The translations under genes and the position numbers were made by a program. Of a stretch of 64,000 nt of DNA, positions 1 to 64,000 are shown piece by piece. Source of the stretch: Scenedesmus sp. PABB004 (lineage: Eukaryota); assembly GCA_014905635.1 (NCBI GenBank), contig JABVCE010000026.1:310001-374000 (forward strand), written 5' to 3'. The first letter of the stretch is position 1. Each line of letters opens with the position of its first letter. The notes under the pieces were generated by a model. It saw only the letters and a list, made by a program, of their open reading frames with translations, searched no databases and had not been told where the DNA came from.

Positions 1-1326
1 GCCCCGCCCCACCTGTAGCCGGCGAGGCGCAGGAGGTGCGCGCGGAAGGTGTCGGTGAGCAGGTCGAGCGCCCGCTGCCGCAGTATGCCGTGGCAGAGCA
101 GGGGGTCCAGCAGCGCCACCACGCCCTCGGCCTCGCCGCCGGCGGCCGCCGCGCGCGCCTGCTGGCGGTGCAGGTCCTTGTGGCAGCACGGCACCGACGC
201 GATGAGCGCCGCGCGCGCCGCCACGCCGAGCGCGAGCGCCTCGTCCGTGGCGGTGTCGCACGCGTGCAGCGCGAGCACGACGTCGGGCGGCGCCGGCGGC
301 GCAAAGCCCCGGATCGGCGCCGCGTGGAAGCCCACCACGTGCCGCGCGACGCCGAGCTCGGCCGCGAGCGCGTTGCTGCGCGCCACGAGCGCGGCGTTCG
401 TGTCGACGCCGGTCAGGCGCACGGCGAGGCCGCGCACGCCGGCGAGGTAGTGGTACGTCCCGAGCGTGAGGTGCGACGCGCCGCAGCCCGCGTCGAGCAG
501 GTGCACGCCGCTGGGGCGCGCCGCGAGGCGCTCCAGCTCGCCCGTGTGCAGGAGGAGCTTGATGAACTCGTTGATCTGCGTGAACTTGGCCTGCGCCGGC
601 GGGGCGCGGCGGCGGCGCCGCTCAGACGGGGCGCAGCGCCGCTCGGACGGGCGCGGCGGCAGCAGCGCGGGGCACGCCGGCGCACGCAGGCGCGCGCGCC
701 CGCGCCCGCGCGCCGCACCTGCATGCTCGCCCGGACGCGCCCGTCCGCGGTCTGCAGCCCGATGCGCTGCAGGAAGGGGTGAGGCACGCTGCCGTCGATG
801 GGCTGCGCCTTGGCGCGGTCGTGCGCGAGGCTGATCGGGCCGGCGGCGCCCGCCGGCGCCAGGCCGCCGCCGGCGCCGCCGCCCTGCGGCGGGCCCGCGC
901 CAGCGGCCGCGCCGGCGGGCGGGCTGCCGGGCGGCGCTGCGGCGGCGGCCTTGCCCGGCCCGCGCTGCACCAGCACGCGGCCCTTGCGCGAGACCTGCAC
1001 GTTGAGCGTGGCCGCTGCCGTAGCGAGCGACGCGCTCGCCCACGGCAGCGCGAGCAGCTCCCGCAGCGCCGCGCCCGCCGCGTCGGGCGTGTAGTTGCGC
1101 GTCGTGTCCTGCGAGCGCACCGCCGGCGGCCGGCGCGGCACCGGCTCGGCCGCTGCTGCCACGCCGCCGCCGCCGCCGCCGCCGCGCCGCGTGCGCTGCG
1201 CGCCGCGCCGCGCGGCCCCCCACCTGGCGCGCGTCCAGCAGCGAGAGCTGCAGCTGCAGCTTCCCCCGGAGCAGCACTGGCCGCAGCGTGAGCTGCTTGT
1301 AAGGCATGAGGCCGCCGGCGCCCCCA

Positions 1327-1366
<40 letters not shown>

Positions 1367-1763
1367 GCGCTGCGTGCGCGCCGCCGGGCTGCTTGACGTT
1401 GGCGTCCGTCGGCGCAGTGATGCGGCCCTTGCACACCAGCCGGACCAGCTGCTCCGGCCGCTCCAGCGCGGCGGCCGCGACCAGCTCCCGCCAGTCGTCG
1501 GCGCTGCCGGCGCCAGCGGCGGCGGGGGCTGCTGCTGTCGCTGCTACCGCTCCTGCTGCTGCTCCTGCTCCTGCTCCTGCTGGGCGGCCCGCTGCCCCTG
1601 TCGCGGCCGCGCGCACTCGCCGCGGCGCAGCGGCACCGGCAGCAGCAGCAGGCAGCGCCGGCGGCGGCGGCAGGACGGCGCGCCGGCGCGCAGCGCCGGT
1701 GTGCCCGGCGGCCGGCGGCTGTGGCACCCGGCCGGCAGTCGCCGCCGCGCGGGGCGCGCGCAT
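1..1763 (-). CDS. SAM-dependent methyltransferase (Methyltransf_32-like, bacterial-type) with putative transit peptide; 3' end outside window
   Basis: Exons 1763-1224, 1108-719 and 590-13 join in frame across GT-AG introns. Motifs: MPYKQLTLRPV...LQLSLLDARQDTTRNY, HDRAK, GRVRASMQAKFTQINEF, LLDAGCGASHLT (SAM motif I), VLALHACDTATD, VPCCH. Confidence 0.85.
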
Positions 1764-2158
1764 CGCCAGCGGCGGCGGCGAGCAGCTGTCGGCGGCGGCG
1801 GTGGCGCGGCTCAGGCAGCGGGGGGCCGCCGCCCCTGATCACGGCGACGGAAGTGCTGTGCTGTCGTCGACAGCGGCGCGTGGGGACGTGCAGCCTATCG
1901 AGCGCGGCGGCGACGGCGCCGGCGCCGCGTCTTTGCGGGCCGCAAACGCGCCTGGTGGCCGTGGCGGCGCGCCTGGCGCAGGTCTCACACGCCACAGCTC
2001 ACTCGCCGACCGCCCGCGACCGCCGCTCGCCGCGCGCTGCTCGGCGCTGCGCAGCCGCTGCCCTGGCGCCGCGGCCGCGCGCAGCCGCACGCGCCCGCAT
2101 GCCCGCCTAGATCGCGCGGTGCCCCACAGCTGCCCGCCGGGCTGCAGCGGCGGGCGCG

Positions 2159-2889
2159 ATGGACGACGCCGGCGACGAGGTGCGCGAGGCGGTGCTGCCG
2201 CTTTGACCCGGCCCGCCCCGCCTGCGCGCCGCGCGGCACGTCCCAGCACCAGCGGCGGCGGCAGCCGCCGCCGCCGCCGCACCAGGCCGGCGCCGCCGCG
2301 CGGGCCGGCGGGCGCTCGCGCCGCTGCTGCTGATGGCGCTTCCCGCGCTGCGGCGCGCGCACGCGCGGCGCAGGCGCGCTTCGTGCCGGACGAGGTCGGC
2401 GCCATCGTGCGGGACGCGATCGCCGCCGTGCTCGACAACCAGACCTTCAGCGAGGCCAAGGTGGGGCGAGGCGGGCCGCGCCGCGTCGGCCGCAGCGCAG
2501 AGCCGCCGCCGACGAGCGGCGGCCGCCGCTGCCGCAGGTGGGTCTCTGGACGTCGGCGTGCCTCGAGGGCTGCATCCAGCGCCTGACCGCGCTGGTCAAG
2601 CCCTACAAGTACGTGGTGACCGTGGCGATCATGCAGAAGACAGGCGCGGCGTCGACGCCGCGCGGCGGACGTCCGCGGCGGCGCGCGCGGGCAGCGGCCA
2701 GCCGCGCAGGACCGCGGCCGCGCCGCCCGCGCCGCCGACCGCGGCACCGCACGCCGCCGTCGTGCAGGCGCGGGCCTGCACACCGCGGCGTCGTGCTTCT
2801 GGGACGCGTCCACCGACGGCAGCCGCACGGTGCGGTGGGAGAGCAAGACCATGTACACCATCGCGAGCGTGTATGGCCTCGCGCTGTGA
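2159..2889 (+). CDS. TCTEX1: Dynein light chain, Tctex-1 family (111 aa)
   Basis: Exons 2159-2179, 2374-2460, 2538-2643, 2768-2889. Contains [54 protein letters not shown]. Intron 3 is GC-AG. Confidence 0.95.
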
Positions 2890-3608
2890 GCGGGGCTGAG
2901 CGACCGCCCGCGCACGCGCTCAGCGGTGCACCACGCGTCGGTGCGCGCGGCAAATGGGGTGAGCTCCTCGAGGGGGGTGGTTACACTCCGTGCGACCACG
3001 CGCCTGGCTAAGCTGCTGCGCCGCGGCGGCGCCTAACGCGAAGAAGAATCAAAAATACACGAGCTCGGTGCTGGGGCACAGGGCCCGCGCGCCGAACAGG
3101 CAGGGCGCAGCCAGGGGGCTGGCGAGTGCAGCGCAGGGGTGCCTCCGCGGGCCGGCGGCATGCAGTCAATCACAGCATGCGCACAAAATGCCAGACAAGG
3201 GCGGCGGCCGCCTCCAACCGGACAGCCCCGCCGCGCGCGATGATGCTCCCTTGCAGGCTGACATCTGTGGCGGTGAAGGGTGCACACCAACTTGGGGGGC
3301 CCGCCGGCGCAGCCAGCCGAGGCCGGGCTGGGCGCTTCCGCAACGCGCAGCCGGCTCAGCCTGGCCGGCCGGAGCGAGAACAAAGGGCGGTGCTGGCGGC
3401 GGCGGCGCCGCAGGGCGCGCCGCAGCCGCGACCAAAGGGCGCTGCTGCGTCTCCCGTCCTTCACACACACACACGCGTCTTCCATTATGCAGGCATCAAA
3501 TGGCACACAGCAATGAAAGCGCGGGCGTCGTTCTTCCTGCTGCAGCGTGCCGCCGCGCGCGTCGCCCTGGCTGCAGGTGGCGCCGCGCGCTGGCGTGCAG
3601 GTCGGCGC

Positions 3609-4639
3609 TTAAGACGGGCGGTCGTTGCCGTTCCAGCTGGGCGCGTTGGCGGAGATGCGCTCGGTGGTGGCCATCGCGACGGCCTGGTCGCCCTGGGCGA
3701 CGACGATGCGCCCGTTGGCCATGCCCGACAGCGCGACCGCCGTCGCGGGCTGCGCGGTGGGACCATACGACGCGACGCGCGTCGCGCGCGGCAGCGCGCT
3801 CGTGCTCGCAGTCAGCATGCTGTTGGCGATGACGGTGCGCTTGCGGCCCTGGTTGACCTGCAGCGCGTCCGGCAGCGCCGCCGAGGTCGCGCCCTCGTAC
3901 GTCTGCGACAGCGCGGCGCCGCCCATGGCCACGACGGGGATCTGGGGCGCGCCGGACGAGAGGTTGACGCTGCCGCGGGGCAGGTCCTGCGCGGAGCGCG
4001 CGCGGGGCTTGACCGCCAGCTTGTTGCGGTCGGGGTTGAGGGTCGCGGGGTCAGACTCCACGGTCGCAAACGAGAGGGGGTCGGTCGGCGCGAGACGGTA
4101 GAGGCCTGCGCGCCGCGGGGCGGGCGGCGCAGCGCGGGCGGGGTCAGCACGGTCGGGCGGCGCGAGGCGGCGCGGCGCGCGTGGCGGCGGCGCGGCCGCG
4201 CAGGCAGGCAGGCAGGCAGGCGCGGCAGGCAGGCGCGGGCAGGCTGCCGCGCGGGGCGCGAGCGCGGCGCGGCGCGCACCAGGGAAGGCAGCATTGGCGG
4301 TCGCCTCAGCGGCCTCGGGCGTGAGCGCCTGCCTGTTGGCCGACCTCAGCGGGTTGACCGAGCGCGCGCGGGTGTACGCGCTGTAGCCGGACGGGTCGCC
4401 CTGGTCGCCCCAGCGGTCGGCCCGGAGCAGGCGCAGGCGAATGGCGCCGCCGGTGGGCAGCAGCGCGGCTGCGGGCGGCGCGGGCGGGTGGTGAGTGCGG
4501 GGAGCTCGGGCGCGCCGGCTGAGGCGCGCGGGGTGCCTGCTGTTGCCGCGGCGCGCCCAACGGGTCCGCGCACAGCGCGCCGCTCACCAGTCGCCACCAG
4601 CGCCACCAGCGCGGCCAGGGCCTTGTGAGAGCGCGCCAT
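3609..4639 (-). CDS. Secreted protein A of unknown function (245 aa), paralog of 20508-21582
   Basis: Exons 4639-4588, 4468-4280, 4105-3609. Signal peptide MARSHKALAALVALVATAALLPTGGA; no Cys; colinear similarity to protein B. Confidence 0.85.
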
Positions 4640-6039
4640 GCTGTCTTGTGTGGGCTGAGAGTCGTGCCGGCGACGGGAGCAGCAGCCTGCGGGGCGGGGG
4701 CGGGCAGCGCGGGCTTTCGTGAGGCGCGCGCCCGGCAAGCGCGGGGCCCGGGAGCACTGCAGCCGCTGCTGGAGCGCGTGGAGGTCGGCACAAGCACGGC
4801 CGACTTGTTGGCGGCGTCGCGGCGTGCAGGCGCACCGCACCTGAGCTGGGAGGGCTTGGCTGGCTGCTGGTGTCGGGGGCTGGTGACTCTCCGACGGCTG
4901 TCTACAACGTCTGCTCGTGTTGCTCCAACGCGACGCCTTTAGTAGCGCAGCGCGGGCCCTCGAAACGGCGCAGTAGGCCCGTCACAGCTGCCGTGGGGGT
5001 TAGGAGTTCGACCGGTTGGTCCCCCGCGGCCCCCGTTTTGGGAGTTGTGCGCCGAATCCGTGCGCCGCGAACGCGTTCCAGGCCCGCCAAGGCGTGGGAC
5101 GCGTTGCCACGCGGCGCGCCGGGCTGATGGGCGCGGCGGGGGCAGCCACGATGGTCCGGGATGGCGGGAGCAGTCGCTCGCGCCCAGGCGCGAGCCCGCA
5201 GCGCGCCAGCAGCTGCGTCACAGGCGTCTGCAGCATGAAGGCATGGCAGGCGCGGTCGACCGCCTGAGCGCGCACCGGCGCGCCGGAACAGGCTGCGCGC
5301 TGGTGCGACCAGCGCTGCTGCCGCTGCGGACCTGCCGCATTGCGTGCTGGTTTGTGGGTCTGGCAGCTGCCAGGGAGGCTCACAGCAGGTGGTGAGGCCC
5401 AGACCGGGTGGCGTGGGGTGGCGCTCACGTTGCATGCCTCACCTCGCGTTCCTGAGGCGGGCCTGCGCCAGCCCACACCGTCGGCAGGCGCCCGGTGGCG
5501 CTCGGCCGCTCAATGCCGCGCGACCGCGCGCGCAACAACACGCACACCAACCCTGATCACGCTCTGCACAGCTGCCGGCCGCCGCGTGGCGCGATTGCAG
5601 CCCGCGCGCCGGCGCCGGCGCGGCTCTCTCTCGTGGGCGCGTGGGCATGGGCCGGTGACCCTCCATGTGTGAGGCCCATGCGCCGCAGCGAGCTAGACAC
5701 CCTGCCATCATAGAAGCCCGCCCTGGCAATCTGCAGATGTTAGGAGCACACCCGTTGCCGCCGCGCGCCGCCGCGCGCAGCTGGCGCCGCATGTCCAAGA
5801 GAAGCCCGGCGGCCTCGCGGCGCGCCAGTGCAGTCCTGCCCCGTCCCCCACCCGTGCCCGTTATTTGTAGGCAGCACCCGGCAAGCGCAGTGCGGCCGAT
5901 ATGGGCCCCGCGGAGGGGGCGCGCGCGCGCGCAGGCATTATGGCACGCGGCGCCCCCACGTATAATGAGCGACAGACAAAGCGCAGTGCAGTTTGCAGTC
6001 GTGCGTGGTGTCGGCCGGGGGTGCGGCGCGCGGCCGCGC

Positions 6040-7779
6040 TCACGGCAGCACGCCGCTGTTCGCGCCGGCCGACTTCCAGTACGAGCTCTCGTCGCGGCCG
6101 AGCTGGATGACGGCCGTGTCGGCGTCCTTGGCGCCGCCGCCGCGCTCGTGGGACGCGCGCGCGCCGCCGCAGACGCGCGCGAGCAGGCTCGCGCCGGCCG
6201 CCGAGACGGCGTCGCCGATGCCGCCGTACGCGAGGCCGAGCGACACGCCGACAAAGCCGGCGCCGCCAATGAAGTTGCCAAGCGTCGCGGGGATGAGGTT
6301 GCGCACGAGGAACTGGCCCACCGTGATGGGCGCGCCCAGGCGCATCGCGAGGGGGATGAGGAACCTGCGCGCCGGGGCGGGTCGGCGGGCGGGTGCGCGA
6401 GTGGGCGGTTGGGGCTGGCGCGGCAGCGCGCGCGGCCGGGCGGGTGGCCCGGGCGCCTGGGCGCCGCCGCCGCGCGCGCGCGCAGGCACGCGCGCGCGGG
6501 CGTCGGCCCGCCGCCCCGCGGGCGCTCACATGTTGGCGACGCAGTGCTCAAAGCCCATCGTCACGAAGGCGGAGATGGGGAACCAGACGCCGAGCAGCTT
6601 GCCGGTCATGTCCTGCGCCGCGGAGGCCTGCCACATGGCCATGTTGACCAGCCAGTTGCACATGATGCCCTTGCACATCGTGGCAACAAAGGGGAAGCTC
6701 ACCTGCGCGGTGCGACGGCGGCGCGGGCGGCGCGGGCGGCGCGGGCGGCGGGGGCGGCTCGGGGGCCGGCCGCGCGGGGCGCGCCGCGCTGCAAACGCGC
6801 GCCGCGGCGCAGCGCGGCGCGGCGTGGGCTCTTGCCGCACCTTCTTCATTGCGAGCTCGATGGTGAAGTCCTCGCGGTGCAGGAAGACCTGGCCCGAGAT
6901 GACGAGCTGGCCCACAAACAGGCAGCCTGCGCGGCGGGCGCGGAGGGCGCGGCAGCGGCGGCGTGTGCTGAGCTGAGCCGCGCGCGCGTGGGATGGGGCC
7001 GCTGCGGGCGGGGCTCGTGTTGTTGTTGTTGCGGCGAGGCAGCGGGGGGTTGTTGATGGTGCGGCGGCCGCGGCCTCACCCGCGAGGTTCATGAGGTAAG
7101 AGAGCACCAGCACGCTGAGGATCTGCCTCATGTTGGCGCGGCGGTGCAGGCCGGCGGCGACCATGTAGCTCATGTTGCCCGTCACCAGGTTGCCTGCGCG
7201 CGCCCGCGGGCGGCGGCGACGGCTCAGGATAGCCGCAGGCCCCGCCGCGCGCCGCGCCGCGCCGCCGGACTGGGCCCGGGCGGTGCGCGCGAGCACGCAC
7301 CGCCGGCGAGGACGATGAGTGAGAGGCCGAGGGGGAAGCCGAAGGCGCCGAAGAGGGCGTTGAAGAGGCCGGGCTCGGCCATGCGCAGCGCCTTGCTCAT
7401 CTGCCCGCCCGCGAGCATGCAGGTCGTGAAGCCGTAGCCCAGGTAGCAGCCCGCCAGGACGGCCAGCACCGACTGCTGCAGGTAGGTCATGCTCGGCCGC
7501 TTCTCGCCTGATGGAGGGGGCCGGGCCAAGCGCCCGCTTGGTGAGGGAGAGCCAGCGGCGTGCGTACCGCGCGGGCCGGGCCAGCCGCCGGCCCAACGCC
7601 GCCGCCTTCGCCGCCGCCGCCGCCGCACCGACATCCAGCAGGTGCGCGTAGATCTCGGACGGGGAGAGGCAGGCCCGGACCACGGGCGGGTCGGCGTGCG
7701 CGACGGGGGCGTGGTCGCCGTCGGCCGCCCCGCCCTTGGCACCCTTGGCCACGTCCATGGCGGAGGCCGCGTGATGCAT
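6040..7779 (-). CDS. NAR1: Formate/nitrite transporter (FNT; NAR1/LCIA family)
   Basis: Six exons, five GT-AG introns. Motifs [75 protein letters not shown]. Start ATG at 7779 or 7758. Confidence 0.95.
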
Positions 7780-8401
7780 CTCACGGGATGGTGATGCTCA
7801 CCGACAACCTTGGAAGCCTGCTGGGAGGCGGGGCGGCACGGGCGCGCGCGTTGGCGGGCGGCCCCGCGAACGATGCGACCAGCAGCTGCGAGGCGGGCGC
7901 GCTCAACGCGGCGCCCACGCGCGCCCTGCTGCTCGTTTAGCCCAGCATTTGCTCGCGCATTGCTTTTTTCGTGCCGCGCTCGGTTGTAGGGTCAGCGCGC
8001 GACCGCAGGACCATCGTGACCGCGCGCGCGCCAACGCAGCCCGCCGCACCTCACACGCGCCAGCTCGCTCGTCTGCGCAGTTCAAGCTGCTGGTGAACTC
8101 GTTACAAGGAGTCTGGGAGCACGAGGGAGCGAGAGGGCGCTGTGCGGCGCGGCGGGGCACCGTCTTTTCAGGGCGCGGTTGGGGTCTCACTCCTGCGCGT
8201 CCCGACCGCCCGGCTGCTCCCACAGCTTCCCACAGCTCTTCCTATGACCCACGGTACAGTCTCGACCGCGCCCAGCGCCCAGCGCGCACAACAGGCCGCG
8301 CGACAGCCGAGCTCGAGCCGCCCGGAAGGCGCGAGCCCGGACGCAGCCGCGTTATGAGCGGCTCGAGCTCCGGCTAGCTAGACGCAAGCAAGCGCTCCAC
8401 C
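7780..8401. promoter_or_regulatory. Divergent intergenic region, putative bidirectional promoter of the FNT and bestrophin genes
   Basis: About 620 bp between oppositely oriented start codons. No specific element identified. Confidence 0.5.
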
Positions 8402-10888
8402 ATGGCAGCGCGCCTGGCGCTGCAGCGCCCCGGGCTGGCGGCGCGGGGCCCGCGCGCGAACAGGGCGGCGCGCGCGCAGCTGGCCCGCAGCCACTCGCCC
8501 GGCCCCCAGCAGTTCAACGGCGGCTCGGTGGACAGCGCGCGGCTGGCGGTGGATCCCGACAAGGAGGAGAGCCGCAAGTACCGGCGCACGGTGCGCGCGC
8601 AGCAGCGCGCGGCGGCGATGCCCGCGGCAGCACTACTCGCGGCGACGCACGCGGCGGCAGCGGCGCTGCCGGTGCCGCGGCGGCGGCTCAGCGTGTCCCC
8701 CTGGCGCGCGGCGGCGACGCTCCTGGCAGCGCTTGCGGCGGTGCCGCGGCGGCGGCTCAGCGCGCCCCGCGCGCGCGCGCGGCGCAGGTGTTTGACCACG
8801 AGCACTGGGCGCACCACCGCACGACTGGGCGCTACGCGCGGCACATGGCGACCGCGCTCGACTCGTACATTGTGCGCGGCCTGGCCGGCCCGCTCGCGTA
8901 CGTCGCGGGCGTCGCGCTTGCCGTCACCACGTACGAGCACGCGCGCGACGCCGGCGGGCTGCCGGGATGGCCCAGCCTCGCGCTCGACACGCTCGGGCCG
9001 TTCAGCCTCAGCACCTTTGCGCTCTCACTGCTGCTGGCGTACCGGACCAACGCGTCCTACCAGCGGTGCGCGGCCGAGGCAGGCAGCCGGGGGCGCCGCG
9101 CGGCGCGCGGCCGAGGTAGCGGTAGCCCGCCGGGGGCGCCGCGCCGAGGCGCGCGCGCGCCGCCGCCGCTGAGGCGCCGCCGCCGCCGCCGCCGGCGCGC
9201 AGGTGGTGCGAGGCGCGCAAGCTCTGGGGCGCCGCGATCAACCGCACGCGCGACCTCGCGCGCCAGGCGACGCAGTGGTCCCACCCCACGGCCGACGCGG
9301 GGCTCGCGGCCGCGATGTGCCGCTGGACGGCGGCGTTCCCCTACGCCCTCGCCGCGTCGCTGCGTCAGGACATGGACCTGGCGGCCAGTCTGCGCGGCGT
9401 GCTCGCGCCGCACGAGGCGGAGCTCGTCCTGCGCCAGCCCCACGCCGGCACCGCCGTCCTGCAGGCCCTGGTTAGCGCTGGCGCGCCGCGCGGCGCGCGA
9501 GCGGCGCGGCGCCGCGCCGACCCCCGGCGCAGCGCTGACCCCCGCGGCCGCCGCGACCGCGGCCGCAGGGCGCGTACGTGCGGGCGAGCTGCATGCGCGA
9601 GGCCCACAAGGTGCGCTGTGGCGGGCGCGCGGGGCCGCTTGGAGCCGGGCGCCGCGCCGCCGTGTGATATACGACGTCCTGACCCCCTCCCCTCCCCCCG
9701 CACCCCACCTGCCGCAGCTGCGCATCGACGAGAACATCACGGCCCTGCAGGACATCATGGGCGGCTGCGAGCGGGTGCGGCCGGGGGCCGAGCGCTCGGC
9801 GCCGGCGCGCCGGCGCGCCTTGCGCCGCGCGGCGCTCGCGGGCAAGCTGTGACCCGAGCCGCCCCGCCGCCGGCCGTGGCGCCGCCGCCAGATCTTCAAG
9901 ACGCCCATTCCCCTGTGCTACAGCCGCCACACCAGCCGCTTCATCGTGAGCTGCCGCGCCGGCCGGCCGGGGGCACGGCGGGGCGCCGGGCGGCGACGGC
10001 CGCCGCCGCGCGCGCGCCGTTCCCCGTCTCACGGCCGCGCCCGCGCGCCGCAGGTGTGCTGGACGACCCTGCTGCCGCTGTGCCTGGTGGGCAGCATGCA
10101 CTTTGGGGCCGTGCCCGCGTCCGTCGTCCTCGCGTTCTTCCTCTATGGTGAGGCGCGCCGGCCGCAGGGGCGGGCGCCCGGCTGCCGCGCGCCGGCCGCG
10201 CCGCGGCCCGCCGGCGGGGACGGCTGCCGGCGCGCGCGCTGCCGGCGGGGCGCTTGCGCGCGCGCCGCGCCCGCGCCGCGCCGCTCAGCCGGCCGCCTGC
10301 CTCGCCCCCGCCGCCGCCCCTGGCCAGGCATCGACGAGGTCGGCGTGCAGGTGTGGACGGGCGGCCACCGCCGCCGTGCGCCGGGCCTCGGCGGCGCCGC
10401 CCCGCTCACAAGTCGCCGCCGCTCGTACCGCCGCGCCTCCGCCGCTCGTGCCGCCGCGCCTCCGCCGCCGCCGCCGGTCGCAGACGGAGGAGCCGTTCTC
10501 GATCCTCGCCCTGGAGAGCTTCTGCGCCACGATCGCGGACAACGTGCGCCAGGCCGAGCAGGCCGCCGGCGCGGCGCGCGCCGCGGCCGAGGCCGAGGCG
10601 GCGGGGCCCGCGCCTGGCCAGCCGGCGCTGGCCGACGCGGCCGCGGCGCTCGTCGCTGCGAGCGGCGGCAGCACCGCGGCCGGCAGCGGCCCGCTCAGCG
10701 TGCGCAGCACGCTCGTGCGCGTGCCGGGGTCGGGCTTTGCCCTGCTCGTCTCGCCCGGCGACGCCGAGCGCGAGCGCGCGCGCGGCGCCGCGCTGGACGA
10801 GCTCCAGCTGGAGGAGGAGGGGCTGGGCATGGCCTCGTCGGTGAGCGGCGCCGTCGGCACCCACGACGCCGACTACACCTTCTCTTGA
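8402..10888 (+). CDS. Bestrophin-like anion channel (VCCN1/BST family) with plastid transit peptide and C-terminal extension
   Basis: Nine exons. KEESRKYRRT|VFDHEHWAHHR, LLLAYRTNASYQRWCEARKLWG, GGCER|IFKTPIPLCYSRHTSRF, GIDEVGVQ|TEEPFSIL. Arg/Ala-rich N-terminus. Confidence 0.95.
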
Positions 10889-11630
10889 GGGCTGGCTTGC
10901 ACGCGCTCGGCCTGGTGCCAGGCCGCCAGGCGAGCAGCATGATGCCGCGTGGGCGGGCTCGAGCTCGGTGGGGCCCACTGACCGCACTGCGCTCTCTGGT
11001 TCGGGGCGCGCGCTGCCGCGCTGGGTTTGTTCAATGATGGGCGCGCGGTGACAGCGGGGCGGAGCGGGGGGTCTGGACATGGCTTGAGGGCAAGGGTTTT
11101 GCGCTGGGGGCTCCGCAAGCCCTGCCTGCAGGAGGGCCTGCTGCTCCCCGCGGGGTTTACTAATTCATGCGCATGACGTCAGCAGATGACACCATAATGT
11201 CACGTGACGACGACGCGACACTGATCTGGCGAGTTTCAGTTTCATAACGCGCCGTCGCGGCGCGGCACAACGCCGCCCGGCGCCGGCGGCCGCTCACTGT
11301 TCTGTTTTCTATTGCGCTTGCGCCCCCTTTTCCCTATGTGTACACCCCGCCTGTCACCTGCACTGTCTGTCGCGCACGCGGCGCGGCGCGCACGCGAACG
11401 CATGTCTGCTGCGGCAGCTGGCCGCCGGCAGTCAGCCGCCGGCCGCCGCCAGGGCGCCGGGGCTGTCAGATCCTAATGCGCGAGCAAGTCGCAAGCCTGA
11501 TCAGTGCTCGCTCTCGGCCGCGCAAGCCGGCCGCACCTGTAAATCACGCACACGCACACCAGCTTCAGGATCGCCCCCACCGCGTTCCCCGTCCCGCCAG
11601 CCAGCCGCCCCGGCTCCGGCTCCGGCGCGC

Positions 11631-14600
11631 TCAGTTGGCGCCGCCGGTGCTGCCGTTGGCCGAGCCGCCGCCGCTGCTGCTCACGCCCTTCTGCTCCAGC
11701 AGCGCGTTGAGCTTCACCTCCAGCGTGGAGAGGTCCTCGTACATCGCAGGCAGGTCGAAGCCCTGCGCCCGCGCGGGACGGCAGAGGCGGCGCGTTTGGC
11801 GCGGCGGCGCAGCGGAGCGGGGCGGCGCGGCAAGGCGGCGGCGGGGCGGGGCGGGCGCGGCGCGGCGCCGCACGCCGGCCGCCGCGCACCTCCCACGCGA
11901 AGTGGCGTTGCGAGAAGGTGCGGTTGGCCACCCACACCGCGCTGTTGCACTTGAAGCCTGCGGGGGCACGTGGGCGCGTGGACGCGCGGCACAGCGCGGC
12001 GCAACGCCCCAGGCCCTGCGTGACAGCCCGCCCGCCTTGCCCGCCCCGCGCCCCGCGCCGCGCACCGGAGCCAAACGCGATCTGCAGCACCTTGTCGCCG
12101 CGGCGCAGGCCCCTGAAGTGCTCGATGAACGCGAGGACGTACCTGCAGGGCGGCCGGGGCGCGGCCAGGGCGGGGACGGCGGCGCGGTGCTGTGGGCACG
12201 GGGCAGGGCCGCGCCGCGCCGCCCGAGCGCCAAGGCAGCGCCCGCCGCGGCCGGCGCCGTGCCGGCGCGGCCGGCCGCCGGCCGGGGCCAGCCGTGTCGC
12301 GGCGCGACCCCCCCCCCGCCCCCGCCCCTGCGCACCACACGCTGCTGCTGGAGACGTTGCCGTAGCGGTAGAGCGCCGCGCGGCTGGGCTCCACGTAGGC
12401 GTGGGTGAGGCCGAGCTCGCGCTGGATCGCGTCCACCACGCCGCGCCCGCCTGCGCCGCCGCGGCGCCCGGGGCGTCGGCCGGCCGCGCGGCGCGCGCGG
12501 CCACCGCGCCGCGGGCCAGCGCGCGGCCACTGCGCCGCGCGGGCCACGTGCGGCGGGCCGGCGCACCGGTGTGGATGCAGATGTGCTTCGCGGCGACCTG
12601 GAAGTCCGGGACGTACGCCGGCACGCGCAGGCGCAGCAGGCGCCGCGCGACGAGGTTGGCGGCAAACGCGAGCTGCTCGCTCAGCGGCAGCACGCGCGGG
12701 CCGAGCGCGGTAATGTTGGCGCGGAGCGCCTTGCCTGCGGCGCCGGCAGCATCGGCGGCGGCGGCGGCGGCGGCGTTGGCGGGCCACGTCACGCCGCCCG
12801 GCGGCTGCCGGCCGGGCGCCAGCCGCAGCCCCTGGGCAGACGTGCGTGCGGCGTGGGGCGCCCGAGGTGCCCCGGCCGCGGGCGCACGCCTGCGGCGGCC
12901 CGCACCCGCGATGCGCATGAGGTCCCTGCTCAGCTTCACGCCGCGGTGCCCCGCCGCGTCCTCGCGCTCCATCACCTGCGCGCGCGGCGGCGGCGGTCGA
13001 CACCACCACCACGTCGGACGGCGCGGGCGCTGGCGGCGGCGGCGCGGGCGGTGCAGGAGCGCGCGCGCGACGCACGCAGTTGAACGACGCCGCGTCGCCC
13101 GCGAGCGTGGTGCGCTGCACGCAGTCCAGCCGGTACTTGGCGCGCCTGGGGGGGGGCACAGGCGCGGCTCAGGTCGAGCGCCGTCCAGCCACCCGCCCCA
13201 GTCCGCCGCCCCACCCCCGCCGCGCGCCGCCAGCGCCGCACCAGGCCTCGCTGCGCCGGTTGCTGATGAGCATCGCGGCGCCGCCGACGCGGAAGAGGAC
13301 GTTGGGAATGAGCATGCTGCGCTCGGTGCCCATGTACATGTTCTGCGTGATGTTCTCCGTGCTCACGACCAGCGCGTAGCCGCCGCGGCCGCGCATCGCG
13401 AGCAGCTGGCGCGCGAGGTCCACCGCGATCGGGCTCGCTGCGCGCGGCAGGGCGGCGGGGCGGCGGGGCGGCAGGGCGGCTGGGCGTGAGGGCGGCCGCC
13501 GAGCCGAGCCCACGCCGCGCCCGGGGCCGCGCGCGCGGCGCGCTGCTGCGCGCCGCGCCCCGCCGCGCCTGAGCAGCCCATGCCGCCGAGGTTGTAGGTC
13601 ATGGTGGTGGCCGGCATGCCAAAGTGGTGCATGACGTGGGCCGCGAGGCTCGGCGTGGGGCAGAAGAGGCTGCAGTTGACGATGACGACGTCGATCCGCC
13701 GCGGCGACACGCCCGTGCGCTCCAGCAGCTCGCTGCGGCGGCGTTGGCGCGTCGGCGGCGTTGGCGCGTCGGCGCGGCGGCGCGGGGCCGGCTGCGTTGC
13801 CGGCGGGCCCGGGCCCAGTGGCCCGGAGGCCGCGTCGCGCGCGTGGGCGCACCGGCAGGCCTTAATGACGATGAGGTCAAACTCAAGCTTGGCCTTCTCG
13901 ATGCTCGTGTCCTGTGGGTGGTTGGCGAGCCAGGGCGGCAGGTAGGTCTCGTTGCCGAGGCCGCCAAACCACAGCACCTGCGGCGCGCGGGCGGCGGCGG
14001 CGGCGGCGGTCAGGGCGCGCGGGCGGGGGCGGTCAGGTCGGCGGCGCGCCGTGCGCACGCGTGCGGCGGCTGCGGCTGCGGCGGCGGCGGCCGCGCAGCG
14101 CCGCGCCTTGCGCTGGAAGTCGACCGCCTCGCGCGAGAAGTGCTGGCTGCTCTCGGCAAAGTTCTCAGAGTCGAGGCGGCTGCAGATCCAGCTGCAGGGG
14201 CGACGCGGCGGCGGCGCGGGGCTCGGCGCGGCGAGCGCCCGCGATGCCTGCCGGAACCCAGAGCACGATGCGGTGGTGCGGTGATGCTGGGCGGGGCGGC
14301 CAGCGCGGGCGCGCAACCCACCTGTCGTCGGGGCGGGCGACCTGGAAGTCCACCAGGTAGGTGGCGCGCCGGCGCAGCGCCCACGCCGCGCCCACGCCCG
14401 CGAGCGCCAGCGCCGCGCCGAGAAGCAGGTGGAACTGCGCGCGGCGCGCGCGCGCGGGTTGGCGGCGCCGCCGCCCACCGGCCGCGCAGCGCGCGCTGTG
14501 CGCGCCGCCGGCGCACCAGCTCCAGCTCCACGCGCGTCGCGCGCGCGGCGTCCAGCAGTGCCGCCAGCGCGCCGCTGGCGCTCATGGACTGGAGCTTGAA

Positions 14601-14917
14601 CTGCGGCAGCGGCGGCGGCGGCGGCGGGCGTGTCAGCAGCGCGGGCTGGATCGTCGCCGGTCGGTTGGGCGTCGGTTTCGCGCGCGCCGCACCGCGCCGA
14701 CCGCCGCCGCGGCCACCGCCGCGGCGGGCAGCGTCTTCTGCACCACCACGTCAATTGCGCGCTTGGCCAGCGCCAGCTGCGGCGAGTCTGCGGCGGCGGC
14801 GCGCGGCGCGCTCGGCGGTTGGCGCGGCGCGGCCCGCACGGGCCGCCGCGGCCCTGGCCCGCCCTGGTCCGGGCGCGGCGCACCTGGCGCGCGCCCGGGC
14901 GCCGGTGCGGCCGCCAT
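11631..14917 (-). CDS. KCS: 3-ketoacyl-CoA synthase (FAE1/KCS, very-long-chain fatty acid elongase condensing enzyme)
   Basis: About 15 exons. [28 protein letters not shown] (catalytic Cys), [46 protein letters not shown]. Confidence 0.96.
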
Positions 14918-15322
14918 GGCGCGTCGCGGCGTGCGGGGAGGCGCGGTCGTGCCGCGGTCGAGCTGCGGGCGCGAGCTGGGCGGCCCAGCAATTCTGGGGC
15001 TGGTGGCCTGCGACAGGAGAGACTCGGAGCCGACTGGGGGGCGTGCCTGCCAGGGCGTGCGGGAGCTGGACCGCCCAGCATCGCGCGCGGTCGGGGCTCT
15101 GTGTGTCGCGCCCGCGCGCCTGCGTGGCCCCGCTGCCCACGCGTCGCGATCGTGGAGCAGCGTCTGACGCGCGAGGCGAACGCTTGCTCAGCAGCAGCAC
15201 CGCAGCAGCAGCACCTCCCACGGCCTCGCAGCACGCGCTGCGGGCGACGGCGACCCGCCGCTGCCTGCCAGCAGGCCCGGCCAGCGTCCACGCGCGGCTC
15301 GGGGCTCAGGGCGTGCAGCGCC

Positions 15323-16272
15323 ATGGCCCTCGCGGGGGCCCTCCCACGCAGCGCGGCGCCCTGGCGCGCCACGGCCGCCCCGGCCGCGCCCCGGGGCGCG
15401 CCCGGCCACCGGCGCGCCGCCGGGCCGGCCGCGCGGGGCGGCGGAGCCAGCGGCGCCGCCGCCGCGCAGCAGCGCGGCCACACCCCGCCGCGCCGCGCCG
15501 CCCGTGCGCGCGTGGTCGCCTGCCGCGCCGCGGCGGGCGAGAAGAAGCAGCTGCCCATCTTCCCGCTCTCCGTCGTGGCCCTGCCGTCGGCGACGGTGCC
15601 GCTCATGATCTTTGAGGCCCGGTGCGGCGCCGCGCAGCGGGCCGCGGGCGCTGCGTGCGGCCCGCCGAGCGCGCCGCGCGTGCCACGCCGCAGGTACCGC
15701 GTGCTGTTCAACACGCTGCTGGCGGGCGCGGAGAACGTGGACGAGGGGCTCGTGCAGCAGGAGAGCCCGTTTGCGGGTGCGCGCGGCGCCGCCGTCGGAA
15801 GCCCCGCCCCGCGCCGTCCCCCGCGCCCCGCGCCCCGCGCCCGCGCCGTGCGCACAGCGCCGCGCGCGTCGACGCCGCGCCGACGCCGCGCGGCGCAACA
15901 ACGCCGCCAGGGTCGCGGCGCTTTGGCATGTGCTACGTCGACGAGAAGGGCCGCATGTCGACGGTCGGCACGACGCTCGAGATCCAAAACTTTGTGCTCG
16001 ACCCCTCCGGCCGCATGTACGTCACGTCCAAGGGCCTCGAGCGCTTCCGCGTCACCAGCGTCATCGCCGAGCGGCCCGTCATGCTGTGCGAGGTCGAGGT
16101 GCTGCCCGAGGACGACCCCGACGCCAGCGACGAGGCGCGCGCCCGCGCCGCGCCGCGCCGCCGCAGCCCGTGGCGCCGCGCCGCCACGCCGCAGCCCGCG
16201 CAGCCGCCGCGCGCCGCAGCCCGCGCCGCCGCGGCCCCCGCCGCCGCGCGCCGCCCGCGACCCGGGTCGCCT

Positions 16273-16327
<55 letters not shown>

Positions 16328-16898
16328 TGCCGCTGCCGCCGCCGCGGCCAGGCCAAGGCGCTCGCGGGGGAGGTGGGCGAGCTCTTCCGAAATGTGCTGC
16401 GCCTGCACGTCAAGGTCACCAAGAGCCGCGCCGCGGCGCGCGGCGCGGGCGCGCGCGGGCCGGGCGCCGCGGCCGCGAGCGCGGCGGAGAGCAGCGACGC
16501 GGAGGACGAGTCGATGGAGCCGCTGGAGCTCACCGAGCTGGGGCCGCGCGAGCTCAGCTACTGGATCGCGCACGCGTTCACGGTGACACAACGCGCGGCG
16601 CGGCGCGCGCGCGGCGCGTGTTCGGACGTCACCGCGCGTTCGGCCGCCCGCGCGCGCCGCGCGCCACTCGCGCCGCCCGCCCGCGCCGCAGGACTCGCGC
16701 TACACGCAGCAGGCGCTGCTGGAGGAGGACAGCACCATGACGCGGCTGGGCGCTGAGAAGGAGCTGCTGGCGCAGACGCTGAAGTACTACACCGCAGCGA
16801 CGGCGCTGGAGGGCGTGTTCAGCGCCGCGCCGGGCGGCGGCGGCGGCGGCGCCGCCGCGGGCGAGGCGGCGCCGCCGCCGGCGGGCGGCCCCGACTGA
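15323..16898 (+). CDS. LON protease N-terminal (substrate-binding) domain protein, probably plastid-targeted; no protease domain
   Basis: LPIFPLSVVALPSATVPLMIFEAR|YRVLF, RRFGMCY, GRMYVTSKGLERFRV, LSYWIA, QQALLEEDSTMTRL. Five exons. Confidence 0.92.
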
Positions 16899-17653
16899 GG
16901 GGCGGGCGCAGAGCCCGGCAGCCCGGACGCAGAGCGGGGCGGGGCCGGTGTGTTTGGTTTGGTGCGCCGGCGGCGCTGGGTCGTGTGATCCGTGTGTGCG
17001 TGGTGGGGGGGCGCGCCGCTTTGTGGGTCCGTGCGGACGGCCCGAGCCGCCCGCTGAGCGTCCCTGCCGGCGCGCCGTGTGCGAGAGGAGAGCGACGGGC
17101 CCGCGCCCCAGAGCGCTGCCCGCGGCAGCGGCGGGCGGCGCACTCGCGGGGAACGTTGGAGCGACGGTAATCGGGCGAGTGAGTCACACAAATCCACCGT
17201 CGGTCGGCGCAGCGTGCCGCGCAGCGCCGCCGCGGACTTGCTGCCGCGCGATGCGCCCCACCCACCCCCGGCAGCCCCGTCCCCGCCGCCGCGCCCCCGG
17301 ACCCCCCATTGCAGCAGCGCTAGAACAGCCCGGGCGGCGCGGCCCCGCGCGTCCTGGCACCACCACCAAGCGGGCCGCCCGCCCTGCCGCGGTCAAAAGC
17401 TCGTCGTCAGTCGGTCGTCAGCTCGGGGCGGGCGGGCGCACGCGCACGCCCGCGCGCCCGCCCGCCCAGTCATGTGCACGGTGCGCCGCGCGCACGCACG
17501 CGCACCCAGCGGGCGGCGCGGCGCGCGCGCGCTGCGCCGCCGCCGGCCCCCGCCCGCGCGGCGCCCCTCGGCAGCAGCTGGCGCGGCGCCGGCTGCTGCG
17601 GGCGCCGCCGGCTCCCGCCCCCGCCCCCCGCGCCCGCGCGCGGGCGCGGGCGC

Positions 17654-18373
17654 TCACGCACGCGTCGCGCGCGCGCGCCGGGGCGTGGTGGCCCGCGCGG
17701 GCGAGCTCGGCGTGGGCGCGGGCGACTTGGCCGCGCGCGCGCGGCTCGCCGCGGGCGTGGTCGCCGCCGCCGCGCGCCGGCCGCGCGCGGGGCTGGTCAT
17801 GCGCTCCGCCGTCTTGGGCGTCCTGGCGGCCGGCGCGGGCGTGGCCTCGGCCGCCTTGGCGCGGGGGGTCTGCGCCGGGGGCGGCGGCGCCGGCGGCAGC
17901 CGCGCGGCGCGGGCGCGCGTGGGCGGCGGGCGGTTGCGGCGCGGCGCCGCGCGCCGGCCGCGGCGCGGCCCCTGGGCACCCGCGGGCCGCGCCCCCGCGC
18001 TGCGGCGCCGCCGGCCTCGGCCGACGGGCGCCCGGGGGGCGCGGCCGCGGCCAGGGCGGGGCGTTTCGGGCTCGTTGTTAGCGCGCGCCGCCCGGCCCCC
18101 GCGGCGCGCCCCGGCGCCCACCTTGGCCGGCGCGGGCGAGACGTCGCCGCCTCCGGGCGGCTTGTGTTGCCGCGTGCTGCGGCGCACGACGCGGCCGGCC
18201 TCCTCCACCAGCATCGTGCCCGCCTCGAACTCGCCCGGCGCGTCGTCGTCGCTGCGGCGGTGCTTGGGCGGCGGCAGGCTGCTTTTGAGGTAGAGAACGG
18301 CCACAAAGGCAACCAGCGCGGTGGCCACCACGAACGCGGCGACCAGCAAGTCTTCCAGCGTCGGCGGGGCCAT
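17654..18373 (-). CDS. Small single-pass membrane protein with a basic, SP/TP-rich tail
   Basis: ATG at 18373; hydrophobic LLVAAFVVATALVAFVAVLYL; probable GT-AG intron 18121-17870; RVVRRSTRQHKPP; tail with TPR/TPK/SPAR/TPRR. Confidence 0.7.
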   Translation of the reverse strand: MAPPTLEDLLVAAFVVATALVAFVAVLYLKSSLPPPKHRRSDDDAPGEFEAGTMLVEEAGRVVRRSTRQHKPPGGGDVSPAPAKVGAGARRGGRAARANNEPETPRPGRGRAPRAPVGRGRRRRSAGARPAGAQGPRRGRRAAPRRNRPPPTRARAARLPPAPPPPAQTPRAKAAEATPAPAARTPKTAERMTSPARGRRAAAATTPAASRARAAKSPAPTPSSPARATTPRRARATRA

Positions 18374-18656
18374 GGCTGCGGCTGCGCGGGCCTCACGGCA
18401 TGAGCGGGCGGCGCGTCGCACCAGTCGGGCGTGCGCGGGGGCGCGCCGCGGGCCGTGGGCGCCGGGGCGCGCGCGACTGTCATTCGCGCAGCGGTTCGGG
18501 CCGCCCCGCGCCCTGCAGGTGCGGGCGGAGGCGCAGCCGGCCCGCCCACGCGCAGAGCGTCGATCCACGCACGCCACGCGCGCGGCGCCGCCCCCGCGCT
18601 GCGCTGGCGCCCGCGCCAGGCTGGCCAAGTGTGCTGCTGCAGCACACCTCCCAGCG

Positions 18657-19745
18657 ATGCAGGCCGCTGCCCCCGCCCGCGCTCACCGGGTGGCGGGCCC
18701 AGCGTCGGCGTCAGCCTGGACGCGGCGAGCACCGAGCAGCAGCAGGCGCGCCGCGCGCGCGCTGCGGCACCGGGCGGCAGCAGCGCGCGCGCCGCACCAC
18801 CCCCGCAACGACGCGCGCGCACCGCACCGCCGGCAGCTCAGCGCGCCTGGGGGCGCGCCGCCAGCCAGGCCAGCAGCTGAGACCCGGCCCGCCGCGCCCC
18901 GCCCGCCGCGCCCCGCCGCGCCGCGCCCGCCGCGCAGGGCGCGCCGCGTCGCGGCGCGCGGCGCGGCGCCGGCCGCGCAGGCCGCGGCGGCCGCGGCGGC
19001 GGGGCTCAAGGCCGACATCGTGCGCCTCTCTGGCGGCAGGTACGGCCACGACCTGGACGCCGGTGCCCGGGCGGCGGTGCTGGCCAAGGTCGCGGAGCTC
19101 GAGCGCCTTGCGCTGCCCGTGGCGGTGAGCGTCGACGCGCTCGCCGGCACGACGTGGGCGACCGTCTTCACGACCTCGGACGGTGCGCGCACTGTGCGTG
19201 TGTGTGGGGGGGGGGCAGCGATCAGCAGGGCGATCGTGCTTGCCCCGCGCAGCGCACGCGCGGCGCGGCGTCGCGCGGGCCGAGCCAGCCCGCCCGCGCG
19301 CGCCCGCGGCCGTGCGCGCAGGCGCGAGCTCGGGCAAGGTCGGGCCCTTTGTCGCGGAGGTGCGGCAGGAATTCCCCGCGGGCGCGCCGGGCACGTACGT
19401 CAACGTGTCGCGCCTCGGGCTCGTCAGCGCGGCGCTGCGCGGCGAGTGCCGCGCCGGCGAGGGAGGGGACCTCATCGACCTGGAGTTCAAGGACCTGGCG
19501 CTGCGCGTCGGGCCGCTCCGCGCGGCGCACAAGGCGCGCCGCCGTGCCCGCGCCGCAGCCGCAGCTGCGTCGGGCCCCCCTCTGCAGCCGCGCCGCGCCG
19601 CGCGGACACTGCGCCCGCGCGCCGCCGCGCGCAGGAGTTTGCGCCGGGCAGCATGCGCGGGCACTGGCGCATCACGTTTGCGGACGCAGACTTTCGCGTG
19701 TTCTACTCCAACAAGGGCAACCTGTTCGTGCTGCGGCGGCTGTGA
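18657..19745 (+). CDS. PAP/fibrillin family plastid lipid-associated protein
   Basis: LKADIVRLSGGRYG...VAELERL, LAGTTWATVFTT, GKVGPFVAEVRQEF, GHWRITFADADFRVFYSNKGNLFVLRRL. Transit-peptide-like N-terminus. Confidence 0.88.
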   Translation: MQAAAPARAHRVAGPASASAWTRRAPSSSRRAARALRHRAAAARAPHHPRNDARAPHRRQLSAPGGAPPARPAAETRPAAPRPPRPAAPRPPRRARRVAARGAAPAAQAAAAAAAGLKADIVRLSGGRYGHDLDAGARAAVLAKVAELERLALPVAVSVDALAGTTWATVFTTSDGARTVRVCGGGAAISRAIVLAPRSARAARRRAGRASPPARARGRARRRELGQGRALCRGGAAGIPRGRAGHVRQRVAPRARQRGAARRVPRRRGRGPHRPGVQGPGAARRAAPRGAQGAPPCPRRSRSCVGPPSAAAPRRADTAPARRRAQEFAPGSMRGHWRITFADADFRVFYSNKGNLFVLRRL

Positions 19746-20507
19746 GCAGCAGGCTGGGGCGCGGGCGGGACGTCCCGCGGGGTCCTGCTGCAAGGTATTG
19801 GGAAGCTGTTACGTTCCTCCCACGTCGCGTCATGTCGCTCGCTCAGGCAGCGGTGCTTGTGCAGCATCTGCTTTCCCCTCACTCGCAAAAACACGTCGCG
19901 CGCGCGCTGATTAGTTTGGTCAAGCCGAAACCGTCGCCCTCGGGGCGCGCGCAGGGCGGCCCCAGTCCTGCCCGCCGAGTGCGCCGCGGGGCGCACAGCA
20001 CGCGTCGCAGCAGTCTTTGTGCGGCTGCTGAAGTTGGGATGCCCACGCCCCCACCCACCCACTGCAGCCCCCGCCTCCCTCCCCAAGCCGCAGCAGGCTG
20101 TTCGGGCAGCCGCCGGCAAGGCAACTCCCCCACGCTCGGGGCTGTGCGCGTTCCGACTCGCTCGCCCAAAACACACGGGGCACCGCCAAACCGGTGCTGC
20201 TCGCGCATGAAATCTCTGTTCCGCGCGCGCCCTGCAACGGGGCGGCGCCTAGCAGGAGGCTTGGAGCCGCACTCCTGAAACAAACCGGCGTGTACAGGCC
20301 GTTGTACGACAAAACGCTTTTCACGTTAACGCTTTTCCAGGGTAGTACAGGCAGGCACAGGCGTGCAGTGCAGGTGATCGTGGCGACGCGCGCGCGGCCG
20401 GCGCCGGGTGTGTGTGGCGCGCCGGCGCGCGTGGAAATAATCGAGGGGCTGCTGAGCCCCTCGCACTCGTGGGTGCCTCTCGTCTTGTCTTGGGGTGCGT
20501 GCCGTGT

Positions 20508-21582
20508 TTACGCGCGCTCCGTCTGGGCCATGGACACGGCCTCGTTGGCCTGCGGGCGGCGGCGCGCGGCGGGTGGCGTGAGCGCGGCGCGCACGGCACG
20601 CGGTGGCCTGCGCCTGCGCGCGCGCGCGCGCCCGGCAGGGGCGGCGCACAAGCGCGCGCAGTGCGCGCGCGCGCGCGGGGCGCGGCCGAGAGCGCGCACC
20701 TGGGCGAGCACGATGTGGTTGTTCGCCGCGCCGCTCATCGCGTTGGAGAGGATGGGGTTGTTGGAGGTGACGCCGTAGCTGGCGCTGCGCGTGGCGCCGC
20801 GCAGGACGCCGCCGCGTGCGGTAAGGATGGTGGACGACACCGAAGAGCGGCGGCCGGCGTTCATGCCGAGAGAGTCGGTGGTGGAGATGGAGGTCGCGCC
20901 CTCGTAGGTGGTGGCCTTGGCCATGCCGCCCATGACTGCGCGGGACGGGAGGGGCGGGGCAGGGTGAGCCGCGGGTTGGGCGGCGCGGGGGCCGCGGCGG
21001 CGGCCGCGCGCGGAGCTCGGGCGCGGCGGGCGCGGCGCGGCGCGGCGCGGCGGGGGCGGGCGCGGCGGGGCGCACCGAGCGCGGGCATGGAGGAGTGGCC
21101 GTTGCCGCGGTTGGGCCCGCCGCGCGTGATGTCCTGGGCCGAGCGCGCGCGGGGCGTGATGGCGCGGTTGTTGTTGTTGATGTCGGTGCTGTGCGCGTCG
21201 ACGGTCGCGTAGGAGCGCTTGGCCGGCGGCGCGGTGAGGCGGTGCACGCCGCCGAACGCGGAGTTGGCGGTCGCCTCGGCGGCCTCGGGCGTGAGCGCGG
21301 AGCGCGTGACGGTGGACGTGGACCTGGCGGGCTTGATCATGCGCGCGCCGACGATGGCCTCGTTGGAGTTCTGGAGCAGCCGGCGGGCCGCGTCGGCGCC
21401 GGGGCAGACTGCGCGCGGGGGCGGCGCGCGGGGCGGCGGTGAGGTGTCGGCGACGGGGAGGGGGCGCGGGAGCGCGGAGGCCCGCTGGGGGCCACCCACG
21501 CGGCGCCTCTTTTAACGCGGCGGCACCCACCTGCCAGGAGGACGGCGGACACCAGCAGCGCGAGGGCGATGCGGCGGGCCAT
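20508..21582 (-). CDS. Secreted protein B of unknown function (220 aa), paralog of 3609-4639
   Basis: Exons 21582-21531, 21408-21076, 20935-20700, 20549-20508. Signal peptide MARRIALALLVSAVLLAVCPGADA followed by RRLLQ. Confidence 0.87.
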
Positions 21583-22896
21583 CTGGACGAGTTGTGGGAG
21601 GCCTGCGGGTCGCAACACCGGCGGGCGTCAGCGAAAGCGCCCGGATCGAGCGGTGCGCGGTTCGATGGCGCCATCGCGGGCGGCCGGGGCGTGGCGCGAG
21701 CCGCGAGCCGCGGGCGCGCGGATGGAAGGCTGCAGCAGCATCGGTGGAAGCCTGGCGCGCGGTCCGCGCAGCCTTCGGCCGGCGCACCTGGATGGGCTCG
21801 GGGTGCTGAGTTGGCCGCAGGCTCGGAGGCTTGAGGAGCTCTAGAGGCTTGAGTAGCAGGGCAGCAGCGAACGTGGTTGTGCGATTGGGCGGCTGGGGCG
21901 TGCTTATGAGCGCGCGGCGGCGTCGGTGGCATCGGACCGGACGACGCACCCACTCCGACGTCTGAGTCTACCCTCCGCCGGCGCAGATGCCCAGCGACCG
22001 CGCATGCCATCAACGTGTTTGATACTGTATAGAACGTATGGATCGCGGAGCCGCGGCGCCCCCGGGCCGGCCAGGCGGGGCGCGGTGCAGGTCGGCGAGA
22101 TGGATGGGACAGCCGGTCATCGGTGACCACGCCGTGCTCCGACGGTGCCGATGAGGGGCCAATTAGCCGGCACACGGCACACACATTGCTACATACCAAA
22201 AGCGCGCCCCGTCGCGGCGCGCAGGAGTCGCAGCGGTGGCGTCACCAACGAACCGGTGACGCTCCGCTGCAGAGAGGCACCGGGGCGTGCAGCCCGGCAG
22301 GGCGCGGCCGCAAGGCAGGTTGTGTGTGTGCGGCAGGGACGCCGGGCGGGCTCCTGCGGATGGATCGTCGCCAGCCGCGACCGGGCGAGCCGCGGCCGAT
22401 CGGGACGCGCGCCGCCGCGGCGGCGGGCGCGCAGCTCCGGCCGGTGCGCGTGGCAGCAGCGACAGCTCCTGGGCGGGCGCTGCGCGGAACTTGACGATGC
22501 AGCTGAGCTCCATGCTTCGGCGGGCCGGCGGCCGCGCTGCGGGCCCAGGGCCTGCGCCCTTGCACCGCCGCAAGCGACGGGGCGCTCCAAGAAGCCCGCC
22601 GCCATGCCTGGCCCCACCTGCGTCGCCGTGCCCCAACGCGCCGCCGTTTCCTGCGCCCGAGCAAAAGCCGCCCGCCCCGCCGCCGCTGCCGCGACCGCGG
22701 CCGCGCCAGCAGCGGGCGGCGCCGCAGCGCCGGCTGCGCAGCCGGCGCCCCCCCCCCCGGCCCTTGCCAGCCGGAGCGCACGTCGCGTGGGCTCGCAATG
22801 CGCCTCGGCTGACCGCGCCTACGGTCAGCCGACGCGTGGGGGGCCGCAGCAGCCCGCAGCAGCGGCGCCGCCGCTGCTCGCCCGCGCGGCCGCGCC

Positions 22897-24431
22897 ATGC
22901 TCGCCCAGGGCCTGCCGCGGCTGTGCGGCTGCGCCGAGCGTGATGCGCGCTCGCAGCAGCCGCGGCGGCAGCGCCTGCGGGGCTGCCGCGCCGGCGCGCA
23001 CACCGAAGTCGCGGCGATGACCAGCGACGTGGTGCGGCGAGGCGGGCGGCCAGGCGGCCAGCGGCGGGGCGGCGCTGGCAGCGGCGGCGCTGCTGCTCCG
23101 GCCTGGGCTGCTCGCGGCGCCGCCGACGCAGCGTTGCCCGCTGCCGCGCGGCCCGCAGACCGCCGAAGTGCTGCGCGCGGTCATGGTGCACGCACTGCAG
23201 CGCCGCCTGGCGGGCTACGCTGCGGTCGAGGCGTCGTGCGCGAGCGACGCGCGCGGGCTGCTGGAGGGCCGCGTTGACGGCATGCGCGTCGCCGGCCGCG
23301 GCTGGGTCACGCCGCTCGGCCTCACCGCGCACCGCCTGGAGGTGCGGCGCAGCGCGGTGCTCCCGGCGGCGCCGCTCGCGCGCGCGCGCTGGCGCGCGGC
23401 CGTGGCCGACCCGGTCCGCCGCGCCGCGCGCGCGCGCGGCCGCAGGTCAGCATCGGCACCATCGCGCTCGACGTGCCGCACCTGCTCGCGTCGCGCCGCG
23501 TCGTGCTGCGCAACGTGCCCGCCGGCTCGGTGCGCATCGCGCTCAGCGGCGCCGACATGGGCCGCTTCGTGTCCCACCCCCTCTTCACCGCGGCGGCGGC
23601 GACGGCCATCGAGGCGCGCGCGCGGCCGGCGCGGCGCGGCGCGCCGCGGCCGCCTGCGCCGCGGGCGGCAGCGGCGGCGCGGCGCGCCCCGTCGGCCGCC
23701 GCCGCACGCGAGCCCCGCGCGCGGCCCCCGCCGCCCTCGCCCCCGCAGGGCGGGGCGTTTGCGTTCGACCCCGCCTCGGTCCGCATCGGCGGTGGCGCGG
23801 TGCGCTTTTCCGGCGTGGCCGCGCGCGACGGGCAGCGCTACGCCCTCATCATGCAGCCGGGGCCGCCGCCGGCGGCGGCGGGGCCCGGCGGCGCGCGCAG
23901 GCCGCTGCGGGTCGGCGCTCAGCGCGTCGGCGGCGGCGGCGGCGGCGACCCCGCAGGTGCGCGGCGCGCCGGCGCGCAGCGCCGTGCCGCTCGGGCGCGC
24001 CCGCCGCGCGCGCCGCGCGCCTGACCGCGCCCGGCCGCGCCGCGCGCTGCCACACCAGGCGCGGAGGCCGTCGCGGCGGGCATGGCCAGCTTCTTCACCA
24101 CGCTGTCGCTGGACCTGCAGGCGCGCGGCGCGCCCGACCCGGCTGCCGGGCGCCAGCCGCCAAGCTGCCGGCGCTGCCGGCGGCGCCGGCCCTCCTGGCG
24201 GCAGCCTGGCGCCGCGGCCGCCCGCCAGCGCGCGCCGCGCCCTCGACGCGCCGCCGCCCCTGACGTGCGCGGCAGCGCCGCCGCCTCCGCGATCGCCAGG
24301 GCATCGAGCTCGGCCGCCCCGTGCTGAGCCTGCGCCCCGGCGACACCAGCGACGCGGGCCAAGGCGACCTGCTGGAGATTGCCATGCGCCTGCGCCTGCG
24401 CGCGTTCCCGCCGCTCGACATGCAGTTTTAG
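22897..24431 (+). CDS. Conserved hypothetical protein, DUF2993/LmeA-like lipid-binding fold, probably plastid
   Basis: Spliced product includes GLLEGRVDGMRVAGRGWVTPLGLT, IALDVPHLLASRRVVL, IALSGADMGRFVSHPL and ends LRAFPPLDMQF* (TAG 24429-24431). Two GC-AG introns. Start and family call are tentative. Confidence 0.65.
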
Positions 24432-24450
24432 AAGTGCAGCAGCCGGCAGA

Positions 24451-24497
24451 GGGCGCCAGAGAGTGGGCGCGGGCGCCAGAGAGTGGGCGCGGGCGCC
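24451..24497. repeat. 20-bp tandem duplication (GGGCGCCAGAGAGTGGGCGC, about 2.3 copies) in a 3' UTR
   Basis: Units start at 24451, 24471 and 24491 (partial). Confidence 0.9.
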
Positions 24498-24944
24498 TAG
24501 GTGTGCGAGCGCGCGGGCGGGGCACTAGGCAGGCACGCGGCTGGTGCGGGCGGGGTCGTCAAGTGAAGTTGCGCAGGTGGCCACGTGTGTGCGGACGCCG
24601 GGGGGCTCCTGCGCAGGCTCGAACCTCCGTCGTCAGCCGCCGATTTGAGGCGGGCGCCGCGGCGGCGGCGGGCGCGCAGCCCTGGCCCCAGCGGTGCGCA
24701 CTGCAGCTGCTGCTGGGCAGCGTGAGCCTTGCAACAGCGGCTCCAGTTCATCTGCCAGCGGCGAGCGGCGGCGCAGGGCTCACGGCCGCCGCCTGGCTGG
24801 CTCCCCACACGCCGTGCCCCGCTTCACAGCGCCGCGGGCCCCTCCCGTTGGTCCGCGGGGCGCGGCGTGCGGCCCGTCTGCAGCGCTGCGGCCTTTTCAA
24901 AACGCGGTACGCCCAGCGTGCCCCCGGGGCCGGACGCGCCCGCC

Positions 24945-27900
24945 ATGGCGGCCGTGGACGCCTACCTGGCCTGCCTGGAGGCAGCGGGCGACGCGGGGTG
25001 CGCCGGCGCGCCTGTGCCACTGCTCCGCTGCTGCGCGCGCTGGGGCCGTTAACGCCGCCGCCGCCTCCCCAGGGCCGCCTGGCAGCTCGTGGCGGAGCTC
25101 CCTCAGCGCGTGGACGTCGACGCCGCGACGGGTGCGCGTCGGGCCGTTGGCGGCGCTTGCAGGACCGCTCGCCGCGCCCAGCGGCCGCCCCACACTGCCG
25201 CCGCTGCCCGGCCCGGCCGCCGCGCGCAGACGCGCAGCTGGCGCGGCTGCTGGGCTTTGCGGCGGCGCAGCTCCCCGCCACCGCAGCGCTGGCGGGCGGC
25301 GACGCGGCGGCCGGCCGGGCGCTGCTGCGCACGGTCGCGGGCGTGAGCGAGGCGCGCCTCGCCGCGGCCGCGCGCGCGCCGGAGCAGCTGGCGCTGCTGG
25401 CGGGCCTCGCGCCGCACCTGGCGCTGCCGCACCCGCTGGGCGGCTCGGGCGCCGCCGCGGCGTGGGCGCACGGCGCGGCGGAGCGGGTGCTGCGCTGCCT
25501 CGCTGCCGCGCCGCCGGGCGGCGCGGCCAAGCGGCCGCCGCTGCGGGGCAAGGAGAACGAGGGCGCGCGGCTGGACAGCGAGGCGAGCAGGGACGGCAGC
25601 AGCCGCAAGGCCGGCAGCGTCGCGGCGGACGGCGAGCTGCTGCGGCAGCTGCACGCCGTCGCGCCGGCGCTGTGGCGCGCGCGCCTCGCGTCGCCGGGCG
25701 ACCCCCGCGACGCCGACGGCGTGCGGCTGGCGCTGCAGGTGCAGCAGGCCGCGCAGGGCAGCCTGGCAGCGCTGCGCGCGCTCTCCGAACGCGCGGCGGG
25801 GGGCGCCGGCGTGGCGGTCATGCAGGCGCAGCTGCTGGCCCTGCTGGCGACGGGCGCGTCGCCGCCCTTTGTGCCGCCCGGCGCGCCGCCGCCGGCAGCC
25901 GTCAAGCTCGAGGGCGGCGGCGGCGCGCCGGCGGCGCCGGCGCCGCTGCTCAAGGCGCTCAGGGCGCTCCTCGCTGCGGCGCCGGCGGCAGCCAAGCTCG
26001 TCGGCGGGAACGCCGGTGCGGGCGCCGGCGCCGGCGGCGCGACGCCACTCGCGGCCGGCGACGCGCCGGTGATCCTGCAGGCCGCCGCGGCGCTGAGCCT
26101 GTCCGGCGTGCGCGCGTGGGGCCTCGCGGCGGCGCAGCTGGGGCCGCTCCTGCTGGACAAGGCGGTCGGGCAGCCCATGCTCACGGTGCGCTCCGCGCGC
26201 TGGCCGCGCTGCCGGGCGCCCCGCGTCCCCGGCGCTGCCCGCCGCCGCCTGTCGGGGGCAGGCAGCGGGGCCGGCCGCCGGCGGTGGGGTCGCTGCAACG
26301 CGCCCGCCGCCGCCGCCCGCCGCCGGCGCCCGTCGGACGGGCGCCGGCGCCGCGCAGATGCTGCAGGGCGCCTTCACGGCGCAGGACGCCGCGCTTCGGC
26401 TCGAGGCGTTTGCGTCGTGGCACGCGTTCGTGGACTGCTGCGCCGGCCTGGGGCAGCTGGTGCGCAAGCGCGTTGTGCTGCACTCCCCCATGATCTTCGC
26501 GTTGCAGCATGACAGCAGTGAGCGTGTGCGCCTCGCGGCCCTGGCATCGTGGGCCTGCCTCGTCGGGGTGCTGGTCGGACAGCACCCGCTCGGCGGCGCC
26601 GGCGCCGGCGGGGGGTGCCTGTCGGCCGTGGCCGCAGGCCGTGGCGGCGCCGACGTCGACGCCCACGCGGCAACGCCCTCACCAGCGCCGGCGGGCGGCC
26701 GGGCGGCCGAGGGCCTCACGGCGGAGCTGTTCGAGCAGCTGGTGAGCCCACTCGTGGCGTGCGTGATGGGCGAGGCAGCTGCTCCGGCGCCCGTCAGCGG
26801 CAGCGGCGCCAAGAAGCGCGCGCCGCGCGACACCAGCTGCCTGGCCGGCCTGCCGATTGTGCAGCTGGTGCTGCAGCAGGCGCTCGCGGCCGGCGAGCCG
26901 GCCCTGGCGGCGCTCGTGTGCCGGCAGGTGCACGCCGTGTGCGGCGGCCGGCACGCGGCGGCACAGCTGGCTGCGGCGGCCGCCGCGGGCGCGGGCTGCG
27001 GGGGCCCTGACTGCGCGGCGGCGGGCACGTCGGGCAGCAACCCGTGCTCGCCCCGCTGCGTGACGCCCGGCGACGCTGCGGGAGGCGGGGCACCGCAGCA
27101 CGGCGGCCGCAGCCCGCCGGCCCTGACGCCGGCGCTGGGCGGGCCGGGCTTTCCCGCCCTGGCGCTGCTGACCCCGCTGGGCCTCGGCTGCGCGGGGCTG
27201 CGCACGCCGAGCACGCCTGCCGCCAGGCCGGGCAGCGCTGGGCGCATGCCGCCGCCCGTGGCGGTCACGCCCGCGGCGGGCGCGCTGCCGGTCGTCGCCA
27301 GCCCGGGCTGGGTGCTCCAGACGGCGCCCGGCTGGCTGCAGCTGCTGGCGGTCTCCTTTCAGCAGCTGCTGGCAGGGGCGGCAGCGAGCCCAGGCACCGC
27401 CGCCGCGCGGCGGCTGGCGCACGAGTGGCTGCCGGCGTGGGAGGCGCTGCTGCAGCTGCTGGGCGCGGCCCTGCAGGTGCGCCTGGCCGAGGCGCCCCCC
27501 GGCGCTGCCGCAGCGCCGGCGGCAGCTCTGCCCGACAGCGGCGGCGGCGGCGGCGCCGGCGAGCACCGCCCGGCGGCCAAGCTGGACAGGCAGGCGGTGC
27601 GGGCGGCGCAGGCGGCCGTGCAGGCGCTGCACGCCGTGCACATGCTGCTGGCTCGCGCCGCTCCCGGTGATGGTGCAGCGGCAGACCTGAGCGAGCGCGC
27701 GGCGACGGTTGTGCTCCTTGCCCTGCCGCCGCAGCTGCTGGCGCCGGCGCTGCCGGCGGCGGCGCTGCCGCTGCCGCTGGACTTGGGCGCCGCCGCCGCC
27801 GCCGCGGCGGCGCAGGCGGCCGGCGTGCAGCCGCCGGAGGAGCTGCTGGGCCAGCCGTCCCCGCGGCTGCAGCAGGGAGTCTACTTCCCCGCCGCCTTGG

Positions 27901-29379
27901 GCGGCCAACCGGGCTGGCAGGTGGTGGCGGAGCTGCTGCTGCAGCTGCTGGCGGGCTTGCACGCGAGCGGGGCCACGCCCGAGGCGGCTGGCGCCGCTGA
28001 CGAGTGCAGCAGCGGGACCACCCCAGTGGAGGCGCCAGCAGACCAGCCGGACTTGGAGCAGCGTCTGCTCGCCTGCCTGGACGTCTGCTGCGCCGGTGGG
28101 TGCCGCACCAGCTGCGCACCGGCCTGCGCCGCGCTCGCGCAGCGCGCCTCCCCACCCGGCCCGCCCGCCGGCTGCTCCTCGCGCTGCCCTCCAGCCGCCG
28201 CAGGCCCCGCCGCGCCTGCTGCGGCACTCGTGCTGATGGCCAGCCTGTCCCGCTGGGCGGCGCCGCCAGCCGCCGCCGGCGCTGCGGTGGCGCGGCGGCA
28301 GCTCAAGGCGTGGTGCCTGCTCGCGGAGCGCGTGACGGCGGCGCCCGGCGCCGCCGCGTGTGCGCGCGCGGCCTCCCAAGAGCGGGACGGAGGCGCGGGC
28401 GGCGCAGGCGCCGGCGGCGCCGCCCTGGTGGCTGCGCTTGCCGACGGGGCGGAGGGCGCGGGCAGGCGGCTGGCTGACGCGCTCGTGGTGCCGCTGCGCG
28501 CCGCGCGCCTGTGCGGCGCGGGCGCGGGCGACGCCGCTGACCGGCCGCTGGCGGCGTTGCTGCGCTGGACGAGCTGCTGCTGGAGTGGGCTGGTGGGAGA
28601 GCTCGCGCGCGCAGTGGCGGCGCGGGCGCCGGGGAACGCCGCCGCCGGGTCGCGCGTCGGCCTGCAGGCGCTGCTCGCGCTGCGGGGCCTGCCCAAGCAG
28701 CTGTCGCTGGCGCTGGGCCTGCGGACTTCTGCGCGCGGCGAGGCCGCGGCCGCGAGCAGCTTTGGGTGCGGCCTCGGCGGCGCGTGGCGCGCGGAGCCGC
28801 TGCTCCCGCCCGCAGTGGCCATGTGCTGCGCCGCCGGGCAGCTCGCGCTGCTGGCCTGCCAGGCTCTGGCAGAGGAGCGCGCAATGGCGCGCGGCCGTGC
28901 GCAGGCCGCGGCATCGGGCGGGCGGCGCTCGGGCGGCGCCACGCCTGGCGGGGGCGCCTCGGGCGCGGCCACCGCCGCCACGGGGGCGACGCCGGGCGGC
29001 ACGGCCGCCGCCGAGCAGGCGCTCGCGCAGGCTGACCGCCTGGCGGTGCAGGAGCAGCAGGTGCAACATGTCCTCAGCGAGGGCGTGCAGCAGCTGGCGG
29101 CGCTCCTCGCGCCCGCGCCCGCGCCGGCGGCGGACGAGGGAGCGGCGCGTGGCTCGCCGCCGTGCGGCGACGGCTGGCAGTCGCGACGCGACGCGTGGCT
29201 GCAGGCGGCCGCGTCAGCAGCGGCCTGCGCGGCGGGCATGCCGGACGCCGCGGCTGCGGCCGACCTGCTGGGCGAGGCGCTGGTGCCGGCGCTGGAGGCG
29301 CTGCTGCGCGCTGCGTCGGCAGCCAGCGGCTTCACCACGAGCCTGCTGTCCGCGGCACTGCCCGTGCTGCTGGCGGCGC

Positions 29380-29430
<51 letters not shown>

Positions 29431-30982
29431 CGGCCGCTGACGACGACGCCGATGGCCACGCCGCCCGCGCAGCCGCCAACCGCACCATCCAGAGGTGAGG
29501 CGCGCCGCCACCATGCGCGGCTCCGCGCGGCTGCTGTGTTTTGCCGCGCACGCACCACACCCTGCCGCTGTGCTGCTCGCAGGTGGATTGACTCGCTCAC
29601 GCCCCTGCTGGTGGCCGCAATCCAGCCCGGTGGTGCCGCCGGCGGCGGCGATGATGTCGGCGCAGCAGCTGGTGGGGGTGCGGGCGGAGATGCGGCCGGT
29701 GACGCGGCGGCTGCGCAGCGCCTCGCCGCCGGCACGTACCAGGCACTCAGCCGCCTGGTGGACGGCAGCAGCGTGGGCGCGGCGCTGCAGCTGCTGGTGC
29801 TGCCCCTGGCGCTGGCAGAGGCGCTGGAGCAGCTCGCGCCGGGCGCGGCGCTGACCGGTGAGCCTGCGCGCGGTGCAGCAGGAGCCATGCCGCGGCGCTG
29901 CGCGCCCGCCCTGCGTGCCCACCGCAGCTGCCCGCGCGCCCGCCCGCAGGCAGCCTGCCCGCCGACGCGCCGCTCGTGACTGCACCACGCGCGGTGCCGC
30001 CCAGCCCCGCACCGGCGGCCCTCGCGCCGGCGGTCGCAGCGACGCCGCCACGCAGCCCTGCCTCGCCGCCAGGCGCAGCAGCTGTGGCAGCGACGGTCGC
30101 GGCGGCGGCAACGCCCCACGCGGGCGGCGCCGTGGCGATGGGCGGCAGGCCCGCGTCGCCGGCGCTGCCCTCGTTCGTCGCGGCGCGGGCTGCCGAGCCG
30201 GGCGGCGGCGGAAGCGGTGGCGGCGGCAGCGGCGGCGGCGGCAGCGGAGGCGCCATGCGCCCGCCCGCCGCCGCGCCCGGCAGCGGCGGCGGCGGCGGCG
30301 GCGGCGCGGCGCAGCGCCAGCGCGTGCTGCGCGCGTTCCAGGCGTCACAGACAGAGTATGTTCTCATCCCTGCCGCGCCGCGCGGCGGCGGTGCGGCGCA
30401 GGGCAGCGGCGGCGGCGCGCGCGTGCACGTCGGCAAGCGCCGCCGCGCGTCGGTGCACACCTACACAGCGCTGGACGCCAGCCAGCCGCTGCGGGACGGC
30501 TCGGGCTCGGGGCCCGAGGACGAGGGGGACGGCGGCGAGCCGGCGCCGCCGCCGGCCGACCCGGTGGCGGCGCAGGGCGCTGGCCAGCTTGGCGGCGCGG
30601 CAGCCGCCGCCCCGGGAACCGCCGGCACCGAGGCGCCGCCGCAGGCGCTGCGCCTGGAGGCTCCGCCGGTCAAGCGGGCGCGGGCGGACGCCGCGGCGCA
30701 GGGTGCTGGCCAGCCAGGCGAGGGCCTAGAGATGGTCGGCGCCACGCAGGAGGCCTCGCAGCCGGCCGCGCCCGAGCCGGCCGGCGCGGCGCCGCAGCAG
30801 CCGCCGCCCGCGACTGAAGGCGCGGCGGCGGCCGCCAGCGGCGAGGCGCCGCCGGCGGCCGCTGCGGGCGAGGCGCCGCGCGACCTGGCGCCGGCGGCGG
30901 CCACCGCCGCGCCGCCTGCTGAGGGTCTGCTGACCTCCATCATCATCCCTGACTCTGTCGAGCAGGGCGCTGCAGTGGTTTC

Positions 30983-31033
<51 letters not shown>

Positions 31034-31763
31034 GAGCGGCACCGCTGGCGAGCTGGCAGCGGCGCAGCCGACGCCGGCGCCAGCGGGGGCGGCGGCGGGC
31101 GCGCAAGACGCGGCGGGCGGCATGGCGGCCGCGCCAGCGCCGGTGACGCCGGTGCTCCCGGACGCGCTGGCGGGGACGGCGGCCGGCGACGCGGACGCGG
31201 ACGCGTCGCCCCCGCCGGCCACCGAGCCGGGGGCGCCCCAGCCCGAGGCGCAGGCGCCAGTGCCGGTGCCAGCGGTGCCGGCGGCGGCGGCGGCGCTGGC
31301 GCCCGCCGCGGGCGCCGACCCCGGTGTCGGCTCGCTGCCGGACGGTGTGGGCGAGCTGGAGATACTGCCCAGCCAGCAGTGGCTGCCGCAGCAGCAGGAC
31401 GGCCTGCAGCAGCTGTGCCGCCAGGCCAAGCAGCAGGCCGCCGCCGGCGCCTCGGGCGGGGGCTTCCTGCGGCCCGCGCACAAGCGGGGCCGCGCGGCGG
31501 AGGAGCCCAGCGCTGGCGCCGCGGCGGCGGCGCCCGCCAAGCTGCGCGCGGTGGCGGGCGCGGGCGGCGCGCCCGTGCCGGCGGGCGGCGAGGCATGGGC
31601 GCACGCGCAGGATGCGCTGGGCGGGCTGCTGCGGGGCGGCGGCGCTGAGCGCGGCGCCGCGCTGGCGGCGTGGCTGGGGGGCCTGGCGGGCGGCGAGCTG
31701 GCGGCGCTGGGCGAGGCAGTTGCGGCCGAGGCGGCGCGGCGGCTGCGGACGGCCGGCGCATGA
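24945..31763 (+). CDS. RIF1: Rif1-like protein (telomere/replication-timing regulator): N-terminal HEAT repeats and a disordered tail
   Basis: N-terminal VDAYL; AWGLAAAQLGPLLL...MLQGAFTAQDAALRLEAFASWHAFVD...RKRVVLHSPM...LASWACLV resembles the Rif1_N core; TEYVLIP...YTALDASQ resembles metazoan TDFVFIP...YNNLDVSQ (from memory); C-terminal amphipathic helix. Confidence 0.75.
29382..29429 (+). repeat. (CAG)16 coding polyQ tract
   Basis: 48 nt of uninterrupted CAG in the Rif1-like frame. Confidence 0.95.
30984..31031 (+). repeat. (CAG)16 coding polyQ tract
   Basis: 48 nt of uninterrupted CAG in the last Rif1-like exon. Confidence 0.95.
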
Positions 31764-31965
31764 GGGGGCAGGGCCACACAAGGGGGCGGCGACGTTGTTG
31801 CACGAGCACCCTGCAACAGATCCCGGGGGCACTGTACCCACATGCCCACGCCGCCCGCCCACCAACCAACCAAGCCCATATGAGCCCCGCGCGCGCTCAG
31901 CCGCCGCCGCCGCCGGCGGCGGGCTCATAGCGCTCCACACTGCAGCTCCCCCGCCGCAGCGGTGC

Positions 31966-34900
31966 TCACTTGGCCACCAACGGCGAGATGGGGAAGTCGA
32001 TCTCACGCTCAACCTTTGGGGTTTGGGGTTCAGGGGCCAGGGGGCAGAGGCGGGGGCACAGGGCTTAGGCCACAGGGCGGGCGGCGCGAGCGGCCGCGCC
32101 GGCGCGGGGCGGCGGCGCCCCCCTCGCGCCGGCGCGGAAGGGCGGCGGCAGCGGCGGCGGCGGCGCACCTGCTTCACAAAGTTGATCGCCTGCCGCACGG
32201 TCGGGCGCTCGACGCAGATCTCGCACACCCACGAGGGCATGCCGTCCGCCACGCACACGACCTGCGCGCGCGGCGTGACGGCGGGGCGGCGTCGGCGTCG
32301 GCGGGGTCGGGCGGCGGGCGCGGCGCAGGGGCTGCCTGCTGCGCAGCCCGGCGGCGCACCTTGTCGCCCGGCGCGACGAGGGCGCGGGCGTAGATCGTGC
32401 CGGGCAGCTCCGCCCAGGGCTCCAGGAAGTCCGCGTGCTCGATGATGCCTGCCGACACGCGGCGGGCGGCCACCGGCGGGCGCGCGGTCACGGGGAGCGG
32501 CGCGCGTCGCGGCGCGCGTCGCGGCGCCGGGCGTGGCCCTATGGGCCTCAGCCCAGCCTGCAGCCCCTGCCTGCAGGCCCCTGCCCGCCGCCGCACCCGT
32601 GGCAGGCGCGTTGATCGAGTACTCGGCCAGGCGCACCAGCGGCCGCCGCGCGATGAGCGGCGCCGCCGGCAGCCCGCAGCTCGCCAGCAGGTGCTCTGGC
32701 GTGCGCGCGCGCGAGGGCAGGGAGGGGGCCGTGGGTCGCTGGCGCGGCAGCTGCAGCGGCTGGGGCAGCAGCACCAGCGGCGGCAGCAGCAGCAGCGGCG
32801 GCAGCGGCGGCAGGCGCGCGCGCGCGCGCCCGCGCGGCGCACCCACGACCAGGTCCACGCCCCAGACCACGAGGTTGATGTCCCGCACGCCGCCGCCGCC
32901 CATGCGGGCGTTGACCTCGATCAGGCGCGGACCCCGGCTGGTCATCTGCGCATGGCGGGGCGCGGCGGCAGCGCCAGGGTGTGTGCGCGCGGGCGCGCTC
33001 AAAGCCTGGCAGGGGCTGCGCGCTGTGCGTGCTGTGCGGCCGCCGCGCCTTGAGCTCCACGTGGAACACGCCGAGCTTGAACCCCAGGACCTGCACGCTC
33101 GCGACCGCCAGGTCCAGCAGCTCCTGCGCGCGGGCAGCAGTGGCGGCGGCGGCGCGGCGGTCGGCGCGGCGGCCGGCGCGGCGGGCGGCGCCGGCGCGCG
33201 CGCGCGCGCGCCACGCTGCGCGCGGCGCGTACCTTCTGCGCCGCAACCGGAAGGATGCTGGGGCAGTTGCTGCCCGTCTCTGCGGGGCGCGCGGGGGAGA
33301 TGGAGGGGCCACGCGGCGTGTGGCGCCGCGCGTCGCGGGACGCGGCGACCGGGCCCGCGCGCCCCTCCCTCCCTGCCTTCTCGCTCCCTCCCGCCACTCC
33401 CCCCCCCCCCCCCGCCTGTGCCCCTCTCGAGGCTCCCGCACCGTTGAAATAGGGCTCGACCGTTGGCCAGTTGTCGGTGACGGCACCATAGTTACACTCG
33501 CCGCCGCTGAACACCAGGTCGCAGTCGACTTCGTCGCCGTCCAGGTACTAGTAAAAGGGAGGCGGGGCGAAGGCGGGCGGGGGCGCGGGCGGGTCGAGGG
33601 GGTCAGGGAGAAGGGCCCCCGCACTCGCGCGGTGCACAAGGGAGGGGGGAGCTCACGGGGCGCGGAGTGCGGCTCGGCGCCTGCGCGCGCGTCGGGTGCA
33701 GCCTGGTGGGTCCAGGCCCGCCGCTCCACCGCCCGCCGCACCTCCTCCATCATGATGGTCGAGCTCACAAACTGGCTGACCTTGGCGCGCTCCGCAGGGT
33801 CGAGCGCCGCGCCGTCCTCGCCCTCGCGCAGGTGGCCCTGCGCGCCGCAACGTGCGCACGGGGTGGAGGTCGTGCTCATTCTTTCTTTCGCCAGTCGGCC
33901 CGTCACTCAGCCGCAGGTCAGACAACCGGTCAAACAACCCGGTCAAACAAGCGACCAGTCGACTCACGTGCTCGTCGAGGAAGAGGCGCGCGAGCTGGCG
34001 CTGCACGTCGGCGACCTTGGCCCGCAGCGCGGGCAGGTCGTCCACGCGCACCACGCCCATCGACGCCGCGGCCGCGATCGGCTTTATGACCGCCGGGAAG
34101 CCCACCAGCGCGGCGGCCGCCTCCAGCTCCGCCTCGCCTGCGCGGCGGCGGCGGCAGCTGTGTTGGCGGCAGCTCGGCGTCGCGGGCTGCGCCGCAGCGG
34201 CGGCGCCGCAGCGGCGGCGCCGCAGCGTGGTGCGCACTCGTGATGAGCGCGTGCTTCGGCGAGGGCAGCCCCGCGGCGTCCATGAGGCGCCGCGTCGCGC
34301 CCTTGTCGCGCGCGAGGTCGCACGCGGCCGGCGGGTTGCCGGGCAGGCCGAGGCGCTCCGCGAGGCGCGCGACGAGGGGGACGGCAAACTCGTTGAACGT
34401 GGTCACGCCGTCCAGGCGGCCCTTGGCCTCGCGCAGCGCGCTCAGCGCGGCGAGCGCGCGGTCAAAGACGGTCCCCGCGTCAGCAAAGTCGAGCGGCACA
34501 AACTCCTCGGCCACGCCCTCGCCCACGAGCGTCTGGCTCCAGCTGCGCGCGGCGCGGCGCGTTCGCGGCGGCGGCGGCGCGTCCGCGAGGGCCGGCGCGG
34601 CCGCGGCGGCGGGACGTGGCCGCGGCCGCGCTCGGCGGCTGCGCTGTGCTGCCGGGGCGGGCACGGGCGCCGCGCACCTGTCGGGGCCGTCGATGATGAC
34701 CGCGCGCACGCCGAGCTCCTTGGCCTTCTCAAAAACAAACCTGCGTATGTGTGCCACACGGCCGGCAACGGCACCGCCGCGTCGGCCGCGCCGCGCTGCA
34801 GCACGCCGCGCCGAGCCGTGCCGCCGGCGCGGCCGACCGCCGGCAGGGGCGGCCGCGCGCCGTGCGCCGCGCGCGCCGCGCCGCGCCGCCGCACCGCTTG

Positions 34901-35795
34901 CCGCTGTAGCCGGCCGTGACAAACGCGACCACCGCGCCGCGCAGCGGCCCGCACCGCGCGCTCTGGCTGGCCGCGCGGCCGCCCTGCGCGCGCGCGCGCG
35001 GCGGCAGGCGGGGGCACGGTGTCGGCGGGCTCGCGCCGCCGCCGCGCTCCCCCACGCGGCGCGGCCGGCACTGCGCACCCCGCGGCCCCACGCGCCGCGG
35101 CCGGCGCCGCGCACCCCGGGCGTCTCCGCGAGGCGCGCCAGCGCGGGGCTCATGCCCAGCGGCGTGCCGAGGCTGGCGCGCTCGGTCTGCGTGAGGCCCC
35201 GAGGCAGGCTGCCCATGACGGCGGGCGTGATGAAGTTGGAGCGGTAGCTGCTGCCGCCCGCGCCGGCCTGCGGGCGCATGCGGGGCCGGCGACGGGCGCG
35301 GTCGGCAGAGGGCGGTCGGCGCGCCGCCTTGCGCCGCGGCCGCCAGCGCGCGCCGGTGCCGCCGCTGCACCTCGGGGATGGGCAGCGACTCCTTTCCGTC
35401 CTTGCGGTGCTGAGGGTGGAGCTCGTAGTCCACCTGCGGGCGGGCGCGTGCGCGGAGACGCGAACGGCGCCCACCTCTCACTCTCCACCGCCGGCGTCAC
35501 CCGCGCTGCCTGCTGCTCCCGCCGCCGCCGCGGCACCCACCAGCGGCTGCCCCCCGGCGCCCAGCGTCGAGGCAGGGAACTTGCGGAAGCTCGACCGCGC
35601 CCGCAGCGAAGACATCGCCTCGTCGAGGCCATCAAAGACGTCGTCGTCCTCGTCGGCGTCGCTGCTGCCGCCCCGGGCGTCGTTCGCCTGCAGCTCGTCC
35701 TCCAGCTCCTCGTGGAGGAGGCAGGGAAACGGGAACGCGCGGCTGAAGGAGATGCTCGCGTCGCTCCGCCCGCGCAGGGTCGGCGGCGCACTCAT
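31966..35795 (-). CDS. ATP-grasp amino-acid ligase, carnosine-synthase-like
   Basis: Multi-exon. VAFVTAGYSGK|RFVFEKAKELGV, LDGVTTFNEFAV, ARDKGATR, VGFPAVIKPIAAAASMGV, EE|YLDGDEVDCDL, FHVELK|MTSRGPRLIEVNARMGGG; ends IDFPISPLVAK*. Confidence 0.9.
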
Positions 35796-36226
35796 CGCTG
35801 CTGCTGCTGCTGCTGCGGCCCCTTCTGATCGGGGGGAGTCGCTGGGAGCGGTGCGCGACTGCCACGCCCGGCCTGCTGGTGAGGCGGCCCCGGCCACCCG
35901 GTTTTGGAAGGCTGGGATCGTGCTGGGCGACCAGGGTTTGGTGTCACTCGGGGCCGTCAGCGTCACCGCCGCGCCGCTGCTGCCGCGCGCCGCGCGCACC
36001 GGCGCTCATTTGCCGTACTACAACTAATCAGCCCCCGCGCCCGGAGTGACCACGGATCCCGGCCCATCACCTCACACACAAGCCGCCCTGCAAAAACAAC
36101 GAAGAGACGCCGCGATCGGTTGGGTTCGCCTCGCCGCAAAACAGCTCACATCAGGGCCAGCAGCAAGCTAATGGCATGGGGGCGCGCCGCCGCGTGTTGC
36201 GCGTCGCCAAGGAGGGCAACGCTGGG

Positions 36227-37099
36227 TCACCGCCGCCGCAGCCCGGCGCTGGGCGGGTCGTAGCAGCAGCCGCGGCTGCCGAGCGCCTCTGCCGGCCGCG
36301 GGAGCATGGCGCACGGGAACGTGACGTCCGAGACGAACGACGCGCCCGACCGCGTGACCACCAGGTGGCACGCCTGCTGCGCGGTGTCAAACGCCTTGGG
36401 CGGCTGCAACAGCGGCGGCGGCGGCGGCGGCGGCGGCCAGGAGGGGAAAGGGGTGAGCGGCGGCGGCGCCGCAGCGAGGGGGGGGGGGGGACAGCGGCCG
36501 CGCGCGCGCGCCAGGCGCGGCGCGGCGCGGCGCACCGCAGGGAGCTGGGGCACGAGCCACATGCCGTACGGGCTCGCCGCCGCGTCGCCGCGCGCCGCGA
36601 CGCCGGCGGCGAACTGCTCCGCGCTCGTGCGCGCGCAGGGCACGCCTGTGACTGCGTAGCCGTACAAGTAGAGCGGCGCGGCGCTGCGGTGGAAGTAGAG
36701 CGCGGGGTTCAGCGTGGTGAGGTTGCAGCTCAGTGCCGCGATGCCGAGCCCCGGCGCGGGCGGCGCGCCGGACGCGGGGCCGGCCGGGTGCTCCGCCCAG
36801 AGGTTGAGCGCGGGCCCGATCGGCACGCGCGCGTCGCCGGACGCCCGCGGCGAGCAGGGGAAGGCCATGACCAGCGCCTCGCCCGACGCGCTGGCCGCGC
36901 ACGACGCGCCGCCGCCGGCGCTCGACAGCAGGAGGCTCGAGACGGTGCACACGCCGTCGCGCACGGTGAGCTGGCTCGCGTGCGGGCTCGCCGCGTCGCC
37001 GGAGGCTTGGCAGACGTCAAGCTGAACCACGGCGCCGCTGGCGGCGGTCGACAGGAGCAGCGCCGCCGCCAGCAGGAGCGCCGCCAGCGGGGGCGCCAT
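36227..37099 (-). CDS. Cys-rich secreted protein of unknown function (about 246 aa after splicing)
   Basis: Signal peptide MAPPLAALLLAAALLLSTAASG; probable in-frame GT-AG intron 36535-36404; 10 Cys; NLT sequon. Confidence 0.75.
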   Translation of the reverse strand: MAPPLAALLLAAALLLSTAASGAVVQLDVCQASGDAASPHASQLTVRDGVCTVSSLLLSSAGGGASCAASASGEALVMAFPCSPRASGDARVPIGPALNLWAEHPAGPASGAPPAPGLGIAALSCNLTTLNPALYFHRSAAPLYLYGYAVTGVPCARTSAEQFAAGVAARGDAAASPYGMWLVPQLPAVRRAAPRLARARGRCPPPPLAAAPPPLTPFPSWPPPPPPPPLLQPPKAFDTAQQACHLVVTRSGASFVSDVTFPCAMLPRPAEALGSRGCCYDPPSAGLRRR

Positions 37100-37628
37100 T
37101 GCGAGCGCGCCCTGGTCGCTGCGGCGGCGGCGGCGATCAGGCCCCCCTGCTCGCGGCGAGGGCTCCCGCTGCCACCTGAGCTCCGTTCGTTCACGAGGAG
37201 GCGCTCGCGCGGCGCGAGGCCCGGGGGAGCGGGCTGCGCGGGGCGAACGGCCGGCTCGGCTGGCGCCCCGCGACCCCGCGCGTGGCAGCGCCCGCGCAGG
37301 TCAGCGGTGGTGCGTGGCGAGAGTGGTGAGCTCGTGGGCAGCTCTGCGCGACCGCGGGAGTGGCACGCAGCGCGGCCTGCCGCGCGCGCGCGGGGGTGCT
37401 GCTCCCGCGCCCGCGGCTCCCAGGCCCGGCCCAACCCGCCGCGCCCGCGCGCCGGCACGCGCGGGAGCTCGCTCCGAGCACGCCGTGATTGACGGAGCGA
37501 GCTGCACGGGACCGCCGCCCGTCGCCCGGCACCGCTGCTGCGGCCGCGCGGTCAAGCTGCAAGTTTACCCGCGCCCGCCCGCCGCCTCGCTGCTGCTGCT
37601 GCTGCTCGCCGCGCCGCGCGCCCGCCCC

Positions 37629-40294
<2,666 letters not shown>

Positions 40295-41029
40295 GGCGCT
40301 CCGGGCGCCGCGAGCGGTGGGCCGGGGGCGGGCCAGGCAATTGGCGGGGCGCGGCGGTCGCGGCGGGTGCTCGGGAGGGGCGGGGGTGGCGGAGGAAGGT
40401 GTTGACAGAGCGGCGCGACGAGCAGGGGCGCCTGGGCGGTTGATCTTGCGCCGCCGCGGCGCGACGCCGGCGTGACAACTCTGCTGCCGCCGCTCCAAAA
40501 AGCGCCCGCGACCGTCGGGCGGGCGTGGGGAGTTGCGTCACCGCTGCGGCGCACGCGGGGGACGGCGCCGGCGTGTCCCCGGGGGTGCGCGCCGCGGGGC
40601 GCGCGAGCAGCGGCGCCGGTCACGCCCCGCGCGGCGACCGCCGAGCTGCGCCAGGTGAGCGCGTCGCCGCGGCAGCTCTGGCTGAGTGCGACGAGAGCAG
40701 CAGCAGCCCGCGCAGCGAGCCGCCGGCGCGCCGGCCGCGCCGCGCCGCGCCAACCGCCGCGCGGCGTCCGCCACGATCCCCAGGGCCTCCGACGGGCGGG
40801 CCCCCAGCTGGAAAGCAGGACGCCAGCAGCTCGCGACCTGCGCCGCACCGCGCGGCCGCCGCGCACGGCCGCGCCGCCGGCGGCTCCGCCGCAACCCTGG
40901 CGGCGCGCCGCGGCGGCGGCGCGAGTTCATTGGTGCCGCCCGCTCGCGGCCGGCCGCTCACGCCTGCCGGGGGAGCGCCCGCGCACGCCTGCTCGTCGAG
41001 CGCGGGCCGACTGCTGCGCGGGGGGCGCG

Positions 41030-43863
41030 ATGTGCGGCATTCTAGCCTGCCTGCAGAGCACGGATGACGGGCCCGAGATGCGCGCGCGCGTGCTGGCGCT
41101 CAGCCGGCGCCAGCGGCACCGCGGCCCCGACTGGTGAGGGCGCACGCCATCGCAGTCGGCTGCCGCGCCGTGGGGGGCCCCGGCGCCGGCGCGGCAGGGC
41201 GCTGCGGGCAGCGCGAATGCCAGGCCGCCCGCACCCGCAGCGCGCGCGCCTGCCGCGGCCGGGGGCGGCCGGCAGGGGCCTCGATCGGCACGGCAGAGAC
41301 AGCAGTTTCTGCTGCCCGCGCCAGGCGCCGCCCGCCCAGCACGGCACAGGGCGCCGGCCCCGCACCGCCGTGAGCGCGGTGCGGCCGGCCGGCGCCGGCG
41401 CGCCGGCGGCGGCGCTGCCGGCGGCAGCGGGGCGGCGCTGGCTGGCGTCTCCGCGCTGTCGTCGGTCGACGCTGTCGTCGGTCGACGCTGCGACGGCAAC
41501 CAGCGCCGCCGCCACCGCTCTCCCGGCGCCAGCCGGCAGCGTCCTGGCGCCGGCCCCAGCCGCTGGCCCGGCGCCAGCGCTGGCACAGCGAGCGGGGCCG
41601 TGCTCCGCCGCCGGCGGTCGCAGCGCCGCGCCGACCGCAGCCGACCCCGCGGCCGACCCCGCGCCGCGCCGCAGGTCGGGCATGTTTCAGTGGAAGAACT
41701 GCTTCCTCGCCCACGAGCGCCTCGCCATCATCGACCCCGCCTCGGGTGCGCGCGCCCGGCCGCGCCGGCCGCCACAGCGGCGGCGGCCGGGCGCGGCGCA
41801 GCCGCCCCGCGCGTGGCGGCCCGCGCCAGAGTAGCGGCGGCCCGCCTCGTGACCATGGCCGCGGCCCCGGCGCGCCCGGCGCGCGGCGCCCGCCCCGCCC
41901 GGCCCCACCCGCGCCCCGCGCCCTGCGCCCCGCGCCGCGCCGCCCCTCTCCTGCTGCGGCTGCAGGCGACCAGCCGCTGTTCAACGAGGACCGCAGCGTG
42001 AGCGTGTGCGTAAACGGGGAGATCTACAACTACAAGGCCCTGCGCGAGACCATCCTCGCAAAGCACCCGGGCAAGAAGTTCCGCACCGACAGCGACTGCG
42101 AGGTCCGGTCCGCACGCGCGCCGCGGCGGCGCGGCGCGGCGCGCCGTCGGCGGTCGCGGCGCCCGCGCCGCCGCGCGCCCAGCCCGCACCGCTGCGCGGG
42201 GCTCACCCGCGCCGCCGCCGCCGCCGCCGCAGGTGATCAGCCACCTGTGGGAGGACCACGGCGAGGGCGTCGCGGGCATGCTGGACGGCATGTTCAGCTT
42301 TGTCATTCTCGACACGCGCGACGGCAGCTTCTACGCCGCGCGCGACCCGATCGGCATCACGAGCCTCTACATCGGCTGGGGCAAGGACGGCAGCGTGTGG
42401 GTCGCGAGCGAGATGAAGTGCCTCAAGGACGAGTGCCTCAAGTGAGCGCTTGCTCCTGCTTTTGCAAGAGAACGAGGGGGGGAGGGACCGGGGGCGTGGG
42501 GCCGTGCTGCAACGTGGTGTGCAACATGCACACCACGTGTTGTGGTGTGTGTGCCTGCGCGTGTGCGCGCCCCGACGCACTCGCGTGGCGGCGGCGGCGC
42601 GGCGCTCAAGCCGTCCTCTCACCCCGCCCTGCCCCGCCCCGTCCCGCCTGCCGCGCCCCCGCGCCGCGTCCCCCAGGTTCCAGCAGTTCCCGCCGGGGCA
42701 CTACTACAGCAGCAAGACCCAGTCCTTCACGCGCTACTACAACCCACAGTTCTACCTCGACTTTGAGGCGTCGCCCCCGCGCTGCCCCAGGTGGGGCACG
42801 AGGCTCGAGGCTTGATGCTTGAGGCCGTAGGCTTGAGGCTGCGCTGGCGGCCCGGACGCGCGGCCGCACAGCGCGCGGGGGCCCGCGCGCTGCGCTGCGC
42901 GCGACGCGGCGCGGCGCCGACGCGCCGCCGCGCCGCACGTCGCGGCCGCAGCACGCCGTTCAACGCGGAGGTGCTGCGCACCGCGTTTGAGGCGGCCGTG
43001 GTGAAGCGCATGATGAGCGACGTGCCGTTTGGTGCGTGCGCAGCGCGGCGCGGCGCTGCGCCGGACGGCCCGCGGCAGAGCGCGGCGGGCAGGCACTGCG
43101 CGCCGGCGCCGCGCCGCGCACCGCCGAACCTCGCGCCCGCGCGCCGCGCCGCGCCGCGCGCAGGCGTGCTGCTGTCGGGCGGGCTCGACAGCAGCCTCGT
43201 CGCGGCGATCGCGAGCCGCGCGATCAAGAGCGCCAACAGCGTGTGGGGCAACCGGCTGCACTCCTTCTGCGTCGGCCTGCCGGGCAGCCCAGACCTCAAG
43301 GCGCGCGCGCGGCACGCGCACAGCACGCGCACAGCACGCGCAGCACGCACGCGGGGCCGCGCACGCGCCCGCGCGCCCGCGCACACTCGCTCACGCGCGC
43401 CCGGTCGTGCGGCGCGCAGGCGGGGCGTGAGGTCGCCGAGTTCCTGGGCACCGACCACCACGAGTTCACCTTCACCGTGCAGGCGCGGCGCGGCACGCAC
43501 GCGCACACGCCGCCGGCCCGGCACCTCTGTGCCGCGCCGGGCCGCCGCCCCGCGCGCTCCAAGCGCTCCGCACCCTCCCCGCCCACGCCCGCACACCCAC
43601 ACTCACGCCCACACGCCCACACTCACGCCCGCGCTCGCGCCCGCGCCGCGCCCCGCCCGGCCTGGGCCGCGCAGGAGGGCGTGGACGCGATCAGCGACGT
43701 CATCCAGCACGTCGAGACGTACGACGTGACAACGATCCGCGCGAGCACGCCCATGTTCCTCATGTCGCGCAAGATCAAGGCGCTCGGCGTCAAGATGGTC
43801 CTCTCGGGCGAGGGCAGCGACGAGGTCTTTGGCGGCTACCTCTACTTCCACAAGGCCCCCAGC

Positions 43864-43901
<38 letters not shown>

Positions 43902-45270
43902 GGTGGGCGTTGCGGGGCTGTGTGTGCGTGTGTGTGTGTGTGTGTGTGTTTGTGTGGCGGCCTTGTGAGGTAGCACCTCACAAGGCCCCCAGCAGGGTGC
44001 GCGTGCGTGCGCGCGCGTGTGTGTGGGTGGGGAGATGGCGGGCTGGGCGGGGAGCTGCAGAGTCAGCCGGATGGAGTGGGCTCAAGGGTCGAGCGCGGAG
44101 CCGGGACGGGCACGCGGCGGCGGCGCTGCCGCCGCAGACCGCGCGCCGACACCCCCCGCCGCCGGCGCGCCGCAGGAGGAGTTTTTCCAGGAGACGGTGC
44201 GCAAGGTGCAGGCGCTGTACCAGTACGACTGCCTGCGCGCGAACAAGAGCACCATGGCGTGGGGCGTCGAGGCGCGCGTGCCGTTCCTTGACCGCGCCTT
44301 CCTGGACGTCGCGATGGCGATCGACCCCGCGGAGAAGATGATCGACAAGGCCGCCGGTGCGGCGGCGCGCGGCGCGGCACCGCGCGGCGCACGGCGCGGG
44401 GCTTGTTTTGGGGGGGGGGGGGGCTGGCGCAGCCTCGCGGCAGCCGCCCGCCCAAGCGCCTGCCCGCCCGCGCGCCCACACACCCACACGCGCCTCCCGC
44501 CTCCTGCCGCCGCCGCCTAAACCCTGCGCCGCCGCCGCCGCCGCCTTGAACCCCGCGCCGCCGCCCTTTAGGGCGCATGGAGAAGTTCATCCTGCGCAAG
44601 GCCTTTGACACGCCCGACCGCCCCTACCTGCCCGCGCACGTGCTGTGGCGCCAGAAGGAGCAGTTCAGCGACGGCGTCGGCTACAGCTGGATCGACGGCC
44701 TCAAGGCCCACGCGGAGGACGTGGTCTCGGACCAGCAGCTCGCCGCCGCGCAGCACCGGTGCGCGCCCGCGCGGGGCCGCGCGGCAACCCCCGCGCCGCG
44801 CGCCTGCAGCGCCGCGCCACGCCCGCACACGCCCGCACGCGCGCGCGCGCCCGCCCGCGTGCGCCGCGGCCGGCGCCGTGCTAAAAACCCGCTGCCCCGT
44901 TGCGTGCCGCCGCGGCCAGGTACCTCGACAACACGCCCCGCACCAAGGAGGCCTACTTTTACCGCTCCATCTTTGAGTCCCACTTCCCCCAGAAGGCCGC
45001 CGCCGACACGGTGCCGGGTGCGCGGCGGCGGCGGCGGCGGGGGCACGGGCGCGGGTGCGGGCACGGGCGCGCGTGCGCGCACGCCGCGTGTTCACACGCC
45101 CCGCCCCGCCCCGCGCGCGCCACGGGCACGGGCGCGCAGGCGGCCCCAGCGTGGCGTGCAGCACGGCGACCGCGGCGCTGTGGGACGCGGCGTGGGCGGG
45201 CAAGGAGGACCCGAGCGGCCGCGCGGTCGCGGTGCACGACTCGGCGTACGACAAGGCGCCGGCGAGCTGA
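41030..45270 (+). CDS. ASNS: Asparagine synthetase (glutamine-hydrolysing)
   Basis: MCGI N-terminal nucleophile, [78 protein letters not shown]. Confidence 0.98.
43867..43956. repeat. Intronic (GT)n microsatellites
   Basis: (GT)16 begins at the splice donor 43867; further GT runs continue to about 43956. Confidence 0.95.
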
Positions 45271-45760
45271 GCTGGGCCGAGCAGCGGGCGGGGCAGCGGC
45301 CAGGGCGGCGGCGGCCGGCGCGAGAGAGTGCCGGGAGCCGGGAACGGGGGCGCAGCGTCGCGCCGTGGACGAATGACGCAGGACTGGACTCTGTGACCGC
45401 CGCGCACGGCGTCGTGCCCGCTGCTGCCGCCGTCGTCGGCCCCCGCCGCCAGCGGTTCTGCCGCCCCTCCCAATCTGCCCCGCCGACCCCCCGCACGCGT
45501 CGGGCCGCACAATCGACCAAAACGCCGCCTGCCGCAGGCGTGCACTCGAAGGCGCGCGCGACAGCTGCGCTCGCCGCCGCTCGCCGCCGCGCACTCCCAC
45601 CCGCCCGGCGCCCGCCCAGCGACTCTGACGCTTCCGAGCTACCGCCCCGCACACCGGGAGCCAGCCAGCAGTCCTCGCCCTCGCCCGATGGCGGGCGCCC
45701 CGCTCGCACAGCACTCCACCGACCCCGCTCCCCCGCGAGAGTAACGGCACGACGCCCAGG

Positions 45761-47754
45761 ATGAGCAGCAGCCGGGCGCGGTCGCCCTTCGCGGGCGAGC
45801 TGGACGGCAGCGGCTCCGACGGCGAGGTGCGCCGCGGCGGCACCGGCGCGCAAGAGCGGGCCCCAGGGGCCCCAGCCGCCGTTCCGCTGCGTGAACGGCG
45901 TCGGCGGACCCGGGTGCAGCGCTGCCCGCCCTTGCCGGCGCCGGCCGCCGGCGCGCCGCCGCACAACAACCGCCGCCGCTCCGGCAGGGCGCGCCGCGCG
46001 GGAGCAAGCCGGCCACCTTCCGCGAGCGCGTCGCCGCGGTGGGCCGCGAGGCGGCGCTGCAGAAGCAGCTGGCGGACGCGGCGCGCGACCGCCAGGTGCG
46101 GCGGGCGTGAGCCTGGCCCGCGCGCCACGGCGTCGGCTTGCGCGCGCGCGTTGACCCGCCCGACCGGGCCCCGCCGGGCCCCGCAGGATCTCGCCAAGCG
46201 CTACGACGCCAAGGCCGCCAAGTGCGACGAGCTTCGTGACAAGCTCAAGCACGCCAAGGCGGCGCTCGGCGGGCGCGAGCGCGAGCTCGAGGTCGCGCAG
46301 CGCATGCTCGCCAAGCTCGGCCAGGAGAAGGCGGGCCTGCGGGTGCGCCGCCGCTGTCGCCGCTGCAGCGCCAGCAGCAGCAGCACCGGCAGCAGCGTGA
46401 GCGCGCCGCTGCCGCCGCCGCCGCCGCCGCCGCGCAGGAGGAGGCCGCGGAGGCCAAGGTGTACACGCGCCGGCTGGAGGCGCGGCTCGAGGAGCTCAAG
46501 GGCGCGGCGGACGCCGCGGGCAAGGCCGCGGCCGCGCGCCAGAAGGTGCGGCGGCTGCGCGGCGGCCGCGCGGGGTCCGGGGGCCGCCCGCTGCGAGCAC
46601 GGGCGCGCCGACGCCGCCGCGCGCCGCCGCGCCGCCGCAGGCGCACGGCCTGCAGGCTGAGCTCGTGGCGGTGAGCGCGGAGCTCGGCGCGGCCAGGGAC
46701 GCGGCGGACACGCGGCAGCGCGAGGTGGACGGCCTGCGGCGCGCGCTCGAGATCCGGGCGGCAGAGTTCAGCCGGGAGGCCGGCCAGGACGTCCCCGCGC
46801 AGCTGCTGCACGCGCTCGCAGGTGCGGGGCGGGGCGGAGCACGGGCGCTGCGTCGCCGCGCCGCCGCGCCCGTGCCGCGCTGACGCAGCCACGCGCCGCC
46901 GCCACGCCCCCCTGCGCCCGCCGCGCAGAGAGCCGCGAGGAGTCGCTCGGCCTCTCCCGCCAGCTGGCGGCGAGCAAGGCAGACGTGCACAAGCTGCGCG
47001 CCTCGGCGGCGCGCCTCACCGAGCGCGTCGACGCGGCGGAGCTCATGCGCACGGACGCCGAGGCCGCGGCGGAGCAGCTGCGGGCGCGCCTCGAGAAGCT
47101 GGTCGGCGGCAGCGCTGAGGTGACCCGGCAGCGCGCCGACATGGCGCAGGTGCGCCGCCGCCGCGGGGCGGCCCGGGGCCGGCGCAGCGTGTCGCGCGTT
47201 GCCGTGCCCGCCCGCCCGCGGTGACGCGCCGCGCGCCGGCCGCCGCCGCTGCAGCTGCTGGCCGCGGCGCGGCGCGAGGCCGAGGCGCTCAAGGCAGAGC
47301 GCGACGAGCTGGCCGAGGTGGTGCTGGAGATGCAGGAGGAGATCGAAGCGCTGCGCAGCGAGGCCGACGGCCTGCGCCAGGCGAACGACGCTGCGGCGAC
47401 GTGCGTGGCGCGCCGCAGAGGCGGCCCCCGCGCCGGGCTGGGCTGCGCCGCCCGCCGCCGCCCCACGTCTCACGCGGCGCCCGGTGCCGCCGCCGCCGCC
47501 ACTGCCGCCGCGATGTGCACACAGCCAGGGCGAGCTCGCGGCCGCAGCGGCGGCGGACGAGGCGGTTGCGCACATTGCCAGCAGCCACGCGGCTGCGGTG
47601 GACGCGGCGCAGGCGCAGGCGGCGCGCGAGGCAGAGCTGCACGCACGCTGCGCGGCGCTCGCGCAGCAGGCGGCGCAGATAGAAGCGTCGCTGCAGGGGC
47701 AGCTGGCCGCGGCGCAGCAGGCCGCGGCCGCGCGGCAGCAGCAGATACAGGTGC

Positions 47755-47791
<37 letters not shown>

Positions 47792-50503
47792 GGCGGGCGG
47801 GTGCATGCGACAGCGCCGCGGGGCCGCAGAGGGGCGTGCCGGAGCAACGCCCGCCGCGCCGCTCCCTGCTGCGCCGCGGCACCGGCCAGGCGCTGGAGGC
47901 GCAGCTGAAGGCGCAGCGCCAGCGCGAGCTGGAGCTGGACCGCAAGGTCTCGGAGCTTCGCGCGCACGCCGAGCGCCTCGACGGCGCCGCGAGCAGCGCC
48001 GAGGCGGCAGCCAGCCGCACCGGCGAGCTGCAGCAGCAGGTGGTGCGGCTGGAGGCCAGCCTGCGCGTGGCGGGCGTGGAGCGGCAGCTGCTCGAGCAGC
48101 GCCTGCAGCAGCTGGGCGATGACGCCGCGGGCGCGCGCCAGGAGGCGGCGCGCGAGGCTGACGGCCTGCGCGCGCAGCTGGCGGCCAAGGAGGCGGCGCA
48201 CAGGTGGGCTGTCGCGGGCGGGCGGCAGCAGGGGGCCCGGCGCGCGAGCCGCCGTCGCGGGCGCGCGAGCCGCCGTCGCGGGCGCGCGAGCCGCCGCGCG
48301 CCTCACGGCCTGCCTCGCGGCGCCGCAGGTGCGCGATGGAGGATGCCGCAGAGCTGCAGAAGCAGCTGGCCGAGGTGACTGAGCAGCTCGACAGGGCAGC
48401 CTCCTCCAAGGTGTGCGAAAGGGCCGCCGGCCGGGCCTTCCACATGTGCCGCGCCGCGCGCGCCCCCGCCGAGCCGCCGCGCCGTCCGCCGCGCAGGCGC
48501 GGCTGCAGAGCAAGCTGCTGCACCAGATCGGAACCATCAAGGACAAGCTGCAGGCGGCCGAGGCGCAGAGCCAGCAGCAGCTGGGGCTGCCGGCCAGCCC
48601 GCCCTTCCCGCGCCGCGCGCACCGCGCGAGCTGCGGAAGCATCGGGCTGCGGGCCGACGCGGGCGAGCCGGCCCGGAGCGGCAGCGGCGGTGACGCTGCG
48701 TCGGCGGCGCTGGGCTGCAGCGCCGCGCTGCTCAGGGCGCGTGCGGCGGCGGCCGGCCCGCAGCGCAGCGTGCCCGCGCCGGCGCAGCTGCTGAGCGGCG
48801 GCGGCGGCGCGCGGCCGAGGCCGCCCGCGGCGGCCTCGTCTCACAGGCACAGCGTCGGCAGCATCGGCAGCACGGGCGCCCCGGCGTGGCAGCAGCAGCC
48901 GGCGCGCGCGCCGGCGCGCAGCGGCGGCGAGGCGCTGCACGCGCAGCTGCAGCAGCTGCGGCAGCAGCACCGCGGCCCCGCCGGCCCCGGCGCGGCGGCG
49001 GCGCGCGTGGCCGAGTTTGCGGCCAGCTTGCAGCCGCCGCGCGGCGGCGACGCCGCGCCGCAGCCCGACGACGGCGACGTGGGCTTTGGCGTGCACGCCG
49101 CCGCCGCGCAGCGGCTGTCGCCGCCGCCCCGCGCTGGCGTCGGCGCGGCGGCCGGCTGCGCGCAGCTGGCGCAGCAGCCCTTCGGCGGCAGCCTGGCCGA
49201 TGGCATCGCTGCCATGTCCTGGCCAGACATACTGCGGGCGGACGCAGCGGCGCAGTCGGCCGGGCAGCGCCCGGCCTCGCCCGCCGCGGCGGACTCGGGC
49301 CCCGCCGCGCCCGGCGCGCCCGCGCAGTGGCGCCCGTCCGGCGCCGCGCACCCCCGCGGCGGCGGCGGCTGGCTGCAGCAGCCGGTCGAGCCCTATTCGC
49401 CGACGGTGGCGGGCGGCGGCGCGCCGCCGCGCCCGCCGCAGCAGCCGCCGCGCGCCAGCGCGCTCGGCCGCGGCGCCTCGGCCGGCGGGCGGGGTGGCGA
49501 CCTGTCCGACCCCTACTCGCTGCCCGCGTCGGCGGAGCAGAGCATGGCGTCGCTGCTGGCGGAGCAGCACGGGGCCAGCGTCGGCGGCGCCTGGCAGCAG
49601 CCCGCGGCGCAGCCGCAGCAGGCGCACCAGCAGCAGCAGCGACGCAGCGCGTCGCCGCAGCAGCAGCAGCACGGGGCGGCCGCTCGAGCTGCGGCGGGCG
49701 CCGCGCAGCAGGGGGAGCCGCGCGGCGCGGGCGGCAGCCCCCGGACCGGCCAGCCGCCGGCGGGGGCCGAGCCGGACTTGCTGGAGCTCCTGAACGGCGG
49801 CGGCGACGGGCCGTGGGAGGTCACGTATGACTCAGAGTCGCTCAGCGACGGCGGCGGCGGCGGCGACGCGGCAGCGTCTGGGGGCGCCAGCTCAGCGGGC
49901 TCGCCCCGCGCGGCCGGCTCGCCCAGCCCGCCCCCGCAGCCGAGCCGGCTCGAGGCGACGCGGGCAGCGCTGCGGGGGCTTTCCGGCACCGGCCGGCTGC
50001 TTGCAGCAGCCGGCGGCGCGGGCGGGCTGAGGCAGAGCCTGCCCGCGCGGCCCGGCGCCGGCGGCGGCGACAGCAGCAGCAGCGACGACGACGACGGTGG
50101 CGGCCACGAGCGCGCCGCGCCGGCCCGCCGTGCCGGCCCCGGCGCGCTGCTGTCGCCGCCGTCCACGGGCAAGGTGTGGCGCAGCGCGCCGCGCAGCAGC
50201 GGCGTGCGGCCGCTGCCGATGCAGGAACTCGGCACGTGCGGCGACGCGGTCGTCGCCGTGCGTGCGAGCGCGGCGCCGCGGCCGGGCAGCGCGGGGAGCA
50301 AGCAGCTGCCGCACGACCCCAGCCTCGCCTCGTGGGACGGCGGCTGCGGCGGCACGGAGGGCGCCAGCCGCGGCGGCAGCCCCGCGGGCAGCCGCGCGGC
50401 GCGTGGCGGCGCCCGCGGCGGCATGGACGCGCTGCTGGCCAAGCTGCAGGAGGGCACGCCCACGCTGGAGGACCTCGCCGCGCTGGAGGGCCTGCTGGGC
50501 TGA
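45761..50503 (+). CDS. Long coiled-coil protein with low-complexity C-terminal region, function unknown
   Basis: Many short GT-AG-bounded exons with heptad E/K/R/L/A sequence (e.g. [38 protein letters not shown]); ends [15 protein letters not shown]. Confidence 0.8.
48240..48296. repeat. Intronic 21-bp tandem repeat (GCGCGCGAGCCGCCGTCGCGG, about 2.7 copies)
   Basis: Read directly from the sequence. Confidence 0.85.
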
Positions 50504-51041
50504 GGCCGAGGCGGCCGGTTGCTGCGCGGCGGGTCCAGGGTTGCTGACGGCCGAGTTGGCGGCGAGCGGCGAGGGCTGCTGGGGCGGCTGCGTGCAATCT
50601 GCTGACGCTGTTCCCCGCTCCCGCCTAGGCTCCCGCAGCAGCGCCGCAGCTGGTGACGCCGGCAGTGCGCGCCGATGGCGGCGGCGCTGGCCCCGCTGCA
50701 GTCCCAAAAAAACGCGTGTTGGCATCCTGAGGGTGCGCCCGCCGTCCAAGGAGCGATTGGAGGCCGCACGCCGAGTGTGAAGGCGGGTGAGAAGGACTGG
50801 ACTGCTGCAGTCGGGGACCGCTCGCTCTCCGCGGCCTGGCCTCCGCCGCCTCCCGCTCGCCGGCCCCGCGTTCAGACGTACGGGGTCCGCCGCGACCAGC
50901 AGCGCCGACGCGCGGCGGACGCGGGCTGCGGGCAGCGCCGGCCGCGCGACCATCGGCCGCGCCTCCAGTCCGCCCTGCCCGCCGCGCCCCCGCCGGCGCG
51001 CTCCTAGCCTTCACCACACCCTTTACTTTCATCCGCCGGCC

Positions 51042-54000
51042 ATGCGTGCATTCCTCCTGGCGCTGTTGCTGCTGGCGGGCGCGTCGAGGACTGGCGCGCG
51101 GTCCGGCCGGCGCCTCGCCCCGGCCGGCCGGCGCCTCGCGGCGTCCGACGCTGCGTCCGTCCGGGACGCAGCGGCGTCGGGGAGCGGCGGCGGCGGCGGC
51201 AGCAGCATCGGCGCCGCCGAGTGCCGCTCGCGGACGCATCCGGCGTGCGCGCGCTGCAGCCTCGCCAAGGCCGCACCCGGCACCAGCGGCACCAGCGTCG
51301 TGTGCGCGGTCTGTGACCCCACGTGGCAGCTCAAGCGCGGCCCAAAGCCGACCTGCGGTGCGGCGAGGGGGGCCGTGCAAGTGTCGCGCGCGCTGCTCCG
51401 CGCGCTGCGCTGGCAGGTCCGCCAGCGGCGCCCTCGGGGGCGCCGGCGCGCCTCGCTGACGCGTCCCGCCTCCACCGTGCCGCGCGCAGAGTGCGTCGCG
51501 GGTCGCTACCAGGCCGCGGGCGCCTGCCCGCAGTGCCCCAAGGGGCAGTTCTGCCTCGGCCGCGCCGCGGCGCCGGCCGACTGCCCCGAGGGCCTCGCCA
51601 CGACGGTGCTCGGCGCGCGCAGCAGCGCCCAGGTGCGCCGCCGGGCGGGGCCGGGCGCGGTGGCGGGCGTCGGGCGCGGCGGCGCGCGCGGGGGCGGCTC
51701 GCACGGCCAAGGAGCGGGACAGCCGCCGCCGGGACTGCGGCGGGACGGGCGCCGTCCCCGAGGCGGGATGGGCGCCTCGAGGCGCCGAGCTCGGCCCAGG
51801 CTGAGATGCTGACGCGCCGCCGCCGCCGCCGCCGCTGCGCACCGCCGCGCACCGCGCACCGCCGCGCACCGCAGTGCTACTCCACGCCCGGCTACGGCCG
51901 CGTGGCGGCACGGGCCAGCAACGGCGCCATCACGTACCAGGCGGCGCTGTGCGACCCAGGCACTTACAGCGCAGGAGGCACCACGATAGGCTGCTCGGCC
52001 TGCGCCGCCGGGCTGACCACGCTCGCGGTGGGCGCGACATCGGCCGGCGAGTGCGGTGAGCTGAGCGGCCCCCGGCGCACAGCGCGCGGCGGCGGGCGGC
52101 AGGCCGCGCCTCTCTGACGGCCGGCGCTGACGCCTGCCCGGCCCTGCTGCGCTCGCCCCGCCCCGCCCCGCGCTCCGCGCTCCGCGCTCGCAGTCGCGCC
52201 TGCGGGGTCGTACGTCGCGAACGGCGCCGGCAAGCTCTGCCCGCGCGGGACGTACAGCCGCGAGGCGAGCAACGCGACCGCCTGCACGCCGTGCAGCCGC
52301 GGCCTGGCCACGGCCGGCGAGGGCGCCAGCACGCCCGACGACTGCACGCTCGCCACGCCGGGCTACTATGTGTTGCCTCTCGCGGCGCTGCAGGCGCTGT
52401 TCGCCGCCAACGCCAGCGGCTCGCCGGGCAGCGTCGGCGTCGGCGGCACGTCGCTGGCCAACAGCGTCGCGCTGCTCGGCGCGGAGTGGAACGGCGAGCC
52501 CTCAGTCGCGGTGCCCTGCCCGCTGCACACGTACCAGTCCAAGACGGGCAACGCCACCGCCTGCACGCCCTGCCCCAACGGCCTGCGCACGGCCGCGGAG
52601 GGCGCGAGCGGCGTCGCGCTCTGTCTCGCGCCGCCGGGCGCGACGCTGCCGCCGGGCGGCGGCAACGTGACGGACTGCCCCCGCGGGACCTACAAGGACA
52701 GCTGGGGCCTCAAGCCCTGCACGCCCTGCCCCGCGGGCCTCGACACAGCAGAGCCGGGCGCGGTGGCGGCGGGGGCGTGCTACATCCCGCCCGGCATGGG
52801 CATTGAGCTCGATCAGGAGACGGGCACGCGCCGCGCCGCGCCGTGCGTGCGGGGGACGTACGGGCAGGACGAGCCAAACTTCAACGTGCGCGGCGGCGCG
52901 TGCACGCCCTGCCCCGACGGCACGACCACGCGCGACGTGCTGGCCGGCGAGCCCGCGGCCGCCGGATACACCAGCGCCGACGCCTGCCTGCTCATCCCTG
53001 GCATGGGCGAGGGCGAGGGCGGGCCGGGCGTGGTCGGCGAGTGCGCGGCCGGCTCGTACTCGCCCGGCTACGAGCAGCGCTGGTGCACGGCGTGCCCCGC
53101 GGCGTTCACGACGCTCGAGGCGGGCGCCACGAGCAAGGACGCGTGCGTGGTGCAGCCCGGCTGGTGAGGCGCGGGGCGCGGGGACGGGGCGGCGCGCGGG
53201 CGTGGCGCCAGCGGCGCTGGCGCGGGGGCGTGCACGCGGCGCTGACGCCGGCACGCCGCTGCCCCGCCGCGGCAGGGCCATGGGCGGCAACGACGCGCAG
53301 CCGCGGCCGTGCGACAAGGGGTCATACAGCGCGGGCGGCACGCTGCAGCAACCCGGCGGCGCCTGCACGCCCTGCCCGGCCGGCTGGACGACGCAGCAGG
53401 GCGCGAGCGAGGGCGCGAGCGACTGCATGCGTGAGCCCCCGCCGCCCGCTCGCCGCCCGCCGGCTGCCGGCCGGCAGCGCCGGGCGCCCGGCCCGCGCTC
53501 ACGCGCCGCGCTCACGTGCCGCAACCCGCCGCCGCCGCCGCCGCCACGGCCGCAGTGTGCCTCGCTGGCTATGGCGGCGCCGGCTGCAAGCAGTGCCCGC
53601 CGGGGACGTTCTCGCACGGCGAGGCGGCCGCCGACGCCGAGTGCCACGCCTGCCCCGCGGGCGCCACGAGCGCGCCGGGCGCGGGCAGCGACGCCGACTG
53701 CGTGGCGCAGTTCCCGCTCGAGACGGCGGCGGTCTACGTGACGCTGCCCCTCAGCAACGAGGCGGCGTGGGCCGACACGCCGGCCGGCGCGGCCTCGGAC
53801 GACGCGTGCCGCGCCGCGTGCGGCGACGGCTGCCTCGCGTTCCGCTACGCGCTCACCCCCCGCGGGACGGCGTCCGGCGCGGCGCCGTGCCAGCGCCTGC
53901 TCGCCGACGCGGCGCTGCAGGCGCCGGGCGCGGCCGCGCCGCGCGCCGCGTTGGGTTTCAAGGCCTACGCCGCCGGCGCGGCGCACGACTTCTCTTTTTC

Positions 54001-54265
54001 CTACGTGCCCGACGCCCTCATCGTCGGCCAGCCCCTGGCGAGCCTGCCGCCGGGCGGCAGCCTCGCCGAGTGCACCGGCGCGTGCGCGCGGCGCGACGAG
54101 TGCGTCGCGGTGCGCGTGAAGACCGCGCCGGGGCCGGGCGGCGGCGGCCTGGCGGCGTGCGGGCTGTACACCCACGCGCTGGACGCCGACTGGCGGGCAA
54201 GCTATCGGATCGACCCACGCGGCCTGCTCGCGGGCGGCTTTGCCGTGCGCACCACCGGCAGCTAG
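51042..54265 (+). CDS. Secreted Cys-rich repeat protein (ephrin-receptor-like/GCC repeats; mastigoneme MST1-like) with C-terminal PAN/apple-like modules
   Basis: Signal peptide MRAFLLALLLLAGA; about 10 repeats of C-P-x-G-T-Y...C-T-P-C-P-x-G-x-T-T...G-A-x-S...C; C-terminal CxxxC..C modules; no TM helix. Confidence 0.88.
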
Positions 54266-55373
54266 CGGCAAACAGCCCCAAGCGGCTGCGCTGGCTGCTG
54301 CGCGGCGCACGGCGCGCGCCCGGCGCGCGTCCCCCCATCCCTTGTCCGCGCGGCAGCGCGGCAGTACCGTGCGGTCACTGCGGATGCACTGCACAAACCA
54401 ACCAACGCGGTGTGCGGCCCGGTGCTGCTGGCGATCTCTTGGCGGCGTTGTTTGGCAGAGCGAGCGTGTGAGGAGCGCGGCACAGCCGTTTGTGGCCTGC
54501 TGCGCGTGCTTTGCCTGCGCCTGCCCCCCCTGCGCGCACGCGCGCCCACTGCTGACCGCGCGGCAGGCTCGGCACGTGCTCGGCGCGTGCGCGTCACACG
54601 AGGGTGTGGCAACGGGCCGCACGTTTGATGTGGCGCTGTGGCGAGCTGCCTCGCCACCGACGGCGCGGCCATGAGCTTTGACTGATTGATTGGTTTTGAT
54701 CCGGCACGCGCTCAACAACCATGCGCATCGGCCGTCTCACGGACCGCCTGAGCTTGCCGATGCTGCTGCTGATGAGCTGCTGAGCTGCTCACGCGATGCT
54801 GCAGACTGCACACTGCTGCAGACGTTTACTTGCTACACCCGATACACTAACAATGCCTATCACACGCCTACACATTATTCTCACCTAGCACCAACAAAGC
54901 CGCCGCCCGCCGACGTGCGCCGGCGGGCGGCGGAGGGCGGCGCAATCAAAGCGGCGGCGGCGGCCGGCGGCGGCCAGCCGCCGCCACCTAGCAGCAGCAC
55001 TCTGCTGGCGGGCACCACTTCAATATCGCGCACTGCGAATAACGTTGAGCACTGCAGCATTGCAGCACTTGCGTTCCTTCATCTCTTTGCGCGCGCAGCG
55101 CGCATCTCTTTGTGGCGGCGGCGGGGCACCTCCCGCATGTAACCCAATGACACCAGGGCTGGTGAGGCGGGCGGATGGGGGGGCCACCCCGCACGGGTGG
55201 GCCCCGCGCGCTGAGCCCTCACGACGGCCCCTGTCGCGCGGCGGCCGCCGGCAGCGCGCCGCTGGCGCCACTCAGGTCGCAGACCCTCCCGCCAGGCTGG
55301 GCCGCTGCGCCTCCCCGCCGCCGGGCGACGAGCAGCGCCGGCGAGCGCAGCCACGTGCGGCTTGCCGCGAGCC

Positions 55374-57046
55374 ATGCGCGCCACGCCGATCGGGCAGCGA
55401 ACCACGACCACCACCATGCGCGCCGTCGGTGCGGGAGCGATTGGCGCGGGGCAGGCCGCCGCGCGCGGCAGCAGGGACTCGGCGTCGCGGCCTCACGGGC
55501 GCCGCCGGGCCCGCACGGCGGCGCCGCGCGGCGGCGTGGTGCCACGACGACCGCGACGCCCGTGCGCCCCCTCCCGCACCCCGCGCGCGCAGGCCTGGCC
55601 CGCCTGGCGCGCCCGGTGGCAGCGGCGCGCGCCGGCGCCGCGCCCGCGCCCGCGCGCCGCCGGCTGGGCACCGCGCGCGCGGCGTCGGCCGAGACGGCGA
55701 CGGTGCCGGAGATCAGCTTTGCCGTCGAGCGCGACTGGTCGGGCGACGGCGGCGGTGCCACGGCGCGCGCGCCGAGCCCCCGCGCATCCCCGCTCAACTG
55801 GTGCGAGCCGACGGCCTACACAGTGGACAACGTGGCCGCCGCCGACGCGGCGCGCTTCGCGCTGCACCCGTCGGTGGGCTTCTGGGCGGCCCACAACACG
55901 CGGTTCAGCTCGCGCAGCATCAGCCAGGCCGAGCCGACCCCGGAGGACGCCAGGCGCGGCCGCGGCGGCAGCGGTGCCAGCCGCGGGCGCGCGTGGCAAT
56001 GGCCGCGGCGCGCGCGTGCCCCCGCCGAGCCCCGCCCCGCCCCGCCCCGCCCCGCCCCGCGCGCCGCCGCGCAGCCGGCGCCGCCTGGCCGACCTCGCCG
56101 CGACCGTGCGCGAGCTGCTCGCGACCTCGGCGCTCGCGGACGCTGAGAGCGCGGCGTATTGGGCGTACCACCTGGGCCGCGCAGGCTTCTTCCTCGCGGC
56201 GGTGCGGCGGCGGCAGGGCGGGCGCGGGAGCGCGGGCGCGGCAGCGAGGGGCGGCGCCGCCGCTGGGGCGGCGGTGGCGCGCCCCCGACCCCGCGCGCGC
56301 GCCCCCTGCGCCCCGCGCCGCCGCGCGCAGTCGGCGAGCGGCGCCGTCGCGCACCACGTCGCGGCGCAGCTCGCGGCGCTGCGCGCGGGCGCGCCGGCGG
56401 GGCGCACGCCGTTCCAAAACCTCAGCGCCAACGCGGCGAGCGAGGTGGCCAACCGCCTGTCAGAGGCGGTCGCCGTCTTCAGGCGAGCACGCGGCGCGCA
56501 CGCACACACGCAGCGGCGCGCGCCGGCCCCGCCCGCCCCGCGCGGCGCCGCGGCCGTGCGCGCCGCGCGCGCCGCGCGCCCGCCCCGCCCGGCCCGGCCC
56601 CCGGCGAGCCCAGCCGCGCCGCCGCGTGCCGCGTGCCGCGCTGCGCCGCGCCGCGCCGTGCGCAGGCAGGACCTGGACTGCATCAAGGCCGGCGCGTTCA
56701 AGGCGCCGTGGGACATGACCACGCCGGCCAATCGGCAGTACAACCCCCTCTATGTGCTCACCAAGTGAGCGCCGCCAGGCAGTACAACTCGGCGCCCGCC
56801 CCGCTGCGCGCCGCGCCGCGCCCGCCGCCGCTCGCATGCCGCCGCCGCTCGCATGCCGCCGCCGACGCGCGGCTGCCGCCGCCGCAGGTCGGTGCAGTTT
56901 GTCGGCGAGGCTGTCGCGACGCTCGACCGGCGCATGGCCGCTGGGCCCGCGCACAACTGGTTCTCCAGGTGCGCGCCCGCGCCGCGCCCGCCGCCCCGCT
57001 GCCCCGCCGCCCCGCGCCCCTCCTCCTCTCCCCACCCCCCCCCTCC

Positions 57047-57119
<73 letters not shown>

Positions 57120-58662
57120 ACACGCACATCCCTCTGCCCCTGTCCCTGAACCCCCGCCCCCGCAGCAACCTGGGCTACCCCGCCTACTACGCCGCCAACA
57201 CCTTCCACTACCAGAGCGACGGCTGGTTCAGCGACAGGCGCGCATGCCGACGCGCCGCCGCCGCCGCGCGCGCGCTGGAGGTGTCCGTGTCTCGCCCCCA
57301 CGCACACATCTCCACACCCCACACCCACACACACGCCCACACCCCACACACCCACGCAGCTCCGCCGACATCTATGAGTTCTCCACCGAGGCGCTCTTCT
57401 TCGGCCGCCAGGTGCGGCGGCCGCGTGCGCGCCTGCTGACGGATGCAGTGCGCGTGCACCTGTTTGACGGGCCGCACCTCACGCGCCGCCGCGCCCGCCG
57501 CCGCGCCCGCCGCCCGCCGCCGCCCGCCGCGCCCGCCCGCCGCACCCGCCGCGGCCGCGCGCAGGACGCGATGCAGCGCACCGCGCTGCTCGCCATCAGC
57601 GCCCACCTCGCGCGCACCGGCGCCGACCCGGCGCGGCTGCGGCTGCTGGAGACGTGCTGCGGCACGGGGCGCCTTCACACCTTCATCAAGGCACGGCGCC
57701 CTTTGGCCGCCGCGGCGGCCGCGGCAGCCCGCCGCCGCGCTCCACACGGGCCGCCCCCTCGCCCGCCCGTCCCTCACCCCGCCGCGCCCGCGCGCGCGCC
57801 GCGCCGCTCTCAGGACAACTGGCCGCGCATGTCCAGCGTCGCGGCGGATCTCTCGCCCTTCTATCTGGCCAAGGCGCGGGACAACGTGGCCGCCTGGAAG
57901 GCGCAGCGCGCGCCCGGGCTCGACCTCGGCGGCGCCGACGGCACGGGTGCGCGCCGCCGCCTGCGCGCGCGCGCCGCGCGCGCCCGCTCGCCGCCCGCTC
58001 GCTACGCCGCCCAGCCCGCGCCGCGCCTGCTCCTACGCCGTGCGCCGTGTCGCGTACCGCGTGCGCGCAGGCACCGAGTTTGTGCAGGCCGCGGCGGAGG
58101 CGCTGCCGCTGCCCGACGGCAGCGTGGACGTGGTGGTGCAGATGTACGCCGCGCACGAGATGCCCGAAGACGCGCGCGTCGCGGCGGCGGCGGAGGCGTT
58201 CCGCGTGCTCCGCCCCGGCGGCCTCGCCGTGCTCACCGACAGCGTGCAGCTCGGCGACCGCCCGGAGTGGGACGCGACGCTCGGCGCGTTTGGGTGCGCG
58301 CGCGCCGCGGGCCGGCCGCTCCCTCCCCCTCCCCGCTGGGCCGGCCGCGCGCGCACACGCGGGCTCGACTCGCTCCTCCCTCACTCCTCACACACGCTCA
58401 CACACTCTCTCACTCACTCCTCACTCACACGCTTACGTGCAGGAACTTCAACGAGCCTCACTACACCAACTTCATCGCCTGCGACTTTGGGGCGCTGTTC
58501 GAGTCGGTCGGCTTTGTCTGCGACACCAAGTACGTCTCCAGCGCCACCAAGACGCTGTCCTTTGTGAAGCCCGCGGCCGCGCCGGCCGACGCGGACGAGG
58601 CAGCGACGCCGGCCGAGGCGGGCGCGGAGGCGCCCGCGCGCGGCGCGCCGGAGCTCAACTGA
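55374..58662 (+). CDS. Class I SAM-dependent methyltransferase, probably plastid-targeted (cyanobacterial-type family)
   Basis: RQDLDCIKAGAFKAPWD, YPAYYAANTFHYQSDGWFS, YEFSTEALFFGRQDAMQR, LLETCCGTGRLHTF, ADLSPFYL, AAEALPLPDGSVD, HEMP, FRVLRPGG, DSVQLGD, NFNEPHY. Four GC-AG introns. Confidence 0.9.
57050..57118. repeat. Intronic (CA)n microsatellite, about 34 units
   Basis: Uninterrupted CA run. Confidence 0.97.
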
Positions 58663-59082
58663 GCTCGCGCGGCGAGGGGGCCCTGCACAGGCGAGGCGGC
58701 ACTGCAGTGCGCGGCGGCCCGGGTGCGCCGCGGACTGTACGAACAGAGTTTGAGCTGAGAGGTGTGGGCTGTTTTGTTCGCTGCACAGTCGACAATGCTG
58801 GCCGACCTTTGACTGAGGGCGCGCTGATCGGCGCCATTGCAGCGGCCGCTGCTCGGAGTGAGGCGGCGCGGGGCCCGGGAGGCGGCGCTGGGCGCTTGTG
58901 GTTTGTCGTTGTACGCGTTGCAACTCTCCGGCTGCCGATCCCGCCGACTGCCTCGCAGCAGCCGGCCCGTGACCCCCGCGCGCTCGCCCCCGCCACGTTG
59001 CAATGCGCTGGGCTACATTCATTCACTGCCGCGTCACCAGTTGCTGTACAGAGGTCCAGTCAAATCTGCCCCGCTCCCCCGC

Positions 59083-61190
59083 TCACGCGCCGGGCGGCTG
59101 CCCGCCCGGCGGCGGCTGCTGCGGCGCCCCCGTCGGCGGCGCCCCCCCGCCGACCTGCGCCTGCCAGTCGCGCAGCGAGCGCTCGGCGGCGGCGCGGCGC
59201 AGCGCGTCCGCGTGCGCGGCCTCCTCCTCCGCGGCGAGCGCGTCGCCGCGCCCCGCCGGCAGGTGCGGCGCCAGCGCGCGCAGCAGGGCGGCGTTGAAGA
59301 GGTGCGGCTGCTCCAGGAAAACGAAATGGCCGCTGTCGGGCAGCACGTCCACGCGGTGGTCTGACGGCACCGTCCGCCGCCGCGCCGCGTCGAGCGCGTC
59401 CGCGACGGCCTGCCCCGCCGCGGGGTTCATCCAATCGTGCTCGCCATAGATAAAGCTCACGGGCACCTCCAGCTGCAGCAGCCGCTCCGCGAGCGGCGCG
59501 TACGCCCACGCGCCCGGCGCCTGCGCGCGCGGGCGTCGGCCGCCGCGTGAGCGCGCCGCCCCAAAGCTCGCGAGCATGCCGCCGCGTGCGCAAAGCCGCA
59601 CGCGACGACGGCCCCCACCGCACCAGGATGTGCCGCAGCGCGTACTCGCCGCTCCCCCGCTGCGCGGTGATGCCGTAAAAGTAGGGCGTGAGCGCCTCGC
59701 GCTCGCGCTCGCTCAGCGGCAGCCCTGCGCGGCGGCGGCCGCGGCGGCGGCGGCGGCGGTGGCGTGGGCCGGCGGCGCCGGCGGCGTGGGAACCAACGGC
59801 CCTGCAGCAGCGCGGCGCGGCGCGGCAGCTCGGGTTTTGGGTTGAGCGGCGCGCACCGTGCATGCTGAAGCGCCCGCTCACGTAGCGCTCCACGAGGCCG
59901 GGGCCCCACGGCCCGAGCGCGCGGATGACCGACCCGGGCGTGACGCCCGAGGCCCACGCCTTGCCCGCGAGGCGGAAGAGCGCGGAGCGCACCGACCACG
60001 CGTCACTCATGAAGCGCCGCTCCCAGCCCTCGGGCTTGGGCGGCTGCGCGCGGGCGGGCAGGCGGCGCGCGGTGCGCGGCGCGCTGTGCGCGGCGCGCTG
60101 GCTCGGCGCCAGCGAGCGCGCGGCGCGCACGGCGCGGCGCACGCACGATGCCGGCCGGGCAGACGAGCACGAGGTGCTGCACTTGCTCCGGGTGCTTCAG
60201 CGCGTACGAGGCTGCCAGGTACCCGCCTGCGCGCGCCGCCGCGGGCAGAAGCACCGAATGAGCCGCGGCCGGCCCGCGCGCGCGGCGGGCTCGCGGCGCG
60301 GCCCCTCCCGCGCCGCGCTGCCCCCGCCCCCCACGTGCCCCCGCCCCGCCCCCGGGCGCGCGGCACGCTCCGAGGGAGTGGCCCACGAGGATGAACTTTG
60401 AGAGCCCAGCCTTGGCGCGCCAGGCATTGAGCGAGTCAAGGAAGAACGCCTCGGTCCCCGCGCGGTCGGCGGGGGTGAAGTCGGGGCGGCCTGCGCCCCG
60501 CGGCGCGCACGAGGCGCGCGTCGGCGGGGCGGGCCGCCGCGCGCGGCTGCGGCGCGGCGCAGGCGTGCCGGCGCTGCCGTGCCCCCCCGGCCGCACCCGA
60601 GAGCCCCGTGCCGAGCCAGTCGACCGCGAACACCTGGAACGCTTTGGCGAGGCCGTCGAGGTTCCTGTGCGCGCGCGCGCGCGTGCGTGCGCGGCGGGCA
60701 CCGGTCAGCTCCTCGCTGCGCGCCGGGCGCGCCAGCCGGCGCGCGCCGGGCCCCTGCGCTGTGCGCTGGTGCGCCGCCGCCGCGCCTGAAGAAGAAGCCG
60801 GTGCCGGCGCCGTATCCCGGCATCAGCACCAGCGCCGGAGCGCCGGGCTCGCCGCCGGTCGTCGCGTGGACGTAGTGCTCGGGCGACGCGGCCACGGGCA
60901 CGTCCTCGACGCGCCACCTGCCCCGCAGCAGCCCCAGCAGGCCCCGCTCCGCCGCCACGGCCTCGGCCTTGCTGGTCTGGCGCCACCGGCTCGCGCGCAG
61001 CCACCTGAGGGGCGCGGCGGGCGGCACGTCGGCGGCGGCGGGCACGGGGCGCGCTGCTCGGCGCGGCGGCCTGCGGCGCGCACCACGGGAGCGAGGGCGC
61101 TTCGAGCGAGGTGAGGGCCTCAGCCTCAGCAGACGTCACGGCGCGCCCCAGCGCGCCGCCCTCCTCCTGCTCTCGTGAGGCCGGCGACAT
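59083..61190 (-). CDS. Alpha/beta hydrolase, CGI-58/ABHD4-5 family (lipase/LPA acyltransferase-like)
   Basis: [90 protein letters not shown]. Confidence 0.93.
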
Positions 61191-61509
61191 GGCGCCGCTG
61201 CTCTGCTGCTGCTGCCTGCCACGTTGCTGGTTCTGCGAGGCGCTGGGCCCGGGTCGTGAGCCGAGCCCTCGCAGGGCGTGGCCCGGGCGCGCGCGGTCTG
61301 GCGGCGGCGGCGGTGGCGCGACTTGCGTGAAGCAGCTGAGCGTCGTCACGGCGCCGCGGTTCTGGTGCGGCTCCGCACCGCCTGCGCTGCTGGCTGGGGA
61401 GCATCACGCCGCCCTGACCCATCCCCGCAACGCAGGCGCGACGCCGTGCTGAGCGCGCGCGCAACGGTTGACCGCGCCGCCCGCATCCAGCCTGCCGCGC
61501 GCCGCCGCG

Positions 61510-63546
61510 ATGTTTGGGCAGCGGCGCCGGGCCAGCAGCGGCGGTGGCTTCGACGCCGCCGGCGACACGGCGGCGCCGCTGCAGCAGCCCGCCGGCGCGC
61601 CGCCGCCAGCGCAGCAGCGGGCCGGCCTGCCCGCGTCCATCGGCGCGGCACGCGAGCAGGCGGCGCAGCGGCGGCGGAGCGGCGGGGCCGGCGCTGGCGC
61701 CGCCGCGGCTGCGGCTGCGGCTGCGGCTGCGCCGCCGCTGCCGCAGCGCGCGCGCGTGCAGGCGCCAGCGCTGGCGCCGCGTGGGGGCGGCGCGGCCGCC
61801 GACGCGGCGCCGCGCTTCACTGTGTTCAGCAACCCCCTCGGCGCAGACGCGACCGGCGACACGCCGCCGCTGTCGCCAGCGGCGCGGCAGCCCGCGTCGC
61901 TGGCGCCGCCGGCGGCAGAGGCGCCCGCCGCCGACGCGGGCGCTGGCGTGGGCGGCGGCGCCAAGCAGCTGGGCGCGGCGGGCGGCCGGAAGGCCGCGCA
62001 CTTTGAGGTGCTGCCGGCGGAGGGGCAGCCCGCCGACGGCAGCGCCGCGCCGGGCGACCAGGCGCGGGAGGAGGGCGAGTGCGGCGGCGCGGCGGGCGCG
62101 ACGCAGCAGCTGTACGTTTACGACCAGGTGCGGGCGAGGCAGGCGCGCTGGCCTCGCGGCCGGCGCGGTCTGCCGGCAGCTGGCAACCGGCCGCCGCCGC
62201 GTGACCGCCGCCGCCGCCGCGTGACCGCCGCCGCGCGCCCAGGGCACGGGCCAGCTCACGCGCCTGGGCGAGGGCGCGGACGGCGTGCGGCACGCGCGGC
62301 ACTACCTGGAGGACTGGAACACAGGAGAGTTCTTCCAGATGGCCGGCGCGCGCCGCGGCTGCTGGGCCTGGCTCAGGTGCGCCGCTGCGGCGCCGCGCCG
62401 TGCTGCGCCGCGCCGTGCACCCGCTCGCGGCACCCCCGCCGACGCCCAACGCAACGCGGCCGCGCGGCACGCGCTGCTGCCGCAGGCGCGCGCCGCGGCC
62501 GGGGCCCGCGCCGTGGGGCGACGGCGGCGCCGAGCCGAGCCTGCTGCGCAGCGTCGCTGAGGTGGCCGACGCGTGCGGCAGCGCGATGGCGGCGCTCGGC
62601 ATGTTTGCGCAGGGCCTGTGCGGCGGGCTGGCCCTGCTCTGCCTCTTCACCACCTACGCCCAGTACGCGGCCCAGGTGCCCGCCGCCGCCGCCAGCGCCT
62701 GGTGCCGAGCTCGGCGCGGCGCGCCGGGCGCAGGCGCTGCACACACAGCGCCGCGGCGCTGAGCGCGGCGGGCCGGCCGCCCCGCCGTCGTCGCGCAGGG
62801 CCTGGCGGGCTTCCTGGCCTACTACAGCCCCCATGCGCAGATGGTGAACCGCGCCTTCTTCGCCCTGGTCAGCCTCTCTCTCGTCTCCGCCTGCGCGCGC
62901 CTCGCGTACGACCAGCTCGGCGGCTTCCGGCCCCCGCAGCTGCGGTGCGCGCCGCGCCGCAGCACGCCGCGCGCCGTGCCGCAGCACGCCGCGCACCGCG
63001 CGCGCCCGGCGGCGCCGGCGGCACGCGCCCGAGTACGCGCGCGGCCGCACGCCCGGCGCAGGCTGCGCGCGGTGGACGGGTGCGGGCTGGCGCTGTATCT
63101 GGTGGCCTACCTCGCCAACCTGCTCGCCACGCCCACCGACGACGCGCTCACGTACGAGGCGCGCCGCGACGCGCGCTACGGCGACGGCGCGCTGCCGGCC
63201 GCGTTCCTGCGCAAGGTGTGCTTGCGCTTGCGCGGGCTGTCGGTGCCGCGCCCAGCACGCGCCGCGCCGCGCTGAGCCGCCGCGACCGCGCCGCTGCCCG
63301 CAGCTCGCGCTGTGGCAGGTGCTCAACCTGGTGCGCGTGTGCGCGTGCGGCGCGGGCTGGGCGCTCGCGTGCTACCGCGGCAACCCGCTGGTCATGGCGC
63401 TCGTCTGGGAGGCGCGGCAGCAGGACGCCGCGGCGGCCGCGGCCGGCAGCGCTGGCGCGGACTGGCCGCCGCCGCGGCGCGGCAGCGACGCCGGCGCCGG
63501 CGGCGGCGGCGGTGCGCTCCGGCGGGCGGCACCGCCCGTCGGCTGA
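61510..63546 (+). CDS. TMEM237: TMEM237-like ciliary transition-zone tetraspan protein
   Basis: Disordered N-terminus, then four TM segments: LGMFAQGLCGGLALLCLFTTY, FFALVSLSLVSACAR, LYLVAYLANLL, LWQVLNLVRVCACGAGWALACY. Matches the recalled TMEM237 pattern (LFSHGFLAG...STISAFDR...LYF...WIVVNLV...GLSW). Confidence 0.78.
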
Positions 63547-63770
63547 CGCGCGGTTTGTGGTTGTGCCGAACCCGCTGGCGCTGCGGCGGAACGCGTGCGT
63601 CGCGCTCGAGCTCTCTCACAGCCCAGCCATACACGCAGCCGCACCGCCCGCAGGCCGCCGCGCCGCCGCAGCCGCGCACTCGCCGCAGCGCCCGCGCCGC
63701 CGCCGGTTCGCCGCGACAGCTCCCGCTGCGCCCAATTGTCGTGCGGCCCTCGTTTGAATTGCTAGGAGCC

Positions 63771-64000
63771 ATGCAGCGGGCGCTCGCGCGCGGCCCCGGG
63801 GCCTGGTGGCGCAGCAGCGAGCAGCGCGCTGCTCGCCCCGCCAGCCGGCGCCGCTGCTGCCCTGGCGCCCCGTGCGGCCCGCCCGTCGCTCGCTCGCGCG
63901 CGCCGGTGAGCGGGAGCAGGCAGAGCAGCAGCCTGCTGCGGACCCCGCGCCGCAGCGGTCGGCGGCGGCGCCGCCGCCGGCCGCGGCCACGAGCCTGGCG
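63771..64000 (+). CDS. Possible first exon of a further gene (transit-peptide-like), truncated by the window end
   Basis: GCCATG context at 63771, open Arg/Ala-rich frame MQRALARGPGAWWR..., and a GTGAGC donor-like site near 63906. Confidence 0.35.
   Translation, partial: MQRALARGPGAWWRSSEQRAARPASRRRCCPGAPCGPPVARSRAPVSGSRQSSSLLRTPRRSGRRRRRRRPRPRAW

Follow-up and report, generated by a model that had tools for sequence, protein, structure and literature searches.

Two dispersed paralogues of Scenedesmus sp. PABB004 and their small family of Cys-free, presumably secreted algal proteins

The window, a stretch of 64,000 nucleotides from contig JABVCE010000026.1 of Scenedesmus sp. PABB004, contains two related genes, A and B, both on the minus strand. 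When spliced at GT..AG boundaries, which are found at all five introns of the two genes together, gene A (3609-4639) gives a product of 245 aa and gene B (20508-21582) one of 220 aa. The initial annotation had described such a same-strand pair of spliced genes with six unrelated genes between them; the pair is recovered here, while of the intervening genes four are seen as distinct and unrelated (Pfam, 4.7-20.5 kb). The features of the two genes are as follows.

Gene A, exon 1: 4588..4639, minus strand, 52 nt; ATG at 4639-4637, n- and h-regions of the presumed signal peptide, phase-1 end, donor GTGAGC.
Gene A, intron 1: 4469..4587, minus strand, 119 nt, phase 1, GT..AG; its place matches intron 1 of gene B.
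Gene A, exon 2: 4280..4468, minus strand, 189 nt; end of the presumed signal peptide, RLLR motif, DPSGY, ALTPEAAEATANAAF block.
Gene A, intron 2: 4106..4279, minus strand, 174 nt, phase 1; (GCAG)n-like simple repeat near 4200-4222.
Gene A, exon 3: 3609..4105, minus strand, 497 nt including the stop TAA at 3611-3609; 164 aa with most of the conserved blocks.
Gene B, exon 1: 21531..21582, minus strand, 52 nt; ATG at 21582-21580, phase-1 end, donor GTGGGT.
Gene B, exon 2: 21076..21408, minus strand, 333 nt; end of the presumed signal peptide, RRLLQ, ALTPEAAEATANSAF, SYATV, PRARSAQD.
Gene B, exon 3: 20700..20935, minus strand, 236 nt; MGG..TYEGATS, NAGR, LTA, ATRSASYG, SGAANNHIVLAQ.
Gene B, exon 4: 20508..20549, minus strand, 42 nt including the stop TAA at 20510-20508; ANEAVSMAQTERA.

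Both genes are nuclear, intact and of the expressed type; they come from a Scenedesmus-type green alga and each have a GC3 of 0.94. As had been noted earlier, the first exon is 52 nt long in each gene and is followed by a phase-1 intron that cuts the hydrophobic N-terminal segment, presumably a signal peptide, and the remaining introns lie at unlike positions: after codon 80.3 in A, and after codons 128.3 and 207 in B. A relative (L001) also has a phase-1 intron in the signal-peptide region, as well as an intron at the position of gene A intron 2, between 'F-x-G' and 'x-Y-R'. The spliced product of B is letter for letter that of KAF8057915.1 (P0072; hypothetical protein, HT031_005861, Scenedesmus sp. 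PABB004), so the same gene model has been reached by independent annotation. The product of A is absent from every protein collection searched, and public protein sets appear to lack it.

Over their full length, A and B are identical at 108 of 215 aligned residues. BLASTP of the exon translations gives 49% identity over 79 aa (E 9e-19), 44% over 52 aa (E 3e-9) and 65% over 31 aa (E 4e-9). Every one of the colinear blocks reported earlier is present, and in A exon 3 holds SFATVE, PRARSAQD, MGG..TYEGATS, NQGR, LTA, ATRVASYG and SGMANGRIVVAQ..AVAMATTER. In the tree, B pairs with OEZ85_003771 of Tetradesmus obliquus, which belongs to the protein cluster of OEZ86_005506 (support 96/96), and A falls among the T. 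obliquus A-types (support 92/91, branch drawn as unresolved). Since T. obliquus is present in both the A-type and the B-type clade, the duplication is old, as had been suggested, and A and B represent two anciently separated branches of a family that is small and lineage-restricted. The accompanying claim of purifying selection receives no help from the dN/dS of A versus B (0.70-0.72 by two methods), which is uninformative because a GC3 of 0.94 depresses dS; such selection is better shown by the long ungapped blocks that are kept across species.

A phmmer search of 1,835,955,588 representatives returned 51 matches at E<=1e-3, one of them spurious, and 23 at E<=1e-10; further searches gave 6 matches and, by profile, 25, and a scan of metagenome loci confirmed one family locus among 39 pattern matches. 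From its sequence, we take the spurious match, P0059 (3501 aa, Cys-rich repeats, E 8.7e-4), to reflect composition. Among named records, the members come only from T. obliquus, Scenedesmus sp. NREL 46B-D3 and Scenedesmus sp. PABB004, all of them Scenedesmaceae. The phmmer match to T. obliquus A0A383VSI7 (P0006) has an E of 1e-47; gene A is 58% identical to this protein over the full length, and its last exon is 62-65% identical to it and to other relatives. The T. obliquus assembly OEZ86 contains at least five family loci (OEZ86_012225, _012228, _004160, _005506 and _009288), and NREL 46B-D3 has an A-type member, KAF6250716.1 (COO60DRAFT_1568831, P0070, jgi Scesp_1 1568831). One of the T. obliquus members appears, in a gene model of earlier date, as a fusion with a membrane protein to which it is unrelated. 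The blocks found throughout the family, TPE-AE..N, (S)[YF]ATV, PRARSAQD, GG-A-..TYEGA, N-GG/R, LT, S-G-T and SG-ANG-I-LAQ..AVA-AQ-E, all occur in A and B.

The family had been called unassignable, and this holds at every level that we searched. Pfam and NCBIfam give no match for the family at E up to 10 (the Pfam scan took in 13 distinct sequences, either family proteins or translated exons, with the limit set at E 1 or 10), and sequence and profile searches of the PDB return noise only, with E of 1.5-2. The Pfam profiles of ice-binding (DUF3494-type), LEA, fasciclin and expansin proteins do not match any of these 13 sequences at the same limits, nor do Curlin_rpt and other repeat families. 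A source names P0052 as an LPMO/CBM protein, a name that is unsupported by its zero Pfam and zero NCBIfam matches at E up to 10. None of six family accessions was found in the papers searched, and the members are without a name, a domain or a published function. Judged by these searches, the family is real and small, and nothing related to it is detectable among characterised families.

The mature parts, counted from behind an R-x-L motif, contain no Cys in any of the 15 members, in agreement with the initial annotation; B has a single Cys, residue 19, which belongs to the c-region of its presumed signal peptide. The mature pI is 9.2-11.7 in 14 of 15 members, and mature A and B are strongly basic (pI about 10.4 and 11.5), with proteins of about 20-23 kDa each. 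Aromatic content is low (1.9-6.2%), the content of Ala, Ser, Thr and Gly is high, and all 15 members are on the folded side of the charge-hydropathy boundary. In the alignment, nearly all members that have an N-terminus begin with a stretch that looks like an ER signal peptide, followed directly by R-x-L, often in the form R-L-L-R or R-x-L-x-Q. The B-type protein of T. obliquus carries the UniProt name 'Secreted protein'.

The position of R-x-L straight after the signal peptide, the net positive charge and basic clusters at recurring alignment positions would all suit a pro-protein that is cut at R-x-L and at internal basic sites (PRAR|S, GRKR / GKRGNRK / GRR) to release signalling or antimicrobial peptides. 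We consider this improbable: several of the putative basic sites vary in sequence and length, and conservation extends over the whole chain, not one short peptide. It takes the form of long blocks over about 170 residues, a pattern more in keeping with a structured domain than with the precursor of a short peptide.

No such domain is predicted with confidence. AlphaFold2, run on alignments of 32 and 44 rows, gave mean pLDDT of 37.4 and 39.7, with no residue at 70 or above in either model. The ESM Atlas model of the B protein has a pLDDT of 0.28, at which its structural neighbours, all with TM of at most 0.31 by query, are meaningless, and the ESM Atlas feature search yielded no usable match for P0008 or P0072. 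The family alignments are shallow (Neff 3.4), and the failure of AlphaFold is therefore no proof of disorder. These predictions, like the repeat and periodicity results given below, are still compatible with a fold that depends on assembly.

An assembly of this kind was suggested in the initial annotation, which proposed a beta-solenoid or self-assembling extracellular protein of the wall, bristle, adhesive or ice-binding type. The reading considered here is that of a beta-solenoid or an amyloid-like protein forming bristles, adhesive or an ice-binding surface by extracellular self-assembly. The Cys-free composition rich in Ala, Ser, Thr, Asn and Gly, the strand-like periodicity near SYATV and in the C-terminal third, and the failure of monomer predictions, as is possible for assembly-dependent folds, agree with it. 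However, hydrophobic periodicity is mixed, with helix-like stretches over about as much of the chain; internal repeats are absent in a comparison of the profile with itself (hhalign, best off-diagonal probability 0.3%); and curlin, ice-binding and other repeat families remain without a Pfam match. The idea has no support in these results, and we regard it as improbable.

Another reading of the same data would see A and B as secreted enzymes, or as factors that remodel the wall, with a globular fold of a new kind; they would act, for instance, on sporangial (mother) or nascent daughter walls around hatching. On this view, function would fall to the invariant acidic positions of TPE..AE, ATVE, SAQD and TYEG. 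The long ungapped blocks with invariant Glu, Asp, Arg and Tyr positions, the charge-hydropathy values and the shallow alignments behind the failed AlphaFold runs all leave room for a globular protein, and a sharp transcript pulse, described below, fits as well. The low aromatic content, the richness in Ala, Ser, Thr and Gly, the missing similarity in Pfam, NCBIfam and PDB, and the three predictions that found no confident fold speak against this reading, which is in our view rather unlikely.

Expression data come from one orthologue, in another species than that of the window. Among the sequencing runs listed for the window there is no RNA run and one DNA metagenome run (0.08 share of words). 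In supplementary file 2 of PMC7955037, one RNA-seq series, the A-type orthologue of NREL 46B-D3 (jgi Scesp_1 1568831) shows a 30- to 100-fold pulse at two consecutive time points. In the controls (two series of three replicates) the values there are about 0-2.9 at time points 1-3 and 6, rise to 21-30 at time point 4 and reach 34-69 at time point 5. Under cold the same file has values of at most 6, and under heat of at most 1.4, so that the pulse is abolished. According to PMC7955037, heat-stressed cultures reportedly grew like controls; as the pulse is gone, expression is not simply tied to growth or division. For S. obliquus UTEX393 under salt stress, none of six accessions and none of six JGI numbers is among the supplement entries listed for PMC12638912, which does not amount to absence.

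Which RNA time points fall in light and which in dark is our deduction from statements in the source. PMC7955037 gives an 18:6 light:dark cycle, and its statement of synchronized division in the dark period refers to a separate 12:12 experiment. According to its reply to reviewers, 18:6 was chosen so that one light sample would come directly after dark, and time points 4-5 as dark samples fit this. For time point 4, one legend of PMC7955037 has 18 h, and another passage places it within 4-h sampling. According to a T. obliquus diurnal preprint, division begins just before night and goes on into early night.

Taken together, we find it likeliest, and hold it tentatively, that A and B are extracellular proteins associated with the wall or matrix and produced as a brief pulse in that part of the diel cycle when it is dark or the cells divide. 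The proteins would enter the ER via a cleavable signal peptide, the mature chain would begin at or just before the conserved R-x-L motif, and deposition would coincide with the building of autospore walls. Being polycationic, the protein might attach to acidic polymers of the wall. The gene models, the paralogy, the family with its range among named records, the lack of assignable domains and the pulse of one orthologue are observed; secretion, wall location, timing relative to division and any binding mechanism are conjectural. Several results count against this wall reading: the loss of the pulse in heat-stressed cultures that reportedly grew like controls, the wall-proteome result given below, and the failure to obtain a confident fold, which leaves a structural role as a guess from composition and timing. 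In addition, the 600 nt upstream of A and of B have no motif in common beyond chance, with 25, 7 and 2 common 8-, 9- and 10-mers versus shuffle means of 22.8, 7.7 and 2.5.

None of three family motifs occurs in the one supplementary file of PMC11839794, a study of the maternal cell-wall proteome of S. obliquus 633. An unannotated 252-aa secreted hit of that study, KAF6264724.1, was identified by a peptide that is absent from the family. That the family goes undetected in this file is in line with an endomembrane, vacuolar or otherwise intracellular and largely disordered protein, as are the very low structure-prediction confidence and the conserved motif beside the signal peptide, which together with it could serve in sorting. 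A and B have, on the other hand, no retention signal, transmembrane segment or C-terminal anchor, and conservation is blockwise over about 170 aa; an intracellular location therefore seems to us hardly probable.

A more specific form of the wall reading, which we think of as a rather long shot, is an undescribed extracellular protein restricted to Scenedesmaceae that has a new fold, is processed at R-x-L, and acts in the nightly division window as a polycationic part of the autospore wall, the trilaminar sheath or the coenobial glue. If true, the family would be a lineage-specific building block of the Scenedesmus-type wall. Nothing yet points to an unusual mechanism.

The walls of Scenedesmus and Tetradesmus limit the biotechnological use of these algae, and to our knowledge their proteins are almost unknown (the wall has a cellulose layer and an algaenan-bearing trilaminar sheath). 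Orphan secreted families are common in algal genomes. The present one is conserved, lineage-restricted and signal-peptide-bearing, and temperature stress silences a member whose expression otherwise climbs more than 30-fold within a few daily hours; together these features make the family a concrete and testable candidate, be it for a factor of the wall or of the division phase. Annotation gains as well, from gene A, which is apparently missing publicly, and from the fused T. obliquus model.

Three known systems invite comparison. Like curli CsgA and repeat beta-solenoid fibres, A and B are Cys-free, presumably secreted and rich in small and amide residues, and the C-terminal 'SG-x-ANG-x-I-x-LAQ' may loosely resemble the curlin repeat; they differ in having neither internal repeats nor a Curlin_rpt match at E up to 10. 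Motifs of the R-x-L type after signal peptides are also known from the diatom RXL propeptide site, Plasmodium PEXEL RxLxE/Q/D and oomycete RxLR. The family R-x-L likewise stands behind the presumed signal peptide, but it adjoins the predicted cleavage site and does not lie 15-30 residues downstream. The hydroxyproline-rich wall glycoproteins of volvocine algae (pherophorins, GP1-type, extensin-like) are signal-peptide-bearing, extracellular chlorophyte proteins made while walls are built. A and B are unlike them in being basic and rich in Ala, Ser and Thr, with no Ser-Pro(3+) or Pro-rich tracts, as the initial annotation had observed, and no Pfam domain of the HRGP, extensin or pherophorin kind, but resemble them in their presumed signal peptides and predicted extracellular location.

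The G+C content of the window is about 74-83% throughout, and intron-containing genes are present in it. Three-frame reading of the minus strand, together with scripted testing of splice sites, gave two clean models for the paralogous genes A and B.

Exons and introns of genes A and B
4639-4588, 4468-4280 and 4105-3609, minus strand: exons of gene A from the splice-site test, product of 245 aa
119 and 174 nt, minus strand: introns of gene A, both phase 1
21582-21531, 21408-21076, 20935-20700 and 20549-20508, minus strand: exons of gene B from the splice-site test, product of 220 aa
122, 140 and 150 nt, minus strand: introns of gene B, phases 1, 1 and 0

All these introns are GT..AG, with acceptors CGCAG or GCGCAG. 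The spliced protein of gene B is identical to KAF8057915.1 (our record P0072), "hypothetical protein HT031_005861 [Scenedesmus sp. PABB004]", and independent annotation therefore agrees with the model; very probably the window derives from this strain or one nearly identical to it. Word-indexed, phmmer and profile protein searches returned no match for the product of gene A, whereas that of gene B was returned; gene A seems to have been left out of the public annotation of PABB004, or to be modelled differently there. A (GCAG)n-like simple repeat lies within its intron 2 (4200-4222), and a (CA)n run (3464-3476) is found about 135-145 nt downstream of its stop codon.

When Pfam was run on 90 stop-to-stop ORFs from the interval between the paralogues (4.7-20.5 kb), four genes were recognised, none related to A or B.

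Genes recognised between A and B
6043-7991, minus strand: formate/nitrite transporter (PF01226)
8248-11034, plus strand: bestrophin-like channel (PF25539)
about 12700-13900, minus strand: exon pieces of a FAE1 / type III PKS-like 3-ketoacyl-CoA synthase (PF08392)
15616-16737, plus strand: exon pieces of a LON substrate-binding-domain protein (PF02190)

The transporter and channel genes adjoin each other in divergent orientation, and this head-to-head pair may be co-regulated; Chlamydomonas LCIA and BST1-3, from the same two families, have roles in the CO2-concentrating mechanism. Enzymes of the FAE1-type synthase family produce very-long-chain fatty acids, and precursors of this type have been proposed for algaenan.

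The paralogy of A and B is clear from their exon translations, which match at 49% over 79 aa (E 9e-19), 44% over 52 aa (E 3e-9) and 65% over 31 aa (E 4e-9); at full length, 108 of the 215 aligned residues are identical. All the colinear blocks named in the initial annotation were found in both proteins. Its account of the gene structures also holds in the splice models: the first exon is 52 nt in both genes and ends, in phase 1, within the hydrophobic segment at the N-terminus, while the other introns lie at differing positions. In a relative on a metagenome contig of 58% G+C (L001), the signal-peptide region is likewise interrupted by a phase-1 intron; this relative has a further intron at the position of gene A intron 2 and another that is absent from A. 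In a tblastn search with four relatives, A and B were the only members in the window, besides two chance-level matches (E 0.36 and 0.43).

The last exon of gene A gave 6 matches in a word-indexed search. In an exhaustive phmmer search of 1,835,955,588 representatives, 51 were found with E<=1e-3, of which 23 reach <=1e-10 and 2 reach <=1e-30; searching with a profile yielded 25. A Cys-rich repeat protein of 3501 aa, among the 51, was judged spurious. Record names were consulted for 30 proteins, the remaining matches being metagenome or run-assembly records, and the only organisms among the named records are Tetradesmus obliquus, Scenedesmus sp. NREL 46B-D3 and Scenedesmus sp. PABB004. The T. 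obliquus assembly OEZ86 holds at least five family loci.

Family loci in T. obliquus OEZ86
_012225 and _012228: on the same 11.1-Mb contig
_004160, _005506 and _009288: on three further contigs

In a tree of 20 near-full-length rows, four of them less than half filled, gene B is grouped with the T. obliquus B-type (P0025; support 96/96), and gene A with all T. obliquus A-types (92/91) on a branch drawn as unresolved. Given these two groupings, the A/B split is older than the separation of the genera, in line with the old duplication proposed earlier. A-type and B-type lie on separate contigs in T. obliquus and are thus unlinked; their 16-kb spacing in the window may be ancestral or due to chance. 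In another alga, two diverged paralogues from a clade sister to the B-type share contigs of 12,211 nt (P0062/P0065) and 7,435 nt (P0015/P0064). In the T. obliquus protein P0088 (SZX67354.1, 1165 aa, an older model), a whole family member follows an unrelated multi-pass membrane protein in one chain; since that member retains a Met and a signal peptide of its own, we take this to be a merging of gene models rather than a fusion of domains.

That the family could not be assigned was confirmed by three kinds of search. No Pfam family matched any of 13 different family sequences, whether proteins or pieces of exons (E up to 1 or up to 10), NCBIfam gave no match for five family proteins, and a PDB sequence search gave nothing above noise (E 2 for a single protein, 1.5 for a 32-row profile). 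For P0052, whose name in its source mentions CBM5/CBM33, neither Pfam nor NCBIfam shows a domain of this kind.

Read by eye, including in the family alignment, almost all members with an N-terminus have an R-x-L motif within a few residues of where the hydrophobic segment ends; a strict automatic test scores only 5 of 19 members because the length of the c-region varies, and P0108 has R-K-M-L instead. Several members, in the other alga and elsewhere, end in an "RRLL"-like tail that echoes the motif; gene models that read through may account for it. Downstream of R-x-L, none of 15 members has a Cys, as expected from the original description of the mature part. In these chains the pI is 9.2-11.7 in 14 members and 7.2 in one, and aromatic content is 1.9-6.2%. 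N-glycosylation sequons are non-conserved (0-2 per member).

AlphaFold2 gave a mean pLDDT of 37.4 and pTM of 0.15 for a T. obliquus A-type (32 rows), and 39.7 and 0.14 for the gene B protein (44 rows); the ESM Atlas model of the latter has pLDDT 0.28 and pTM 0.13. Such values might be read as an intracellular or sorted disordered protein. With an alignment Neff of 3.4 they are no proof of disorder, and the conserved blocks, each some 18-40 columns long without gaps and spread over about 170 residues, argue for a structured unit. This could be a secreted enzyme or wall-remodelling factor of unpredicted fold; another alternative is a precursor processed into peptides. A further alternative is the self-assembling solenoid of the initial annotation; profile self-comparison found no internal repeat, and the hydrophobic periodicity is helix-like mixed with strand-like.

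Expression data come from the A-type orthologue of Scenedesmus sp. NREL 46B-D3 (jgi Scesp_1 1568831), as far as covered by the available parts of a multi-omic study (PMC7955037). The gene is barely expressed at time points 1-3 and 6. In both control series its values rise to 21-30 at time point 4 and to 34-69 at time point 5, with at most 6 under cold and 1.4 under heat; it is placed in WGCNA module grey60, with no annotation in those parts (PMC7955037). The light:dark cycle of the cultures was 18:6, with samples taken every 4 h, and according to the reply to reviewers this cycle was chosen to give one light sample immediately after the dark period (PMC7955037). This fits dark samples at time points 4 and 5; we infer the light phase because the time labels disagree, time point 4 being 18 h in the Fig. 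7 legend versus 4-hourly sampling and 16 h metabolite columns (PMC7955037). From a separate experiment under 12:12, division is stated to be synchronized in the dark period (PMC7955037), and in the part of a T. obliquus diurnal preprint available, division of that alga begins just before night and extends into early night. Heat-stressed cultures reportedly grew as controls did (PMC7955037), yet the pulse was gone, which speaks against a simple link between expression and division.

Tentatively, the best-supported reading is a lineage-restricted polycationic extracellular protein with a short nightly burst, most likely a component of the daughter-cell wall or matrix. Its putative signal peptide would lead it through the secretory route to the outside, and expression at night would allow deposition in the wall or matrix of daughter cells.

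The family sequences are partly public already as hypothetical proteins; the literature searched held no mention of six family accessions, and nothing on the family was found in that on Scenedesmus and Tetradesmus wall proteomes and secretomes. In itself the family is no surprise, and its interest lies chiefly in being a candidate wall or division-phase factor. As a family it is new but of a familiar kind, that of lineage-specific secreted algal proteins, and the R-x-L after its signal peptide presumably resembles RXL, PEXEL or RxLR motifs.
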